In this document: positions 1 through 64,000 of the stretch, one piece after another
Position numbering within the stretch: position 1 is the first letter of the stretch
Layout: each line of letters opens with the position of its first letter
Source of the DNA: a virus
Length of the DNA: 64,000 nucleotides
Reading direction: 5' to 3' (one strand)
Virus record (IMG/VR): IMGVR_UViG_3300006754_000011
Span: 1-64,000 of that record
The notes under the pieces: generated by a model
Seen by the model: the letters and a program-made list of their open reading frames with translations, nothing else
The model's database searches: none
Told to the model about the DNA's origin: nothing
Program-made: the position numbers and the translations under genes

Positions 1-372
1 GACACATGGCCTGGCGGCAGGAAAAGAGGTGGATTCTTATCTAGTGCAAAAAATAGAGAAATTTTAAAACGAACATTAAGTGCAGCGGGTAAAATATTTG
101 GTTCTAACCAAGAAGAAGATGAAGGAATGGGAGGAGGAGTAACTGGTACAGGTAAAGGATTTGGTGGATCAGGGGCCACATTACCTGGTGTAGGTGCTGT
201 TATGACTCCAGGTGAGTATGCACCATTCACCGTTGCAGGAATGAAAGGTAGTAAGGGCTGGGGCGGAGCTGTAGGAAAACTTGCAGGAGGAATTATTGGA
301 AATGTTATTGCTCCAGGCGCAGGTGGTGTACTAGGGTCACAAATTGGTGAAACTGTTGGAGGGATAGTTTAA
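1..372 (+). CDS. Gly-rich protein with C-terminal glycine zipper, 5' partial; candidate virion/ejection protein
   Basis: Frame 1 is open from base 1 (DTWPGGRKRGG...) to the stop at 372, so it is longer than the 127..372 track ORF; C-terminus has GGAVGKLAGGIIG...GGVLGSQIG. Confidence 0.55.
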   Translation, partial: DTWPGGRKRGGFLSSAKNREILKRTLSAAGKIFGSNQEEDEGMGGGVTGTGKGFGGSGATLPGVGAVMTPGEYAPFTVAGMKGSKGWGGAVGKLAGGIIGNVIAPGAGGVLGSQIGETVGGIV

Positions 373-440
373 TGATTAAAAATAGTAGCTGTAAAATATT
401 AGATAGGATGATAAATCTTAAGGACGTAAGGTATTAAATT

Positions 441-1076
441 ATGGCATTTTGGCTTCCGGCTATAGGTGGAACATTAGGAGCCATCGAAGGATATAGAAGA
501 GGTGGTTTAGGAGGTGCAGTAACAGGTGCTGCTTTAGGCGCAGTAACTCCTAGAGGATTAAGAATGGCAGGTGCTGCATTGGGATCAAAACTTATGCCTA
601 GTTTAGTAAAATCAGGAGTTCCTTTAGCACATAGAATTACATCTACAGGAATAGGAAACCAAGCAGCACTTTTGGGAACAGGTTTAGGTGTTCCTACTTT
701 AGTTGGAGGCGCAGCTGGAGAACTTGTTGGAGGTCCAGGTGCTGGAGGCGCTACACCAGGAGGAACTGCAAGTGGTCCTAACGTTTGGGATATGCAAAAG
801 CCTTGGGGAGGTATTCAAGGTAGCCGTACTTTAGAACAGCAAAGAATCCAAGACCAACTTGAAGCACTTGATAAATTTGGTGCACAGCAATATAAATGGC
901 GTACTCAAATTTCTAAAGATGAATTAATGAGGCAATTAGTAGCAGCTAGAGAAAGACAAAATATTGCTACAGGTGCTCAATTAATTCAGCAAGGTCAAAG
1001 AGGTGCACAAGAATTAGGTCAAAGAGGCTTAGCAGGGATGAATCAAATTCTTGCTCAACAATATCAATATAGGTAA
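441..1076 (+). CDS. Glycine-zipper plus Gln-rich coiled-coil protein; candidate DNA ejection/pilot protein
   Basis: N-terminal GGxxGA hydrophobic repeats, C-terminal Q/E/R helix; lies just upstream of the packaging genes. Confidence 0.5.
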   Translation: MAFWLPAIGGTLGAIEGYRRGGLGGAVTGAALGAVTPRGLRMAGAALGSKLMPSLVKSGVPLAHRITSTGIGNQAALLGTGLGVPTLVGGAAGELVGGPGAGGATPGGTASGPNVWDMQKPWGGIQGSRTLEQQRIQDQLEALDKFGAQQYKWRTQISKDELMRQLVAARERQNIATGAQLIQQGQRGAQELGQRGLAGMNQILAQQYQYR

Positions 1077-1082
1077 TCAGAT

Positions 1083-2009
1083 ATGTACGATTTTTCTGGC
1101 TCTAGTAACTCAAGTGATCTTCTTGATGCAGGATTAGATTTTCTTAGACATAGAATAGTTCCACATTCTGAACAAACAGATCAATTTAGAAATCGTTATA
1201 TGCTTGATCAACATCAAGGTCAATTTTATGGTACGAATCAACAACCTGTAAATGTTCAGCCTACTAATGTAAAAATTATTCCAGCTACTCCTGCGAGTGG
1301 AACAAATACAAGCACAGGTCAAAGAAATGTTGTAGTAAGTCCTACTTCTCAAGTAAATGTTAATCCACAAGAAGTAGGAGTATATGGTGAACAAAAATAT
1401 CTTAATCCAGAAGATTTAACAGTTTTAACACCTGGACAAAAAGGAAGAAAAGGAATTATTGTTGCAAAAGACGCACCTACAGGATTAGGTGCATGGTTTG
1501 CAGGAATAGGAGATGCAATCACGGGACAAAAAACAGATTTAGATAAACAAGGAGGAGTAAACATACAACAACCTGATGGTAGTTGGGCTTATTCAAAAGT
1601 CGATCCAAAAACAGGATTCGGTGGAAAATTCGTAGAAGCTGAAATTAATCCTGAATTTACAGCAGATAAAAAAGCTGCTAAAGAAAAATTAATATCAAAA
1701 CAAGATGAAAAAGAAAAATATCTTAGAGATACAGAACGTTTGAAGCAATCATTAGGTTTACAAAGACAACACGAAGTAGGAATGATCGATCAATTAGCAC
1801 AACGATCATTAGAACTTGCACGTGCTCGTACACAGATGAATTTAGATGCAAGTCTTGGTTATGAGAAAGCATCTCCACGTGTTGCACAAGCTCAAAGAAA
1901 ACTGGCATCTGATGCATTCTCAAATGAACAAATAGCAATGGCACAAGCAGCAGCTGCAGCAGGACAAGCTATGTCACATGGCGCACAAAGAAGAGTCGGA
2001 CGTGGTTAA
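1083..2009 (+). CDS. Hypothetical virion/internal protein with C-terminal coiled coil
   Basis: 308-aa ORF with genome-typical codons; Ala/Gln-rich C-terminus. Confidence 0.5.
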   Translation: MYDFSGSSNSSDLLDAGLDFLRHRIVPHSEQTDQFRNRYMLDQHQGQFYGTNQQPVNVQPTNVKIIPATPASGTNTSTGQRNVVVSPTSQVNVNPQEVGVYGEQKYLNPEDLTVLTPGQKGRKGIIVAKDAPTGLGAWFAGIGDAITGQKTDLDKQGGVNIQQPDGSWAYSKVDPKTGFGGKFVEAEINPEFTADKKAAKEKLISKQDEKEKYLRDTERLKQSLGLQRQHEVGMIDQLAQRSLELARARTQMNLDASLGYEKASPRVAQAQRKLASDAFSNEQIAMAQAAAAAGQAMSHGAQRRVGRG

Positions 2010-2058
2010 AAATTACTTGAAGTAAAATTAAAATAATAGTTTCAAATAGATATTAATT

Positions 2059-2808
2059 ATGGGGAAAAAGAAACGTGCGCCCTCCCCAAGGACTGTTTAT
2101 ACACCAGCCCCGCCACCACCTGAAACACATAAAGTAAAGACGTATTCGTATAAGAATCAACGAAAGTTGATGAAATATTCGGGTCATCAAACTCGACGCA
2201 ATATGCAGGAATCTGCAAGATTAGATCGTGCTAATGAATCACATTTTGCATCACAAGATATACGTCGTTATCAAGCACAAGGTTCAGAGAATCGTTTAGG
2301 AATTAAAGTTACAGGACAAGAGAATAGACGATTAGCCAGAACAGAAGGTAGAGAAGCACGTAAAGGATACAGAGTACAAGGAAAACAACAACGTAAAGGG
2401 ATGAGGACTGTAGGAAGACAAGATCGTCTAACTCAAGCACAGCTCCTCGCAGGACAGGAACGTCAGATTGGTTTAAGAGGTACAGAAGAACGAAGAGCAA
2501 TTGGAGCTAGAGGTACAGAACAACGTAAAGGAATTGCAGCTACTGGCACAGAACAAAGATTGACGCAATCTCAACTCTTAGCAGGGCAAGAACGTCAAAT
2601 TGGTCTTAGAGGTGGAGAAGAACGATTAACACAAGGGCAATTATTGTCAGGACAAGAAAGACAAATTGGAATGAGAGGTCAAGAAGAACGTGCAACAATT
2701 AGTAGAGGTGCTGAAGAAACAAGAAAAACATCACAACAACAAGAACTCTTTAGACGATTTAAAGAGAATAGAGATTATGATCAGTCTCGAAGCGCCTATC
2801 GATCATGA
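2059..2808 (+). CDS. Arg/Gln-rich protein with 11-residue (hendecad) repeats; candidate ejection protein
   Basis: G-x-E/Q-x-R units at 11/22-aa spacing; LAGQERQIGLRG-type unit occurs three times. Confidence 0.6.
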   Translation: MGKKKRAPSPRTVYTPAPPPPETHKVKTYSYKNQRKLMKYSGHQTRRNMQESARLDRANESHFASQDIRRYQAQGSENRLGIKVTGQENRRLARTEGREARKGYRVQGKQQRKGMRTVGRQDRLTQAQLLAGQERQIGLRGTEERRAIGARGTEQRKGIAATGTEQRLTQSQLLAGQERQIGLRGGEERLTQGQLLSGQERQIGMRGQEERATISRGAEETRKTSQQQELFRRFKENRDYDQSRSAYRS

Positions 2809-3290
2809 ATGAGTGGTTAAGTAACCTCCCTTCTAAAGACAAAGAAACATACTTAACCTTCTGTAAACAAACAAATTCTCCTATTCAGATGTATCTTTAT
2901 GCCAGATTTTTAGGCTATAAAGGTTCAATTTCTACTTGTAGTGAATGGTCTATAGATCAATTTAAAAAACGAAATTTTAATTCTATTCTTGAAGTAGAAA
3001 TAGATGCAATGCAGCAAGACATTTCTAAATTAAGAGATGGCATTGATCTTGGAATGGTTAAACAAGATATGGGAGCAGCACGAATTGCTATGTTACAAAA
3101 AGAATTACGTGGCGCTATAAAACAACTAAATGATGAAAAACATTTGATTGATAAACAAGGTTTAATTCTTGCAGGTGCAGATCGAGCTTTAAGAGAGATT
3201 CTTTTGATCTTTAGAGATGATCCAATAGAAGGACCCTTACAAGAAGCCACAATGGGAGTTTGGACAAAAATTTTACAAGAAGAATCTTAG
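2805..3290 (+). CDS. Putative terminase small subunit (positional call)
   Basis: 161-aa helical protein immediately upstream of TerL; ATGA overlap with the previous gene. Confidence 0.4.
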   Translation: MNEWLSNLPSKDKETYLTFCKQTNSPIQMYLYARFLGYKGSISTCSEWSIDQFKKRNFNSILEVEIDAMQQDISKLRDGIDLGMVKQDMGAARIAMLQKELRGAIKQLNDEKHLIDKQGLILAGADRALREILLIFRDDPIEGPLQEATMGVWTKILQEES

Positions 3291-3314
3291 AGTTTAGTAA
3301 GGTAATGTTAATGG

Positions 3315-4850
3315 ATGGCAGGAACCAGTATTTATTCGGTTTATCGCAGAACTGCACGTGCAGCTGCAAAACAACAAGTTGTTAAAAAAACTTCAACTAT
3401 TGATATTGATAAAGCACGTACCAATTTTGCATATTTTTGTGATGTTGTAGGAGATAAACCTCCTGCAGAACATATGGAATTATGGCATGAGCACCTGTAT
3501 ACTCATGAAGATAGTGAATGTTTAATTTCAATTGCGGGACCTAACGTTGATATTCTTGCTCCACGAGGCTCTGCTAAATCAACCGTACTTGGTTTATTTA
3601 CTGCATGGGCGATTGGGATACATGCTCTCCATCGCAAACCCCTAAAGATCCTCTATATTTCTTATACTGTTGATGTAGCTCGTCCTAAAAGTGCAGCAAT
3701 AAAACGAATTATTGAAGATAGTAAGATTTATAGAGAAATCTTTCCTACAGTAAAAATTGCTAAAGGAATTAATTCCAATGAATATTGGAGTATTGATTGG
3801 AAGTTCGCAGGAATAAGATCTACAGGTGAAGAAGAATTTAGTTTATGTTGTGCAGGATTAAAAGGTGCAGTGACTTCGAAACGTTCTCATCTTTGTATTA
3901 TTGATGACGCAATTAAATCTGCTGATGATATTAAAAATAGAGATATACGAGTAGCAATGGAGGATAACTGGAACTCAGTTATTGTCCCAACAATGTTTGA
4001 AGGTGGAAGAGCTATATGTCTTGGGACACGTTTTCGTCATGATGACATTCATCAGACAACTTTTATTCCTGATAATGATTGGATCCAGATTGTTCAATCT
4101 GCAGTAACACTAGATGAGCATGGAGATGAGAAATCTTATTGGCCAAAAATGTGGTCTTTAGATTATTTAAAAGATAGAAGAAGACAAGCACCCATTAGTT
4201 TTAGTTTTCAATATCAAAATCAAATTGTTAGAACTAGTGAGATGTCTATTTCACCAGATCTTATTATCAAAGGACAAATTCCTACTGAATTTGAATGTTT
4301 AGGAGTAGGAGTTGATTTATCTGCAGGAATACGTGAAAGAAATGATTATACAGCTTTTGTTATGGGTGGTCGTGTTGGCGACAAAATTTATATTATTGAT
4401 TGTAAACGTTTAAGGATTATGGGTAACGTCGAAAAATTAGAAGCCATTATGGAAATGATGTATGAATGGGGGGTTGTTCATAAAGACCATGATAGAAATA
4501 AAGATGTTTATTTTCCTACAGGAAGTACTGTTGATATTTGGTCAGAAGCTGTTGCATATCAAGCTTCTTTAGAAGCTGATTTTAAACGTATATGTCTTGA
4601 AGAACAAGGCCTGCACAATCTTTTATGGCATCCAGTAAAAGGTTTTCGTGGAGATAAAGTTGCACGTTTTAGAGGTATTATGGGATTATTCGAACGTCAT
4701 AAAATCCGCTTTAACAAGTATCGCAAATTCCAAGCTTTAACAGATGAAATTGTAAATTTTGGAGTTAGTTCCCATGATGACTGTGTAGATGCGTTGGTAT
4801 GGCTTTGCAATGGATTAATGTCTAGAGGAAAACTAGAGTTAGAGTATTGA
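3315..4850 (+). CDS. terL: Terminase large subunit
   Basis: Walker A APRGSAKST, Walker B LCIIDD, coupling motif LGTR, RNase H-fold GVGVDLS and HDDCVDA. Confidence 0.93.
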   Translation: MAGTSIYSVYRRTARAAAKQQVVKKTSTIDIDKARTNFAYFCDVVGDKPPAEHMELWHEHLYTHEDSECLISIAGPNVDILAPRGSAKSTVLGLFTAWAIGIHALHRKPLKILYISYTVDVARPKSAAIKRIIEDSKIYREIFPTVKIAKGINSNEYWSIDWKFAGIRSTGEEEFSLCCAGLKGAVTSKRSHLCIIDDAIKSADDIKNRDIRVAMEDNWNSVIVPTMFEGGRAICLGTRFRHDDIHQTTFIPDNDWIQIVQSAVTLDEHGDEKSYWPKMWSLDYLKDRRRQAPISFSFQYQNQIVRTSEMSISPDLIIKGQIPTEFECLGVGVDLSAGIRERNDYTAFVMGGRVGDKIYIIDCKRLRIMGNVEKLEAIMEMMYEWGVVHKDHDRNKDVYFPTGSTVDIWSEAVAYQASLEADFKRICLEEQGLHNLLWHPVKGFRGDKVARFRGIMGLFERHKIRFNKYRKFQALTDEIVNFGVSSHDDCVDALVWLCNGLMSRGKLELEY

Positions 4851-4878
4851 CGCAATTAGACTATTAAAAGTACCCAAC

Positions 4879-5067
4879 ATGTCCTCTCATTTTTATTACG
4901 AAGGTATTGAACTTGAGCAAGATGCTTATGGTTCAGCCATCATCAATCTACCAGATGAATTATGTCATGATCTTGGACTCCGACCTGGTGAAAGGTTTGA
5001 AGTTGAAGCTGATGATGAATGTTTGAATTTCAAACGAATCGCTGCAGGTTATGTGGTTGAGTCATAA
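4879..5067 (+). CDS. AbrB/MazE/SpoVT-family swapped-hairpin DNA-binding protein
   Basis: GSAIINLPDELCHDLGLRPGERFEV fits the AbrB/MazE pattern. Confidence 0.7.
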   Translation: MSSHFYYEGIELEQDAYGSAIINLPDELCHDLGLRPGERFEVEADDECLNFKRIAAGYVVES

Positions 5068-5087
5068 TAGAAAAAAAGAAGTAACTG

Positions 5088-7358
5088 ATGAGCGTAACTA
5101 ATTCTGCTTTTAAATCAATGCTGGATGCAGCAATTAACCGTGACAGTACCGGAGGAGCTGACACGATGTTGATTAATGCTCATCTAGCCCAAATGAAAAT
5201 GTTTGGGATTAGACAGGGTGTTGAGTTTTATCCAGAGCAAGATAATTTCGGAACACAGCGTTTTGATTTTATTCAACAAGTTATTAAATTCAATCAATTA
5301 GATGCACGTCTCGATGCTATTTGGGATAAATTCCTCGCTTGGGGAAAAGGTTTATTCTATATTCGTCCAACAGAAAAAACTTATCGTATTTATTGGTTTG
5401 ATAAAGATTCTTACCGCAGTTATTATTCTCCTGAAGGTAACTTAGAAGAAGTTATTATTATCTATCCATATAAAGTTAAGGCTTCAAAAGGTTTTACCAA
5501 TACACAAGTAGGTATTGGAACTAATAAACGTTATATGCGTCTTCGTATCACAATTGACACGATTGAAGAAATGCATAGTGAGCAAGAACTTAGTTTCGAT
5601 ACACCTCAAGAATTTAGTACATTAAATAAAACAGAGACTATTAATACACTTCAATTTATTCCTTGTGTAGAAGTCTTTAATAATCCAGATGCTTTTGGAA
5701 CAGATGGACGAGGTGATTTTGATTGGATAGCCAATCAGATTGTTGCCCATGATGAGATGGTTAAAAATATTAGAGCAAATTTATCTTTCTTCGGAAATCC
5801 TACTTTACTTTCTTCTCGACCTAAGCAAGACATTGTTGAAAGCAACAATGATAATCCTCCACAAAGACCTAGTATTTCTAGCCAATCTGGATTTACTTCT
5901 GATCTCAGTATTCTTCAATCAACTTATAAGCAAGATCCTGTAACTCGAAATCCTGCAGGATATATAGGTAGCCCTGGTGGAGGTATGCGTGTACCTAGAG
6001 TTATTGCAAATTTAGAACCTACTGATCGTGTTGGTTTTATTACTCCTAATGCAGTTAGTACCGATCAAGCACGGTATGCAGAACAGTTGCGTTCAGAGAT
6101 AAGATTAGCTCTTGGTGGTATCGATGATCTTTCTGTTCAGAATGTAACAGCAACTGAAATTAAATCTGCATACGGACGTGTTAGCGCTACAGCTAAGAAA
6201 AAATGCTTGCAATTATATAACTATGGAATCTGTAAATGCTTCGAGTTAATGATATTCCAGGAAGAACAAATCTTCCGTAAGACAATGGCACAAGCCAGCG
6301 GAATTAAATATCCTGAAGCTCCTGAAGATGATTCACCTGAAGCATTAAATAAGTATGAGAAGCAGAAATTAAAATATGAAGATAAATTAGATGCTGCAAT
6401 TACTAAAGCTGAAGAGACAAAAGAGATTCCTGAAGGAGTGTTAGGGCTTGCACCAGATGGGGTTAGATCAGTTGCATGGAGATGGATGGGGCCTGTTTAT
6501 GAAGACACAGCACAAGATAAGCTCAATCAATCTATGTTTATAAGAAACCTACAAGAATTAGGGGTAGATAGTATAGAAGCACTGAAGTACTTATTCCCTT
6601 CTAAAACTGATGATGAGATAGCAGCAATGTTATCTGGTTTTCCGTTTAGAATGGTAGGTCAAGTACAAAGGGCATATTCCACATTTATTGATTTAATTAA
6701 TCAAGAAATGCGGACACCACATCCGCAGCAGCCGGACCTTCCGATGTCTGCAGATCCGAGACTCGATCTCACCCCATTTTTATATCGAACACTTGAAAGT
6801 TTACAAAAGGAAGTAACCTATGCCGGACGTTATCGCTCAGCCGACCCAATCGGCACCCCAGACATCCCCGACCCAGCCGAGCAATTACGCGGCGGGTCCC
6901 GTGGCAACAATAGCCTCACAGGCTCCACAGGTGGTGTCGACAGCCCCACAATGGGTGGCACCGCAGACAACCAGCGTAGCGCCAGCACCTCAAATGCAGG
7001 CCCAGATGGGGGCGGTTCAACCACAATACAGCCCTACTCAGTCTTACCCCCAGGCAGCCCCCTCGGTAGCACCGCAGGGACAGGACAATCCTTACAGGGA
7101 GGCGTTCAACAAAGTAGTGGGACTCCTGAGTTCACCAGTCCAGCTCCCCTTCCAGGGTCAACCATCAAGTCAGATCTCGGAAACCGTTCAGCCCAATTAC
7201 AGTTCCCCGCAAGCAACCCAGTACAACAACCAGGGTCAGCTGATCTCGCAGCCTGGGATAGGGAACAACCAGGATTACTACAACGGCTATTCCCAACCTT
7301 CACAGGAGATCAGCCAGGAACAGCTCCTCGCAAACGGAGTAAGTCCAGAAAGTCTTGA
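5088..7358 (+). CDS. Portal protein with a long disordered C-terminal extension
   Basis: Lies between TerL and scaffold/MCP; portal-like size and layout (FIPCVEVFNN...GRGDF...IVAHDEM...FGNPTL); last ~180 aa overlap the next gene. Confidence 0.75.
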   Translation: MSVTNSAFKSMLDAAINRDSTGGADTMLINAHLAQMKMFGIRQGVEFYPEQDNFGTQRFDFIQQVIKFNQLDARLDAIWDKFLAWGKGLFYIRPTEKTYRIYWFDKDSYRSYYSPEGNLEEVIIIYPYKVKASKGFTNTQVGIGTNKRYMRLRITIDTIEEMHSEQELSFDTPQEFSTLNKTETINTLQFIPCVEVFNNPDAFGTDGRGDFDWIANQIVAHDEMVKNIRANLSFFGNPTLLSSRPKQDIVESNNDNPPQRPSISSQSGFTSDLSILQSTYKQDPVTRNPAGYIGSPGGGMRVPRVIANLEPTDRVGFITPNAVSTDQARYAEQLRSEIRLALGGIDDLSVQNVTATEIKSAYGRVSATAKKKCLQLYNYGICKCFELMIFQEEQIFRKTMAQASGIKYPEAPEDDSPEALNKYEKQKLKYEDKLDAAITKAEETKEIPEGVLGLAPDGVRSVAWRWMGPVYEDTAQDKLNQSMFIRNLQELGVDSIEALKYLFPSKTDDEIAAMLSGFPFRMVGQVQRAYSTFIDLINQEMRTPHPQQPDLPMSADPRLDLTPFLYRTLESLQKEVTYAGRYRSADPIGTPDIPDPAEQLRGGSRGNNSLTGSTGGVDSPTMGGTADNQRSASTSNAGPDGGGSTTIQPYSVLPPGSPLGSTAGTGQSLQGGVQQSSGTPEFTSPAPLPGSTIKSDLGNRSAQLQFPASNPVQQPGSADLAAWDREQPGLLQRLFPTFTGDQPGTAPRKRSKSRKS

Positions 7359-7839
7359 AGTCATTGACCATTTCGGTCCTGATGCTGCAGCTGTTCTTAA
7401 CAACTATTCTTGTCAAATAGAAGATCATCTTATTCATACAGACGGTCAACTACAAGAATCAGTCGGTTTACTTAAAGAGTTGTCTAATGAGCATAAAGCT
7501 TATGAAACAATTCTGACTAATCCTGATGTTTTAGCTGACTACACATGTGAATTCTTTGGACCTAATGGCCCTTATCCTGTACGTGAAGAGCAAGCTCCTA
7601 CTTATCAAGCTGTAGGACAAACTGGACAACCTGCACAGGCTCCACAACCACGTGCTGAGCAACAGCAGTTCCAACGTCCTCAAATGCCAGTTCCTCCACA
7701 GCCTCAAGCTCCTGAGAATTCTGGTGAATTCTGGAATAACTTTGGCAACTTAGCTGATCGTGATCCACAGAATGCATGGCGTTATTTGAATGCTCAGTCA
7801 CCTGAGACCTTCAGACAAAAGATGCTCGTAATGGAATAA
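6820..7839 (+). CDS. Putative capsid scaffolding protein (P/Q-rich)
   Basis: AAGGAAG upstream of ATG; P/Q-rich N-half, acidic coiled coil and short C-terminal helical domain; followed by a terminator; sits between portal and MCP. Confidence 0.65.
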   Translation: MPDVIAQPTQSAPQTSPTQPSNYAAGPVATIASQAPQVVSTAPQWVAPQTTSVAPAPQMQAQMGAVQPQYSPTQSYPQAAPSVAPQGQDNPYREAFNKVVGLLSSPVQLPFQGQPSSQISETVQPNYSSPQATQYNNQGQLISQPGIGNNQDYYNGYSQPSQEISQEQLLANGVSPESLEVIDHFGPDAAAVLNNYSCQIEDHLIHTDGQLQESVGLLKELSNEHKAYETILTNPDVLADYTCEFFGPNGPYPVREEQAPTYQAVGQTGQPAQAPQPRAEQQQFQRPQMPVPPQPQAPENSGEFWNNFGNLADRDPQNAWRYLNAQSPETFRQKMLVME

Positions 7840-7864
7840 AGATAAACTTAGTAAATGTAAAATA

Positions 7865-7892
7865 AAGGGTAGTAATCAACTGCCCTTTTTTT
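7865..7892 (+). terminator. Rho-independent terminator
   Basis: AAAGGGTAGT-AATCA-ACTGCCCTTT followed by a T run. Confidence 0.7.
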
Positions 7893-7907
7893 ATAGAATT
7901 AGATATT

Positions 7908-8351
7908 ATGTCAATTGCAAATACATTACGAATGGCAGGGCAAATAGGAGCTGGTTTAGGAGCCGTTGCAAAGGCTTATCCAGTACCAACAGCAATGTTA
8001 GGAGTTGGTCTAGGATCAATACCAGTAGCTGCTATGCATGGTGAAAAAGCAGCATATGCAGATCCTACTAGAAGTGGATTAGGAGGTACTCTTGGTTATG
8101 GTCTATTCGCTAATCCTATAGCAGGAGCTGCGTATGGATTAGGACATGAACGTGGAAGAAATAAAGAATCTGGCATTTTAGGTGATATGGTTAATCAAGT
8201 GATACCAGTAGCTACTACACCTCAAGATAAAGCTATAGAAGAATATTTAAGAAGGAGACAAGCTAGACAAGATACGATTAGAAGTCTAGTGAAAGCAGTG
8301 AATCCAATGCCTGGAGGATATAATCCTACAATTTACGGAGGTAATATTTAA
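7908..8351 (+). CDS. Gly/Ala-rich small protein carrying the RMAG motif
   Basis: 147-aa ORF; TAGAAT 8 nt before ATG. Confidence 0.55.
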   Translation: MSIANTLRMAGQIGAGLGAVAKAYPVPTAMLGVGLGSIPVAAMHGEKAAYADPTRSGLGGTLGYGLFANPIAGAAYGLGHERGRNKESGILGDMVNQVIPVATTPQDKAIEEYLRRRQARQDTIRSLVKAVNPMPGGYNPTIYGGNI

Positions 8352-8353
8352 TT

Positions 8354-8704
8354 ATGGCTAACACTCCCGAAGCTGCTTTAGCAAAAGCACAAAAAGTAAA
8401 AGAATTATTTGCAGCTCAAGCTTTACAGAATGAGATTGCACAACAACAAGCAAGAGTTAATCCTGAAATAACTTCAGAAGCTATTACAATGCAGCCTCAA
8501 GTTATTCAACCTAATTCAAGAATAGGAACTGTACCTAGCAATGTTTGGTCTACAGGAAATTTAATTCCTGGTCCTTCAGGTGAATCAAAATTAGCTGCTA
8601 CATGGAATCCTTCAATGGATCCTGCAGGTATAACAAACCAACAACAAAATGCTTTGGGTTGGAATAACGTTCAAGTAGGTGCTCCTGATCCTTGGATTGG
8701 GTAA
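8354..8704 (+). CDS. Hypothetical Q/P-rich protein
   Basis: 116-aa ORF abutting the previous gene. Confidence 0.55.
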   Translation: MANTPEAALAKAQKVKELFAAQALQNEIAQQQARVNPEITSEAITMQPQVIQPNSRIGTVPSNVWSTGNLIPGPSGESKLAATWNPSMDPAGITNQQQNALGWNNVQVGAPDPWIG

Positions 8705-8736
8705 TAACTAATTAATAACCGACATAAGTAAGTCAC

Positions 8737-8745
8737 TGTTATAAT
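8737..8745 (+). promoter_or_regulatory. Extended -10 promoter for the capsid operon
   Basis: TGTTATAAT matches the TGnTATAAT consensus, ~100 nt before the MCP ATG. Confidence 0.6.
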
Positions 8746-8847
8746 ATTTATTAATGGAGCTTTTTGTTCCAGGAGTGATAACAGCTTGTCTGTTATTGAA
8801 GTTACTATAACTTCAACTATCAGCTAAACCTTTACGCTGAGTAGACA

Positions 8848-9999
8848 ATGTTTATTGATAACGATTTCCCAAAACTGCTGGGTGCGGAACTTTACCGTCC
8901 CCATCCAGCGTATATCGTGGAGATGGCGGTTGAACCCGTCGTAGTCCATGACTTTACAAAACAACCTGGTCAGACTGTTCAGCTTGATCGCTACAGATTC
9001 TTTGGCGCTCCTGGTACTAAAACCAGTCGTGAGCGTACTCAAGACCAGACGATAGGTACAGCTAATAGCCGTTCTATTGTTAAAGACAAAGTTCTGGTTT
9101 CTCTTCGTGAGTACACCGGACCTGCAGATCCAAACAATACGAACCTTCCTAGTACTTTCAAGATTGCTCGTGAGACCTTGATGACAGCGCAGCGTTTGCT
9201 GCTTGACACAGGGAACCTCAACATGTTCCACCAGTCAATAGGTAGTTTAACCCTTTTGGATGATTACCGTCGTTGGCGTGACCGTGTGTTCCTTGATGAA
9301 CTCTTCAAGGCCGAGTCTCGTGGTAAGTCATCTGATACTCAAGGTGGTTACTACTATCCTGAGAATCCTACAAAGGCTACTAGTACTTCGCTACCTGCAT
9401 ATACAGCAGCTCAGTATGCTTCTGAGCGCTTCAAATTTAATGTTAAAACTGACCTTCTAGAAGTTGTCAAAGGGCTTCGCAAGCGTAACGTTCCTGTCTT
9501 TGCCGACGGTTACTATCGTTGTATTGCCGATCCTTCTTTCATGAAGGACATGAGAGCCGACTCCGGCTTCCGTGAAGTTGCTCGCTATCCTGGTATGGGA
9601 CAGCCTAACCCTCTAATGGGTGCGCAGTCTCCTAACTCTGCCGTTTACGGTGGTGGCCAGTATGGACAAGCTCAGTTTGTTGGCGGTGAACCCGTTATGC
9701 CTTCAGGTTTCGTCTTTGAAGGTGTAAGGTTCTTCGAATCAACCAACATGCCTAGTAAAACCATTTCGGTCGATATTGGTGATGGTAACGGTGCACAGAC
9801 ACGTGACACCCCTCCCGCCCTCTTCTTCGGACCTCAGTCTGTTGGTGTCGGCATTGGTGGTCCTAACGCTCAAGTTTTAATCAATAACAATGATGACTTT
9901 TCACGATTCATTATTTTGATCTGGCAGCTTTATGCTGGCTTCGCAAACTTGAACAAAGACTTTACCACTGTTGGTTTCACCATCACTGAAACATATTGA
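8848..9999 (+). CDS. Major capsid protein
   Basis: 383 aa, downstream of portal and scaffold; C-ending codon bias typical of high expression; HK97-like elements (KQPGQTVQL, G..EGVRFFESTN, FFGPQSVG). Confidence 0.85.
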   Translation: MFIDNDFPKLLGAELYRPHPAYIVEMAVEPVVVHDFTKQPGQTVQLDRYRFFGAPGTKTSRERTQDQTIGTANSRSIVKDKVLVSLREYTGPADPNNTNLPSTFKIARETLMTAQRLLLDTGNLNMFHQSIGSLTLLDDYRRWRDRVFLDELFKAESRGKSSDTQGGYYYPENPTKATSTSLPAYTAAQYASERFKFNVKTDLLEVVKGLRKRNVPVFADGYYRCIADPSFMKDMRADSGFREVARYPGMGQPNPLMGAQSPNSAVYGGGQYGQAQFVGGEPVMPSGFVFEGVRFFESTNMPSKTISVDIGDGNGAQTRDTPPALFFGPQSVGVGIGGPNAQVLINNNDDFSRFIILIWQLYAGFANLNKDFTTVGFTITETY

Positions 10000-10019
10000 T
10001 AGGAGGTAATTAACTTAAA

Positions 10020-10835
10020 ATGGCAACTTACAAAGCTGATGCTGGGGCAATTCTTAATCCTGGCAACCAAATTAACCGTCTATCCTCCTATAACACTGAA
10101 GGAGTATATGGCTGGCCTGGATTAGAACTTTTTGAACTAATTGGTTATGCAAAGGTTTCAAACCTTTCTGCTGATAAAGGTTCTTATAAGAGTTTTGATC
10201 TAATAATTCCTTCTCCTGATCGTCGTCCTGGTGATCGTGTAAGGAATGATCGTACAAGCATGGTCGTTCAAGCAAGTGCTGCTCGTCCTGCATATATTTA
10301 TGGTGCTTCTATTGCTGTCGGTCAGGATATTCCTGCTGGTGGTCTAGCAACATATCCTGCGTCTCCTGTAACCGCTGGTCTCGGCGCTACTACAGGTGAG
10401 CTTCTACTATTAGGTCCAGCCAACAGCGCTGTACCTTATGGTGTACCAACTGCACAGCTCAATGGTTTAGCTGCTGCTTCTTCTTCACTTACTGCAGCTA
10501 GTTCTGCATTTGCAGAAGGTGCTGCTGATACAACCACAGGTGATGTACCTTTCTGGACAACTGTAACTTCTACCATTGCTCGCGCTGATGCTGCGAATTC
10601 AATGATGTATAAAGTGACAGCAGATACTACGATGAAAGTTTTCAACGTAGACGCTATTACTGATACTTCTGTATCTGGTGATGGTGTATACATCAGTCAG
10701 GCTGATTCAGACGCTGGACGCGCTGGATATATTCTTGGTCGTGTCAACTATCTACGTCCTGCAACCAATGTATCTTGGAATGATATTCAAGAATTCATTG
10801 ACTTTGCTTCTCAAGTAGGTGGAAACGACGAGTAA
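10020..10835 (+). CDS. Abundant structural protein (capsid decoration/minor capsid candidate)
   Basis: Strong SD AGGAGG, co-transcribed with MCP, Ala/Ser/Thr-rich, followed by a terminator. Confidence 0.55.
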   Translation: MATYKADAGAILNPGNQINRLSSYNTEGVYGWPGLELFELIGYAKVSNLSADKGSYKSFDLIIPSPDRRPGDRVRNDRTSMVVQASAARPAYIYGASIAVGQDIPAGGLATYPASPVTAGLGATTGELLLLGPANSAVPYGVPTAQLNGLAAASSSLTAASSAFAEGAADTTTGDVPFWTTVTSTIARADAANSMMYKVTADTTMKVFNVDAITDTSVSGDGVYISQADSDAGRAGYILGRVNYLRPATNVSWNDIQEFIDFASQVGGNDE

Positions 10836-10860
10836 TCTAGATTTATAGATTAAAAAAAGA

Positions 10861-10890
10861 AAGACTAGTCTTAATGGCTAGTCTTTTTTA
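10861..10890 (+). terminator. Rho-independent terminator, possibly bidirectional
   Basis: AAGACTAGTC-TTAAT-GGCTAGTCTT then T run; A run on the 5' side. Confidence 0.75.
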
Positions 10891-10941
10891 TTGCTCTAAA
10901 GATTAATCAAGGTATTGTACTAATAGTCAATTTAGATAGTA

Positions 10942-11382
10942 ATGCTTTACCAGTACAAGCCAACTGGGTCTCTTGTCGAGAAAATTTCTCAACATGGGGA
11001 TGGAATCATAATGTGTATAGATTCGCAAGATGAAGTTCTCTATGTTGAAGAAAGTGAATTAGTTCCTCATTTAGATGCGACAAGTGACCAAGTTAAAACA
11101 GAAGAACGTCTTACAGAACAATTAAAAGCAGAAGGTGTTAATCCAGCAAAACCAACAAAAAAAGAAACTTTTCCAATTGATGTTAGATTAAATGTCAATA
11201 CTGCCAGTGCAAGACAGATAGCTGATGCGTTGCCTGGTGTAGGATTAAAGACAGCCAGGGATATTAAGGACTTACAAAGTTCTATGCTTGGTGAAAAGTT
11301 CATCAAATTAGAACAGCTTAAATCTATTAAGCGTGTTGATTGGGATGAATTAATTAAAGAGAATCTTATTCGCGTTGAATAA
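10942..11382 (+). CDS. Helix-hairpin-helix (ComEA/HHH_3-like) protein
   Basis: LNVNTASARQIADALPGVGLKTARDI...FIKLEQLKSIKRV. Confidence 0.75.
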   Translation: MLYQYKPTGSLVEKISQHGDGIIMCIDSQDEVLYVEESELVPHLDATSDQVKTEERLTEQLKAEGVNPAKPTKKETFPIDVRLNVNTASARQIADALPGVGLKTARDIKDLQSSMLGEKFIKLEQLKSIKRVDWDELIKENLIRVE

Positions 11383-11861
11383 TGCAACTTGATAGCTTTC
11401 TTAAGTCTAAAATTCGTTGGCATCTAGGTTATAACCAAACCTCAATACCTGCTGGCGACCTTGCAAGACTTGAAGAAGCTCTTGATAATATTCAAGATTC
11501 TTTCTGGTATTCAAAAATAACTGAACAAATTACCCGTTGTGATGAAGCTGAGAAGCGGACTGATATGACAGGTAGTGTTAATAATTGGAACACCCCAGCA
11601 GGAAGAAGAGAAAATATTGCAGGTGATGTTGACCGTACAGTTAGTACAACAGATTACAAAGATACTTTACGAGCATGGAATACAATATATTTATATGAAA
11701 CAGATCGTTTAGCACAACATTTATATGTCCCGAATTATCGAAATCCTGAACAAGCCAGATATCGTTTTGAAAGAGAAGGTGCAGAGTTTATACAAGCTCT
11801 TCCTGGTCCAGCTGATGTGGCAATAGGTACGCGAATGATGCTAGCAACATCTTCTCGATAA
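11382..11861 (+). CDS. Putative head-completion/adaptor protein
   Basis: Helical 159-aa ORF after the capsid genes; TAATG coupling. Confidence 0.4.
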   Translation: MQLDSFLKSKIRWHLGYNQTSIPAGDLARLEEALDNIQDSFWYSKITEQITRCDEAEKRTDMTGSVNNWNTPAGRRENIAGDVDRTVSTTDYKDTLRAWNTIYLYETDRLAQHLYVPNYRNPEQARYRFEREGAEFIQALPGPADVAIGTRMMLATSSR

Positions 11862-11902
11862 AAATATGCGTTAAAATAGTTATATAAATAGGATATTTTC
11901 TA

Positions 11903-12082
11903 ATGGCTAAAGGTAAAATGCCACCTCAGTTACTTGAATATTTTAAGAAAAAAGTATCAAAAGAGAACGGAGACAAACCAGAGACAGATGAATCTAAACG
12001 TTCAGAAGCACTGTCTAAAGCTAAAGCGAAAATAGAAGAAAAGAATTCTCAATCACGTGCTAAAAAAGAAACAACTAATTAA
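11903..12082 (+). CDS. Small basic protein (not in ORF track)
   Basis: MAKGKMPPQLLEYFKKK...ETTN, 59 aa; TAAAAT and AGGA upstream. Confidence 0.55.
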   Translation: MAKGKMPPQLLEYFKKKVSKENGDKPETDESKRSEALSKAKAKIEEKNSQSRAKKETTN

Positions 12083-12200
12083 AAAGGCATTACAACAACC
12101 TGATTTATATACCTCTGCTGAATTAATCTATTTAAAACTTTGGAAAACAGAAAAAAAACGTTTGAAAAAGCTTAGAAAAGTTAAGAAGAAATCTAATTAG
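12057..12200 (+). CDS. Small Lys-rich protein (GTG start, not in ORF track)
   Basis: MLKKKQLIKKALQQPDLYTSAELIYLKLWK..., 47 aa, fills the gap between genes. Confidence 0.4.
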   Translation: MLKKKQLIKKALQQPDLYTSAELIYLKLWKTEKKRLKKLRKVKKKSN

Positions 12201-12233
12201 AGTAGAATAAATCATAGTAAAGGTAACAAAAAA

Positions 12234-13022
12234 TTGGCATCCACTTCTACGAATAAGCAACCAATGCTGCTGGATAGACCAGCAACAGAAAGTACATTGG
12301 TTACAGTTGCGTCAGGTCAACTCTTTTCAACAAGTTTAATTCCTACTGCTGTTGGTAATACAACTAAAGTTTTTGATGTAGATTCTGCATTATCAGATAG
12401 TTCTATTAGTGGTGCATATATTGATGAAATCTGGATTCGTTATACTAAAGATGTAGCTATATTTATAGATGCACAAGGAGCAGGTGCTGCAACATATACA
12501 CAAAATAATGGCTCAGGCGGTGCAGGAAATATATTAACTGTTACTCTTGCTAACCATAATTTCAAAGTAGGTCAAAAAGTTTATTGTGATTTTACATCAG
12601 GTACTGGAGTTGACCAAACAATTACAACTACTGCAGTAACTCCAACAACTTTTACAGCTACAGCTAATAATTCAATTAATGATACAGGTAACGTTAGTGT
12701 TTATACTCCTGTTGACATTTGTTTTTATCTATTAAATGTGGGAACCATTACTAATGTTAATCAATTCTTTCCTTTATTTATAGCGAATATAGAAGCAGTT
12801 GTTGATGATCAAAATTATAGTTTGACTTTAAAAGAAAAACTTCCTTTTATTAATACTCCAGTTCCACATTCAGGAGATAATTTCGGAACACAATTTAATG
12901 AAGTGTCACCTAAAACACGTGGTTTAATTCTTCCAACAGGTACAGCTTTATACGCATCTGTAAGTGGAACAACTGCTTTAACTAACGGTTTCTATGTTAA
13001 TGTCCAAGGTGGATATTATTAA
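12234..13022 (+). CDS. Virion structural protein with a beta-rich NH(G/N)-F/L-x-x-G repeat domain
   Basis: TVTLANHNFKVGQKVYCDFTSG domain is shared with the 771-aa gene downstream. Confidence 0.55.
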   Translation: MASTSTNKQPMLLDRPATESTLVTVASGQLFSTSLIPTAVGNTTKVFDVDSALSDSSISGAYIDEIWIRYTKDVAIFIDAQGAGAATYTQNNGSGGAGNILTVTLANHNFKVGQKVYCDFTSGTGVDQTITTTAVTPTTFTATANNSINDTGNVSVYTPVDICFYLLNVGTITNVNQFFPLFIANIEAVVDDQNYSLTLKEKLPFINTPVPHSGDNFGTQFNEVSPKTRGLILPTGTALYASVSGTTALTNGFYVNVQGGYY

Positions 13023-13024
13023 AC

Positions 13025-13228
13025 ATGGAAGAGTTAGATAAGTTTAGAAAAGAATTTGGATATGAAGATTTAACTTCTTCTTATAAAGATCCTTGTGGAG
13101 ATATTGGAGTAAAAAATATGAATGCCATGAACTGGTGTAGAGCTAATGATATTGCTACAAAATGGCAACAAGGAACAAGATGGGGACCTAGGACTCAATA
13201 TCCTAATCCAGCTCAGAAACATCGTTAA
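13025..13228 (+). CDS. Hypothetical protein
   Basis: 67-aa ORF tightly packed between structural genes. Confidence 0.45.
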   Translation: MEELDKFRKEFGYEDLTSSYKDPCGDIGVKNMNAMNWCRANDIATKWQQGTRWGPRTQYPNPAQKHR

Positions 13229-13231
13229 TAA

Positions 13232-15547
13232 ATGCCTAGGAAAACCGCAAGTTTTGGTGCATCTTTTGATACATCTTTTCAAAAAATGTCAGGTGGTTTT
13301 GATAGGGGCTTAACAGATTACAAAGAAAAGATAGCTTTTGAAGCTCTTAAACCTTATCAATTTTTTCCACCAGGTGAACAACCTGAATACAGTCCTATTC
13401 GTTTTTATGATCAAGACGGATCATGGGTTAGATGGAGACGTGGGTATGAACTTTATTGTATAACTCAAAGTTATTTAGGCTCAAGTGCTAAAGAAAGAAA
13501 TAGTCGTGGAGATTTCAGAATGTATCTTACATTTGAATTATTTCCTGGTCTATTTATTCCTGCTCGAATTTTTACCTTTCCAAGTAGTGGGCCTGAATAT
13601 GGAGAATATACTGTAGGGATCAGAGATACAAATGGATTTAATTTTTATAATGTTGGATTACCTATTGATTCAGTTAGATATTTAACAGCACCTAAAGCTG
13701 CTACATATAATAAAACTGGTACAACAGTTGTAGTTACTCTTATTGATCATGGTTTACGTGTTGGCGAAAGTGTCTATTTAGATTACACCTCTGGTACAGC
13801 AGTTGATGAAACATTAACTATTTCTTCAGTCACTAATAATACATTTACATGTACTAGTTCTGTCTCAGTTACTACTGGTGGAAATGTGCAAGTACGTCAA
13901 CAATTTGCTGATACAGCTGAAGGATTTGCAGATACCCGTTGGACAGAACAAAGAGTAACAGTACGTTTTTTACCAACACCAGTTACATTATTTAAAGGAG
14001 AACGTTTAGCAGATCGTGTCATAGAACGTGATCCTGGAATAGCTTGTACTTATTCTCAATCAACATTTACGATTACGGTTACATGTGCTTCAGCACACGG
14101 CCTATCTACAGGCAATAAAGTTTTCCTTAACATAACCAGTGGGAATGGTATAACTAATATTTATACAATTACAGTAACAAGTGTCACACAATTTACAGTA
14201 ATTTCTAGTGCCAGTACAACAACAAGTGGAGCAGGCACTGTTGATAGAAGAATTAAAGGATATGATTATAACAATTATGTAGGATATACAGTAACTGGAG
14301 TAGATTTAACTACTAATGAAATACTATTCCAACGTGAGGATAGTTATGGAACAAAAATAGTTAGTGATAAAGCTACAACATCAGTACCCGCTCATCGAGG
14401 ATTTCTTACTAGTTCTAAAAGATTTTTAACAACTGAAATTCGTTATCAATGTAATTGTCCTGACTTTATGCGGCGTAAAGATTACAATTTATATAAGAAA
14501 ACGGATGAAGAAAGATTTCCTCGTACAGGGATTAGTTCTGTAGTTCCTGGATCAAGACAAGATAAAGAAGGCGACATTATAAATACTAGAGATGATATTG
14601 GTGTTTTTAGTGACTTTGGATATTCACCTGTTAGTAATTTCTATCAAATACCAACGTATGATGATACGTCCGATTCTTCTTTCATGAGTTTACAGTACTA
14701 TCAAACACGTTGGTGCAAACATATTTATGCAGCAATGTTTTCAATAGTACATGATGAAGGTAATGAAAAATTTAGTTTAAAAGCTACTTACACACAAACA
14801 GGAACAAATGTTACTGTTACATATATAAATCATGATCTATTAGCTAATACAAGAATAAAAATAGACTTCACTAGTGGTGATCTTATAGATGGTGAATACA
14901 CAATAACTTCAGTTATAGATGCTAATAACTTTGTTATTGTCTATCCTTATATAGGCACTTCTAGTGGTTATTGCACAATTAAGAATTTAAATATGCATGA
15001 ATATGTAGGTACTTGGTTATTAGAACCTAATGATCAACCTGTCGGAGATGCCTTGAATATTTTTTATAAACGTTTTGAGAAAGAACAAGATAGAACTAAA
15101 AAAGCAGCCGAAAGAATGTCAATGATGGGCTATGGATTGCCTTGGAAAGGTAATAGAGAGATTAAAGAGGGAGCAAGTAACTTACCAGAAGAGATAGCTG
15201 AATTTAATCCAAATCTTGTCACCATGAAATTAGTTGATGCTGTTAAAAGAGAAGATAAAAAATTAACTCGCGATGGAATATTAATGAATAAAGCAGCAAC
15301 AACTTTAATGACAATGCAAAAAGTTTTAAATTTAGATTTTGATTTAATTGAAGATATACGTATAGGAATGCTTACTCAGCCTTTAATTAACTATACAGAC
15401 GATTTTCAATTTGGTGAAGTAGAAGGAGGTACCTATTTAAATGGAATACCTGATACAGGAAGTGGGGTCAGTAAAATGGATTGTTCAACATATAATCCTG
15501 TTGTTTTCCAAGATATGAATGTAGATTCCAATATCTATATCAACTAG
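13232..15547 (+). CDS. Large structural protein with three HGL-type beta repeats and a split SWIM-like Zn finger
   Basis: IDHGLRVGE, SAHGLSTGN and INHDLLANT repeats; YQCNCPDF...RWCKHIYA. Confidence 0.6.
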   Translation: MPRKTASFGASFDTSFQKMSGGFDRGLTDYKEKIAFEALKPYQFFPPGEQPEYSPIRFYDQDGSWVRWRRGYELYCITQSYLGSSAKERNSRGDFRMYLTFELFPGLFIPARIFTFPSSGPEYGEYTVGIRDTNGFNFYNVGLPIDSVRYLTAPKAATYNKTGTTVVVTLIDHGLRVGESVYLDYTSGTAVDETLTISSVTNNTFTCTSSVSVTTGGNVQVRQQFADTAEGFADTRWTEQRVTVRFLPTPVTLFKGERLADRVIERDPGIACTYSQSTFTITVTCASAHGLSTGNKVFLNITSGNGITNIYTITVTSVTQFTVISSASTTTSGAGTVDRRIKGYDYNNYVGYTVTGVDLTTNEILFQREDSYGTKIVSDKATTSVPAHRGFLTSSKRFLTTEIRYQCNCPDFMRRKDYNLYKKTDEERFPRTGISSVVPGSRQDKEGDIINTRDDIGVFSDFGYSPVSNFYQIPTYDDTSDSSFMSLQYYQTRWCKHIYAAMFSIVHDEGNEKFSLKATYTQTGTNVTVTYINHDLLANTRIKIDFTSGDLIDGEYTITSVIDANNFVIVYPYIGTSSGYCTIKNLNMHEYVGTWLLEPNDQPVGDALNIFYKRFEKEQDRTKKAAERMSMMGYGLPWKGNREIKEGASNLPEEIAEFNPNLVTMKLVDAVKREDKKLTRDGILMNKAATTLMTMQKVLNLDFDLIEDIRIGMLTQPLINYTDDFQFGEVEGGTYLNGIPDTGSGVSKMDCSTYNPVVFQDMNVDSNIYIN

Positions 15548-15556
15548 AAATTTGCT

Positions 15557-15985
15557 ATGACCATTCAGATTCTTAGTCGAAGATCTTCTCTCCTTAACGA
15601 CAGGCCTGTACCAACTCGAATAGGAGCTGGAGAGCTTTGTGTTAATACGAATGCAAGCGATCCTGGACTTTATTTTGCAGATAATACAGCCTCTCCTAGT
15701 ACAGGATTAATTAAAGCTGGTCCTGTTCATATCGGTTCAACACAGCCAAATAATTCTCCAACAGGCTTTACTAGTTTTTCAAAAGGAGAACAATGGTTAG
15801 ATACAGCCAGTACACACGTTTTAAAAATACATGATGGAACTAGTTGGCAGCTTCCAAAAGCAATAGCATCTGTAACTAGCTCAGGTTATCCTTCTAATCC
15901 TGTTAATGGACAACTCCACTATAACGAAACAACCCCTGCTTTATATATTTATAGAACAAGTACAAGTACTTGGGTTGCTATTTAG
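15557..15985 (+). CDS. Tail/fibre-associated protein
   Basis: GELCVNTNASDPGLYFAD, GEQWLDT, PSNPVNGQLHYN motifs typical of fibre N-termini. Confidence 0.55.
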   Translation: MTIQILSRRSSLLNDRPVPTRIGAGELCVNTNASDPGLYFADNTASPSTGLIKAGPVHIGSTQPNNSPTGFTSFSKGEQWLDTASTHVLKIHDGTSWQLPKAIASVTSSGYPSNPVNGQLHYNETTPALYIYRTSTSTWVAI

Positions 15986-16241
15986 ATTTTTGTGAAATGA
16001 GATAAGCATTCAAAAATTCCCAAATCTTATCTAATTTTTGATTAACACTGTTCATTTCACGGATAAGATCTTGTTTCATAACATAATCTCGAAGCATATC
16101 ATCTTCGACTCGGTTAATTTTTTGTTCTAATTTATAAAAGCGTTTTTGCAATTTATCATTAAATCCATTTATAGCTCTAACAACTCCAGCAAAAGCTGCT
16201 AGAGCACTTGTAATAGCAATAGCAATTACTTCTGGAGTCAT
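15978..16241 (-). CDS. Small membrane-anchored coiled-coil protein, opposite strand to the structural block
   Basis: N-terminal TM (IAIAITSALAAFAGVV) plus coiled coil; TAGAAT 6 nt before ATG. Confidence 0.6.
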   Translation of the reverse strand: MTPEVIAIAITSALAAFAGVVRAINGFNDKLQKRFYKLEQKINRVEDDMLRDYVMKQDLIREMNSVNQKLDKIWEFLNAYLISQKSK

Positions 16242-16297
16242 TCTTTTATTCTAAAGGATTTAACAACTTAGAATAAGAAACAAGTATCGAAGATTAT

Positions 16298-16825
16298 ATG
16301 GCCTCATACGAGCCAAATGTGGAAGGTGCAATAAATGCACTTATAGATTTAATGACCGCTAATGCGTTTACGATGACACGTAAACCATATGCAAATAATT
16401 ATCGTGGATTAGTAGATGCAGTTGTTGATTTAAAAGAAGGCTTTCCTACATTTTCTCCTGTTCGTGTTGGATTTGATGCGACGACCTTTGAAGCAGTCAC
16501 TAATGGGGATGCATTATATATGCGTACATCAGATGGACAAGTAGGAAAAGCAACTGCTGCTGCTGGAGGTTCAGAGGCTGCAAGTGTTGTTGGATTTGCG
16601 GATAGCACTGTTGGTTCTTCTAATACAGTCAAAGTTGTTGTTATTGGTGTTAAAACTCTTTCAGGATTAGATGCTGGAGATCTTTATTATTTATCTCCAA
16701 CTACAGCAGGAGCAATGACAACAACAGCTCCTTCAGGTTCAGGACAAGCTGTTACTCGTTTAGGTGAAGCAGCGACTACTGCAGATTTTAGTATTCAAAT
16801 TGAACCACCTATACTTCTTGTCTGA
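16298..16825 (+). CDS. Capsid-fibre/cement-like protein, paralogue 1
   Basis: GDALYMRTSDGQVGKA...GLDAGDLYYLS...RLGEA. Confidence 0.55.
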   Translation: MASYEPNVEGAINALIDLMTANAFTMTRKPYANNYRGLVDAVVDLKEGFPTFSPVRVGFDATTFEAVTNGDALYMRTSDGQVGKATAAAGGSEAASVVGFADSTVGSSNTVKVVVIGVKTLSGLDAGDLYYLSPTTAGAMTTTAPSGSGQAVTRLGEAATTADFSIQIEPPILLV

Positions 16826-17295
16826 TGCCAAATCCAGGAGTTCTTGATCATGAACCATATGAATCTAATGATGTTGGCTTAATTGGCGCATTAATAGATT
16901 TAAAAGAAACAATGGCCGATAAACAGGTTTACTCTGTTGTTGGTTATCGTTCTATAGCTTTTGAAAATGTCGCTCAAGGTGAGGCACTTTATGCAAGAAG
17001 TAGTGATGGAAAAGTAGGAAAAGCAATAGCTAATGATACTTTTGATAAAGCATTAGTAGCAGGGTTTGCTGAAACAACAAAAAGTACAGGAGAAACAGTT
17101 CAAATTGTAGTTAGAGGTTTACTTGCAACATCAGGATTAGATCAAGGTGATGATTATTATTTATCTGCTGCTTCAGCAGGTTCTATTACAAAAACACCGC
17201 CCTCATCTGCTAGTCAATATTTAACGCGTATTGGCGAAGCTGCAGGGTCAACTCAATTAATTATTAAGGTTGATCCTCCTGTTCTTTTACGTTAA
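16825..17295 (+). CDS. Capsid-fibre/cement-like protein, paralogue 2
   Basis: GEALYARSSDGKVGKA...GLDQGDDYYLS...RIGEA; clear tandem paralogue of the previous gene. Confidence 0.55.
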   Translation: MPNPGVLDHEPYESNDVGLIGALIDLKETMADKQVYSVVGYRSIAFENVAQGEALYARSSDGKVGKAIANDTFDKALVAGFAETTKSTGETVQIVVRGLLATSGLDQGDDYYLSAASAGSITKTPPSSASQYLTRIGEAAGSTQLIIKVDPPVLLR

Positions 17296-17371
17296 AAACT
17301 TTAGTCATCGTAAGATAGAAACAATGAGCAGTTCCCTATTGATAACGAACTCCAGAAGATTGGATTAAAAC

Positions 17372-19243
17372 ATGGCAACTAGAAATCCACTAATAATTGT
17401 CTCTGGATTATTCCAAGAGTTAAATACTTCATCAGACAAATTAAATTTCGCTGGAAATACTACAGCTGATCTTAGTGAAAATACTAATCTTTACTATACA
17501 AACGCTAGAGCAAGAGGCGCTGTTTCAATAACAGATAGTGGAGGTGACGGCAGTTTAGCTTATAACAGCGGTACAGGAGTTATTACATATACTGGACCAT
17601 CTGCTTCAGAAGTTAGAGCACATATCAGTGTTGCATCTGGTTCAGGTCTAACTTATTCATCTGGAGAAATAGGAACAAGTGCAATTCCTAATGCTCAGTT
17701 AGCAAATGATGATGTAACAGTTGGTAGTACAGCGATTGCTTTAGGTGCTACAGCTGGAACTATTACAGGCTTAACTTCTTTAGCATCAGGAACTTTAATA
17801 GCAGGTGTAGAAGATGCAGCAAATGCTATTGAAATTACTAGTGGAAGTATTATTTTTGAAGGATCGACTGCAGATGCTTATGAAATATCACTAACAGCAA
17901 CTGATGCATCCGGTTCAGACAAGACGATTACACTGCCTGATGCGACAGGTACAGTTGCTCTTACAAGTGATATTGTTTATCCAGTAACTACTTCTAATTC
18001 AGTTACTCTTACTAATAAGACAATTGCTCTAGGAAGCAATACAATTTCAGGAACTACTGCACAATTCAATACTGCATTAACAGATGGAAGTTTTGTAACT
18101 TTAGCTGGATCTGAAACACTAACTAATAAAACTTTAACTTCACCAGCAATTAATTCAGGAATATTAGATGCTCCAACATTAAAAGCTACTTCCGCTACTG
18201 TTGCAGGTAAGATTTTATTTAAAGAAGGTACAGATAATGGAACAAATACAGTAACTTTACTTGGAGCTGCTGCTACTGCAGATGTAACTCTTACTCTTCC
18301 AGCAGAAACAGGAACAGTACTTTCAACAGGCTCTTCTATTGCCAATAGTAATCTTGCTAACAGTTCAGTAACAATAGGATCAACAGCTGTAAGTCTTGGA
18401 GCAACAACAGCATCCCTTGCAGGAGTTACTTCTATAACTTCCGCTGCTGTAGTTACTGACGATGATGGATTTAGAGTTCGAGATAACTCTGACGCAACTA
18501 AACAATTAGCTTTTGAATGCTCAGGAATTACGACTAGTACAACACGTACTATGACTATTCCTGACGCAGACGGAACGATCGCAACGCAAGCATATGTTAA
18601 TGCACAGATAACAGCAGAAGATCTTGATGTAAGCGATGGAACTACTGCTATTTCTATTGATTTAAATTCAGAAACACTAACACTTGCTGGAGGTACAGGT
18701 GTAACAAGTACAGCAGCTACTAATACAGTTACTTTTGCAATTGACGCAACAGTTGCTACCTTGGCTGGTTCACAGACCTTAACAAATAAAACAATAACTG
18801 CACCTACTGTTTCTTCATTAACTCTTAGTGACGCATCAATTATTTTTGAAGGTGCTACTGCGAATCTTCATGAAACAACAGTTACAGTTACTGATCCAAC
18901 AGGTGATAGAACAATCACATTGCCTGATACAACAGGTACAGTTTCTTTAATTACAGCTACAGAAACTCTTACAAATAAAACACTTACAGATCCTACAATT
19001 AATGCAGCTACAGTAACAGGAACAGTAGCTTCAACTGCCACTGTTACTGGAACATTAGACCTGACTGGATGTGTTTTAGCAGGAGCTAGTCCTTTAGTTT
19101 TTGAAGGTGCTAGTGCTAATGCTCACGAAACTACATTTGCTTTTGTAGATCCAACAGCAGATCGAACAATTACTTTCCCAGATGATTCTGGAACTATGTC
19201 AACTGAAAGTTTCGCTACTGCAATTGCAGTTGCATTAGGATAA
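17372..19243 (+). CDS. Thr/Ser-rich tail fibre
   Basis: Repeated TLTNKT and FEG.TA...TITLPD.TGT modules; C-terminal FATAIAVALG. Confidence 0.75.
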   Translation: MATRNPLIIVSGLFQELNTSSDKLNFAGNTTADLSENTNLYYTNARARGAVSITDSGGDGSLAYNSGTGVITYTGPSASEVRAHISVASGSGLTYSSGEIGTSAIPNAQLANDDVTVGSTAIALGATAGTITGLTSLASGTLIAGVEDAANAIEITSGSIIFEGSTADAYEISLTATDASGSDKTITLPDATGTVALTSDIVYPVTTSNSVTLTNKTIALGSNTISGTTAQFNTALTDGSFVTLAGSETLTNKTLTSPAINSGILDAPTLKATSATVAGKILFKEGTDNGTNTVTLLGAAATADVTLTLPAETGTVLSTGSSIANSNLANSSVTIGSTAVSLGATTASLAGVTSITSAAVVTDDDGFRVRDNSDATKQLAFECSGITTSTTRTMTIPDADGTIATQAYVNAQITAEDLDVSDGTTAISIDLNSETLTLAGGTGVTSTAATNTVTFAIDATVATLAGSQTLTNKTITAPTVSSLTLSDASIIFEGATANLHETTVTVTDPTGDRTITLPDTTGTVSLITATETLTNKTLTDPTINAATVTGTVASTATVTGTLDLTGCVLAGASPLVFEGASANAHETTFAFVDPTADRTITFPDDSGTMSTESFATAIAVALG

Positions 19244-19247
19244 TCTT

Positions 19248-19652
19248 ATGGCCACCCAAGTACAATTCCGAAGAGGAACAACAGGAGAAAATGACAACTT
19301 TAAAGGAGTTGTTGGAGAAATTACTGTTGATACATCTATAAATACTGTTCGTATTCATGACGGGAGTGTTGTCGGAGGTTTCCCTTTATTACGAAATGAT
19401 GGCAGTAATTGTGAACTAGCAATTGGTTCATTAACAAGTTGTGCTTTAAAATTTGCAGGAGATCCTAATACTGGAGTTATTAGACCAGGTGCTGACCAAT
19501 TAGGTTTAGTTACTGGAGGAGTTGCTAGGCTTACAATAGATGCAGCAGGCGCTATTACTATTCCAGGGAATTTAAATATCTCAGGAAATCTAAGTGTAAC
19601 TGGTGCCGCCAGCATCGGTGACCAACTCGCTCTTATACTCGCATTAAGCTAA
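19248..19652 (+). CDS. Tail protein with Mtd N-terminal-like domain
   Basis: QVQFRRGTT...GEITVDT...RIHDG...GGFPL. Confidence 0.65.
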   Translation: MATQVQFRRGTTGENDNFKGVVGEITVDTSINTVRIHDGSVVGGFPLLRNDGSNCELAIGSLTSCALKFAGDPNTGVIRPGADQLGLVTGGVARLTIDAAGAITIPGNLNISGNLSVTGAASIGDQLALILALS

Positions 19653-19994
19653 ATGGCAAATACTTTCAAAATTGAAACTAAATCGAGTGTTGTAACAGAT
19701 GCAGTTACCCATTCAAACTCAAATGTATTATCCGCTGGAGGGTCAGCTACATTAATTCTTTTAAGTATATTAATTTCAAATAAAACAGGTTCTAGTGTTG
19801 ATGCAGATGTTTATTTAGTTACAAGTTCAGGTGATGATATTTATATCATTAAGACAGCTCCTATACCTGCGGGATCATCTCTTGAACTTATTAGCGGAAG
19901 TAAAGTAGTTATGGAATCGAGTGATATTCTACGAATACGAGCAGGAACTGCGACTTCATTAGACGCTTCTATTAGTTATCTTGAACAAACATAA
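19653..19994 (+). CDS. Small tail-fibre-associated structural protein
   Basis: MANTFK...IKTAPIPAGSSLELI.G.KVVMES.D...SYLEQT pattern that commonly follows fibres. Confidence 0.55.
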   Translation: MANTFKIETKSSVVTDAVTHSNSNVLSAGGSATLILLSILISNKTGSSVDADVYLVTSSGDDIYIIKTAPIPAGSSLELISGSKVVMESSDILRIRAGTATSLDASISYLEQT

Positions 19995-20006
19995 GGGGGA
20001 CTAATA

Positions 20007-21116
20007 ATGGCACTTACTGAAATTGATGGATCTGCTTTAGGTCCCACAGCTCAAAGAATTTTAGGAAGACGTAATTTAGTTGTTAATGGAGCTATGAATA
20101 TAGCTCAACGTGCTACAACATCTACAGCTACTGGTTATCAGACAGTTGATAGATTTGCGATTCAATATGGTGGCGCAGATGAAAATCCTACACAGGCACA
20201 AGTTGATATAACTGCTGATACAGATCCTTGGAATAAAGGGTTTAGAAAAGCTCTTAAGATTACTAATGGTGATCAAGCTAGTGGTGCCGGAGCTGCTGAT
20301 TATGTAGAAATTCAATTAAAGTTAGAAGCACAAGACATAGCCAATTCTGGTTGGGAGTATACTTCAACAAGTGACTATATAACTCTTTCTTTTTGGGTAA
20401 AATCAAGCGTTGCACAAACTTTCTATGGTTACATAGACACTATAGATGGTACAGGTCAAAGATATTCCTTTTCTTTTGCTTTATCTGCTAATACTTGGAC
20501 AAAAGTTATTAAGACAATCCCAGGTGCTGCTAATATCACTGTTAATAATGATAACGGTCAAGGTTTACTGATTTCATTTGTTCCTTTTTACGGTACTGAT
20601 TACACAAATAATAATACACTTGATACGTGGGCTGAAAAGGTCACTGGCAATTATTTTCCAGATCAAACATCAACATGGTGGACTACTGATAACGCAACTT
20701 TTGAAATAACAGGAGTTCAAGTAGAAGTAGCAAACAGTGAAACAGAATTTGAACATAGATCCTATGGTGATGAATTACTCAGGTGTCAGAGGTATTATTA
20801 TTGTGTTGCTAAAGGAGATAGTCAAAGTCTGGGATTAGGAATTATGTCAAGAACAATAGAAATGTACACTACAGTTTATTTCCCTGTAGTGATGAGAGCT
20901 ACTCCGACATTAAGTGTTACGACAGGTACAGACTTTTATAAAATACTGAGAGACAATGCTAATGATACTTTTAACGACTTTGAGCTTGGATCTGCTACAA
21001 CAAACCTTATCGGTGAATTACTCAATGATGATGAAGTATCAGGCGCGCTGGGAGATGGGGGTTTTGTGAGAACAAATAACGCTTCATCCCATGTAGGTTT
21101 TTCAGCGGAGTTATAA
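20007..21116 (+). CDS. Receptor-binding/carbohydrate-binding tail protein, copy A
   Basis: RNLVVNGAMNIAQR, TLSFWVKSS, ITGVQVEV, FEHRSYGDELLRCQRYY, MRATPT, FSAEL. Confidence 0.7.
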   Translation: MALTEIDGSALGPTAQRILGRRNLVVNGAMNIAQRATTSTATGYQTVDRFAIQYGGADENPTQAQVDITADTDPWNKGFRKALKITNGDQASGAGAADYVEIQLKLEAQDIANSGWEYTSTSDYITLSFWVKSSVAQTFYGYIDTIDGTGQRYSFSFALSANTWTKVIKTIPGAANITVNNDNGQGLLISFVPFYGTDYTNNNTLDTWAEKVTGNYFPDQTSTWWTTDNATFEITGVQVEVANSETEFEHRSYGDELLRCQRYYYCVAKGDSQSLGLGIMSRTIEMYTTVYFPVVMRATPTLSVTTGTDFYKILRDNANDTFNDFELGSATTNLIGELLNDDEVSGALGDGGFVRTNNASSHVGFSAEL

Positions 21117-21118
21117 CT

Positions 21119-21496
21119 ATGGCATTATATAAATTAGGTAAATCATACGATGGAGAAGCTGTAAGGGTTGTGTTGAAACAGGACAACCCTAATCTAACGG
21201 TTAGCATTCCATTCGATCCAGCAAACACATCCTATCAAGAGTACCTAGCTTGGATAGATGCAGGTAATACACCTGATCCTGCAGATAGTAATTTAGAGAC
21301 TTGGGAATCTATTAGAGATAAAAGAGATCAATTATTAAAAGAATCTGATTGGACAATGACAACAGGAGCAACTATTGATCAAGCACAATGGGCTGCTTAT
21401 AGAGAAAAACTTAGAGATATTCCTCAAAAGTATAGTAGTCACTCAGATGTTGTATGGCCTACACCACCTTCAACTAAAGGCCCTAATACGAAATGA
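21119..21496 (+). CDS. Tail fibre assembly chaperone-like protein
   Basis: IPFDPANTSYQEYLAW, WESIRDKRDQLLKESDW, YREKLRDIP, WPTPP. Confidence 0.7.
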   Translation: MALYKLGKSYDGEAVRVVLKQDNPNLTVSIPFDPANTSYQEYLAWIDAGNTPDPADSNLETWESIRDKRDQLLKESDWTMTTGATIDQAQWAAYREKLRDIPQKYSSHSDVVWPTPPSTKGPNTK

Positions 21497-21551
21497 TTAG
21501 AGTTGTCACTTGTAAAATAAATAAAAGCAGATACTTTTTTGTTAATTAATT

Positions 21552-22958
21552 ATGGCATATATTGGAAATAACTTACAGGTTGCTTTTGAGAGTTACCAAA
21601 ATATTGATGATATAAGTAGCAGTTTTGATGGTTCTACTACATCTTTTGCCTTACAAGTGGGTGGAGTTGCTCCTACTCCTTTTCCAAAATTAGAGCAAAA
21701 TGTTTTAATTTCTGTAGGTGGTGTAATACAGAAGCCTGATTCTGGTGGAACTACTGGATTTAAATTTACTGGAACGAATATTGTTTTTAGTTCTGCTCCA
21801 GCAACAAGTGAATCTTTCTTTGGTGTAATACTTGCAGGTGCTGATTATGTTAATGCAGGAACTAATTTTCCAGTAGGAGCTGTGGGTACACCCTCTGTCA
21901 CCTTCAAAGATGATGAAGATACTGGTTTATACCATCCATCTGCTAATACAGTTAGTGTCACAACAGGTGGAACAGAACGTGCCACTTTTGCTTCAAACGG
22001 ACGAGTTGGTATCGGAGTTACAAGTCCTAATAGAACTTTAGATATTCAGTCAGCTACAAACGATAATGGATTTTCTTTAAATTGTATAGGTACTCCTGCT
22101 AATTATTTCTTTGATATAAGAGATGATGATTCAGTTGTTTCCCGACTTGATAATGCTGGCAACCTCGGTATTGGTGAGGGTACTCCTGATGTTAGATTGC
22201 ACGTAACTGAGACATTTAATACTGCATATACTGTTGATAATGCTACTACTGAATCAAATAATTTAGTAAAACTAGAAAATCCTAGTTCAACTGCAAACGC
22301 TTTTGCTGGAATAGCCTTCCGTACCGGTAGTGGCGCGGATATGTATTTTGGATCAATACAACAGTCTGGAAATGATGGGGACTTCTATTTTGCTAATCAG
22401 AACTCAGCTAATAAAGAACTACTAAGAATAAAATCAACTGGAGATGTAAATATAGTAGATGGAAACCTAATAATAGGAACGTCTGGTCACGGTATTGACT
22501 TTAGCGCCACTGCTGACTCTGGCGGTACAGTGGCATCGGAACTTCTTGCGGATTATGAAATTGGAACTTGGACACCTCAATTAGGTGGATCTGGTAATTC
22601 CTTTACTTATCATGCTGATTGTGGTGGAAGTTATATCAAAGTCGGCCAATTAGTCACATTGCTAGGAGCTATAAGGCTAACTGCTAGAAGCGGCTCATCT
22701 CAGTTAACTCTCCATAATTTTCCATTTACTGTAGGAGATGTTTCAAGTGGAGACTCAAATCATGAAGGTGGTGTTGTCACACATTATACAGATAACTCTG
22801 CATCTGGTACTCATGGACCGCTAGGACATTGTACAAGTGGTTCTGGTAGCGTCTCCTTATCTCATCAACTTAGTAGTGGAAATGGTAGTGCTTTAAATGC
22901 TGACGAAATTGATACTACATTTGTTTGGCGATTTATGGTGACATATCCATCAGCCTAA
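21552..22958 (+). CDS. Tail fibre, copy A
   Basis: MAYIG, DDISSSFDGSTTSFAL, GRVGIGVTSP, GIDFSAT, DYEIGTWTP. Confidence 0.75.
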   Translation: MAYIGNNLQVAFESYQNIDDISSSFDGSTTSFALQVGGVAPTPFPKLEQNVLISVGGVIQKPDSGGTTGFKFTGTNIVFSSAPATSESFFGVILAGADYVNAGTNFPVGAVGTPSVTFKDDEDTGLYHPSANTVSVTTGGTERATFASNGRVGIGVTSPNRTLDIQSATNDNGFSLNCIGTPANYFFDIRDDDSVVSRLDNAGNLGIGEGTPDVRLHVTETFNTAYTVDNATTESNNLVKLENPSSTANAFAGIAFRTGSGADMYFGSIQQSGNDGDFYFANQNSANKELLRIKSTGDVNIVDGNLIIGTSGHGIDFSATADSGGTVASELLADYEIGTWTPQLGGSGNSFTYHADCGGSYIKVGQLVTLLGAIRLTARSGSSQLTLHNFPFTVGDVSSGDSNHEGGVVTHYTDNSASGTHGPLGHCTSGSGSVSLSHQLSSGNGSALNADEIDTTFVWRFMVTYPSA

Positions 22959-23022
22959 AACAGACCGTTTGCACGTCTAAAAACTACGCCATAAACCTGT
23001 TTCGTTCGGAGAACGTCCCTAA

Positions 23023-23316
23023 ATGGCAATCACAAAAACAACTGAAAACGACAAGATAGAAGTCGTTAGTAAGTGGAACATTCAAGTAAGAAAAGCAACT
23101 ATCATTAAAGAAGACGGTAAAGAACTAACTCGTACTTTTCATCGTAAGGTTTTAACACCAGGAACACTTGATGCAAGTGATAAATTAGTTGAGACAGATA
23201 TCAGTGGAGAGGACAGTGATGTTCAAGCAATCTGTAATACAGCTTGGACTTCTCAAGTTAAAACAGACTTTACTGCTTTCCTAGTAGCTAATAAACCCAC
23301 TCCACCATCTAGCTAA
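23023..23316 (+). CDS. Small fibre-associated protein
   Basis: DKIEVV..IQVRKATII..DG.ELTRTFHR; SD GGAG upstream. Confidence 0.6.
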   Translation: MAITKTTENDKIEVVSKWNIQVRKATIIKEDGKELTRTFHRKVLTPGTLDASDKLVETDISGEDSDVQAICNTAWTSQVKTDFTAFLVANKPTPPSS

Positions 23317-23325
23317 TAAAAATTA

Positions 23326-23817
23326 ATGAAACCGCCTAATACGAATAACTGTTATAACTTTAGAGTTATCTCTGTTGATCGTGTTGTCGATGGCGATACC
23401 ATAGATGTAACTTTAGATTTAGGTTTTAATATTTGTAAATCTGAAAGAATTCGAGTAGCAGGAATTGATACGCCTGAAAAACGTACTCGTAATTTAGAAG
23501 AGAAAGAATTAGGTATTGATGCTACAGAATGGATTAAAGCTAAATTAGAAGGTGCAATTACTGGCGAAGAAGATTTAGTTATTAAAACTGAATTAGAAGG
23601 AGGTATGGGTAAATATGGAAGACTTCTTGGCTGGCTTTATATAGGATATCCAAAATGTAATGCTGATTGTAATTGTGAGTGTCATCAACAAAAATCTATT
23701 AATGAATTAATCGTTGAAGAAGGATATGCATGGGAGTATGATGGGGGCACAAAAACTAAAGACTTGGATGATTTAAGAAAGATTCGTCAATTAAAAGGTA
23801 CTTTAGTTATTCCCTAA
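23326..23817 (+). CDS. Thermonuclease (SNase-like)
   Basis: RVVDGDTIDV, RIRVAGIDTPE, GKYGRLLG, INELIVEEGYA. Confidence 0.85.
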   Translation: MKPPNTNNCYNFRVISVDRVVDGDTIDVTLDLGFNICKSERIRVAGIDTPEKRTRNLEEKELGIDATEWIKAKLEGAITGEEDLVIKTELEGGMGKYGRLLGWLYIGYPKCNADCNCECHQQKSINELIVEEGYAWEYDGGTKTKDLDDLRKIRQLKGTLVIP

Positions 23818-23830
23818 TCGGAGAAATGTC

Positions 23831-24073
23831 GTGCAAAAAATTATAAATGTCATCGCAGTTTCGGCTGGTGTTGTATCTCTTGCCGTTATTGGGAGTGGTT
23901 TATATATATACGTACAGCGAGATAAACTCATTAATAACATCAAGTCACAAGTTATGGAAGCAGTTTCTGGATCACTTCCTTCCTTGGTTGATACAAAAAT
24001 GCCTTCACTTCCTACAGCAACTGGAGGAGCTTTAATGAGTCCAGGTTTAGGTATGGGTATTCCGAAATTCTAA
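23831..24073 (+). CDS. Small membrane-anchored protein
   Basis: GTG start with GGAG SD; N-terminal TM segment. Confidence 0.6.
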   Translation: MQKIINVIAVSAGVVSLAVIGSGLYIYVQRDKLINNIKSQVMEAVSGSLPSLVDTKMPSLPTATGGALMSPGLGMGIPKF

Positions 24074-24840
24074 TGGCTGAAATTCCTGATATTCAAATCA
24101 GGAATGTTCATCTAAATTCAGTTCCTGATTATTTAATATATCCTCCTCATAATATTCCTGTTGCTGTACCTGTAACAGTAAAAATAGGAGTACCGATTAT
24201 TGATATGCCTGGCTGTGTTGAAGCACACGATGGCAATAGAAATTCTAGAACATTAGTTGATAATGATCCTAAAGGTTCAAGAGTATTTTGTGATGGGCAT
24301 GTGCCAAGTTATCGGTCAATGGATTATGTACCTGAACAATTAGTTTATACAAAAGAAGCAGATGTTCCACCTATACAGTCTCCACCAGATGCAGGAGAAG
24401 TAGAAGCACCGAAGACTGATATTCCTGATATTCCTAAAGAAGAGGTTCCTTGTCCTGGACCTAATGCACCCCGTATAGGTGATATAGCACAGAATAAAAA
24501 AGAGAAAGTAAAAGGATTTGAATTAAATGAAGATAAAACAATTTGTATTACTTTGTATGAAGACATAGGAATAGTTCAACAATATTTACCTGCACCTCAA
24601 GTTGTAACAACTACTGCGGCAATTGCGACGGTGGCAACGACATCGGCCCTCCTAGCAAAACCTCTGGCTGATCTTCTTCTAAAGGTGGTGAAGCCTGCTG
24701 TGAAAAAGGCCATTGGAGCCATCCAAACCAAGCTCGGTCGGAAACCTCGGAAACTGACTCTTTCTGAGGTGAAATCAAATCTTTATCGAGAGAAGAGGGG
24801 TTTACTTCCTTTGAAGGAATTGAAGAGGAAGAAGAATTAA
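24073..24840 (+). CDS. Pro-rich membrane protein with Cys pairs
   Basis: GCVEAH..FCDG, PCPG..IC, Ala/Thr TM helix, basic tail. Confidence 0.6.
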   Translation: MAEIPDIQIRNVHLNSVPDYLIYPPHNIPVAVPVTVKIGVPIIDMPGCVEAHDGNRNSRTLVDNDPKGSRVFCDGHVPSYRSMDYVPEQLVYTKEADVPPIQSPPDAGEVEAPKTDIPDIPKEEVPCPGPNAPRIGDIAQNKKEKVKGFELNEDKTICITLYEDIGIVQQYLPAPQVVTTTAAIATVATTSALLAKPLADLLLKVVKPAVKKAIGAIQTKLGRKPRKLTLSEVKSNLYREKRGLLPLKELKRKKN

Positions 24841-25660
24841 TTTCAGGTATTGAATGTTTATGTTGTCCTACAACTCCTGGAGGATTCACAAGAACAACAT
24901 CTGAACAAATAGCAGCATATTTAGATTTTGGATGAAACATAATTCCTGCTTTCATTAGTTCACCGCAATTTTTTAATCTTGCGATTTCAAAATCTAAGCG
25001 CTTATTAGCAACTAATTGATTACGCATAGCAATATGAGAATCGACGCTTTGCTTACATCTATCTTGTAAACTTCCATCTAAAGGCATAGAGAAAGTAGCT
25101 GAAATTCCCCAGTTAAAAGTAAAAGTATCTTTTTGTCCTGTTCTAGTTGGTACATAATAAAGAATTTCTCCTGGATTATTTAAGTTTCCATCATCATCAG
25201 TTGTCATGTCGTAGACAGGCGTATCATAAAATTCTTCATTAGGAAGCTGCCAAGATTTTGTATCAGTTAAAAATGGCGTAATATTTAAAGTAGGACCCTG
25301 GCACGAGATTCCGTCCCCATAGGTATCGGTAATGTACGGTCCTTGTAATACTTGGATGGCTTGGTTGGTAACAGAGCCTGAGCTATTAGCCACAGGATTA
25401 GCAGTGGCGCTAACACCACCAACACTCTCTGCGCGTACTGGCGTGGGGAATAAAACATTCGCATTTAATAATATTAATAAAAAATATTTTACTGACTGAA
25501 GGTACTTGTTGTATCTGTGACTGATGTTATTTCTGTCACTCTTTGAATTATTGTTTGAGTCGATAATCCTGGTTGACTTAATGTAGCAGAAAATTGCCAA
25601 GGCTGTGTTGCATCCTTTATTGAAAAGTTTGGCATTTCGTTTGCATTTAAGCTCGTCCAT
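24611..25660 (-). CDS. Exported protein, start uncertain
   Basis: Signal-peptide-like KYFLLILL...PVRA-ES followed by VGGVSATANPVANSSGSVTNQAIQ. Confidence 0.6.
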   Translation of the reverse strand: MDELKCKRNAKLFNKGCNTALAIFCYIKSTRIIDSNNNSKSDRNNISHRYNKYLQSVKYFLLILLNANVLFPTPVRAESVGGVSATANPVANSSGSVTNQAIQVLQGPYITDTYGDGISCQGPTLNITPFLTDTKSWQLPNEEFYDTPVYDMTTDDDGNLNNPGEILYYVPTRTGQKDTFTFNWGISATFSMPLDGSLQDRCKQSVDSHIAMRNQLVANKRLDFEIARLKNCGELMKAGIMFHPKSKYAAICSDVVLVNPPGVVGQHKHSIPEINSSSSSIPSKEVNPSSLDKDLISPQKESVSEVSDRAWFGWLQWPFSQQASPPLEEDQPEVLLGGPMSLPPSQLPQ

Positions 25661-25914
25661 GTAGAAGATATTCCATTAACCGAATTAGAACTATTCGTTG
25701 CGGACGGTACTAGACTATCTCCACTATGCTTAATATTAGTTCCTGTCACTGTATATTGCCATCCTGTTTGATAATCAATCGAATTAATTGTTTCTGTTAC
25801 TTTTGAAGTCGTTTCAGTATGAGAAGTCATACTACCACTTTGAAAATTAGGAACAACAGGAACTGCATTTACAGGTGAAGCAAATAATAGTAACAACCAT
25901 AAAAGTCGTTTCAT
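25489..25914 (-). CDS. Exported Thr/Ser-rich protein
   Basis: Signal peptide MKRLLWLLLLFASPVNA. Confidence 0.7.
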   Translation of the reverse strand: MKRLLWLLLLFASPVNAVPVVPNFQSGSMTSHTETTSKVTETINSIDYQTGWQYTVTGTNIKHSGDSLVPSATNSSNSVNGISSTWTSLNANEMPNFSIKDATQPWQFSATLSQPGLSTQTIIQRVTEITSVTDTTSTFSQ

Positions 25915-25916
25915 TT

Positions 25917-26426
25917 CTAATCCACAGTTAGTTCACTTACAAATTGTCCAGTTGCAGTCGTACCAGCACCTCCAGCGGTAATTGTCATTACTCCTGAACT
26001 TAAAATTGTTCCTGCAAGAGTACCTGCTACGCCACCAGATTGTGTTGTTGTTGCTCCAAATGCTGGCATATCTGCAACAACTCCAGATGTAACATCAACA
26101 CCAGCTCCTATTGCTGGGACAGCATCTCCTTGAGTAAATCCTTCCGAGAATGAAAATGCAGATCCTACAGTATTTACATCATAAGTACCTGCTTTCATAG
26201 TTGCTGCTGTTGTTGCACTACCAGCTGTTAAGCCTCCAAATACATCACTATTTCCTGTTCCAACTTTTATATTTGAACCTGAAACTGTATAGGTACTTCC
26301 TATTCTTTCTGCAGCTGTTGCTGCACCGTTAACGGTTAATTGAGTGCTTGTTGATAAACGATGTACTAAATCTGCGCGAGCACTAGGCGCAACAAATAAT
26401 ATTAACAGTGGTAAAAGTTTCCACAT
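25917..26426 (-). CDS. Exported Gly/Thr-rich beta protein
   Basis: Signal peptide MWKLLPLLILFVAPSARA. Confidence 0.7.
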   Translation of the reverse strand: MWKLLPLLILFVAPSARADLVHRLSTSTQLTVNGAATAAERIGSTYTVSGSNIKVGTGNSDVFGGLTAGSATTAATMKAGTYDVNTVGSAFSFSEGFTQGDAVPAIGAGVDVTSGVVADMPAFGATTTQSGGVAGTLAGTILSSGVMTITAGGAGTTATGQFVSELTVD

Positions 26427-26497
26427 ACTAAAAATTAATACTTACCTTTATTATAAGTTTATATGATTGTAAACTTAGAAAGTATTGCCACTATACG

Positions 26498-26959
26498 ATG
26501 GATGAAAATGTAAAAGAGACTGTAAAAGAGTCTACAAAACAATCTGAAAAGAAGAAAAGTCTTTTTGGAAAAGTAAAATCAGCACTCCTACCTGATCAAG
26601 AAGAACAGGCTGCAATTGTCTCTACCATGGTGAGAATTGGAGTACTTGTTTGGAGTGGTGGAATTCTTACATTAAACTATGTAACGATACCTGGACTCGT
26701 ACAGCAAAAAATAGATCCAACTTTCATCGCGTCGGTCTTCACTGGAGTTTTAGCCAGTTTTGGAATTCAGACAGCAAGTAAAAAAGGTGATGGAACTATG
26801 AAAATGAATGGTGAAAGTGGACAAGTAAGTAAGAAAGATATGGAACAAATGATTGAAAAAGCTGCAGCTAATTCTTCTGTACAAACTATTAGAATTGAGC
26901 AAGCTCCTTTAGTTATTAAAGCTGAAAATCCTCAAGAGAAAGATAAATATCAAATGTAA
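26498..26959 (+). CDS. Two-TM membrane protein (holin candidate)
   Basis: VRIGVLVWSGGILTLNYV and PTFIASVFTGVLASFGI. Confidence 0.5.
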   Translation: MDENVKETVKESTKQSEKKKSLFGKVKSALLPDQEEQAAIVSTMVRIGVLVWSGGILTLNYVTIPGLVQQKIDPTFIASVFTGVLASFGIQTASKKGDGTMKMNGESGQVSKKDMEQMIEKAAANSSVQTIRIEQAPLVIKAENPQEKDKYQM

Positions 26960-27011
26960 AGCAGATCAAAGCCTAGTTTGAAGAGGATAACTGATGTAAG
27001 ATTCTCATAGT

Positions 27012-27478
27012 TTGTCCTCTTCTTTCATGGGTCTTGATCTAGCTAATATCGGTTCTCAAGTTGATACTCAGTTATCTGATTTAACTCAGCAGATTAGAAC
27101 TGCTGAAGATAGTTTAATGCGTTTAAAAGAGACTTATTTAAAAGTACAAGGAGCTAAAGAGATGCTTACTATCATTAGAGAAGAAGATAAACCAGCTGTA
27201 ACCACTCCTGAACACAGCATGGTAACTGATACAGCAGAATACATTCCAGATGGCACGGCAGACTGATGTTAACTGAATTCACTAAAGGACGTTACAAAGC
27301 TCTAGAATTACTTTCAGAGTATTTAAAAACTCCTCCACGTGAATTAAGACTCGACGCAATTTTTAGAAATATACCAGAAGAAGATCTTCGCTGGGTAACT
27401 GAACGTTTTCATTACTACGTTCTAAAATTGCTTGAAGAAGCAGAAGATAAAGTACAAAGAGAAGACTATATAAAATAG
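27012..27478 (+). CDS. Two coupled small hypothetical genes (27012-27266 coiled coil; 27266-27478)
   Basis: ORF track; TGATG coupling. Confidence 0.5.
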
Positions 27479-27517
27479 AATGATAACTTAGAGCATTCAC
27501 AAAAAAAGCATTTCATC

Positions 27518-27757
27518 ATGGCAATAGATAAAAGGATTCAGTATAGAGATGTTGTAGAAGGCTCTCCACAAGAGCGACAACTTGCTAGTGATAATTATGA
27601 TGCAGGTAAAGCAAAAGAAGCAAAGACTTTTTTAGGTAATAAAGCAGAAGATATTATTCAACAGTTAAGAGACGGGCGTTTAAAAACTAATGATGCTTTT
27701 TCTGATCGACCTAGTATGGAATTAGCTTCTAATGAAAGAAATGATAATTATCTCTAA
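27518..27757 (+). CDS. Small charged hypothetical protein
   Basis: 79-aa ORF. Confidence 0.5.
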   Translation: MAIDKRIQYRDVVEGSPQERQLASDNYDAGKAKEAKTFLGNKAEDIIQQLRDGRLKTNDAFSDRPSMELASNERNDNYL

Positions 27758-27787
27758 TGAATAAAGAAGAAAAATGGTTATTAAAAT

Positions 27788-28594
27788 CTAATCTGTCATC
27801 TTAAGTAAAGGCCACGATCTAAACCATTTAGTAATTATATATTTATTCCCACTGATTGGAGGTAAAGCTTCATGCAAGGTTTTATAATTTGGCCAACCAT
27901 TTTTATAAAGATTATTCCAAAAGACTGCTGTACCCTTTTTAGGTTTAATTTTTAAATTTAAATGTTTAAAATAAGTTTCTCCTCCTTCTTCAACATCATT
28001 TAAATAAACCGTGAATGTCCATGTACGTTGACCCATCCATTCTGTATATGTTTTATATTCAGTTGTAAAGCGAGGAAAATAATCATGATGAGCTTTATAA
28101 AATTCTCCTGGTAAGTAGCGTTGAGCTTGTACCCATTCTGCGAGAAGACAGTCCAATCCCATGTAATTTGCGATTACTTCATTTAAATCTGTACCTACAT
28201 CACTTAATCTGTAATCAAAACCAGATGTACTTGATGTTCTATAGTCGCTATGTACAATGTTATCGTCTTCATTTGCAACAGTAGAAGGAACTAATTCTTC
28301 ACACATTTGTTTGATTGCTATCTCACAATTTTCTTCACTAAGAAAATTATCTTGAATATAAATTTGAGTAAAAGGAAATTTAATTCTTTTTGCAGTAGAT
28401 GGAATAGCTAAATTATAAAATTTTTCATAATTAATAAATAAAGGTTTCAGATTCAAGCCTGGATCAGAAATTAATTTATTTATTTCCTTATCAGTAAGCT
28501 TATAAGCTTCTTTATATTCACGTATCAAATAAGTTTTAGTTGCTCCTGATATAGCAGCAATTAAGAAATCTTGCTTAATTGGTTCATCTATCAT
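27788..28594 (-). CDS. Prolyl 4-hydroxylase-like 2OG-Fe(II) oxygenase
   Basis: RTSS, QAQRY..GEFYKAHHDYF (HxD), YLNDVEEGGET.F, TLHEALP, KYIITKW. Confidence 0.88.
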   Translation of the reverse strand: MIDEPIKQDFLIAAISGATKTYLIREYKEAYKLTDKEINKLISDPGLNLKPLFINYEKFYNLAIPSTAKRIKFPFTQIYIQDNFLSEENCEIAIKQMCEELVPSTVANEDDNIVHSDYRTSSTSGFDYRLSDVGTDLNEVIANYMGLDCLLAEWVQAQRYLPGEFYKAHHDYFPRFTTEYKTYTEWMGQRTWTFTVYLNDVEEGGETYFKHLNLKIKPKKGTAVFWNNLYKNGWPNYKTLHEALPPISGNKYIITKWFRSWPLLKMTD

Positions 28595-28884
28595 TTTTTT
28601 CTGTATCTTACTCTTAAACTATAGGAAGTAAAGAGGCAATGCAAGAATGAGCGCAGTTATCCTTACTTCTTTTATGATTTTTTATGCCATGTATCTTAGT
28701 AGCTCTTATCTATTAACACATGACTATGAAAGAGAAGAGAAGGATTTTCATTTACAAGCTTTAAAGAGGTATAAAAAAATACGAAATCAAACCTAGTGTC
28801 CACATTGGCAGTTTTTTTATCCTTGACTTGAAATATCCTTATGGTTATTACTGTTAGGATGAGTAAATAACGACGGAAACTCAC

Positions 28885-29103
28885 TTGGCTTCCATGCTAG
28901 ATCTGCCCGTTGATCAGCAATTTGCTATTCATGCAGCGGCAGTCGCAATCAAAGAACTTGATCGAGAAGAGCTAGAAGAAGCTTTTGTTGACATGCTTCA
29001 CCAAAAAGCTACTGAACGTCAGATCTTTTTGAACATTTTAAAAGAACATGGTATCGATGCCGATATCAGTTTTAAATTTTTAAAAGCAAACCAGAACTCT
29101 TAA
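28885..29103 (+). CDS. nblA: NblA-like phycobiliprotein degradation adaptor
   Basis: LDLPVDQQFAI...IKELDREELEEAFVDMLHQ...IFLNILK aligns by eye with the NblA L-S/T-x-E-Q-x-F...L..Q...LLK helix-loop-helix; size fits. Confidence 0.6.
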   Translation: MASMLDLPVDQQFAIHAAAVAIKELDREELEEAFVDMLHQKATERQIFLNILKEHGIDADISFKFLKANQNS

Positions 29104-29107
29104 TCCA

Positions 29108-29482
29108 ATGGCAACTAGAACTATTAAAGGAACCCTAGACACTCTACAAGTGAATACTGGAAGTGAAATAACCTATAAAGGGCAGTCTTTAACAGGTAAA
29201 GGAAAACGTGCTTTCCAAGTAAATCCAGGTGGAACAGGTAGTTTAATTGTTGATATTGATCAAAGTTCGGGTGTGTCCGAACTAGAAATTTTCCAAGAAG
29301 ATGCTTATACAGGATCTGCTCGTGCTACAGGTTATCAAACCATTGCAAATATTGGAAAAGCTGGAAAAGGTAAAGGAGCTGTTGCTGTTACAGTAAGTGA
29401 TGCAGCAAAGAATTATATTGTTATGCTTACTCTAAGCGGTTATTCAGAAGTTGCCTACAGCGGATCTGTCACCATCCCGTAA
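29108..29482 (+). CDS. Small beta-rich hypothetical protein
   Basis: 124-aa ORF. Confidence 0.5.
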   Translation: MATRTIKGTLDTLQVNTGSEITYKGQSLTGKGKRAFQVNPGGTGSLIVDIDQSSGVSELEIFQEDAYTGSARATGYQTIANIGKAGKGKGAVAVTVSDAAKNYIVMLTLSGYSEVAYSGSVTIP

Positions 29483-30179
29483 GCTCGATATTTCATATGC
29501 AAATGATTATGCATATGATTTAATTAAATATTATGCAGTAGCCAGGACTCTTATGGGTTCTGGCCTTTATGCTTCTTATAAAGCGCATGGAGAATCTATT
29601 TGGAAGATTGGTTTTGATAGTACTGAAATAAGAAGTAAAGTAATTTCAGCACGAACTAAAGCTACTTATGAAGAAGTTGATGAACAATTAAAATTAGATC
29701 TAAAGAAATTATCATATAAAATTGCAAATTTAATTTTTTGGCCTTTGAATGCAAAAAAGAAAGCTGCAGTTTTAAGTTATGCTTTTAGTATTGGATTTCC
29801 AAAATTTAAGAATTCTGATTTACTTGAAGTAATCAATAGAGGAGCTAAAAGAAAAGAAATTATTAAGATTTGGTCACCTTATATTAATAAAAATTGGAGA
29901 CATTTAGGAGAGAATTTTTTTGATAAACGTAGATCAGAACTGAATTTATTCCTTGCTCCTGATAAAGATATTCCTACATTAGTTCCACATAAATGTAAAC
30001 TTAATCGTTGCCTCCTAAATATAGGTGATACATATAATGGCAATATAAACCAAATTAAGGCAATTAATTACTTAGAGAAAAAGCTTCTTGAATTAGATCC
30101 GTCTGGTGAGGTTCTTCGTAGGTTTTTTCGATACTGGGATCAAGTACCTGGAGGTCTGGGATCTCCACGATGTCTCTAG
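29451..30179 (+). CDS. GH24 phage-lysozyme-like protein with degenerate catalytic residues
   Basis: LIK.., WKIGF, AAVLSYAFSIG, SDLLEVINRG, RRSELNLF; catalytic Glu position is Ala. Confidence 0.6.
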   Translation: MPTADLSPSRKLDISYANDYAYDLIKYYAVARTLMGSGLYASYKAHGESIWKIGFDSTEIRSKVISARTKATYEEVDEQLKLDLKKLSYKIANLIFWPLNAKKKAAVLSYAFSIGFPKFKNSDLLEVINRGAKRKEIIKIWSPYINKNWRHLGENFFDKRRSELNLFLAPDKDIPTLVPHKCKLNRCLLNIGDTYNGNINQIKAINYLEKKLLELDPSGEVLRRFFRYWDQVPGGLGSPRCL

Positions 30180-30235
30180 TATCCTGAAGCCAATCCAGAC
30201 AATTAATAATTTTCCATTCTTCGCTATCTAGAATT

Positions 30236-30565
30236 TTATCTGCGTTCATTAAGCTCTTTCCAAATTTTTAAAAGGATTAAATAACCAATTAGATCTTGAA
30301 TTACATCCTCATCTGTTTCTAGGATATCACTTCCTTGTTTGATTCGATTTAATTTATCATCGATACGAACTAAGATCTGTTCATTGGTAGGTGCCTTACT
30401 AAATACTCGAAGAGGTTCCAATGCAGAATTCCCGTAAGAGAGATTCTTTTCTAATAGAAGATCTCGAATATCATCACAAATCTTGGCAATTAAAAGTGCC
30501 GTCTCATTCTTCTCATGGTTTTTCAGCACGACAAGTGAGGTGGAAGGAGCTGTTTTCTTTACCAT
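30236..30565 (-). CDS. DUF1599/Nmad1 nucleotide-modification-associated protein
   Basis: LLEKNLSYGNS, VRIDDKLNRI, EDVIQDLIGY. Confidence 0.75.
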   Translation of the reverse strand: MVKKTAPSTSLVVLKNHEKNETALLIAKICDDIRDLLLEKNLSYGNSALEPLRVFSKAPTNEQILVRIDDKLNRIKQGSDILETDEDVIQDLIGYLILLKIWKELNERR

Positions 30566-30593
30566 TACCGATTAGTATCGGTAGAATATTATC

Positions 30594-30833
30594 ATGGCTA
30601 AAAATAGATCACAAGACTACGACGTAGACCATCGTCGTGTAAATACAGAACAAGCTAGTGATAATGAATCAGGTAAAAAATTTTTAGCACAATATTTAGA
30701 ATCAAAGCGAAGAAAAGATGCTTATCCAATTGGTAATGAACGAGAAAGAGATGATCGCTTTATTGTTCCAGCATTAAATCAAACAGATGGAGAAATCACT
30801 TTTAAGAATTTATTCAGAGCTACTCAAACTTAA
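30594..30833 (+). CDS. Small charged protein, probably leaderless
   Basis: TAGAAT ends 6 nt before ATG. Confidence 0.55.
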   Translation: MAKNRSQDYDVDHRRVNTEQASDNESGKKFLAQYLESKRRKDAYPIGNERERDDRFIVPALNQTDGEITFKNLFRATQT

Positions 30834-31459
30834 TTAATTATTTTTCCAATATTAGAAAAGATCTCTCTAAATCTTTCTCCTGATTGAAAGTCTGTACGAG
30901 GTGGGGGTAAGTAAATAAAAAATCCCCATGTAAAGGGAGTTTTAAAACGATAATATTTTTTCCCTTGGATTAAATTAGCTCGTTTAGTAGGAATACATAT
31001 AGGATAATCCCACATATTTGGGCATGCTCGCATCATTTCATGGTTACAGGAAAATAATAAAGCTTCATAAACATTGCGTAGTTTCCATTCACGTTCTAAA
31101 CGTTTAAACCATGCAATAGAAGGACTCATTGATCCTGTTCCACCGTGTAATCCCCAGCGCCATGTTCCTCTTTGTTTACTAAAAGAACAACGTCCGTAAG
31201 TAGGAGGGAAACAATATACTTTTCCTGTCCATGCAATATCTATATTTAAACCATCATCTTCTTTTGTATAGAAATTTTTAGCATGAATAAAATCTTTATT
31301 AGCATGTTCAGTACTACAAGGATCTAAATCAATATGATATTCAAATAGAGCTGCTATATAAGGTAAATATTCAGCAGGTGTAATCCAATCTTCTTCTAAT
31401 CTCCAAATTCTTTTTGCATTTTCAAATTTTCTACGCGATTCAGCATAGCTCTTTTTCAT
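30830..31459 (-). CDS. Phage Dam-family N6-adenine methyltransferase homologue with atypical motif IV
   Basis: DWITP, DLDPCS, FYTKEDDGL..W.G.VY; FPPTY where NPPY is expected. Confidence 0.7.
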   Translation of the reverse strand: MKKSYAESRRKFENAKRIWRLEEDWITPAEYLPYIAALFEYHIDLDPCSTEHANKDFIHAKNFYTKEDDGLNIDIAWTGKVYCFPPTYGRCSFSKQRGTWRWGLHGGTGSMSPSIAWFKRLEREWKLRNVYEALLFSCNHEMMRACPNMWDYPICIPTKRANLIQGKKYYRFKTPFTWGFFIYLPPPRTDFQSGERFREIFSNIGKIIN

Positions 31460-32747
31460 ATAGCACGAACTGAAACTTTCTCATCTTTGTCATAGTGGAT
31501 TAAAGATACATACTTAGGATCCTGAAGAATGAATAAAGCTTCTTTTTTAGGATCAATCGATTCAGCTTTTACAATTGCTCTACGCATTACATCAGCAAGT
31601 TCTTCCATATCTCTACTTACCATGTCACTTACAGCATTCATTAAATGGTCAACAGTTAAATAGAACATTGTATTATCTTCAGATTTAGGCGCATAGACCA
31701 TTGCCCCAGGTCCTTCTGCTTTGAAAAATTTTTCATAAAATTCTGCCATATCTATTGTTACACGTTCAATAACAATATCAAGCATCTTCTGTTCTGCTTC
31801 AGAAGGATTAGCTTTTAACAGGTTGTTTAGAATCTTTTTCCTTCGGTCGCTCATGTCGAATAAAACGAGACAGATCAGAGTTTTTTAAAGTCTCATGTAG
31901 CTTAGGAAGCCCACGATATAAAACAACTGGTTTCCCAGCATTACCAATCTTTTTAACTAACTTACCATCCTGATCCCTGACTTTTATTAATTCTTCTTGT
32001 CTTAATAAGTACTCCGCCACACAGCGATAACGCCGTTTTGAATTTAAATCGATGTCAGGAAAACGATCACAAATTGTAGCTGCTTTCATATCACTAAAAG
32101 CAATTCTGATTTGATCTGCTAGTGATAGACCTAAAACCATATCATTAGTAGATGTTTCATAAGTCTGAATTAATTCAAGATATCGTCTTAGATCAACAGT
32201 TTCAAAACTTCCTGAAGGTGGAATAAACATTTCTACTTGAATGATCAGAGAAGAAACTAGTTTTTTTCTATAATTTTTAATAGTTACACTATTGATATCA
32301 AGTTCTTTAAAACGATAACTTTTATATTTAGCTATGGGTTCTAGTTGTATATTCGTATCTTTACCCTCTGTCAACAACCAATCCACAAGTTTCATGTAGA
32401 AATACTTTAATCTAATTATTTTAACGCTTTTTCAAAGCTTCGCACCATTGTTTTTCATGATCCATTCTTAAAACCCATTCAAGATAGTCACGTTTAGGTT
32501 CCATATCTTTGAAATTTCCTGGCTTTGGTTTGCCTCCATAATTAGAGGCTTCCCATAATGCTTGTGCAAATTGTCTTTGACCTGGTGTAGAAAGTTCACC
32601 AAATAGAAGTTCTTCTGGCAGAGATTTTAGAAGTTTGCTAAACTCTTCACTGTCAGGTGCACACTTTTTATGATGCGTAGAACTATCACTTGGGCTGAGT
32701 TGCTTCTCGTTCTCATTATTGTTCCTAGTGGAATTTACGGACTTCAT
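31456..32747 (-). CDS. Three hypothetical genes (31456-31854, 31808-32395, 32421-32747)
   Basis: ORF track; co-oriented and partly overlapping; no recognised motifs. Confidence 0.5.
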
Positions 32748-32809
32748 AAAGGCTATGAGTATTTAACTGATAAAATTACTATAGAGATTAACATTCATCA
32801 GAAATAGAT

Positions 32810-33169
32810 ATGGGAAAGAAATCCCCCTCAGCACCTGTTACTTATATACAAAAAAAAGGCGCACCCATTGTTTATCAAACATATGTTCCTGATGAGCATT
32901 ATGCAGAAGGTGATCGTGATACTGCAGAATTGCAATCTGAGATAAATCAAGCTAAATTAGATCTTGAAAATATTGAAGGCTTAGGTGCAGCAAGTAGAGC
33001 AAGAATAAATAAAGAAACAGAGGATCGTTTTAAAGCAAACTATGCAGCGTCCCTTCCTGATACACGTGAAGTTCATTCTGGTTTAGTTGAGCAACCTGAA
33101 TGGGATGCGGAACCTGGTCCACGTCGTATTAGACTTGCAGGACAAAAAATTAAAAAGAAAACTTCTTAA
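32810..33169 (+). CDS. Small protein with MGKK N-terminus and RLAGQ motif
   Basis: Isolated + gene within a - block. Confidence 0.55.
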   Translation: MGKKSPSAPVTYIQKKGAPIVYQTYVPDEHYAEGDRDTAELQSEINQAKLDLENIEGLGAASRARINKETEDRFKANYAASLPDTREVHSGLVEQPEWDAEPGPRRIRLAGQKIKKKTS

Positions 33170-33432
33170 GATACAGTAAGACCTATTTTTGCTTCTTCTT
33201 CTTCATTAGGATATCTAATACCATTTTCTTCAAGCCATTCTTCATAAACAGCTGACATCACTTCATAATCTTCTGTCGGAATAACAACTACAGCTTTTTC
33301 TTCCCATACATGGTTCGAATCAAAATTTGAAACCCAACTAATTTTTACTGTATAGTGTTCTTGCTGGTCAATAACATCATCAAGGATGCGATCTAAATCA
33401 CGCTCCATCTGTTGAAGAGTTACAACCTTCAT
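33166..33432 (-). CDS. Phd/YefM antitoxin-like protein
   Basis: MKVVTLQQMERDLDRILDDV....HYTV...AVVVIPTEDYE follows the Phd/YefM pattern. Confidence 0.65.
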   Translation of the reverse strand: MKVVTLQQMERDLDRILDDVIDQQEHYTVKISWVSNFDSNHVWEEKAVVVIPTEDYEVMSAVYEEWLEENGIRYPNEEEEAKIGLTVS

Positions 33433-33471
33433 TTATTATTTGCAGATTATTTAAGATTAGCAGGATTAATA

Positions 33472-34489
33472 CTAATCACCTATTACCTTACCGAAGTTAA
33501 TTGTCTCACCTACTTGACTAGTCACAGCACCCCAATCTTGAGCATCGTCAATAGAACTCATATCTAATTTTTCATCATTACCTGTAGCACTTGCATGCCA
33601 ATCTGTATCATATCCTTTAATCGTGATTGAGAATTCAGTATCTAGGTATCTAAAATCATTAGTAATTACAAATATATAAACTCCAACATCTAACATTGTA
33701 GATGTGTAATCAGTAACTACAATACTTTCTTCTCCTACATCAATACTGGCTTCTGCTACTACATAACCTAAATCATTAATTGGTAGTTCTTTACGAGCCG
33801 TACCATCTATTAATTTATAAAAAGCAATAAGAGTATTTCTATTTGTTTTTTTAGTTAAAGCAGTTTGACTATAATTTTGAACAACTTGTAAGGAGCGTTT
33901 CTTATGTAATCTAAGTTTATAAAAAGTAGAAGTTTTTCTACTAAGTCCTCCATGAGTACCTGAAATACTTACTTCCCGAAATAAAGGAGAGAAATCGCCG
34001 AGATCAATAGGAGAATTAAGGTTATCTCCGTAACGCGGAGGTAATGGATCAGATCCAAAGTATGTTGTAGGTCCATATGCAACTGGGCCTGTACCACCTG
34101 TAGGATATGCTTGTACTTTGCCTAAATTTACATAGCCAAGATTATTTGGAACTGTCGTTAGAAATCTTGCCATATTCTTCTGCTATTCCTGTAAACAAAC
34201 CGTGCATTGGGTGATCTTCTGCATCTCTACCTAATTCTTTATATCTTTCTGCCACGATTCTAGCACGTTCTGGATAGCAACCTTCTCCTTCCATTGTTCT
34301 TATATCAGCGTAGTTAATACTTTCTGCTAAATCTTCTAAAGCTTCTTCAGCTTCTTTACGTGTTTCATATCTTTCTGTATAAAGTGTGTCTCCATCTACA
34401 CTTATATAACCTATATAATCAGGATTAGGAACATGCCAAGCAGTAGGAAAAACGCATTTTTCTTTAAAGACAACTTTTTGCGTGGTCAT
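33472..34489 (-). CDS. Two hypothetical genes (33472-34173 beta-rich; 34142-34489 acidic)
   Basis: ORF track. Confidence 0.5.
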
Positions 34490-35051
34490 AAATAGTTTTC
34501 CCTTTAAGTTCTAGCTTAATGACCGAAATATTTTTCGGGTTTTTTAACTGTACTCCCATTATTCTTAGATGCAAGGGGTTACAACAAGTGAAATCACATC
34601 CTTCTTGATGAGTAATTCTTAACTTACCTGTATATCCACGCGATAGCCAGAAAGCTACACGTGCTGCTGAATGTGTTTTTGCTTTGTGAAAAGGACTGAT
34701 CATATAAGCTACTGTTTCATATTTACTTTGTCTAATTGAACCTTTCCAAGGCCAGCATTCTGTTGGTCCTTTAATTTCTATCTTGGACCAAAAAGATCTG
34801 AAATAATAAAACATATCAATATCAAATTGTTCGATATCAATCAAACATTTTCCTTTTTTAATTTCTTCCATGCAATGTAAACACTCACAATCAGGTCCAA
34901 AATTTCCTGAATGTTTTTTACTTTTACCTTTATGCCATAAACATAATTGAGATTTCAAATCCTGTTCTTCTTTTAAGAGTTTTTGTTGTAGCATTTCATC
35001 TCCAAAAGATTCAATTAATTTTTTAGGAAGATCTGTATCAATTATCCGCAT
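34464..35051 (-). CDS. His-Me finger/HNH endonuclease-like protein
   Basis: FWSKI..KGPTECWPWKG...AARVAF...ITH..GCDFTCCNPLHL. Confidence 0.7.
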   Translation of the reverse strand: MRIIDTDLPKKLIESFGDEMLQQKLLKEEQDLKSQLCLWHKGKSKKHSGNFGPDCECLHCMEEIKKGKCLIDIEQFDIDMFYYFRSFWSKIEIKGPTECWPWKGSIRQSKYETVAYMISPFHKAKTHSAARVAFWLSRGYTGKLRITHQEGCDFTCCNPLHLRIMGVQLKNPKNISVIKLELKGKTIYDHAKSCL

Positions 35052-35577
35052 AATTACAGATCCTACGAACTGTGTTATAGCTTAAATTAAATTCTTTGGC
35101 AATATCTCTATAGCAAATGTTCTTTTTATTTCTTTTATATTTCCAAACAATCTGACCAAAGATATATTTATCAATATTGATACCCTTTCTTTGCCATTTT
35201 TCAATAGTGAAATCAATTTTATCTCCATAAAAAAGATGACGTGGATTTATACAATGGAAGTTTTTACAGCTTCCTTTTCTAATCAAGATTGTTTCTTCTT
35301 TTTCTTTAACTGGAAAGATATTATAAACAGCAAGAATTAAGGGATTAGCATTCTTTCCTTTGTAGCGTGTACAATATTGATTTGATAAAGTAAAACCTCT
35401 TTCTAATTGACGCATACTAGCAATATCCCAGCATTGATCTGAACCGTAATACTGTTGTAATTTATTTAAAGAATTAGCAATTCTATAAATATCTTCTCCA
35501 TTTAGACCTACTTCACGAAAGATTTTCCTGACCTTTTCTACGTAGCATTCATAAACAGAAGAATCCATAGAGATCAA
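35038..35577 (-). CDS. Degenerate His-Me finger/HNH protein with C-terminal HTH
   Basis: DQCW...SCKNFHCINPRHLFYG...IAKEFNLSYNTVRRI. Confidence 0.6.
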   Translation of the reverse strand: MISMDSSVYECYVEKVRKIFREVGLNGEDIYRIANSLNKLQQYYGSDQCWDIASMRQLERGFTLSNQYCTRYKGKNANPLILAVYNIFPVKEKEETILIRKGSCKNFHCINPRHLFYGDKIDFTIEKWQRKGINIDKYIFGQIVWKYKRNKKNICYRDIAKEFNLSYNTVRRICNYADN

Positions 35578-35867
35578 TCATAGTCCATTTAGTCTAACTG
35601 TTAGCTCCTTCACAACCCAAACTCGTGATAGAACGTAACCCTTCTATTAATTACCTATGAACTAACTTGTGGTTATGAATTACACAGACCCTCTCTGTAT
35701 CCTTCAAAACCACAAGCCATTTCCTAGGGAATTTTTTTCTTTTCTCTTTTCAAACGAATGTGTTCTGCATGAAGACACAATCGATTGCAGTACAAGGGTT
35801 TGTAGTTTCCTGCACAACCCAACCTGAACGATGCTGCTGTTAAAATTGAAGAAAATAAAGATAAAAT

Positions 35868-38055
35868 ATGTCAGCACGATATGGACTTCGCTCTCTTTTA
35901 AGAGATCTTCATCAACGTCGGGTGAGAAGTGATGTTCTTTCTCAAACAGCTGTAGAGACAGGTAAAAGAGGTTTCTTTCCTGAATTTGGTTTTGGAGAAG
36001 CAGCAAGAGGTCTTCTTGGTATGGATTTAGATCAAGCTGATCAACTTGATCCTACTTTTCAAACTAATTTACAAGAACGTATAAAGCGTGTTCTTCCAAG
36101 TAGTAATCCTTATGTAGGAACATTAGGAACAGATGAAGCTGGAGATCCATACAATTTTCCTGATACTAAACAAGAACGAACTGGTCAATATGTAGATAAG
36201 ACACCCCTAGAAGCTCCTTGGTCATCAGGAGGAGACCAAGCTGTTCCTGTAACAACATCAACACCAGTCACACCAGCAACAGAAACTCCTACTAGTACTT
36301 CAGATAAAGTTGATAACTTCTTAAATAAAAACGACGCTAGAACGCAATGGCTACAGGATACTTCTAGGAGTCCAGCTGCTAGAGCTAAAACACATGGTAA
36401 ACCTACATGGTCAGATGAAGAAAGATGGCAGATACATTTAAAAAATCAACAATGGAGAAAAAATAAAGGACGTAATTTCACTCATGGTGAATTTCTTAGT
36501 TAGATAGTTATAGCTTTATAATTAGTAAGGGTAAGTAAAATAAAATGAATCCAAATTATTCAAATGTAACTCCACTCAATGCTGATGGTTCTATTGATCA
36601 TCGAGTAGGAGATGTAGGAGCAAAAGCAGCTGCATTAGCTGCGTTAGGAATTTCTCCTTTACATGGTACTCAAGTCCCTACACAAGCTAATTACTTTACT
36701 CAACAACCTACTCAACAACAAGGAGAGGTACGTTATTAATGCCTGGATTTGATGATAGTGCTTTGATGAATGAACCTACCAGTAGACAACGTAGTTTACC
36801 TGGGGGTTATTCCAATCAAGGTGAAATGGTAAGTGCTCCTTATCAAGGAAAATCTAAAAAAAGACAGGTGTATAACACCAATCCTGAAAACACAATTTCT
36901 CAGATGGCCGATAAAGATCTTGATCAAAACATTGGTATTCGAGATCGTGTCGACAACTTTATCCAAGATATGGAGGAAAATTAATCATGGGCAAACGTAA
37001 AGGAAAATCTTTGAAATTTGGAGGTTTAATAGGAGGAGCAGTAGGAGCAGCAGCTAAACAAGGACGAAGAATGGCAGGAATGTTCAGTCCAATGGGCGTA
37101 CTTACAGGTGGAATACTTGGAGGTATGTATGGAAAAGGCAGATCTCGTGCTAAACCTGGCATGGGAATGGGAGAAGATAAACCAATCGTAAATGTTGATA
37201 GAGGACCTTGGGGAGGACGACGAGGAGGAAGACGAGGAGGCGGTGGAGGACAGCGAGGCCAATGGGTTAATAACGAAACTGGAGATGCTTGGCTAAGTAA
37301 AGGTAGAGGAGATCTTGCACCAGGCCGTCGTTCAGGCCAGGGAGATAAACCCGAAGATTGGTCAGATGATCCAAGATTAGATCAATATAGTTTTAAACCT
37401 AAATATAGAAGGTAGAAGAAGTTCCTATAACTCGTAATGAATTCTTATGCACAATGGTTTCAAATACCTAGAGGTAATAGGGGAACTCAATCTCGTTTTA
37501 ATCCAGGAGTTCCTCGATTAGCAAACCATCCTGTTGCACCTTATCAAGGACCTTGGGGTAGATCTGTAGAACCTACCGAACCTAGACATCCTCATGAGCC
37601 TACTGAACCTATACACCCACATGAACCAGTTAATGATAAAACAACTAAAGGATCTATTAGAAGTAAAATTGGTACGTTTTTAAGTAAAGGTGGTCATGTA
37701 TAAAAGAAATACAGGGAGGTTAAAATAACTAGTAATGGATAATGATTTTCCGACTGTAATGGCTAATGAACCTGTTGGTTTTCTCCAACAATACTTACGT
37801 GGAAAAAATATGTATAGTCAGAGTGGCACTGCTATACCTGATTTTTCTACTGAAACTGGATATGAACAAGATAGAGGAGGTCCCTTAATTTCTCAAACTA
37901 GTTTTGATATTAATAAAAGAGGAGGGTCTTTAGGAGGACGTTCAGGAGAACAACTATTAAGAATTCATGATTCAAGTATTGATAATCAACAGCTTCAGAA
38001 AGAATTAAAATTACGTCAACTTTTACCAACTGGACTTCAATTACCCACTGTATAA
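35868..38055 (+). CDS. Cluster of six low-complexity small genes (35868-36503, 36545-36739, 36739-36984, 36987-37415, 37437-37703, 37735-38055); candidate internal virion proteins
   Basis: G/P/Q/R-rich ORFs, several with their own -10 box; 36987 is RGG-rich. Confidence 0.55.
37572..37625 (+). repeat. 27-nt tandem duplication encoding PTEP(R/I)HPHE twice
   Basis: cctaccgaacctagacatcctcatgag / cctactgaacctatacacccacatgaa. Confidence 0.8.
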
Positions 38056-38078
38056 TTAAATATAGGAGTTTTTTATAG

Positions 38079-39251
38079 ATGTCACAAACAAAAGCACAAT
38101 TACTTAGCGGAACTTCTGCTCAAGATTTAACAGTTGATAATATTAGTGCAGCAACTTTTAACCAAGGTGGATTAGCAACTAAAAATTTATTTATTAATGG
38201 AGCTTGTGTCGTAGCACAAAGAAGCACTGCGGCTTCAGGTAGTAATGGTTTTAATACTCTTGATAGACTTTATTTTGAGACTGGTGGTAATGATGAAGCT
38301 GCAACACTTCAACAAGTAGATGTAGCTAGTGGTACAACACCTTATACATTAGGATTTAGGAAGTGTGCAAAGATACTTAATGGTAATCAAACAGGTGGAG
38401 CAGGTGCATCAGATACGGTTGAATTTAATTATAGTTTTGAGGCACAAGATTTAGCTACTTCTGGATGGAATTATAAATCTGCTTCAAGTTATGTAACATT
38501 TTCTTTTTGGGTTAAATCTAGTGTTGCTCAAAATTTCTATGGATATTTTAGAGCCAGAGATGGTTCTGCACAAATGTATTCATTTGATACTGGATCTTTA
38601 AGTGCAGATACTTGGACAAAAGTAACAAAAACTATACCTGGAGATTCAAACCTTACATTTGATAATGATAATGGGAACGGTTTAACAATTACATTTGATG
38701 GTTACCGAGGAACAAGTGCTGGTGGAAACGGTGCAACTTTGCATACATGGTTTGCAGAAGATAACGCAACTAGAACACCAGCTCAAACAACTACTTGGTA
38801 TACCACTAATGATTCAACATTAGAATTTACAGGTATGCAATTAGAAGTAGGAGATACTGCAAGTTCATTTAATCATAGATCGTATGGTGATGAATTAGCT
38901 AGGTGTCAGAGGTATTTTTGGCAAGCTACAAAACAAGGATCTACAGGTGAAGTTACAAATAAACCAGTATGTATGGCAACTTATACTTCATCAAGTGAGA
39001 TAAGAGGAGTAATCGACTTTCCTGTAGAAATGAGATCAGAACCTACTCTTAGTTCCAATGATAATAGTAATAGTTGGTATATAAATGCTGGTTCTGGTGG
39101 TGATACGTTTAATGACTTTGCCTTATACAGTGCTACTTCAAAACGTGCAATTGTTAAGAATAGTGCTGATGTTAGTGGTACAGCAGGTGCCTGTGGGATG
39201 ATTGCCCAAGAAACAGGGGATTCATCACTTTCTTTTAGTGCGGAGCTTTAA
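38079..39251 (+). CDS. Receptor-binding/carbohydrate-binding tail protein, copy B
   Basis: Paralogue of 20007-21116 (SFWVKSSVAQ, HRSYGDEL.RCQRY, FSAEL). Confidence 0.7.
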   Translation: MSQTKAQLLSGTSAQDLTVDNISAATFNQGGLATKNLFINGACVVAQRSTAASGSNGFNTLDRLYFETGGNDEAATLQQVDVASGTTPYTLGFRKCAKILNGNQTGGAGASDTVEFNYSFEAQDLATSGWNYKSASSYVTFSFWVKSSVAQNFYGYFRARDGSAQMYSFDTGSLSADTWTKVTKTIPGDSNLTFDNDNGNGLTITFDGYRGTSAGGNGATLHTWFAEDNATRTPAQTTTWYTTNDSTLEFTGMQLEVGDTASSFNHRSYGDELARCQRYFWQATKQGSTGEVTNKPVCMATYTSSSEIRGVIDFPVEMRSEPTLSSNDNSNSWYINAGSGGDTFNDFALYSATSKRAIVKNSADVSGTAGACGMIAQETGDSSLSFSAEL

Positions 39252-39253
39252 CT

Positions 39254-39427
39254 ATGGCTGATTACAAACTTATTTCTGATAGAGGTTCAACTAGTGGAAT
39301 TATCAAAAAAACTAAGGATATACCTGCTAATACATCAGTTAATATCCCTATAGCTTTAGATAACACAGACTACCAAGAGTACCTTAAGTGGGTAGCAGCA
39401 GGTAACACACCTGATCCTGCTGATTAG
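39254..39427 (+). CDS. Short paralogue of the 21119 chaperone N-domain (not in ORF track)
   Basis: IPIALDNTDYQEYLKWVAAGNTPDPAD versus IPFDPANTSYQEYLAWIDAGNTPDPAD. Confidence 0.75.
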   Translation: MADYKLISDRGSTSGIIKKTKDIPANTSVNIPIALDNTDYQEYLKWVAAGNTPDPAD

Positions 39428-39461
39428 TCCGTTTAAAATGAATTTATTACTGAGAATTTAA

Positions 39462-40850
39462 ATGCCATACATAGGACGAGATCTTGTAAGAGGACAAAAT
39501 CGAGAAATCGATGATATTTCCAGTAGTTTTAATGGAAGTACAACTGCTTTTACATTACAAACAGCTAGCGTAAATACATCAGCAGGAAGTGCTAATCAGC
39601 TTTTTGTATGCTTGGGTGGTGTTATGCAAAACCCAAATACTGATTATACAGTTGATGCAAGTACAATTACATTTACAACTGCTCCTGCAAGTGGATTAAC
39701 TTTTTGGGCATTAATACAAGGTGATGCAGTTGATATAAATACTGCAGCTGACGGCAGTATTACTACTATTAAATTAGGTGCAGACGCTGTAACAGGTGCT
39801 AAGATTGCAAATGATGCAGTTGGTTCTGAACATATAGAAGTATTAGACGGTAATCTACAATTTGGAGATAGTGTTAAAGCTTTATTTGGTACAGGAAATG
39901 ATCTAGAAATTTACCATTCAGGATCTAATTCATTTATAGATGAAGTTGGTACTGGAAATTTACTTATACGAGCTGCTGAAGAAGTACAGATTAAAGATTC
40001 AGATAGTAGTGAAGCTATGGGAATCTTTAAAAAGAATGGACCCGTAGAACTATATGAAGATGGAAATAAGAAGTTTGAAACCAGAAGTAATGGATTTATG
40101 TCCCAAGGAGCTGATGCAGTTTATATATGTGCAGGATCAACTAATGCTGGAGGTGCTGGGATACTACTAGATGGAGATTCTAATGGTGATTTCTCTGGTG
40201 CTGATTACGCTCATATCGTACATAATACAACTGGAGATATAGAAATTGCTGCAAGAAGACCTTCAGGTGGAAATGCAGCAGTTATTATCAAGGCTTATGA
40301 TGGCACAGCTGATTCCTTAGGTACTGCTTGTGTAGCTGCTCATGATGCTATTTGGTCTTATCATGCATTTTATCCTTGGACTGACGGTAACCGTGACCTT
40401 GGTTATAGTGGTAGAAGATGGGAGGATATATACGCTACTAACTCTACTATCCAAACATCTGATAGAAATACGAAAGATAACATCACTAATACTGATTTAG
40501 GATTACCATTTATCAATAAACTAACACCTAAATCCTATAAATTTAAAGGTAAAACAAGAACTCATTACGGTTTAATTGCTCAAGATGTTGAGACTGTTTT
40601 ATCAGATATAAGTAAGCCGACTTCTGGTTTTGCTGGCTTTATTAAAGCAGATGTACCAGTTGACTATTATACAGAGTATGATGACTCTATACCAGAAGGT
40701 AAGAGTATTGGTGACGTTAAAAACGCTGCACATACAACCTATGGTTTAAGATATAGTGAATTCATAGCACCGCTTATTAAAGCAGTACAAGAACTTTCAA
40801 CAGAAGTCGAAACCCTTAAAACAAAAGTAGCAGCACTGGAGGCAGCTTAA
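39462..40850 (+). CDS. Tail fibre, copy B, with C-terminal peptidase S74 intramolecular chaperone
   Basis: MPYIG..DDISSSFNGSTTAFTL; TSDRNTKDNI, HYGLIAQDV, LRYSEFIAPLIKAVQEL. Confidence 0.85.
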   Translation: MPYIGRDLVRGQNREIDDISSSFNGSTTAFTLQTASVNTSAGSANQLFVCLGGVMQNPNTDYTVDASTITFTTAPASGLTFWALIQGDAVDINTAADGSITTIKLGADAVTGAKIANDAVGSEHIEVLDGNLQFGDSVKALFGTGNDLEIYHSGSNSFIDEVGTGNLLIRAAEEVQIKDSDSSEAMGIFKKNGPVELYEDGNKKFETRSNGFMSQGADAVYICAGSTNAGGAGILLDGDSNGDFSGADYAHIVHNTTGDIEIAARRPSGGNAAVIIKAYDGTADSLGTACVAAHDAIWSYHAFYPWTDGNRDLGYSGRRWEDIYATNSTIQTSDRNTKDNITNTDLGLPFINKLTPKSYKFKGKTRTHYGLIAQDVETVLSDISKPTSGFAGFIKADVPVDYYTEYDDSIPEGKSIGDVKNAAHTTYGLRYSEFIAPLIKAVQELSTEVETLKTKVAALEAA

Positions 40851-41061
40851 ATGGCTAAGTATGATGAATTAAAAGCAGGTTAATTTTTTAATTTTGGATA
40901 ATATACCAATAGATGAATGGAAGAAAATAAGGGATAAGATGCATGAGTCTCATCCTGATGATGAAGATCGTCCTCGTTTATCTATAGACATAAAAGATCC
41001 TCCTAAAGAGGAGGATACAAAAGAGTCTAAATAAGATTAAGTAATATCTTTAAAAAGCTTG

Positions 41062-41307
41062 TCAGCCTAGTACGCTACCTAGAGCGCCCTGTGCTATTCC
41101 TCTTCCTGTATCACCTCTAGGGTCACGTGCATCTAGATCCCAAGGCTTACCTTGTTCTTGACCTAGCCAACTTCCAGCACCACTTGATTGTTGTTGTGGG
41201 GCTAAGCCTTGTTGACCTAATTGTGCAGGTTCATTTCCAGCTTCTGCTCCTCTAAGTGCATCACTATATTTTTTAAGGTGTAGTAAAGCTGCCCCAGGGT
41301 TAAACAT
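41062..41307 (-). CDS. Small Gly/Gln-rich protein
   Basis: 81-aa ORF. Confidence 0.45.
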   Translation of the reverse strand: MFNPGAALLHLKKYSDALRGAEAGNEPAQLGQQGLAPQQQSSGAGSWLGQEQGKPWDLDARDPRGDTGRGIAQGALGSVLG

Positions 41308-41585
41308 TATTTTTTGATTGAAATACTTTTTCTTACTTTACGACAGCTAAATCAATCTTTCACTGTGTAGTAAGCAGCACCTCCTATTGCAACGCTAATC
41401 ATTATGAGCATAGTTATAATAGAAAGCATTAGATTAATCTGTATTTTTTTAAATATACTTCAGATATTTTAATTAGTTTGTACAGCTTATTACAAAATGA
41501 ATGATTTTTTAGAAGTAATCCTATGGAGTTATTGCACAGGATTAGCTATAGTTTTACTTTATAAGTTTATTCAAGACACTGAAAA

Positions 41586-41747
41586 TTAATGTTCCATTAA
41601 AATATGATTTATTGTATTGGGATGTTCATGAATGAACCTAACTGATTCTATAGCTACTTGACGAGCTTCATAACAGTCCTTTGCATAAGCGCAAATCGCT
41701 TGTTTATGATGTTGAGAATCGTAATAACAGACTGTATAGTGCTTCAT
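41586..41747 (-). CDS. Small His/Cys-containing protein (not in ORF track)
   Basis: MKHYTVCYYDSQHHKQAICAYAKDCYEARQVAIESVRFIHEHPNTINHILMEH; AGGAG SD. Confidence 0.6.
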   Translation of the reverse strand: MKHYTVCYYDSQHHKQAICAYAKDCYEARQVAIESVRFIHEHPNTINHILMEH

Positions 41748-41824
41748 TCTCCTGGCACAAATACTTATCTACATTATAGTAGGTAAAAGATATAAAAATT
41801 TTATAAATATCAAAGAAAGCAAAT

Positions 41825-41851
41825 AAAAAACCCCTCTTTTTAGGAGGGGTT
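41825..41851 (-). terminator. Terminator downstream of psbA
   Basis: AACCCCTC/GAGGGGTT stem followed by a U run on the - strand. Confidence 0.8.
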
Positions 41852-41876
41852 AGTGAGATATCTCTAAGAGAATTAT

Positions 41877-42965
41877 TTACCCAATAGCAGGTGCTAATAG
41901 AGCAATAGGGGTAGATTCAGTGCTTGCTAAATCAAGAGGGAAATTATGAGCATTACGCTCATGCATTACCTCCATTCCTAAGTTCGCTCTATTGAGGACA
42001 TCAGCCCAAGTAGGAACTACTTTTCCATCAGCAGAAAGAATTGATTGATTAAAATTAAAACCATTCAAGTTAAAAGCCATTGTGCATACCCCCATTGAGG
42101 TAAACCAAATAGCTACTACAGGAAAGACAGCAAGAAAGAAATGAAGTGAACGGCTATTATTGAACGAAGCATATTGGAAGATCAAACGACCGAAGTAGCC
42201 ATGAGCTGCGACGATATTGTAAGTTTCTTCCTCTTGTCCAAATTTATATCCGTAGTTCTGAGATTCAGTTTCAGTTGTTTCTCTAATGAGTGATGATGTA
42301 ACCAAGGAACCGTGCATAGCAGAGAACAAAGAACCTCCAAACATTCCCGCAACTCCCAACATATGGAAAGGATGCATAAGGATATTATGTTCCGCCTGAA
42401 AGACAAACATAAAGTTGAACGTTCCCGATATCCCCAATGGCATACCGTCAGACAAACTTCCTTGTCCGAACGGATAAATGAGGAAGACCGCAAAGGCCGC
42501 TGATACTGGTGCAGAATAAGCAACACAAATCCAGGGACGCATCCCTAGTCGATAGCTAAGTTCCCATTGTCGTCCCATGTAAGCAGAGATACCAATGAGG
42601 AAGTGGAAGATGATAAGTTGATACGGTCCACCGTTGTAGAGCCATTCATCAATTGTCGCAGCTTCCCATATTGGGTAAAAATGCATTCCGATTGCGTTTG
42701 AGCTAGGGACGATTGCTCCTGAGATGATGTTGTTTCCATAGAGAAGGGATCCAGCAATAGGCTCACGAATCCCATCAATATCGACGGGTGGAGCAGCTAT
42801 AAACGCAATTATGAAACAGGTGGCAGCAGTTAAGAGACAAGGAATCATTAATACACCAAACCAGCCTACATAGAGGCGGTTATTTGTTGATGTAGTCCAG
42901 TCACAAAACTCTGTCCACCCATTTAACATAGCGCCAGAATTACGCTGAGTAAGAGTGGAAGCCAT
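41877..42965 (-). CDS. psbA: Photosystem II D1 protein, Prochlorococcus-like, intron-free
   Basis: Full-length D1 ([14 protein letters not shown]...[13 protein letters not shown]); Prochlorococcus-type segments [42 protein letters not shown]. Confidence 0.99.
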
Positions 42966-43069
42966 TAGTCCGATAAAAGTTTCTTTTATAAGAAAAAATA
43001 AAAATGATGAGCAGTAAATTGCCCATCATCGTATTAATTTTAACAGAATTGTTTGGCTATCAAGACATT

Positions 43070-45688
43070 CTATTCTGACTCTTTTCCCTCAGGCAAAATC
43101 GTTGCAAACTCTTTATATTTAATATCAGATTTACGTATTGCCAAACCTTTAAATAGTGGCATTCCTTTACGAGTAAAAGTAAATATATCTGTAAGAGCAA
43201 GTTGACTCTTACAACAATCCATTAATAAAGCAATGAATCTTTTTTGACCAACAGCTTTAGATCCAGTTGCTTCACAATGCTCACAATAGCTGGGATAAAG
43301 ATGAAAACTGCTATTGAAATATCTTTCAGACATTTCTTTATTTGTATTAGGAATTTTCTTTCCTACAGCAACGACATTATCTTTATCGAGAACAATTTCT
43401 GATTGGAGCCATTCAATTAAATTGTTACTTGTAACCATAATATTATTACGTACTTTCTTTAAAGAAGGAGCTGCTTCATAAGTATCTAAAAGATAATAAC
43501 GCATTTCTTTTTCATCTATTTGTAAAATCCAGTTCACTAATCCAGGTAAATAATCCTTCCATAAGCCTGCTACACGACCTTTACTAATTTTTATCATGTC
43601 TTTTGCTTCAGAATTTTTCTTATATAATTTACGATTGAATTCAATTGTTAAACGTCTACGAATCAAACCACTGGTGTTATCTGTTGTTTGTATAGGCTCA
43701 TTAGCTGCAACCATAACCATGCCTGTATAAACAAAAGGTTCACCTATGTTTTTCATCTTTTCTTCATATCGAAGATTATCTCCTCCTGTTAAAGCTTTAA
43801 AGACTTGAGCAGAACCTCCATAGCGTTCTGAATCATTAATTAAAGTCATTCTTTTACCTTTAATTGAAGCTAATTCAAAACGAGATTGTTCAAGTTGATT
43901 GAGTGTAGTACTGGCATAATTGCCTGCTCCAACTAAAGCACAACAGAGATTTGCAAAGGTAGATTTACCTCGTCCACCTGGGCCTACAATTTCTAAAAAT
44001 CTTTGTAATTCATGCCCATGTCCTACAAGACAAGCTCTTAACCAAGCTCTAAGAACTTGTACTCTAGATTCATCTCCGTATTGAGTACGTTGAATCCATT
44101 CAGTAATAGGACCAGGATTAATTTCTGGATTGTATTTGAAATCTAATCCCCAAGTAATATAATCTTCTTTATTATGTTCAGAGAAATCACCTGTAGCAAC
44201 TTCTAGTACTCCATTAAGAAATACAATTTTATCTGTACCATCATTCCAATAGACTCTAGATATCTTTTGTTTTAAAAGTTCTACTACATCAGAAACTAAA
44301 TTTGCACTAAATCCTGCAGGAGTATAAGAACGATTCGTAGTTAATTCATCTTGAATAATATGATGAAATTCTTTTCTATAGTCCTCTCTACGCCAGAAAC
44401 CACGATTAGGCATGTAATACATAAAAGTATCAAAGCGTGGATCAAAACACCAACCGATACTCAAAGCCCATTCTTGAAGATATTCTGCAATAGTAGAAGA
44501 AGGAGGATTCCTTACTTTGTTATCACCACTTTTTGTACCACGCTTGCTTACTTTTCTGGTTGTAAAAGGAATATTAATATCATCATTTAAAAGCGCTTCA
44601 ACACCACCTTCACTTTGAACAGTTGAAAGTAAATGATCTAATAATTCAGGTTCAACTTCTTGTTGACGTTCTTCTACTTTTTTACTGAGTTCTTCAAAAG
44701 ACATGGCTGTATAGCCTCCCATATCCACCCAACCATCTTCTTTTGCCATTGCTTTTAATGTATGTAAGCCTCTCCCATCTACTGGTGTAGGCCCTCCTGG
44801 AAGGCGTTCAAAACTTTCCCATTTCTCTTGACAAACACCTGATTCAAATGATTTAGATTTGGTAGACCATTCAAGCCAGGCGCCTAATAATTTTTCATTT
44901 GTTTGGTGTAAAGCCATTCCAACAGCTAACCATTCTTCATAATCATTACAACGTTCTAGACTTAAATGTTCTAAATATTCACAAGCTTCTTCAATAATTG
45001 CTTCTTCTTTATATGAGCTATCTTGATCATAAGAAAGATGAATATTTTGAGAGATAAATGGTGAAGGTTTACTTGTTACTCGGCGATATTTTGAAGAGGG
45101 ATAAGCATTAGAGATAGCTGTATATAACCACTCTGGCATATCAGGTAAGCTATCAATATATTCAAAACCACCATGAGAAGTTGTTTTATATCCTTCTGTA
45201 TCAGGATGTGCACCCATGAGTGCACCTTGACGTGAACGCCAAAGAATTTCCCAAGGTGCTTTATCTACTTTAATTGTTGCTCTATCAGGTAATTGTTGAA
45301 TTCTTTTATTTGGAATACGAAAAAGTAATCTAAATTTTCCTTTCTTTCCACTTGTAATAGTTAGAGTAGATGGAAAAATAGAATGAATAGGACCTCCACC
45401 TAGCTTTTCAATTTCAGGTATAGCTTCTTCTCCATCAATATCAACAAAAATCAAACCATATGTATTACAAAATTGACCACATAATAGACCAACACCAGTT
45501 GCTCTTCCTTCTTCTAATTCCCTTTCAATTTGTGAAACAGTAAAAGGATTCTTAGTCCAACCAGGAATATAAGCTTTTTTACCTTGTAAGGGAGTTAGGG
45601 GCCAGTCAGTAGAGACTAAAGACAGGTTTATCTCACCTGAACTAAGAGGTTTTTGAGAGGGTGGTTGATCAGGAAACGTAGTGCTCAT
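43070..45688 (-). CDS. Bifunctional primase-polymerase + PriCT-2 + D5/SF3 helicase
   Basis: PLQGKKAY..GW, GLIFVDIDG, GAHP; YEEWLAVGMAL..W.EWS; GPGGRGKST, KALTGGD, AANEP. Confidence 0.9.
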   Translation of the reverse strand: MSTTFPDQPPSQKPLSSGEINLSLVSTDWPLTPLQGKKAYIPGWTKNPFTVSQIERELEEGRATGVGLLCGQFCNTYGLIFVDIDGEEAIPEIEKLGGGPIHSIFPSTLTITSGKKGKFRLLFRIPNKRIQQLPDRATIKVDKAPWEILWRSRQGALMGAHPDTEGYKTTSHGGFEYIDSLPDMPEWLYTAISNAYPSSKYRRVTSKPSPFISQNIHLSYDQDSSYKEEAIIEEACEYLEHLSLERCNDYEEWLAVGMALHQTNEKLLGAWLEWSTKSKSFESGVCQEKWESFERLPGGPTPVDGRGLHTLKAMAKEDGWVDMGGYTAMSFEELSKKVEERQQEVEPELLDHLLSTVQSEGGVEALLNDDINIPFTTRKVSKRGTKSGDNKVRNPPSSTIAEYLQEWALSIGWCFDPRFDTFMYYMPNRGFWRREDYRKEFHHIIQDELTTNRSYTPAGFSANLVSDVVELLKQKISRVYWNDGTDKIVFLNGVLEVATGDFSEHNKEDYITWGLDFKYNPEINPGPITEWIQRTQYGDESRVQVLRAWLRACLVGHGHELQRFLEIVGPGGRGKSTFANLCCALVGAGNYASTTLNQLEQSRFELASIKGKRMTLINDSERYGGSAQVFKALTGGDNLRYEEKMKNIGEPFVYTGMVMVAANEPIQTTDNTSGLIRRRLTIEFNRKLYKKNSEAKDMIKISKGRVAGLWKDYLPGLVNWILQIDEKEMRYYLLDTYEAAPSLKKVRNNIMVTSNNLIEWLQSEIVLDKDNVVAVGKKIPNTNKEMSERYFNSSFHLYPSYCEHCEATGSKAVGQKRFIALLMDCCKSQLALTDIFTFTRKGMPLFKGLAIRKSDIKYKEFATILPEGKESE

Positions 45689-45803
45689 CTAGTTATTTCG
45701 ACTTAGGTATAAACCAGCATCCCAGCCTACCTCGTTTTGGAGATAAAGGTAGTGATTAGCTGAACAGTTATAGAAATAATGTAGACGGAATAGACCTGTC
45801 CTT

Positions 45804-46304
45804 TTAGGCTTTTGTAAGTTCATGATCCCAAGGATTAAGCAATAAAGAAACTCTGGTGCCTTTAAAATCTTTTACTGTATGAAATTTATCAGAAGAAAAA
45901 ATAACTAATCTATTTGTTTTTGGAGTAACTATAAAGTCATCTTCAATAACAAGTTGTCCTCCAATTAAATCATTAACTTCTAGATAATAAGCTGTAGAGC
46001 ATATAGGATGTTTTAGTATTTTTTCTTTTTCATAAAGAACTTCATCTTTATCATAGTGCCAATCTACTTTTGTATTATTTTGATCCCAAAATTCATATCC
46101 AACAATACCAGTTAAGTCAACACAAGTTGATGTTATTCGTAGAATGCTATGACAAAAATCAGCATATAAATGTTCATCTTCTAAAGCATACCAAGTTAAA
46201 TTTGGAAGAGGCTCTTTAATAAGTTTAGTTATCTCAGGAGATACTTCTTCAAACACGTCATCAATTACTATTAATGATTGTTGATTTGCTTGAGAAAATT
46301 TCAT
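45804..46304 (-). CDS. 2OG-Fe(II) oxygenase
   Basis: DWHYDKDE, GGQL, PKTNRLVIF...HTV, R.SL..NPW. Confidence 0.8.
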   Translation of the reverse strand: MKFSQANQQSLIVIDDVFEEVSPEITKLIKEPLPNLTWYALEDEHLYADFCHSILRITSTCVDLTGIVGYEFWDQNNTKVDWHYDKDEVLYEKEKILKHPICSTAYYLEVNDLIGGQLVIEDDFIVTPKTNRLVIFSSDKFHTVKDFKGTRVSLLLNPWDHELTKA

Positions 46305-47215
46305 TCAGTTTCTTTATCTAAATCAACAGCTTCCATTTCAATTTCAGGAAGTTTGTAAAATTCTTCATAGTATTTATTGACAGTCTGTAACCATTTTTCT
46401 TTATACTTTTCAATTGTTCTTTCTTGAATTGCAAAGACTTGAGGACGCTGTATCGTAGCAACAAGAATCATATGTATATCTGGTTTGATACCGATAGTAT
46501 GTTCGATTGCTAAATGATAAGCAGCCAATTGCATACAACATTTTTGATACTTAACGAAGCCAGCACGCCGCATTCCGTATTCATTTTTAGGTGTATCAGG
46601 ACCTGGCCATTTACCATAGTACAACCCATTAGAAGTTTTTAAATCACCTAGAACAGTTTTACCTTTATAAGTAGCAATAATATCTGGAGCACCTGCCCAG
46701 CCATAATTAGTATTATCTTCTACTCCAGGATGCCATACACGGCTAATACCATCACCTCCGATTGTCCAAGCAAAGTCATCACTGATTGGATTCTCTGCCC
46801 AGATAATGTCTTCAAATTTATCTAATTTTTCAGGTAGACCTTTCCAAAAAGGATCAACGATTTCATCTTCAGGAAACTCACGTTCACCTAAAAGATAATG
46901 CTCCATGCGACTATGTACAGCTGTTCCGCGTGCAGCTGCTTCTTCTCGTTTACCAGGATTTTTTTTATTCCATCTTTCAAGAGAAGCTTTATTTCCTTGA
47001 GTAGCTGAAAGAATCGTGGTTACAGAAGGCAGTGCTCCATAGGGAGTTTTATAGTGTCTAGATCCATCAATACTGAGTCTTGTATCACCTAAAGACTTGT
47101 AATTCACGTACTGGGAAAAATCATTTTTCCTAGAGTACGTTGTATAAACTTTCGATCTATCTATTACTTTGTTAATGACTTCTACATCAATTGTTGATGT
47201 CGATGCTTTAGACAT
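46301..47215 (-). CDS. PD-(D/E)XK exonuclease
   Basis: LPSVTTIL, RGTAVH, AGAPDII, GDLKTS, QLAAY. Confidence 0.85.
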   Translation of the reverse strand: MSKASTSTIDVEVINKVIDRSKVYTTYSRKNDFSQYVNYKSLGDTRLSIDGSRHYKTPYGALPSVTTILSATQGNKASLERWNKKNPGKREEAAARGTAVHSRMEHYLLGEREFPEDEIVDPFWKGLPEKLDKFEDIIWAENPISDDFAWTIGGDGISRVWHPGVEDNTNYGWAGAPDIIATYKGKTVLGDLKTSNGLYYGKWPGPDTPKNEYGMRRAGFVKYQKCCMQLAAYHLAIEHTIGIKPDIHMILVATIQRPQVFAIQERTIEKYKEKWLQTVNKYYEEFYKLPEIEMEAVDLDKETE

Positions 47216-47246
47216 GATTTATCCCATCTCGATAAAGGATAGCAAT

Positions 47247-47275
47247 AAAAAACCCCACCGAACCACCAGTGAGGT
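47247..47275 (-). terminator. Terminator downstream of hli
   Basis: ACCTCACTG-GTGGTT-CGGTGGGGT followed by a U run on the - strand. Confidence 0.7.
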
Positions 47276-47306
47276 AAATCATGCAGACTTTTGGTCCAAC
47301 TAGATC

Positions 47307-47498
47307 TTACAGGATTCCTGGAATCAATTGTCCAGTTGTTACATAAGCTCCTAATGCTGCAACAAAACCAATCATGGCCCAACGACCATTAGCTTTTTCA
47401 GCAGCTTCTACATAGGAAATTTCTCCTTTCATTACAGCAATCTGTGGTTCTTTTGCGTATATGTTTTGATGGCCACCAGATTCATTAGTAATAGTCAT
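47307..47498 (-). CDS. hli: High-light-inducible protein
   Basis: AEKANGRWAMIGF...TGQLIPG. Confidence 0.95.
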   Translation of the reverse strand: MTITNESGGHQNIYAKEPQIAVMKGEISYVEAAEKANGRWAMIGFVAALGAYVTTGQLIPGIL

Positions 47499-47561
47499 CT
47501 TTATTAGAAGAATTTATACCTATATTCTATATGTAGATTTGTTAAGTCTAGGTATTTATGC

Positions 47562-47852
47562 CTATTTGGAGATCTTATAGAATGTATATTTCAAAAATAA
47601 TTCTTCTTCTGCTTTTATAGTTTGGATAGTTCTTATAAAATAATAGCCATCCTCATAATATTTAATGCAGTTAGGCTTTTCAGAATGGTTGATAAATCCT
47701 CCTAAAGGAGAACGATAGATAATGTCATCTATTACTAAATGAGACATGCCTAAATCAGTACCGATAGGGATCTCTGTCTTAGCAAAAACGCCTTGACCTG
47801 CTATTGGACTGTCTTTAATGTGAAGACTTTTAGGTAGTGCTTGGTAAGTCAT
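47562..47852 (-). CDS. SET-domain protein
   Basis: SPIAGQGVFA, GGFINHSEKPN, IKAEEELFLKY. Confidence 0.85.
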   Translation of the reverse strand: MTYQALPKSLHIKDSPIAGQGVFAKTEIPIGTDLGMSHLVIDDIIYRSPLGGFINHSEKPNCIKYYEDGYYFIRTIQTIKAEEELFLKYTFYKISK

Positions 47853-47855
47853 AAT

Positions 47856-47884
47856 AAAAAAACCTCACTATAAAGATAGCGAGG
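47856..47884 (-). terminator. Terminator downstream of the porin-like gene
   Basis: CCTCGCTAT-CTTT-ATAGTGAGG followed by a U run on the - strand. Confidence 0.75.
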
Positions 47885-47912
47885 CTTAATTATATCTTCT
47901 TAACTAATTATC

Positions 47913-48281
47913 TTAGAAAGAATACTTTGCTCCAAGTTTTGTGGACCAATCTTTGTCATCATCTGAATCTTCAGGAGTAACAACAGCTACTTCACCATAG
48001 ATTCCGAGTCTTTCTGTAGCAGCGATGTTAGCACCTACTTTACCAGATAACCTGGTATCAGAGTCTTCACCATCTTCAGCTACAACAGCTGGACCGCCTT
48101 GAGCATACCAATCAACACTACCAACTTTATCTTCATATCCTAGATGAAAATCGGTTGTACGATTCTCATACTGATCGCCAGTGTAAGAAGCATTGGATTC
48201 AATGTTGGCATAAAAGCCACCAGCAAAAGCAGCAGGAGCGGCGAAAGCAGCTGCAGTTGCTAAAAGAATAGGTTTAATCAT
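47913..48281 (-). CDS. Small outer-membrane beta-barrel (porin-like) protein
   Basis: Signal peptide, alternating beta strands, C-terminal KLGAKYSF. Confidence 0.75.
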   Translation of the reverse strand: MIKPILLATAAAFAAPAAFAGGFYANIESNASYTGDQYENRTTDFHLGYEDKVGSVDWYAQGGPAVVAEDGEDSDTRLSGKVGANIAATERLGIYGEVAVVTPEDSDDDKDWSTKLGAKYSF

Positions 48282-48370
48282 TTTTGTTCTATTAATAGAA
48301 AAAGGCCACCGCTATTATAGAAGTAATAGTAGTTAATAAATACCTAGTAGAAGTGACACCCTGTAAGTTG

Positions 48371-48679
48371 TCAGTCACTTTCAACTTCAGGAGGACGTTC
48401 ATTAAAACAACCTTCTACATTAGAAGCAAATGTCATTGATTGATACTGTCCTACATGCTGTTGTATCTTGCTATAAATTTCAAAACTACTTTTAACTGCA
48501 TCATCTGTACTCAACATAAATTTAGAATTAGCAAGCAATCCTGCAGTGATAATGCAGACACCCAACTCTTGTGGATGGTTCATGAATGAACGAAGTGACC
48601 GTCCATTATCAGTGAAGGATGCTAAGAGATAAGCTATATCCATCATTGGATTTGGTTGATCAGGATTTTGTGTTGTCAC
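48371..48679 (-). CDS. Hypothetical protein
   Basis: 102-aa ORF coupled to the wHTH gene. Confidence 0.5.
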   Translation of the reverse strand: MTTQNPDQPNPMMDIAYLLASFTDNGRSLRSFMNHPQELGVCIITAGLLANSKFMLSTDDAVKSSFEIYSKIQQHVGQYQSMTFASNVEGCFNERPPEVESD

Positions 48680-48945
48680 TAATAGTCTTCCTCGCTAGTA
48701 ATACTGTACAGGGCTACATAATCTTTTTTTATAATAGTCTTAATCAATCCTTCGGCTTTTAATGCTGAAAGCCTACGGCTAACTGTGCGGTGGTTACGAT
48801 CAAATTTCCTAGCGATAACAGTAATAGGAAGAAGAACCAGCTTTCTATCTTCAAAAACAGTTGATTCTTCTAGGAGATATTCATAGATACTCCAAGCAAG
48901 ATCATCCATCAGATTATTCTTTTCAATACTCTTCACACCCAGCAC
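48679..48945 (-). CDS. Winged-helix DNA-binding protein
   Basis: IARKFDRNHRTVSRRLSALKAEGLI. Confidence 0.7.
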   Translation of the reverse strand: MLGVKSIEKNNLMDDLAWSIYEYLLEESTVFEDRKLVLLPITVIARKFDRNHRTVSRRLSALKAEGLIKTIIKKDYVALYSITSEEDY

Positions 48946-49699
48946 GGTTTTAATTACGTAGTTGATTCTACGATATTATCTTTGTTCTCCTTCCAATGCA
49001 AAACAGATTTTTTTGCATTCTCTAAATCCATTCCCCAACAGGGTTCAAAGTCTTCTCGACGTGGATATCGATAAAGAATTTGTCCTGTATTTCCATGTTT
49101 TAAAACTCTAATTTTATAACCTTCAAATTCAATTGCTTCCTTTTCTTCAGAAGGTTTTCCTTTGTATCGAAACTTCCTAGCGTTACGAGACATATGAAAG
49201 ATGCAGTTATCTCTCTAAGCTACCAAGCATACATCTAAGATTTGACTTGATTCTCAATAAATTCTTTTGCTTTCTCAATATCGTTAAAGAATTGACAAGT
49301 ACCTGAGTAACATCCCAGATAACGTTCAAAAGTTTTTTTACCACCTGTTAAGGGATAAGTATGAATAGTTCCTCCATTACTAGTAGTTTCAATTAGAAGA
49401 GGTTTGACAGACATGTTAATCGATAGTTAGTTTCATTTTAATTAGAATTAATCAAGATAAGGCATATATATTTCAAGTTGTTCTATTGCTTCTTTAATAT
49501 CTTTTTTAGCTTGTTCATATCCTTTTATCCATTCTTCATTACAAGACGGATCTCCAAGGTAATTAATAAGATGTAATCCCATACGTTGGTTCACTCTATT
49601 TTTAAGACCACGAACATCCATTCTTGAATCCGATTTTCCTATTGAAGTAGACATTAATAATGATAAGAGATCTGTTCTTAAAAGATGAGAAAATATAAT

Positions 49700-49725
49700 A
49701 CTCCCTTACAAAAAAGTAAGGGAGT
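49700..49725. terminator. Perfect 10-bp hairpin downstream of the Gp157 gene
   Basis: ACTCCCTTAC-AAAAAA-GTAAGGGAGT; U tract is weak. Confidence 0.5.
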
Positions 49726-49755
49726 ATAGGGGATCCAAGATTATTAAACCATATT

Positions 49756-50355
49756 TCATACGCTTGTCAATCGCTCACGTCTTTTAAAACTGAAACGGTA
49801 AGATTCTCTAAGTTCTGCTGTTACAGGAACATTAATTTCTTTTTGTTTCAAATTTTTACGTAAACGATCTTTATCTGGAACTTGTTCCTCTTTAACTTCT
49901 AGAACTTGATCATCTTTTAAACGACTAATTGTTGTCGTCTTTTTAAGACCATACTCTTGGATTTCTTTATCTTCCCACTGCTCAAAATTATCAATTAACT
50001 TTGATTGTGTTTTAGCAACAGTTGCTTGATATTTATTACCAGTAGGTGAGTTAGTTATTAACTCTTGCTGGTATGCATACTTAATAATATCAGTAAGCAA
50101 TTTTTTGTTGCGTTCCCAAGCTTCCTTAGCTCTTTTAATTTCCTTCATCTCCTTATCAAGAAGATCAATACGAGTTTCACATTCCTTAATGTAATGACAA
50201 ATCCCATCGAACTTACTTGCTTGACGGGACACTAGATCATGAAGAACTTGTTCAAATTGTTTATGTTCATCTTCAGTGATCTCAGGCATCTCTTTTAAGA
50301 AAGAGAGATGATCAACATCTCGTGAGAGTTGAATGAAAGAAGTTTTGTCTGACAT
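49756..50355 (-). CDS. Siphovirus Gp157-like protein
   Basis: KFDGICHYIKE...IDLLDKEMKEIK..K....NK..L coiled coil, PDK..L..L. Confidence 0.65.
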   Translation of the reverse strand: MSDKTSFIQLSRDVDHLSFLKEMPEITEDEHKQFEQVLHDLVSRQASKFDGICHYIKECETRIDLLDKEMKEIKRAKEAWERNKKLLTDIIKYAYQQELITNSPTGNKYQATVAKTQSKLIDNFEQWEDKEIQEYGLKKTTTISRLKDDQVLEVKEEQVPDKDRLRKNLKQKEINVPVTAELRESYRFSFKRRERLTSV

Positions 50356-50379
50356 GATTTTAAAAGTGAAAGGATTAAA

Positions 50380-51240
50380 TTAATGAGAAGAACTGTTCAT
50401 AACACTGGCAATAGCTTCTGAATAAGGGTGTATTTTATATCCATGATTCAAAGCGCCTGTTAATACTTGCCAACAGGAACCAGTTGGTATGCCTGCTGAA
50501 TCATAAATTGGTTTCTTTCTCCAACCATTTATAGGTAACCATTGTGAATTAGTCTTAAGACCATTTTCGGAAACTCGATAAAGAATTTCTCCTTTACGAT
50601 AGTCGTAATGGTAAGCACAAATTTTTGAATTAAATTTACCAGCCAACTTTTGTTGTGCTGCAAAGCTTGTAGCTTTTAATTCAATATTGTAGTTATACCA
50701 TTGAAGATGTTTACAAAGAGGAGTGAATTTAATAGAAGTAAATTCCTCAAATTCTTTTGTTAACTCAGCTTTGTTCTCATACATTTGATGCCAAGAACCA
50801 CAAGTACAAGTTTGTTCTTTTTGCTTGACATAGTAAACACGTTTAGTACCTTCTTTATCTACAGAAACTTGAGGTGAACGTCCAATTTGAAAAGCTAAAG
50901 CTTCTACAACTGTACTTGCTCCTTTGTAATTCAAAGTAGCAACAGGTTCACCCTGGTAAGGACCAGTAAGAAAATATTCTCTCCAAATTTTGTGAGAGAA
51001 ATAAGAAGGGACACGTGTTCGATGTGCCCAGAAATTTTCTAGAACTGCTTTACGTTTAACAACGAGCTGTTTTTCTTGTAGTTGAATAAGTACATTCTCA
51101 TTTTCTAAGCTAATAAAATCAATATCAGTAGCTTGAATATCTTTATACTTATTATCTGCTGCATGAAGAACATCTACGATACGACGACGACCGTAGATCA
51201 TCTGTTGACAGTCACTTAAGACTGTCTGAACAATAGTCAT
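50380..51240 (-). CDS. SWIM zinc-finger protein
   Basis: YYV...CTCGSW-x-CKHL. Confidence 0.65.
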   Translation of the reverse strand: MTIVQTVLSDCQQMIYGRRRIVDVLHAADNKYKDIQATDIDFISLENENVLIQLQEKQLVVKRKAVLENFWAHRTRVPSYFSHKIWREYFLTGPYQGEPVATLNYKGASTVVEALAFQIGRSPQVSVDKEGTKRVYYVKQKEQTCTCGSWHQMYENKAELTKEFEEFTSIKFTPLCKHLQWYNYNIELKATSFAAQQKLAGKFNSKICAYHYDYRKGEILYRVSENGLKTNSQWLPINGWRKKPIYDSAGIPTGSCWQVLTGALNHGYKIHPYSEAIASVMNSSSH

Positions 51241-51302
51241 AATGGTGTTGGTGAAAGTGCAAAGGATGCTTTTAAAGTCTTCCCAGGACTAGTGATTACA
51301 TT

Positions 51303-51437
51303 CTATTTACCTTGGCCACGATAAGGCTTTTTTCTTTTCACTTTGTAAGATCCTCTTTTTCTTCTTCCATCTCCAATAGAAGTTAACTTAGGCTTTGCTT
51401 CTGTAACTAAAGATGAAGTTAAACTTTTTTTGTACAT
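51303..51437 (-). CDS. Small basic peptide ending KPYRGQGK (not in ORF track)
   Basis: 44 aa, MYKKSLTS...PKLTSIGDGRRKRGSYKVKRKKPYRGQGK. Confidence 0.55.
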   Translation of the reverse strand: MYKKSLTSSLVTEAKPKLTSIGDGRRKRGSYKVKRKKPYRGQGK

Positions 51438-51475
51438 TACTTTGTAAACGATCTTTCAATTGTAAAACAAGTAAT

Positions 51476-51500
51476 AAAAAAGCCAGGTATTACCCTGGCC
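51476..51500 (-). terminator. Terminator downstream of the DUF5895-like gene
   Basis: GCCAGG/CCTGGC stem followed by a U run on the - strand. Confidence 0.7.
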
Positions 51501-51522
51501 TTTATTAGATTTTAGAACGAAG

Positions 51523-52554
51523 TTAGAAAGGAATCTCTCCTGTTTCAGGATCACGTTCTCCAATAACACGTTCAGCAGGAGGAAGAGCAGCAGTTCCTTG
51601 AGGCTTAAGTGCAGGAACACCTTCGGCAATTCCATAAGCACCAGCAAGTTTTGCAGCTTCCTGTCTGCTATGTCTATTGATATAGTCACCTAAGAAGTCG
51701 TCTTTTAACTGTTTCCAAGTTTCAGGTCTTAATTCATCTGGAATAGTCAGTTTAAGTAATGCCTTTTCAGCAGTTTCTTGATCAGAATATTCAGGAAGTT
51801 TTACATCCTTTATAGAACAAACTTCATTTTTATAATGACCTTTAACTTCTGCAATTAATTCTGGTGAGAAAACACAGAGAGATTTAAAACGATTATCAAA
51901 TTTAACTCCAGCATCCATACCAAGAGCTGTGCTTAAACACTTCTCCATTTTTGTATAGAAATCTTTGAGTTTATTTGATAGATCTACACTGACTAAACCT
52001 TTTACAGTTAAGACAATAGGTACTTCATGTGCAGGAGTATTGTCTTTTGTAAGAACATTAACTAGATATTTAACTCTAGTTGAGAAACGCCTAGGAGACT
52101 TATCTCTTTCAGCTTTTTCTTGATCTTCCTTAAAGGCTTCTTGAATATGCTCCATTGAAAAATCTCCAACAATAATGTTTTTAGATTTTCCAGTTTTTGG
52201 ATCAATAATAGAATCATCTACTACTAAGATTTCAGAAGTATGAATGATTTGAAGACGAGGTTCTATAAAGCAATGCATTCTTTCTTTAGCTCTACCTCTA
52301 AAGGTATGAACATGATTAAAAAGAACACTTCCTTCTTCAAAATCTTTTGCAGTAGCAGTCCATTTACAAGTTGCCCAGTTATCTTCTTTAACACCGAAGT
52401 AGGCAGTACCTTCTCGGTCATCAACGAGAGGTTGTAGTGTTCCTAATCCTTGAATACCTGTGATGTATTCAGGATCTTTAAAGATGGCAAAGGAATCAAA
52501 ACTACGTGTACTTAACGCAGTTTTAGCAGGCTTAGAAGGCGACATAGTAGGCAT
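51523..52554 (-). CDS. DUF5895-like protein with SSB-type acidic tail; putative ssDNA-binding/annealing protein
   Basis: PRLQII, YLVNVL..DNTP.HEVPIVLT.KG; C-terminal ETGEIPF. Confidence 0.55.
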   Translation of the reverse strand: MPTMSPSKPAKTALSTRSFDSFAIFKDPEYITGIQGLGTLQPLVDDREGTAYFGVKEDNWATCKWTATAKDFEEGSVLFNHVHTFRGRAKERMHCFIEPRLQIIHTSEILVVDDSIIDPKTGKSKNIIVGDFSMEHIQEAFKEDQEKAERDKSPRRFSTRVKYLVNVLTKDNTPAHEVPIVLTVKGLVSVDLSNKLKDFYTKMEKCLSTALGMDAGVKFDNRFKSLCVFSPELIAEVKGHYKNEVCSIKDVKLPEYSDQETAEKALLKLTIPDELRPETWKQLKDDFLGDYINRHSRQEAAKLAGAYGIAEGVPALKPQGTAALPPAERVIGERDPETGEIPF

Positions 52555-52649
52555 TGTTAGATGCGGTAAATGTGTGACAGGTCCTCAATGCAGGAGTTGC
52601 ACCCACACAAGACAAGCTTGGTGCTGACTTGAGGTAGTTAAGAGCCTAC

Positions 52650-53396
52650 CTAGAAGGGAAGCTCTTCCTCACCTTTTGTTTTCATAGTTGATGATTCTTT
52701 ATCTTCCTTAATAGTTGATTGATAAGGTTCAATTACAACGGGTTGAGGTGCTTCATATTTTTTTCCATTTGTTACAACTCTTGTTTCAGTATCAGGGTTT
52801 TCAACTTTCTTTTTACCGAAGAATTGATAGAGACCAGCACGAGTTCTAATACTGTAACCGCCTCGTCTTTGTCCTTCAGCACTTTGCCAAGTTGAATAAC
52901 GAAGACTACCTTCCATAATCATTTGTCTTCCTTTATGTCCTAACATATCAATTCGTTTTGCATCATCTTCCCAAGCTTCTATTCTAAAACTTAAGCTATC
53001 ATTCCAATCATGATTAAGTAAAGGTTGTGCAGGCGCGTTAGACATAACTGTAAACTTAAGTAAATTAGACAGAGGTTGTTCTTTAGCTTTCACATAACCA
53101 CCTCCTAGTGTTACTTTATTCAATGTCAAACTACCCGGTACAATTTGAATTTCAGAATTAGGTACGAAATACATTTTATAATCTTGGCGACTTGGATAAA
53201 GACGACCATTCAGTAATAGTCTTACTCCAGGTGCAAAAGAATTTAATATATCTCCAGCAGCTTTATTTGGTACGACATAAAGAGGAACGTCAGCACTTTT
53301 AGTACCTATTTTTGGTAGATTAATATGTAGAAAGCGTAAGCCACTGTCACTAGTGAACTCACCTTGATAGATGCCAACGCCAACAAAAGTGTTCAT
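52650..53396 (-). CDS. ssb: Single-stranded DNA-binding protein (tandem OB folds)
   Basis: FRIEAW...KGRQMIMEGSLRYSTW; C-terminal EEELPF. Confidence 0.7.
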   Translation of the reverse strand: MNTFVGVGIYQGEFTSDSGLRFLHINLPKIGTKSADVPLYVVPNKAAGDILNSFAPGVRLLLNGRLYPSRQDYKMYFVPNSEIQIVPGSLTLNKVTLGGGYVKAKEQPLSNLLKFTVMSNAPAQPLLNHDWNDSLSFRIEAWEDDAKRIDMLGHKGRQMIMEGSLRYSTWQSAEGQRRGGYSIRTRAGLYQFFGKKKVENPDTETRVVTNGKKYEAPQPVVIEPYQSTIKEDKESSTMKTKGEEELPF

Positions 53397-53637
53397 GATT
53401 TGATTGTGATTTGATTTGGGGTACTGTAGAAAGCATTGTCAAGCCTGTCTAATATAACTTCTTCTACTGCAATCTGTCTGTGTATTAATAAATCAATTAA
53501 CACACAGAGGTCATCACTCATGGCATTTAATTCTTTTGTATCAAAATCTTTAAGAGATTTCTTAAGTAATTCTTTTAAATGACGGAAGTCAGTGACAGGT
53601 TTCATTGTGCTTTTAAAAATAGGATTACTCTATGCTT

Positions 53638-53862
53638 TCACTCTAATATGTCAAGCAATTTATCTATAATCTTTTGAATAATGCTTACATCAATGTCCAT
53701 AAAGGGTGGAATGATTCCTAAAACTCTTAATAATCCGTCAATAAATGCAGCCATAATAATAAACCCTAAAGCCATGCTTATCAGGGTTGCATTACGATTA
53801 TGCTTGGCCATTGCGAAATCAATAGCCTCTTTAATCATTTCATCAACTTCTTGTCGATTCAT
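53638..53862 (-). CDS. Small membrane protein
   Basis: HNRNATLISMALGFIIMAAFIDGLLRVLGIIPPF. Confidence 0.6.
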   Translation of the reverse strand: MNRQEVDEMIKEAIDFAMAKHNRNATLISMALGFIIMAAFIDGLLRVLGIIPPFMDIDVSIIQKIIDKLLDILE

Positions 53863-53917
53863 CTTAGTTTTTACTAAAGAATCTTTGATTTAGAATACAA
53901 CTAATAGTTATTTTAAG

Positions 53918-54358
53918 TTGATGAGGTTTGCGGGACAAGGGCTTGTTGCTCAACCGAAATGGGATCATAATCCTGTTATGGATGAAATACCTCGTTGGCA
54001 TAATCCAAAAACAGGTAAATTAGAACCTATCAATCCTCCAGAGACAGGTCATGGATGGCCTGATAGAGGAGGTGGAGCAGTACATGGATCTAGAATAATG
54101 AAACCTATAGGTACTGAGCATCCGCTTGATCAACCAACTGGTTTAGATCCTTATCAAGATATGAATAATGTAGAAGTTGCAGGTTTACCTGAAGCTCTTA
54201 CTGAATGGATAACAGGAACAACACGTTTTCCTGGAGCCAAAACAGTTGATTCTTGGTTAGATAGAAAAAGAAGTAGGGGATTAGAGTTACCTGATGTAAC
54301 TAGCGGCACTACTTTTAATTTAAGAGGTGGCAATAGCCTTCTTCAGCCACCGTATTAA
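53918..54358 (+). CDS. Pro/Gly-rich protein with N-terminal RFAGQ
   Basis: Isolated + gene in a - block with its own TAGAAT at 53891. Confidence 0.55.
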   Translation: MMRFAGQGLVAQPKWDHNPVMDEIPRWHNPKTGKLEPINPPETGHGWPDRGGGAVHGSRIMKPIGTEHPLDQPTGLDPYQDMNNVEVAGLPEALTEWITGTTRFPGAKTVDSWLDRKRSRGLELPDVTSGTTFNLRGGNSLLQPPY

Positions 54359-54585
54359 CTATGACAGTTTTAGATTCGCCTCCTGATTGGCGACCAAAAA
54401 TTCCAACAAGAGTTTTTAAAAGAACATGGGATGTGATAGGTTTAAATTACTAAGGTAAAAAATCAGTAGGCCCAATTCCTTCAATTCCTCTATGATTGGG
54501 ACGAGAGTTTTCATGTATCATTCTCATTACAAGAATGATACATAATGCAATAAAAATTGCAGCTAAAATACAAATTGTTAGTAAC

Positions 54586-56436
54586 TTAATGGGTTTCCAT
54601 CCAATTATTTCCTATCCTAGCTTCACCTGTTAAGGGACATTTCAGTTTGAAATATTCACCAGATTTTCTAAAAGAATCGATTGCAAGTTCTTTAAAAATT
54701 TCAGTATGGTGAGGACGGACTAAAGCTTGAACTTCATCGTGGACGTGAGCAACAAAGCCCCAGTCTTCTCCAAACTTTAAACCTTTATTTTCTAAATCAT
54801 CATAAAGAATCGTAGTAGCTTTCTTAACTGTGATAGCTCCAGTTGATTGAAGTAATTGATTTAAAGCAGAATGTTTTGATCTGATTTGTAGATGTCTACC
54901 ATCAATACCTTTTAGATAGTTACGATCTCTTAAAGCAACATCAATATTATCTTTTAACTTTTTAATAGCTGGAAGATTTTTATAAAAGGTATCAATAGTT
55001 TGTTTACCTTTACGGTACTGTTGATCTTCAGTACCCTTTGGCATAATTATTGAACCTGTTTTCTTACCTCCTCCGCCATAAAGAATGCAATAAATCAGAC
55101 GCTTACTAAGATCTCTAGTAGCTTTCTCTATAGGTTTATCCTGTTCTTGTATACCAAAGAGACATGCATTATGGAAATGAATATCACGATCTGGATTACT
55201 AACTAGTGCTGCATATTCACCTCCATCATAATAAGCAAGCCATGCACCAAGTGCACGAAGTTCAAGCCCAGAAGCATCAGCTCCGACTAACTTCCAGCCC
55301 TCTGGAGCATAGAAGAGAGCACGGCACTCAGCACCGTAAGGGTGCCCAACGCTAGGAATTTGCGCTGTATTCGGACGTTTGTGACTACATCGTCCACTGA
55401 TTGCCGCGTTGGTGATAACTTCACCATGTATTTTGCCATCATGGTATCGATCACAGTGTTTAAGCCATGCCTCTTTCCCTTCCGCAATTTGACCTATCCT
55501 TTTATTTAGAAGTTGATATTCAGCTAGTAGTTTAGCTTCGGGATATTTAGTTCCAAGTTTTTCAAGAACATCATCATCTACTTTTGGAGAACCTTTTTCT
55601 GTTGATTCAAAAGTTATTTCAGGATACTTTTCTTTCAAACGTTCAGATGTTTGTTGTCTTGAAGCTGGATTAAAATTAGTTACTTTAGTTTTTAATTTTC
55701 TTCCAGTTTTTTCTGACCACCTTTCTTTTTCAATTGGAGGAAATGTATCTTGAAGATTGGTTTCTAATTCAGATCGTCTTACTTTTAAATCATTAACTAA
55801 TGCATAAGCAGATTTTGAATTAAAAGGGAAACCAAAACGTTCTTGTAAAGAAATAACTTTAGCGAATTCATGTTCTAATTTCAATGCTCGTTTATCCATT
55901 TCTTGAGCACGAAAATACTCATATAATTTATGTGTAACTAGAACATCTTGTTCACAGTATTCTTGCATACTTAAAGACCAAGATTCCCAGACGTCTTTAA
56001 CATCTAATTCTTTTTTTGCTTCTTCTTTAAATGCAATTTTTTGTGTACCTAAACGTTCTCCCCATGCAGCTAAAGAATGTCTTCCTTTATATTTAGAATC
56101 AATATGAGTCCATTTAGTATAGTCAAAACTTTCTAGTTCTGGTGCCCATAGACGGCTAGTAATTAGTGTATCAAAAACTAAACAATTTTTTTTCAGTTTA
56201 AAGAATTTGGGGTATAGTTTTTCTAAAACAGGGATATCATATTTAATAACGTTATGACCAACTAATAGATGTGCTGAATTAAGAATAGAAATTCCAGTTT
56301 CAATTGGAGCATAACCTTCTTGATCACAACAACTAATAAATGTTCCATCATTAATATTTCGAAGAACTAAAGAATGAATAGTACTTACTGTATCTAGTAA
56401 GCCATTTGTTTCTAAATCAAAAATGTAAGAATTCAT
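54586..56436 (-). CDS. polA: T7-like family A DNA polymerase with 3'-5' exonuclease, Tyr762 type
   Basis: FDLETNGL, GHNVIKYD, YCEQDV; motif A DASGLELR, motif B RDLSKRLIYCILYG, motif C VHDE. Confidence 0.95.
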   Translation of the reverse strand: MNSYIFDLETNGLLDTVSTIHSLVLRNINDGTFISCCDQEGYAPIETGISILNSAHLLVGHNVIKYDIPVLEKLYPKFFKLKKNCLVFDTLITSRLWAPELESFDYTKWTHIDSKYKGRHSLAAWGERLGTQKIAFKEEAKKELDVKDVWESWSLSMQEYCEQDVLVTHKLYEYFRAQEMDKRALKLEHEFAKVISLQERFGFPFNSKSAYALVNDLKVRRSELETNLQDTFPPIEKERWSEKTGRKLKTKVTNFNPASRQQTSERLKEKYPEITFESTEKGSPKVDDDVLEKLGTKYPEAKLLAEYQLLNKRIGQIAEGKEAWLKHCDRYHDGKIHGEVITNAAISGRCSHKRPNTAQIPSVGHPYGAECRALFYAPEGWKLVGADASGLELRALGAWLAYYDGGEYAALVSNPDRDIHFHNACLFGIQEQDKPIEKATRDLSKRLIYCILYGGGGKKTGSIIMPKGTEDQQYRKGKQTIDTFYKNLPAIKKLKDNIDVALRDRNYLKGIDGRHLQIRSKHSALNQLLQSTGAITVKKATTILYDDLENKGLKFGEDWGFVAHVHDEVQALVRPHHTEIFKELAIDSFRKSGEYFKLKCPLTGEARIGNNWMETH

Positions 56437-56958
56437 TTTAGAAATTTGTTATACAACCGAGCAACATTAATAATTTGTAATTCTGGAAAGGAAGGATCAA
56501 AGTTTACAATTCTTTCTTGTACTGTTTTAGCAGCAGTAATAGTATTGAAACACATTGAATTGTTTAATATTTTTGAATTAAATATTTCAGATAAGATAAA
56601 ACCATCTTTATCTTTATTAATGCAAACGACTTTATCTAACTCTGGAGTAGAGAGTGTATATCCGCGTTGCATATCACTGCCTCGGTGCTTCATTGCTGGG
56701 AACCTTATGCATGATGTACATATCTAAAGCAATGTGGAGTAATAAAGGAGCCATTAACATTGCTTTCTTTGGTAGCCCACCGAAGAAACTTTCTAACTTG
56801 TCATTGAGATCACTTCTTTCTAACTCACGAAATTCAATTGAGAACATCTGTGCTAAACCTATTAAGAAATCTTCGAGTTCCTCATCTTGATTTTTAAGAC
56901 GTTCAATCAGTTCCCATAATTCGGGATCATTTTGAATCATCTGAATTAATTCATACAT
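56433..56958 (-). CDS. Two small hypothetical genes (56433-56693, 56674-56958)
   Basis: Coupled to polA. Confidence 0.5.
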
Positions 56959-56959
56959 A

Positions 56960-57538
56960 ATGACTTATCGTGTACGCCGCAAGCTTATCAGTACTACATT
57001 CAAAATCAACAGTACTTTATGTAAGCTCTTTATTGAACCTTGGGGAATATCTCAAAAGAATTTTTGGGTATGGAATGTAGGTTTTGTAATAGGAAAATCA
57101 AACCGACAACTCAATGATTGGTATACAGAACGTAGAAATAAGAGAGCAAGAAGTATTACTGAAAAAGTTATAGGAAAAGAAGGAGTAACAACCATTACTC
57201 AAGGGTGGAAAAGAGTTTTAAAATACCGTTGGTTAATTCCACCAGGAGATACCATTTGTCTTGACTGTACAAGTGGAGATCCAGATAAACAATTTAGAGC
57301 TTGGAATTTCTTAAAAAGACATCATCATGATTGGGAGGTCGATGAAGTAAAGAAAGAATTTTATTGGACTAGACCTCCTTATCCTAGAGATCCTGTTTGG
57401 GATACATCAATAATTATTCCTCGGATTCCGAAGGATCCTTTGGGATCAATTTCGGATCAGGATTACTTTGATTGTTTTGATGCTCTTCCAAAAGATCGAC
57501 ATAGGGCCATATCCAAGAATCAAAATAATCGAGAATAA
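56960..57538 (+). CDS. Trp-rich hypothetical protein, opposite strand
   Basis: 192-aa ORF starting 2 nt from a divergent ATG. Confidence 0.5.
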   Translation: MTYRVRRKLISTTFKINSTLCKLFIEPWGISQKNFWVWNVGFVIGKSNRQLNDWYTERRNKRARSITEKVIGKEGVTTITQGWKRVLKYRWLIPPGDTICLDCTSGDPDKQFRAWNFLKRHHHDWEVDEVKKEFYWTRPPYPRDPVWDTSIIIPRIPKDPLGSISDQDYFDCFDALPKDRHRAISKNQNNRE

Positions 57539-58497
57539 AATTTGTTTCTACTCGATAGCTTAAAGTTCCTAAAATTCCTTTAAGGATCTGTTTAGAGTCT
57601 TTGTTTCCTTCTACAGATTGCTCTAATAATTCTTCTAGAATTGCGCGTAACCAGCGGTGGGGATCTTCTCTTGGATCAAGATAGTTAGTAGTCATTTTCT
57701 TCTAAGAAGATAGAAGCTACTATAAATAATATATTAATTAGAACTAAATAACCAGCTGGATGGTAAAAATTAAATAAGAAAAATAAATTAGATACTATCC
57801 AAACTGTTGAGATTATGAGTGTGTATTTAATGGGCATGTTTACCTATAGTATGGAACGAAGAAAGGTGAAGAAGAACAACGTCAACCTTTCTTAATAGAG
57901 GGAGTCATAGTTTTTGTTGTTTCCTATGACTAGTAAGGAAGCTCCTATTCATTAGAGAAATCCTGAGTAGGAGACCCCTCTGCTTCTGTAAAATAAGGAA
58001 TTACATCTAATTTTTTACAGATTTCTATATATGTTTTTTGTTCAGGCTCTGTAAATTCATAATACATTTCTTCCAAACAATGAATAATTAAAGAACGTTG
58101 TTGTCTAGTAAAAAAATCTTTCATAGGATTTAAGATAATGGATCATCATAAATAGAAGTACCATCTGGATAGTAATGTCCTTCTTCTGGTACTAAACCGA
58201 TACTCCATTCAAAGGTAATCCTATTATCACTATAGAAAGTAGAATCTTTATGAGAGCCATCTGTAAATCCTGCATCAAGCTGTTGTTGTATATGATAGAG
58301 AACATCATGATATTCTTCAATAGCAGGAGCATCAATTTGAATTCGGAGACGATGTTGCATGGCTAAGGAATCGAAGACAAATCAGATTAAATCTGAATGG
58401 TATTATTTTTTTTGGGCAATCATGGCAGCCAGTGTTGTTATAGGACAGATCTATGTAGGAACTGGCTATCGTGAAATGAATAATACTATTGAAGAGT

Positions 58498-59421
58498 TTA
58501 TTCAATGTTCTGTTTCGAAAGATAAGAATCGACAGTATTTGTAATCATTTCATACGTATCAAAAATACGTTTTCCTGAATTAGCAATCTCTTCTAGAACG
58601 TCATCAGTTGCCGTATTGTGATGAACGATGTACTCAAAAGAACGCTTACCAATATCAATATTGTAATGAGAACAGACCAGATAAGCTACTGATTCTGCTT
58701 CAAGTTCTTTAATAGACCCTGGAGTATTAATACGATATTCGTGACCATTGTGCAGAATTGCGTGGCCAAGCTCATGAGACATAACACTAAACGTTGTGGC
58801 AGCATTAAGTCCTTTAACCAATTTGATTTTGCTTGCTGTTTGTTCATCACCTGTAAACCAACATTGACCTAATGCAGCTCCCATTTCTTCTTTAGAGACA
58901 TCTACTTGGACCGCAAGCTTACGTTTCGATGCTACTTGGCATAAACCATTAAAGAGGTCTGGAGATATGTCAGCTTCGATTTGATCCAGCATTGATGAAG
59001 TATCTGGTTCACTAATAGGTTCACCTTCTGTTTGATGGTGATCAAAGACATGAGCTGTCTTAAATCGGTAAGGCTTTCTAATAGGATTCCCTTCATCATT
59101 GAATAAAGGATTACCTGTATCATCAGTAACGGTATACATAACTGGTGCAAGGATATGGATACTTTTTTCGCCCTTTCTAACAGTGCGATTAAATTTAGTT
59201 TTCCATGTTTTAAAACCAGCAACGAGAGAACTAATTCCATAGCCTCGTCTTTGTTGTTCTAAAGCAATTAAGAAACGATTATTAAAACTGTAATGATGTA
59301 TCTTCCTCATTGTATTAAGAAAGCCTGCCCAATCTTTATCATTAAGAATTTGTTGGACACCTTCCTTTAAAGATCCCAAGAGTTCTTCTGGAATCTTTGA
59401 GAGTTTTGTTTCCGTAGTCAT
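58498..59421 (-). CDS. ardC: ArdC-like antirestriction protein (ssDNA-binding N-domain + HExxH metallopeptidase-like domain)
   Basis: YSFNN..LI..Q, VAGFKTW, VRKGEK.I.ILAP, VFD..QTEG; HELGH, ELEAESVAY. Confidence 0.8.
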   Translation of the reverse strand: MTTETKLSKIPEELLGSLKEGVQQILNDKDWAGFLNTMRKIHHYSFNNRFLIALEQQRRGYGISSLVAGFKTWKTKFNRTVRKGEKSIHILAPVMYTVTDDTGNPLFNDEGNPIRKPYRFKTAHVFDHHQTEGEPISEPDTSSMLDQIEADISPDLFNGLCQVASKRKLAVQVDVSKEEMGAALGQCWFTGDEQTASKIKLVKGLNAATTFSVMSHELGHAILHNGHEYRINTPGSIKELEAESVAYLVCSHYNIDIGKRSFEYIVHHNTATDDVLEEIANSGKRIFDTYEMITNTVDSYLSKQNIE

Positions 59422-59490
59422 AAAACTTTTTTAAAAGGACAGCAATTTTATAAAGAAAATTTAGTGAGCTAAACCTTCTCATTATTAAAC

Positions 59491-61785
59491 TTACTTTTTA
59501 ACTTTGTAATAATTTTGATCTTCTCGATTTAAAAGTCTACAAAGAGAAAAAGCATCCAAGCCAGAATCAAGAGCTACAAAAGCACTCTTTGATTTATCAA
59601 AGATAGTTAAATGATACTGGCCATTCTCATCGAGTAATAGGTTATAAAGTTTAACTACATTTAATTGATGTGGTTCAGTAGTAGTCATTTGTTAATCATC
59701 CAATTCTTTAATGAGTTTTTTTAAAGCTTGATCAAGTTTTTTACCTAATCGTTTCAGGTTTTCAATTTGATCTGGAATAGACATTGACATGTAAAATTCC
59801 AACTCTTCTTCATAAGTTTTTTCAGGCATTAATTTCTATCCGATTCAGCTTTCTCTATTTTCGCATCTAGAAGACGTTGATCTCTATCAGAGATATCCGC
59901 TTCATGTAATGCATAAAGAAGTCTAGACTGAAGCTCATAACATTCAGCCCTCCAAACAAGACTGCCATTACGATTAGCTTGTTTAATTTGTTTTTCAGCT
60001 AAGTCGCTAAGTCTATAAAGTTCTGAGAAAGACATTTCAACATTAACTTTTTTCATTAGCCTTTTTTAATAGTGGTGAGCTTTAAATACTTTTCATAAAG
60101 TTCTCCCATCTTTGGTTCAGTTTTAGATGATTTCCACATCTGGCGTAAGATTAGTTCGAAATCATCTATTGGAATGACTACTGAAAGAGAACCGTTCATG
60201 TAAGGTTCAGTCATTAAATTTCCTCAAATGTTTGATCGCCATCAATGGCATATTTATTTTCAAGTTCTCTCCTGAATTCTTCTTGTCTCTCTTCATAATG
60301 AGGATCAAGTTTATTCAGAAAATCTTTGAACATAAAATCAGTTATTGGTTTTCCGTTGAGAATCATGGATAAGCTCCTGTACTTTTTGTTGACATTCTTC
60401 AATTGCTTCGTCACTTAAATGAGAAGCAAAAGAATTAATCAGCTCAGTACATTCATTAGCCTTTTCATCAGTCGAAGCTGTGATATAAAGAACTAATGCT
60501 TTAACTAGAGCTGTGCGGAATTCTGCTTCTGATTGAGAAACAGTTTTGTAAGGATCAGTGGATTGAATAAATCTTTGGTGGATGGTAGACATTAGTAATT
60601 ACAGATAGTTGAATGTAATTTTTTTGTATCCTGATAGTACAAATCAACATCACATTTACATGATTTAGATACATGGTGAGCTGTATCTATAGCAACGTCA
60701 TAAGGCATTGTTCCATTTTCTTTAGGAACATTCTTACAACGAAGATCAAGATAGTGAGAAGATTTTAATTTCATAATTAAGAATGCAAAAGTTGGTGTTG
60801 ATTCCAAGCATTTTCATACCTTTCATTAGAGGTATGACCTAAGTAAGCATTGTTTAGATCAGCATCAGTAGGCTCCCAATAAATGATCTCTTCAAGACGC
60901 TCAATGATTTCTTCAATCATTTCTCTATGTTCTGGAAAGAGCTGTTCGTCTTGCATATCTCTTTTATCTTCTCTCTTTAACATGAGCTGAAGATCTTTAT
61001 TCATAGCCTCAAGAATAGTTAGTTCACTCATTAGGATTCCTCCTTCAATGTATCTACACATTCACTTTGACATTCCTTATCATCAGGAGTACAAGTGGTA
61101 ATACATTGGAAATAATCTTCTACTGGATCTTCATCATCCCATTCATCTTTAATAAATAACTTAGAAGCTTCTAGTTCTGCGTGGTTTTTAAGATGAACAC
61201 AGAAAGTAATAAACATATTAAATTCTTTAGGATTCTTAAAATCCTTTTGATTTAATTCATAAAGTTTCCAACCTCGTCCTTTAGTTCTAAAAGTTCCATC
61301 AGAACAATCATCCATATAACGTAACATTTTCAATGCACGAAATGCATAAAGAGCTGGTGGATGAGAAGGAATAAAAGAATGTTTCATAAGATTGTTTAAG
61401 ATTTGTGACCTTTAGGAAATCCGTGCAAGTGAATACTTTTTTGTTCACTTAAAGAATAAACATGACATGTATAAATAGCAGCACTTCTTAAAGGTTCATT
61501 AGGCTCTAGTCCAGTAACTCTTCTGAATGTTTTTTCATCTTTACCTGCTGTGCAATAGTAGCCATAAAGGTTTAACCAAGAATCATCTAACTCAGCATTA
61601 TCTAATGCTTCAGCACGTGTTTCTAGTTTTTCAGAATGATAAACATCCATATCAAAAGTAGCTGTACCTAAGTGTCTAGGTTGATCTCCAATAGATTCAG
61701 GATCTTGAAAGTCTACAGGTTCGTTATATTTTATATAACGCAGTACTTCCCAATAAGCTTTTCCTAAATGTTCATCAAAAGTCAT
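59491..61785 (-). other. Array of short co-oriented early-type hypothetical genes
   Basis: At least eight 65-130-aa ORFs, many stop/start coupled. Confidence 0.6.
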
Positions 61786-61796
61786 AATTAAAATTT

Positions 61797-61859
61797 GTAA
61801 CAGGGTGTACTACACAAACTTGTCCTTTAGGTTTATAATACTTTTGTAGCAACCGCTAC
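61797..61859 (+). promoter_or_regulatory. Promoter with two NtcA-type boxes (61797-61810, 61846-61859) flanking a TATAAT -10 (61834-61839)
   Basis: GTA-ACAGGGTG-TAC, then 23 nt, then TATAAT; GTA-GCAACCGC-TAC over the predicted start site. Confidence 0.65.
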
Positions 61860-61863
61860 TAAA

Positions 61864-61922
61864 CGTTCACCTTATGTAATATAAGGCGCAGTTCGACTCA
61901 AGCCAAGGAACGGGGACTTGAG
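61864..61922 (+). ncRNA. Glutamine-II (Downstream-peptide) riboswitch
   Basis: P1 CGTTC/GAACG, P2 CCTTAT/ATAAGG, CGCA..CGAC core, GGAACGGGG, pseudoknot CTCAAG/CTTGAG; upstream of a YRG peptide gene. Confidence 0.85.
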
Positions 61923-61941
61923 CATTTATCGGACTAAGATC

Positions 61942-62100
61942 ATGAATTCACTTCTTACTTATCGCGGAGTTAAGTACTCTAAGCACGACGTTCAGAAAGC
62001 TGTTGCAAAAAATGCAGAAGAGCTTTCACAAACTAAATCCCCGTTGGTTTACAGACGTATTAATTATCGTCCAGAAATCACAGTAACAAAGACTAAGTAA
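61942..62100 (+). CDS. DUF4278-family peptide (riboswitch-controlled)
   Basis: MNSLLTYRGVKY...LVYRRINY; ATG at 61942 preferred over the track TTG, which lies inside the riboswitch. Confidence 0.8.
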   Translation: MNSLLTYRGVKYSKHDVQKAVAKNAEELSQTKSPLVYRRINYRPEITVTKTK

Positions 62101-62134
62101 AGTCTTTTAAACTAAAGGCAGTTGTTCTTTCTAC

Positions 62135-62377
62135 ATGGAAGATAAATCGCCTATCTATGATTTAAATCTGGAAGATTTTATGAGGTACTTCGATCCAGGA
62201 GATCCGTATCATCTTTCAGGTTTAAAAGAATTACAAGACAACATACCGAAGCGTCTTCTACGTAGCGATGCTGAATGGTTTAAGACGTGGAGCCAATCTG
62301 GCAAACGTGCAGATCCTTATTATCAGAATTCAATACCACAATATTTTTGGCCTTATAAAGAGAGCCAGTTTTATTAA
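62135..62377 (+). CDS. Small helical protein resembling a cyanophage lysin-associated domain
   Basis: LEDFMRYF..GDPYHLSGLKELQ..IP..LL...AEWFKTW. Confidence 0.45.
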   Translation: MEDKSPIYDLNLEDFMRYFDPGDPYHLSGLKELQDNIPKRLLRSDAEWFKTWSQSGKRADPYYQNSIPQYFWPYKESQFY

Positions 62378-62724
62378 GTTAATACAAAATAAGAACATTC
62401 TTCTGCATCTAATTCAGGGATGTCTAGCCGACAAGAATTACCATAATAATGTGTGCATTGATGACAAGATTTTTTAGACTTTAAACTAAGACTGTTTTTT
62501 ATTTTAGTAATAATTTTTTTATTACTTAGATACTCTTCATATTCATCTGCAGTTATCTCATAAGTAGTAGCTTTGTATCCACACTGATTACAACGTTTTC
62601 TTCTACGTCTTAAGAAAGTCTTTGAGTTCCCATGGTTATTACCTCCTGAAGGACGTGATTCTATAACCTGAAATGTTTTTTCAGAGCACTTAGGACACTT
62701 ACTAGGTTCTCTTATAAAAGCCAT
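62374..62724 (-). CDS. NrdR-like N-terminal Zn-ribbon protein
   Basis: KCPKC...VIESR...RRRKRCNQCGYKATTYE; no ATP cone. Confidence 0.7.
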   Translation of the reverse strand: MAFIREPSKCPKCSEKTFQVIESRPSGGNNHGNSKTFLRRRRKRCNQCGYKATTYEITADEYEEYLSNKKIITKIKNSLSLKSKKSCHQCTHYYGNSCRLDIPELDAEECSYFVLT

Positions 62725-62728
62725 TTAA

Positions 62729-63004
62729 TCATTGTTCTCTAACTAACATGTGCTGAACATAAATCTCAGTACTCTTAAAACCATCTCTCAATACTTTGTA
62801 ATGGAAACGAGTCGATCCTTTTTTATCAGGAATGTTTTTAGAAGGAATGAATCCATCTTCAAGATCTTCAACAATAACTCCTTTCCATGCGCCTTTACCA
62901 ATAATACTTAAGCCTTCTTCTCCTGCGAATTGGTTCGTATTCTTTTTAATGACACGATCTCCTTTCTTATATTTAGGAGTTGGCGGACCTTTTCTAGTAG
63001 CCAT
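62729..63004 (-). CDS. Small SH3-like hypothetical protein
   Basis: KYKKGDRV...GVIVE...YKV. Confidence 0.45.
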   Translation of the reverse strand: MATRKGPPTPKYKKGDRVIKKNTNQFAGEEGLSIIGKGAWKGVIVEDLEDGFIPSKNIPDKKGSTRFHYKVLRDGFKSTEIYVQHMLVREQ

Positions 63005-63082
63005 GTAGTACTTTTTAAAAAGATTGACAACTTCTTTACCATATCTTATTGAGGAGATACGGCTAAAGATTTAAGTAGTTTC

Positions 63083-63163
63083 TTTACAAATCATCTCATT
63101 ATGCTTACAATAAAATGTGTGCAAAGGATCGTGGGTTGAGGGTGGTGCCTTAACCCTTTTTTT
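63083..63163 (+). ncRNA. Candidate ~45-nt sRNA with its own sigma70 promoter and terminator
   Basis: TTTACA-N17-TACAAT, then GTGCAAAGGATC, hairpin GGGTTGAGG/CCTTAACCC and T7; no ORF. Confidence 0.55.
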
Positions 63164-63273
63164 ATGCATATATTCAAGACTGGTAGCGGGCGTGAATTTA
63201 TGTGTAATTCTGTTTGTATCCAGATGAACCTTACTACTCATCTTACAAATAAAAATATTAATTTTTTATACTT

Positions 63274-63471
63274 TTATTCTTCAGAGAAGTAATAAAGTTT
63301 TTTTAGATATTCATTATAACCAAGAGTAAAACATTCAGTAAAAAATTCACTGGCTGCCATATCTTTTTTAATTAATGTATGTGCTTTTAAATCTTTAATG
63401 AAGCAATTGATTTCATTTGCTTCTTTTTCTCCACCAATTGGAAGAACTATCTGATAACGTGACTCAACCAT
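63274..63471 (-). CDS. Hypothetical protein
   Basis: 65-aa ORF. Confidence 0.45.
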   Translation of the reverse strand: MVESRYQIVLPIGGEKEANEINCFIKDLKAHTLIKKDMAASEFFTECFTLGYNEYLKKLYYFSEE

Positions 63472-63497
63472 AAAAGGTTTCAGCTTCCTTAGATAGT

Positions 63498-63767
63498 CTA
63501 CTCTGCTTTAGATGTAAGATCATTCAACATCAGGAATCGCTTAACTTCTTGATTAGGAGCTTCAATTAGTTTATTAATAGTCTTTAACTTCTTTTCAGCA
63601 GTTAAAGCTCGTTCACTCCAGTAAGCAAGAAGTTGATTGGTACTTCCTAGTTCAGTTTCAAGAGCTGTTTGAAATAAAGATGAAGGACTTATATCAAGGT
63701 CAGATTCTTTCCACCTGGTAAAGAGTTCATCAGGCACGCTGACGCTAACAACTTGAGCCACTCGCAA
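63498..63767 (-). CDS. Ribbon-helix-helix (CcdA-like) protein
   Basis: VVSVSVPDELF..WKE..LDISPSSLFQTALETEL. Confidence 0.5.
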   Translation of the reverse strand: MRVAQVVSVSVPDELFTRWKESDLDISPSSLFQTALETELGSTNQLLAYWSERALTAEKKLKTINKLIEAPNQEVKRFLMLNDLTSKAE

Positions 63768-64000
63768 CCATTAAAGAGATGCACTTAAAATAACATGGAT
63801 AGCTTATGTAAGCCATATTCATTTTTTAATAACTTTATGAAATTCTTTTTCAAGACTTTCAATTGTTTTAGTAACTGGATAGGGTTCAGTTACGATTACG
63901 TTTTCTTTAGGAAGAAGTGCTCGCATTGAGTTTGCATACTCTTCTGCTTCCTCTATGTAAGGAAAGAATGGAGTATAAAGCTTTGTATCTCCTTCTGTTT

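What the first reader, a model, noticed from the sequence alone, without database searches (positions are those of the whole stretch)
6820..7358. 539-nt dual-coding overlap: portal C-terminal tail overprinted on the scaffold gene
Seen: the portal frame stays open for ~180 codons inside the +1-frame scaffold-like ORF. GC jumps in this stretch (42/60 in line 6841, 36/60 in line 6901, versus about one-third elsewhere) and falls back after the portal stop. The scaffold frame uses C-ending codons (TAC AAC AAC, GAT TAC TAC AAC) where T-ending ones would create portal stops. Both products are low-complexity; the portal tail ends in basic PRKRSKSRKS. Inference: the overlap is under selection. It gives the portal a long disordered, DNA-binding-like tail and may fix portal:scaffold stoichiometry or allow a frameshifted portal-scaffold fusion.
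Basis: partly seen in the sequence, partly recalled or inferred. Interest (0 to 1): 0.7.

Follow-up and report, generated by a model that had tools for sequence, protein, structure and literature searches.

The report
Portal tail overprinted on scaffold gene
In this cyanophage and more than 230 relatives, about 540 bases are read in two frames, giving a long flexible tail on the portal protein and the first half of the next (scaffold-like) head protein; selection keeps both readings, which is an unusually long and old gene overlap for a tailed phage.

Summary
The portal-like ORF (5088-7358) and the +1-frame scaffold-like ORF (6820-7839) share 539 nt. This stretch is a GC island of 0.55-0.64 in a window of 0.36.

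The overlap is not chance or an assembly artefact. Every complete relative examined keeps a +1-frame ORF starting 476-641 nt before the portal stop, behind a conserved Shine-Dalgarno sequence. That covers three well-sampled clades, one GC-rich contig and ten contigs binned with cellular genomes, down to 34-36% scaffold identity.

Both frames are under purifying selection:
- No portal-frame stop occurs, where 9-14 are expected from the genome's codon use.
- Synonymous sites of each gene evolve 2.4-6 times slower inside the overlap than outside.
- An OLGenie-like test gives portal-frame omega 0.5-0.67 (neutral control 1.2-1.3) and scaffold-frame omega 0.28-0.46 (control 0.72-0.77).

Constraint is interleaved: conserved scaffold motifs sit where the tail is free, and the reverse.

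Both overlapped parts are predicted to be disordered. The tail carries a conserved motif and an invariably basic tip. What the tail does is inferred, not shown. A frameshift fusion is not supported.

The same scan already noted this arrangement in other genomes of the lineage. I found no published description.

The parts
5088..7358 (+). Portal-like gene (756 aa): folded core of about aa 1-580 plus a C-terminal tail of about 175 aa
   Evidence: It follows TerL (3315-4850; PF17289, phrog_38). It matches phrog_20475 at E=1.7e-208 over aa 8-750. Foldseek top hits of the model are portal proteins (8i4m, 8v8b, 6qxm and others), although the model is poor. ESM Atlas neighbours carry PF05133. There is no Pfam or PDB sequence hit.
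6820..7839 (+). Scaffold-like gene (339 aa), +1 frame relative to the portal. The N-terminal ~160 aa are Q/P/A/S-rich and predicted disordered. These are followed by long helices and a C-terminal helical hairpin.
   Evidence: It lies between the portal and the major capsid protein (8848-9999, phrog_1357). The AF2 model has helices 176-246 and 301-338, the latter at pLDDT 80-87. The family has 184 representative clusters. There are no Pfam, PHROG or PDB hits.
6820..7358 (+). Dual-coding overlap (539 nt) and GC island
   Evidence: The overlap is conserved at 476-641 nt in 157/157 loci of clades 1-2, about 68/70 loci of clade 3, L234, and 10 contigs from genome bins.
6807..6822 (+). Scaffold translation start: SD-like AAGGAAG (6807-6813), a TAA in the scaffold frame (6814-6816), and ATG at 6820
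   Evidence: Read directly from the sequence. Relatives have AAGGAG/AAGAGG plus ATG in clades 1-2 and TAAGGAG plus GTG in clade 3. In the window, no other in-frame ATG lies between scaffold aa 64 and about aa 290.
6819..6896 (+). Start of the overlap (portal aa 578-603, YAGRYRSADPIGTP...): all three codon positions are nearly frozen
   Evidence: Diversity at portal codon positions 1/2/3 is 0.05/0.07/0.2 in clade 1 and 0.03/0.00/0.04 in clade 2, against 0.13/0.06/0.52 outside the overlap.
7087..7161 (+). Most conserved scaffold-frame island: NPYREAFNKVVGLLSSPVQLPFQGQ (scaffold aa 90-114), a predicted short helix within the disordered region
   Evidence: Scaffold codon positions 1 and 2 have pi 0.01-0.07 and position 3 has 0.24-0.31. 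Fifteen residues are invariant across clades that share 42% identity. The helix spans aa 93-104. The same motif, NPWQQAFQALSASLNT, is found in clade 3.
7185..7295 (+). Portal-frame island: ...QFP...GSADLAAWDREQPGLLQRLFP (portal aa 700-736)
   Evidence: This stretch shows the portal-frame pattern of diversity, with p3 greater than p1. Invariant residues are G716, D719, Q727, P728, G729, L731, L734, F735 and P736. The motif is present in 100% of distinct tails in clades 1-2. AF2 predicts weak short helices at 718-734.
7305..7355 (+). Basic tip of the portal tail (GDQPGTAPRKRSKSRKS). It is overprinted on the start of the scaffold's structured domain (QLLANGVSPESLEV).
   Evidence: K+R has a median of 5-6 among the last 15 aa and D+E has a median of 0. 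At least 4 K/R occur in 97-100% of 175 distinct tails from three clades.
7864..7897 (+). Terminator-like hairpin plus T-run just after the scaffold stop codon
   Evidence: Consensus scan and sequence. Function not tested.

Best explanation
This is a genuine overprinted gene pair. The same 539 nt are translated in two frames on the same strand, each from its own start.

Shown by comparison of sequences:
- Frame 0 continues the portal-like protein past its folded core into a Gly/Ser/Pro/Thr-rich tail of about 175 residues. The tail carries one conserved motif (G-x-A-D-L ... QPG-L-x-x-LFP) and a Lys/Arg-rich tip.
- Frame +1, starting at its own Shine-Dalgarno sequence and ATG at 6820, encodes the Gln/Pro/Ala/Ser-rich N-terminal half of the next head-module protein. 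This half carries one strongly conserved short helix (AFNKVVGLLSS).
- Both frames stay open in every relative examined, and both are under purifying selection.
- Constraint is interleaved: each protein's motifs sit where the other is free.
- The overlap ends where the scaffold-like protein's helical domain begins.

Inferred:
- Both overlapped parts are intrinsically disordered, which is what lets one DNA stretch serve two proteins.
- The overlap probably arose when the portal frame was extended into the stop-poor, out-of-frame reading of the scaffold's Q/P/A-rich region, and the extension was then put to use. The direction is not settled.
- In portals of known structure the C-terminus lies in the crown, facing the capsid interior. 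Twelve such tails would therefore reach into the procapsid. My best guess, at about 30%, is that they engage the scaffold core during assembly and/or the packaged DNA through the basic tips.
- The two proteins are made separately. The portal start (AAGAAG) has a weaker SD than the scaffold start (AAGGAAG), which fits few portals and many scaffolds.

The confidence given is for dual coding under selection, not for the function of the tail.
For: - **Conservation of the arrangement.** Loci were gathered. A +1-frame ORF starts 491-641 nt before the portal stop in 157/157 loci of the window clade and the S-EIVl clade, 476-527 nt before it, at a GTG, in about 68/70 loci of a third clade, 485 nt before it in the GC-rich L234, and 485-584 nt before it in 10 contigs binned with cellular genomes.
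- **Conserved SD and start codon**.
- **Stop avoidance.** Keeping the scaffold protein and using the genome's codon use, 5-14 portal-frame stops are expected and P(open) is at most 0.002. With local codon use, P(open) is 0.005-0.12 per genome. In the window, 24 of 24 at-risk codons avoid a T ending, P about 2e-11.
- **Substitution rates**. Portal-synonymous sites: 0.19-0.44 inside the overlap against 1.2-2.3 outside. Scaffold-synonymous sites: 0.37-0.63 inside against 1.04-2.29 outside. Portal-frame omega is 0.50-0.67 (upper CI at most 0.86) against a control of 1.22-1.33. Scaffold-frame omega is 0.28-0.46 against a control of 0.72-0.77. All of this holds in three clades.
- **Mosaic of constraint** reproduced in three clades.
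- **Invariant residues** in both frames across clades.
- **Basic tip** in 97-100% of 175 distinct tails.
- **Disorder and helices** from AF2.
- **Portal fold leads**.
- **No alternative start.** In the window, no in-frame ATG near or after the portal stop could start a shorter scaffold.
Against: - There is no direct evidence of translation in either frame.
- Given the portal tail's sequence, the scaffold frame would be open by chance fairly often (P 0.001-0.65 by genome). Openness alone is therefore weak evidence for that frame; the case rests on the start site, the substitution pattern and the motifs.
- The OLGenie-like estimator is biased, as its own controls show (0.72-0.77 and 1.2-1.3 rather than 1). 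The sequences are related and the low-complexity region is hard to align.
- Part of the slow-down at synonymous sites could reflect selection on GC content or on the mRNA rather than on protein.
- The portal model is poor (pLDDT 40.5).
- 'Scaffold' is a positional and architectural inference. There is no sequence similarity to T7 gp9 or to Pfam scaffold families.
Confidence: 0.85

Rival explanations
1. Only the scaffold frame matters. The portal tail is a tolerated read-through product with no function, and its frame is open because a Q/P/A-rich sequence read one base earlier rarely makes stops.
For: The scaffold frame is the more constrained of the two (omega 0.28-0.46 against 0.50-0.67). The scaffold keeps a Q/P/A-rich stretch outside the overlap too (aa 265-300), so that composition looks native to it. 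The tail is predicted to be disordered.
Against: With the scaffold protein held fixed, 2-4 stops are expected under local codon use and 5-14 under the genome's codon use. None occurs in more than 230 loci. Scaffold-synonymous sites are 2.4-4.6 times slower inside the overlap, and portal-frame omega is well below its control. There are segments where the portal frame is the more conserved, with invariant residues across clades. The basic tip is kept in 97-100% of tails.
Confidence: 0.07
2. Only the portal frame is coding here. The scaffold-like protein starts after the portal stop, as annotated for S-EIVl in GenBank, and the long +1 ORF is a by-product.
For: GenBank annotates S-EIVl AHV82225 from the first ATG after the portal stop. 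Given the portal tail's sequence, the +1 frame is open by chance with P up to 0.65 in some genomes. Many gene calls in public data are the short form.
Against: The window has no in-frame ATG from scaffold aa 64 to about aa 290, so a short form could not begin near the portal stop. An SD and start codon are conserved at the homologous site in all clades, ATG or GTG. In the segments at 6897-6992 and 7089-7160 the most variable position is scaffold codon position 3. Scaffold-frame omega is 0.28-0.46 against a control of 0.72-0.77. Fifteen residues are invariant in the NPY..AFNKVV..PFQGQ island.
Confidence: 0.03
3. The overlap exists to allow programmed frameshifting that makes a portal-scaffold (or scaffold-portal-tail) fusion protein.
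For: Two long open frames side by side would allow a fusion anywhere. A C CCA AAC heptamer in the portal frame recurs in 56/74 and 60/71 loci of clades 1 and 2. One relative, L222, carries a mutational fusion of the two frames.
Against: The heptamer is simply the codons of the conserved LFPN motif. It is absent from this window (CCCAACC) and lies at other positions in clade 3. A -1 slip there enters the third frame, which closes after 5-16 codons, not the scaffold frame. No covarying RNA structure was found near the start of the overlap. L222 sits in a degraded or chimeric context, with a truncated TerL and portal.
Confidence: 0.04
4. The overlap is a sequencing or assembly artefact: a spurious indel removed the true portal stop.
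For: None found.
Against: The same arrangement occurs in more than 230 independently assembled contigs and in the isolate S-EIVl.
Confidence: 0.01

Closest known systems
Rz/Rz1 spanin genes of phage lambda (and T7 18.5/18.7). From general knowledge, not tested here.
   Same: A tailed dsDNA phage with two genes on the same strand in different frames, each with its own start and both functional.
   Different: Rz1 is wholly embedded and short (about 180 nt), and the pair acts in lysis. Here the 3' end of one head-assembly gene overlaps the 5' end of the next over about 540 nt, and both overlapped parts are predicted to be disordered.
Overprinted genes of small viruses (phiX174 A/B/K and D/E; many RNA viruses). 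From general knowledge: overprinted regions tend to encode disordered protein.
   Same: A long out-of-frame overlap with selection on both frames, unusual composition, and disorder in the overlapped products.
   Different: Those genomes are tiny and under strong pressure for compactness. This one is a cyanophage of about 80 kb with ordinary intergenic spacing elsewhere.
Nested in-frame head-assembly genes (lambda C/Nu3, and protease-scaffold pairs of P2- and Mu-like phages). From general knowledge.
   Same: Head-assembly proteins that share DNA, with the downstream protein started inside the upstream gene.
   Different: Those share the same reading frame and therefore the same sequence. Here the frames differ (+1), so the two proteins are unrelated in sequence.
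C-terminal extensions of portal proteins: the P22 barrel, and the flexible C-termini of the phi29, SPP1 and T7 portals. From general knowledge; portal structures appear as fold hits.
   Same: Extra C-terminal sequence beyond the crown, which would face the capsid interior.
   Different: Here the extension is about 175 aa, predicted to be disordered rather than a helical barrel, G/S/P/T-rich with a basic tip, and encoded out of frame inside the next gene.
P22-type scaffolding proteins: disordered segments plus a C-terminal helix-turn-helix that binds coat protein (abstracts of PMC11565965 and bioRxiv 10.1101/2022.12.13.520362).
   Same: Position between the portal and the capsid gene, long helices, disordered segments, and a small C-terminal helical hairpin.
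   Different: No detectable sequence relation. The N-terminal disordered half is much longer and is shared with the portal gene. Scaffold function is not shown.

Membership tests
Overprinted (same-strand, out-of-frame) overlapping gene pair | Two long ORFs in different frames of the same strand over the same DNA | tested here: met
   ORFs 5088-7358 and 6820-7839, +1 frame, 539 nt shared.
Overprinted (same-strand, out-of-frame) overlapping gene pair | Both frames stay open in diverged relatives more often than composition predicts | tested here: met
   More than 230 loci in at least 4 clades. Shuffle nulls are strong for the portal frame and weaker for the scaffold frame.
Overprinted (same-strand, out-of-frame) overlapping gene pair | Purifying selection on both frames | tested here: met
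   OLGenie-like omegas with natural controls, and slower synonymous sites, in three clades. Mosaic of codon-position diversity.
Overprinted (same-strand, out-of-frame) overlapping gene pair | Both products are actually made | not testable with these tools
   No proteomic or ribosome-profiling data were reachable. Only the conserved SD and start codon speak for it.
Phage portal protein | Gene next to the large terminase in the head module | tested here: met
   TerL lies at 3315-4850 (PF17289, phrog_38). Only a 62-aa ORF separates it from the portal-like gene.
Phage portal protein | Portal fold (wing, stem, clip, crown) | tested here: inconclusive
   Most Foldseek hits are portals (8i4m E=9e-5; 8v8b, 6qxm at prob 1.0 over about 150 columns). 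TM-scores are 0.1-0.2 because the model is poor, at pLDDT 40.5. ESM Atlas neighbours carry PF05133 at scores of 0.95-0.96.
Phage portal protein | Sequence match to a curated portal family | tested here: not met
   No Pfam hit at E<=0.01. No PDB hit with the profile. hhalign against T7 gp8 gives probability 0.3%. The only match is phrog_20475, 'virion structural protein'.
Phage scaffolding protein | Gene between the portal and major capsid genes; elongated helical protein with a small C-terminal coat-binding helical hairpin | tested here: inconclusive
   The position requirement is met, although two small ORFs intervene before the capsid gene. AF2 predicts helices 176-246 and a hairpin at 301-338 with pLDDT 80-87. 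Fold search returns only generic coiled coils.
Phage scaffolding protein | Sequence relation to a known scaffold family (PF05396, PF09306) | tested here: not met
   No Pfam or PHROG hit. hhalign against T7 gp9 gives probability 0.08%. The ESM Atlas offers only sub-threshold leads at 0.85-0.86.
Phage scaffolding protein | Present in procapsids and absent from mature virions | not testable with these tools
   Needs particle proteomics.
Programmed ribosomal frameshift product (as in T7 10A/10B or lambda G/GT) | A slippery site conserved at one position that leads into the other long frame | tested here: not met
   The only recurrent heptamer is absent from the window, is not at a fixed position in clade 3, and leads into the third frame.
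Nested in-frame head genes (lambda C/Nu3 type) | The downstream product is read in the same frame as the upstream gene | tested here: not met
   The frames differ by +1 in all loci.

The most novel reading that the evidence does not exclude
The two disordered regions encoded by the same DNA are functional partners. The twelve portal tails, through their conserved motif and basic tips, would bind the scaffold core and/or the DNA end and nucleate procapsid assembly at the portal vertex. The portal would then carry its own scaffold-recruiting arm, and the overlap would lock the two interacting segments into one unit that is always inherited together. This would be a new way of incorporating a portal, and a rare case of an overprinted pair whose products work on each other.
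Probability: 0.15. Interest if true: 0.8.

Novelty: new member of a known kind. Interest (0 to 1): 0.6.

Why it matters
Long out-of-frame overlaps are textbook features of tiny viruses. They are rarely documented, with evidence of selection, in large tailed phages.

This one is about 0.5 kb long and joins two core head-assembly genes. It is conserved across a globally abundant lineage of aquatic cyanophages: about 1,900 portal clusters, marine and freshwater members, and one cultured isolate, S-EIVl.

Practical consequences:
- Gene callers and GenBank truncate the scaffold-like gene. The S-EIVl annotation lacks 192 N-terminal codons.
- Synonymous-site methods and recoding would mislead in this stretch.

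Biological interest:
- It offers a natural system for studying how two disordered proteins share one sequence by interleaving their short motifs.
- It points to an unstudied portal feature, a tail of about 175 residues with a basic tip. This can be tested cleanly, because single C-to-T changes truncate the tail without altering the scaffold protein.

Tried and rejected
- **Complex prediction.** Complex prediction with the scaffold-like protein (A2) and portal tail aa 640-756 (A1) returned no verdict, score 0.00. It says nothing either way.
- **S-EIVl paper.** The ISME J 2015 paper (PMC4542036) is not held, so its virion proteomics could not be checked.
- **Sequence relatives.** Profile searches of the PDB gave no significant relative for either protein. 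Pfam gave nothing for either. hhalign against T7 gp8 and gp9 gave nothing.
- **Fold search.** The scaffold-like model matched only generic coiled coils, Z<=6.
- **Phage records.** tblastn of the portal core against 50,697 phage records found only S-EIVl, so no tail-less cultured relative could serve as an outgroup. ESM Atlas neighbours of 590-601 aa might be tail-less relatives, but they could not be retrieved.
- **Which frame is older.** RSCU of each frame in the overlap is uncorrelated with non-overlap codon use (r -0.38 to 0.13). This is inconclusive.
- **RNA structure.** RNAalifold over -120..+60 around the scaffold start found 5 invariant pairs and no covariation.
- **Promoter.** The consensus scan found no promoter-like site near 6820.
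- **Internal start in the portal frame.** A lambda Nu3-like in-frame start that would make a separate tail protein was rejected. There is no SD before the single Met in the window's tail, and S-EIVl's tail has no Met beyond the first few overlap codons.
- **P0215.** The scan with this protein found no viral contig.
- **Literature.** Searches found no description of a portal/scaffold overlap.
Full report
**Observation**

The window has a 756-aa ORF at 5088-7358 and a 339-aa ORF at 6820-7839 on the + strand. The second is in the +1 frame and the two share 539 nt. GC is 0.55-0.64 across 6820-7240, against about 0.35 in the flanks and 0.36 for the whole window. The cited codon choices are real. 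Of 25 scaffold codons where a T-ending synonym would create a portal-frame stop, only the one that forms the true portal TGA ends in T. T-ending synonyms make up 29-80% of use in the neighbouring head genes, so P is about 2e-11.

**Identity of the genes**

- The upstream neighbour is the large terminase (PF17289, phrog_38).
- The 756-aa protein matches phrog_20475 ('virion structural protein') end to end at E=1.7e-208. It has no Pfam hit and no significant PDB sequence hit.
- Its AF2 model is poor (pLDDT 40.5), yet most of the top-ranked Foldseek hits are portal proteins. Language-model neighbours carry PF05133. I accept 'portal' as likely.
- The 339-aa protein has no family. AF2 predicts a disordered N-terminal ~160 aa with one short helix (93-104), then long helices (176-246) and a confident C-terminal helical hairpin (301-338).
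- Given its position before the major capsid gene (phrog_1357), this protein is scaffold-like. It shows no sequence relation to T7 gp9 or to Pfam scaffold families, so 'scaffold' remains an inference.

**Conservation**

- The only cultured relative is Synechococcus phage S-EIVl. It has the same arrangement: a 767-aa portal and an unannotated 325-aa +1 ORF that overlaps it by 554 nt. GenBank starts that gene after the portal stop.
- Viral metagenome contigs gave 80 loci of the window's clade, 80 of the S-EIVl clade, 72 of a third clade found through a scaffold homologue of 36% identity, and one GC-rich contig.
- Fourteen contigs binned with cellular genomes also matched. One comes from a Prochlorococcus single-cell assembly.
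- In 157/157 complete loci of clades 1-2 the +1 ORF begins at an ATG 491-641 nt before the portal stop, behind AAGGAG or AAGGAAG.
- In about 68 of 70 loci of clade 3 it begins at a GTG 476-527 nt before the stop, behind TAAGGAG.
- L234 and ten of the binned contigs have overlaps of 485-584 nt.
- No relative with a portal ending near codon 580-600 was found. Among the best 120 of 1,942 portal clusters, lengths are almost all 735-763 aa.

**Selection**

- *Codon-position diversity.* Outside the overlap, diversity is typical of single coding: about 0.13/0.06/0.52 for the portal and about 0.2/0.13/0.52 for the scaffold. Inside the overlap all three positions are depressed, and the pattern alternates. 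The first 25 codons are nearly frozen. Next comes a stretch where scaffold codon position 3 is the most variable, then a relaxed stretch. After that is an extremely conserved scaffold island (NPYREAFNKVVGLLSSPVQLPFQGQ). Then comes a stretch with the portal-frame pattern (GSADL...QPGLLQRLFP). A scaffold-type pattern over the basic tip ends the series. The same mosaic recurs independently in the S-EIVl clade and in clade 3.
- *Synonymous shuffles.* Keeping the scaffold protein gives 5-14 portal-frame stops with the genome's codon use, and P(open) is at most 0.002. With local codon use, P(open) is 0.005-0.12. The converse test is weaker, at P 0.001-0.65.
- *OLGenie-like pairwise estimator, with natural controls.* Portal-frame omega is 0.50-0.67 in the overlap, against 1.22-1.33 for the same phantom frame downstream. 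Scaffold-frame omega is 0.28-0.46, against 0.72-0.77 for the phantom +1 frame in the portal core. This holds in all three clades.
- *Synonymous rates.* Sites synonymous for the scaffold are 2.4-4.6 times slower inside the overlap than outside. Sites synonymous for the portal are about 5-6 times slower.

**What the products look like**

- The tail is about 49% G+S+P+T and is predicted to be unstructured, apart from weak short helices at the conserved motif.
- It ends in a basic tip in 97-100% of 175 distinct tails, with a K+R median of 5-6 among the last 15 residues and no acidic residues.
- The overlap ends where the scaffold-like protein's helical domain begins.
- The window has no in-frame ATG that could start a shorter scaffold near the portal stop.

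**Mechanism**

Two proteins are made independently from one DNA stretch. This is possible because both segments are disordered and keep their few short motifs at different places.

A frameshift fusion is not supported. The only recurrent slippery-looking heptamer is simply the codons of the LFPN motif. It is absent from this window and leads into the third frame. No covarying RNA structure and no promoter-like site were found at the internal start. The portal's own start has a weaker SD-like sequence (AAGAAG) than the scaffold's (AAGGAAG).

What the tail does is inference. From the known geometry of portals, its C-terminus should face the capsid interior. I therefore favour contact with the scaffold core and/or the DNA.

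Which frame is older could not be decided. The scaffold's Q/P/A-rich composition also occurs outside the overlap, which weakly suggests that the tail is the newcomer.

**Comparison and novelty**

Overprinting is a well-known phenomenon. In tailed phages the closest case is Rz/Rz1. Head genes are known to share DNA in frame, as in lambda C/Nu3. Literature searches found no description of an out-of-frame portal/scaffold overlap.

The scan's own notes show that the same arrangement was flagged and followed up in other genomes of this lineage, with the same conclusion. Those are unchecked AI notes. The tests reported here were done independently on this window and its relatives.

**Verdict**

Selection on both frames is supported. 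The speculations about function and fusion are not.

Noticed in passing
window 7864-7897: A terminator-like hairpin (AAAGGGTAG...CTGCCCTTT) followed by a T-run lies 25 nt after the scaffold stop, ahead of two small ORFs and the capsid gene. It could be a partial terminator or an element that stabilises the mRNA.
   Followed up: no
window ~6558-6819: Synonymous diversity of the portal gene falls to 0.24-0.31, against about 0.5 elsewhere, over the last ~100 codons before the internal scaffold start. This is seen in clades 1 and 2 and is weaker in clade 3. RNAalifold found no covarying structure and the scan found no promoter. The cause is unexplained.
   Followed up: partly
L001:6646-7623 (S-EIVl, KJ410740): GenBank annotates the scaffold-like gene (AHV82225) only from 7222, after the portal stop. 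The conserved ORF starts at 6646, so 192 N-terminal codons are missing from the public annotation.
   Followed up: yes
L222:3290-4864: A 524-aa ORF joins the portal's C-terminal core to the scaffold frame about 30 codons into the overlap. This is a natural frameshift fusion. It sits in a contig with a truncated terminase and portal and a sigma-70-like gene downstream, so it is probably a degraded or chimeric copy.
   Followed up: partly
L235 (CACASR010000014.1): A close relative, with 77% portal identity and the same overlap, lies on a 41.6-kb contig of a Prochlorococcus single-cell assembly (AG-349-C13). This is a lead to the host of the window's clade.
   Followed up: no
L248:2962-5384: The portal homologue on this binned contig is broken mid-gene into two frames. 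This is either an assembly error or a pseudogene.
   Followed up: no
window 5072-5090 and 6805-6822: The sequences just upstream of the portal and scaffold start codons are near-copies: AAGAAGTAACTGATG and AAGGAAGTAACCTATG. They differ in the SD core.
   Followed up: no
window 7908-8704: Two small ORFs of no known family lie between the scaffold-like gene and the capsid gene. One is 147 aa and Gly/Ala-rich with a glycine-zipper look; the other is 116 aa.
   Followed up: no

Follow-up and report, generated by a model that had tools for sequence, protein, structure and literature searches.

The regulatory unit analyzed here is of a kind already known, represented by the host PMM1846/yfr6-type unit and, as its type-1 analogue, by gifB. 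In Prochlorococcus MED4 the PMM1846/yfr6 unit consists of an NtcA motif lying over the transcription start, a type-2 glutamine riboswitch and an IF17-like DUF4278 gene (Klaehn et al. 2018, PMC6212724; Bolay et al. 2018, PMC6316151), and repression resembling that of gifB was inferred by the authors (PMC6212724; also PMC6316151). The MED4 element binds L-glutamine and is a translational ON switch (PMC6212724, PMC6698751), with the mechanism discussed in PMC6698751. In Synechocystis, the promoter of gifB (encoding IF17) is repressed by NtcA and its leader contains a type-1 glutamine riboswitch (PMC6212724). We found no published mention of a second NtcA site at gifB. On the viral side, T4-like cyanomyoviruses have NtcA promoters (Sullivan et al. 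2010, PMC3037559), and we found no published account of a phage-borne unit that joins NtcA, a glutamine riboswitch and DUF4278.

The phage locus shares with PMM1846/yfr6 the series -10 hexamer, 6 nt, GTAGCAA..GCTAC, 1-5 nt, Glutamine-II aptamer, ~20 nt and short YRG peptide. It differs in that the high-light loci have a TAGACA -35 where the phage cassette has an upstream box, in that two YR motifs and a conserved C-terminus of its own (YRRINYRPEITVTK) are found in the phage peptide, and in the addition of an 80-aa open reading frame. With gifB it would share the sensing of 2-oxoglutarate via NtcA at the promoter and of glutamine via an ON switch in the leader RNA, and the product is likewise a DUF4278 protein. 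In contrast, the aptamer of gifB is of class RF01739, and IF17 has 149 aa with a glutamine synthetase-binding C-terminal part that the phage peptide lacks.

The cassette and its phage

The stretch under study is positions 1-64,000 of IMG/VR virus record IMGVR_UViG_3300006754_000011, and we refer to these 64,000 nucleotides as the window. The full record is 74,205 bp in length and estimated to be 87% complete. It encodes terminase, capsid and tail proteins, a family-A DNA polymerase and a primase-helicase, and psbA is found at 41877-42965. The presence of psbA identifies the record as that of a cyanophage, and the source is an uncultured marine one; near-identical DNA is present in marine metagenomes of about a dozen studies. 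The best matches of the psbA gene are those of Prochlorococcus phages (77%), and the host is probably Prochlorococcus. The polymerase is no more than 46% identical to that of any catalogued phage. Like the T4-like cyanomyoviruses this phage would exploit host NtcA and the 2-oxoglutarate signal, but it is not itself T4-like (74-kb record, family-A DNA polymerase, primase-helicase).

The cassette lies on the + strand, with leftward genes flanking it on both sides. The flanking genes thus run in the opposite direction, which indicates that the cassette is a self-contained insert. Its features are, in order:

61797-61810, palindrome without assigned strand: box 1, GTAACAGGGTGTAC, of the form GTA-N8-TAC, read from the sequence and placed 23 nt before TATAAT
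61811-61816, + strand: -35-like hexamer TACACA from a promoter scan, 17 nt before the -10; a consensus match only
61834-61839, + strand: -10 hexamer TATAAT, read from the sequence and invariant across the aligned phage relatives
61846-61859, palindrome without assigned strand: box 2, GTAGCAACCGCTAC, a perfect NtcA-type palindrome read from the sequence, 6 nt after the -10
61861-61922, + strand: Glutamine-II (type 2, Downstream-peptide) aptamer, RF01704, full length 1-60
61923-61941, + strand: linker from the aptamer to the start codon, with no clear Shine-Dalgarno sequence and very variable among relatives
61942-62100, + strand: gene for a 52-aa basic DUF4278/IF17-like peptide (LTYRGvkY ... 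LVYRRINYRPEITVTK), from Pfam and the family profile
62135-62377, + strand: ORF2, 80 aa, 34 nt after the peptide gene

At 62374-62724 the - strand encodes a protein of 116 aa in which an NrdR-type zinc ribbon is recognized (PF22811, E 5.4e-9). This gene converges on the end of the cassette, and its stop codon overlaps that of ORF2.

A DNA search of the cassette region against catalogued phages gave no match, and the peptide alone as a query against IMG/VR found nothing. Relatives were reached only via an alignment of 21 peptide homologues. They comprise one IMG/VR contig and 14 metagenome contigs, and 13 loci can be read into the promoter.

Aptamer, peptide and ORF2

The match to RF01704 scores 73.8 bits against a gathering score of 33 (E 5.9e-16), and is the only Rfam match in the window. 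In the cmscan alignment the P1 and P2 stems form pairs none of which is flagged as non-canonical, and the pseudoknot strands CGUUC and GGAACG are both present. The aptamer of the relative L002 scores 68 bits; the sequence of its P1 stem differs, yet the stem pairs. The phage cassette has this single canonical aptamer together with its two boxes.

The aptamer lies in the 5′ leader just before the short open reading frame, ending at 61922 with the ATG at 61942. Conservation within the leader is lowest in the intervening linker. Within it we found no conserved alternative pairing, anti-RBS element or expression platform hiding the start codon. Only 31 of 147 loci have TGAA[CT], complementary to the 5′ strand of the pseudoknot, close to the AUG, compared with 11 of 147 in a control stretch. 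The best duplexes between aptamer and linker are no stronger than those formed with shuffled linkers (-9.9 vs -11.3 kcal/mol), and no region of the aptamer is favored. A 7-bp pairing in the window, AGUUCGA with UCGGACU, was considered as a conserved switch and rejected, as it is not kept in L002.

Among the contigs of X20, a metatranscriptome run of marine origin, one of 102 nt is 100% identical to the window over 61894-61995, corresponding to the 3′ half of the aptamer and the first 18 codons of the peptide. The contig gives a weak hint that the cassette is transcribed. Flanking genes have no cover in X20, but uncovered stretches carry no weight in this run, and contigs cannot show a 5′ end. 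Otherwise X20 mostly matched the conserved aptamer core of other organisms.

Glutamine-II-like aptamers occur elsewhere among viruses. In a scan of IMG/VR (loci L003-L109) there were 80 unique viral upstream regions, 11 of which have GTA-N8-TAC close before the aptamer; one of these, L072, looks like a chance match. Most of the remaining viral aptamers follow sequence of coding appearance, without an obvious promoter or box.

The peptide matches DUF4278 (PF14105) with E 1.8e-4 and 22.2 bits, which is under the 25.3-bit cut-off and covers profile positions 3-35 only. All 21 members of the family match PF14105 at E <=0.01, the best at 7e-5. A profile of the host riboswitch-linked peptides matches all 21 phage-family members (E 2.7e-6 to 4e-3, Z=1000), and the YRG-type repeats can be aligned, LTYRGvkY and LVYRRinY of the phage with LTYRGknY and LTYRRnvY of the host. 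By tblastn at E 1e-3 no host peptide was found, and the peptide profile gave only chance matches to metalloproteinases among solved structures (E >=0.1). The family alignment has 23 invariant columns including the run YRRINYRP, which points to clear constraint on the family. From GGAACGGGG to the start codon the distance is 26 nt, and in host loci it is mostly 24-29 nt.

From the length of 52 aa and the restriction of the DUF4278 match to positions 3-35 we judge the C-terminal region of IF17 to be absent. The peptide cannot be a full IF17 because it is too short for the part that binds glutamine synthetase. IF17-like proteins of Prochlorococcus also lack this C-terminal part (PMC6212724). The suggestion in the original prediction that the peptide may modulate host glutamine synthetase is speculative. 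In some distant relatives from metagenomes (L283-L286, 60-63% identity) the peptide is longer, with an N-terminal extension of about 25 residues before the YRG (MSPIELQARLKERK... in L283). Where these contigs reach the promoter (L284-L286), the longer peptide lies behind the same promoter, box 2 and aptamer.

We saw no terminator-like site between the peptide gene and ORF2, and the two are probably co-transcribed. ORF2 is kept beside the peptide gene in L002 (67% identity). Only seven homologues were found, 69-83% identical, confined to this phage lineage and with no Pfam domain; the Pfam match of ORF2 itself is noise and its Atlas matches are uninformative.

The promoter and its two boxes

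TACACA and TATAAT with their 17-nt spacing make 10 of 12 matches to the promoter consensus, and host loci have a -10-like hexamer at the same offset as the phage TATAAT. Box 1 is centered at about -41.5/-42.5 from the predicted start, the position of a class-II activator, and its distance from the -10 falls within the 22-23 nt between GTA-N8-TAC and TAN3T of NtcA-activated (class II) promoters. Box 2 covers the predicted start, an operator position, and thus has the arrangement of NtcA-repressed promoters of the gifB/PMM1846 type, with the consensus over the -10 or the start. The original prediction had named both boxes, the TATAAT and the 23-nt spacing, and direct reading of the sequence finds all of them where they had been placed. 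Its assignment of activator-type spacing to box 1 and of an operator-type position to box 2, 6 nt after the -10 and over the predicted start, holds. So too do the glutamine-II/Downstream-peptide fold that it had proposed, now recovered by the Rfam search at 73.8 bits, and the YRG-motif DUF4278 gene, where LTYRG is present and the sub-threshold DUF4278 score of 22.2 bits is accompanied by the host-peptide profile matches.

Two other roles for box 1 were considered and rejected. As an activator site for the divergent gene at 61396-61785 it would lie 12 nt from the start codon, with no fitting -10 on the minus strand. As a direct repeat of the RpaB HLR1 type its repeat spacing is 12 nt, not 10 (compared by eye).

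Box 2 is strictly maintained. Each of the 13 phage-lineage loci that can be read here keeps its GTA and TAC, with changes confined to the central bases, and natural variants in other samples differ only in the spacer base 61854 and by one A added after the box. Nearly all promoter-bearing host loci have GTAGCAA..GCTAC at a distance of 6 nt from the preceding -10 and of 1-5 nt from the aptamer that follows. The host yfr6 transcript starts ~20 nt 5′ of the motif (PMC2864571), a position that fits the placement of box 2 as an operator. We conclude from this pattern that box 2 is most likely a conserved operator of a previously known type, with predicted binding of NtcA. The Synechococcus host loci L137 and L153 retain the upstream GTA-N8-AAC, but in the place of box 2 they have a 15-nt palindrome of another sequence (GTTGAGACTCTCAAC and a variant of it), a hint that some paralogues may answer to another regulator.

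The history of box 1 is different in phages and hosts. Within the phage lineage the perfect form, GTA..TAC, is confined to the window and to L273, an identical copy. In 11 of the 13 readable loci the box is imperfect; by form, GTA..AAC occurs in three loci of the lineage and GTT..AAC in nine. Every lineage relative that reaches this point nevertheless keeps GT-N10-AC at the same offset. Variation is restricted to the center and to positions 3 and 12, with the outer GT and AC fixed, and a concentration in the center is what a dimer-bound site would be expected to show. Two further groups of phage loci, L088 and L026/L047/L092, have box 2 and lack box 1. In a second phage lineage (L067/L085) the region ~70 nt upstream of the aptamer has three NtcA-like boxes, with GTT-N8-AAC at the box 1 offset, then GTAGTAATCGCTAC, then box 2. 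Here GTAGTAATCGCTAC is a perfect box that ends 8 nt before TATAAT, and box 2 begins six nt after TATAAT.

Conservation of the upstream box extends to the hosts. We compared 39 unique loci that have box 2 and no TAGACA/TGGACA -35 (31 host, 8 phage). GTA-N8-NAC occurs 48-50 nt before box 2 in 23 of them (22 host loci and the window), as against only five matches at any other offset among the same 39. The host sites belong to 22 distinct loci of Synechococcus and non-high-light-type Prochlorococcus, in which GTA-N8-AAC lies 22-23 nt before the -10. These loci therefore have the same series as the phage, GTA-N8-NAC, 22-23 nt, -10, 6 nt, perfect GTA-N8-TAC and aptamer, and differ in that their upstream box is always GTA-N8-AAC where the window has the perfect GTA-N8-TAC. 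They share T.TGTA(t/a)Ca...tGAAC. The right half is GAAC in all 22 and never TAC, and its G and A, which lie outside the filter, carry 2.0 bits each. A single A-to-T difference separates the host-type GAAC from the perfect consensus of the window.

High-light Prochlorococcus (the high-light group among host loci L112-L229) has TAGACA, 18 nt before TATAAT, in place of box 1. On sequence comparison TAGACA versus GTA-N8-AAC is a clade-level difference in promoter design. The absence of a second box from published accounts may be explained by the TAGACA that the MED4 type has at this position, and we found no published description of the upstream box of the Glutamine-II loci of Synechococcus and non-high-light-type Prochlorococcus.

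The occurrence of the dual-box layout at 22 host loci implies that the layout came with the cassette. As read from the alignments, it is the host standard outside high-light Prochlorococcus and not a phage invention. The original prediction had held the stacked NtcA logic to be the unusual part, and this is not supported as stated. It had proposed the conservation of both boxes in related contigs as a check; GTA/TAC is kept in 13 of 13 for box 2, and box 1 is perfect in the window and L273 only. Its overall interpretation stands for the riboswitch class, the peptide, the spacing of box 1 and the position of box 2, but not for the novelty of the dual box.

Regulatory logic and significance

The reading that we favor, with a probability of about 0.7, is that of a host-type nitrogen-status cassette in which the box 2 operator and the glutamine ON switch together form an AND gate, with box 1 as a probable weaker tuning site. 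We infer NtcA binding and the sign of each effect from the features, spacing and conservation observed. The cassette would have a sigma-70-type promoter (TACACA, 17 nt, TATAAT) with an NtcA-type box on either side. Under nitrogen shortage, with 2-oxoglutarate high, NtcA would occupy box 2 and block transcription, as proposed for gifB and PMM1846. The transcript would begin with the canonical Glutamine-II aptamer, an ON switch in the host and presumably here, and high glutamine would allow translation of the 52-aa peptide and probably also of ORF2. The two controls would thus act as an AND gate, with product made only in nitrogen-replete infected cells. Box 1, at the class-II activator position, would probably be a weaker NtcA site tuning the promoter; as the promoter has its own -35-like hexamer, activation may be dispensable.

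The place of box 1 in this scheme depends on whether it is an NtcA site. In the same host genomes the amt1 promoters have GTA-N8-TAC, GTA-N8-GAC and GTA-N8-AAC, and the ntcA promoters GT(N)-N8-TAC. The use of GTA-N8-AAC at amt1 indicates that the AAC form is a natural variant of the NtcA type. The strictness of the host GAAC suggests selection for something other than the best affinity for NtcA, and the pattern fits either a deliberately weak NtcA site or the site of another protein. By its conservation, box 1 is probably a second, weaker NtcA site that tunes the promoter and was inherited with the cassette.

It is possible, though we doubt it, that only box 2 matters. The locus would then be a simple unit of the gifB/PMM1846 type, in which box 1 was inherited with little or no function in the phage, and its perfect consensus in the window would be a neutral single-base change. 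The diagnostic bases of box 1 do differ among phage relatives (GTA/GTT, TAC/AAC), so that the perfect consensus could be drift; close relatives change at positions 3 and 12, where the GTA/TAC of box 2 never changes. High-light Prochlorococcus manages without box 1, with TAGACA as a -35 in its place, the phage lineages noted above have box 2 alone, and the window promoter has a usable -35-like hexamer. Set against this, GT-N10-AC is found at the exact offset in all lineage relatives that can be reached and in the 22 diverged host loci, the second phage lineage L067/L085 keeps GTT-N8-AAC there, and the variation of box 1 sits in the center, as for a dimer-bound site.

A more elaborate circuit, which we put forward tentatively and think rather improbable, is that all promoter-bearing type-2 glutamine-riboswitch genes of Synechococcus and non-high-light-type Prochlorococcus, with their phage copies, carry a dual-site NtcA incoherent circuit, retuned in this strain by the change from weak to perfect. 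If this is true, the site at the activator position (TGTA-C-N5-GAAC) is weak by design and is combined with a perfect operator over the start, and the circuit would be an undescribed one, perhaps one that keeps the polymerase poised or gives a pulse at nitrogen upshift.

It is unlikely that box 1 is the site of a protein other than NtcA, recognizing TGTA(t/a)C-N5-GAAC in picocyanobacteria of the non-high-light type. Such a protein would account for a GAAC that is invariant in 22 of 22 host loci and never takes the TAC preferred by NtcA, and the Synechococcus genomes encode an NtcA paralogue scoring 70-81 bits. However, the Prochlorococcus genome G003 has box-1 loci and lacks such a paralogue; beside NtcA it has only one distant CRP-family match and no strong NtcA paralogue, and the high-light genome G004 has a weak CRP-family match comparable to that of G003. 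The geometry is moreover exactly that of NtcA (3+8+3, GT-N10-AC, 22-23 nt before the -10), GTA-N8-AAC is found at an amt1 promoter, and the phage strain of the window tolerates, or prefers, TAC.

A band-pass response, the proposal of the original prediction, or a pulse seems similarly improbable. NtcA at box 1 would recruit RNA polymerase and NtcA at box 2 would block it, giving a peak at intermediate NtcA activity or a burst on upshift. The canonical class-II spacing of box 1 (23 nt to the -10), the operator position of box 2 and the conservation of the pairing in hosts and phages are all consistent with this. In the hosts, however, the operator is perfect and presumably the stronger site and the upstream box is imperfect, so that with rising NtcA activity repression would be expected to precede activation, whereas a band-pass requires the reverse order. 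The sites are also 48-49 bp apart center to center, ~4.6 helical turns, and so do not lie on the same face of the DNA.

Coincidence of a short motif frequent in AT-rich DNA is ruled out as the origin of the pair by the conservation of the layout across phage relatives and hosts, and we give it a negligible probability. GTA-N8-TAC is singly common, with 19 occurrences in the window against 12.7 expected, and pairs 10-60 nt apart arise in 129 of 1000 dinucleotide shuffles (13%). By contrast the full layout (box, 20-24 nt, TAN3T, 4-8 nt, box) was found in only 4 of 1000 (0.4%; mean 0.004 per shuffled window). Four of the 19 boxes are intergenic, two of them being box 1 and box 2, and box 1 alone among the 19 is followed by a consensus TATAAT -10. 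The looser TAN3T lies 20-24 nt away on one strand for seven other boxes, six of which are inside genes. A further intergenic GTA-N8-TAC (41480-41493) follows psbA directly on its downstream side and has TATATT on the minus strand at a distance of 22 nt; from its sequence it is a possible candidate for an NtcA-type promoter of the next leftward gene.

If the AND-gate cassette works as inferred, an IF17-like peptide would be made only in infected cells that are nitrogen replete. The phage would respond to two metabolites of its host, sensing 2-oxoglutarate by way of NtcA and glutamine by way of the RNA, and its gene expression would be linked to the nitrogen status of the ocean. It would also provide a natural test of the role of the abundant, uncharacterized peptides of picocyanobacteria. 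The upstream GTA-N8-AAC box at the 22 host loci may be of more general use. It predicts that the published picture of repression by NtcA, which derives from the high-light strain MED4 with no such box, does not fully describe Synechococcus and non-high-light-type Prochlorococcus.
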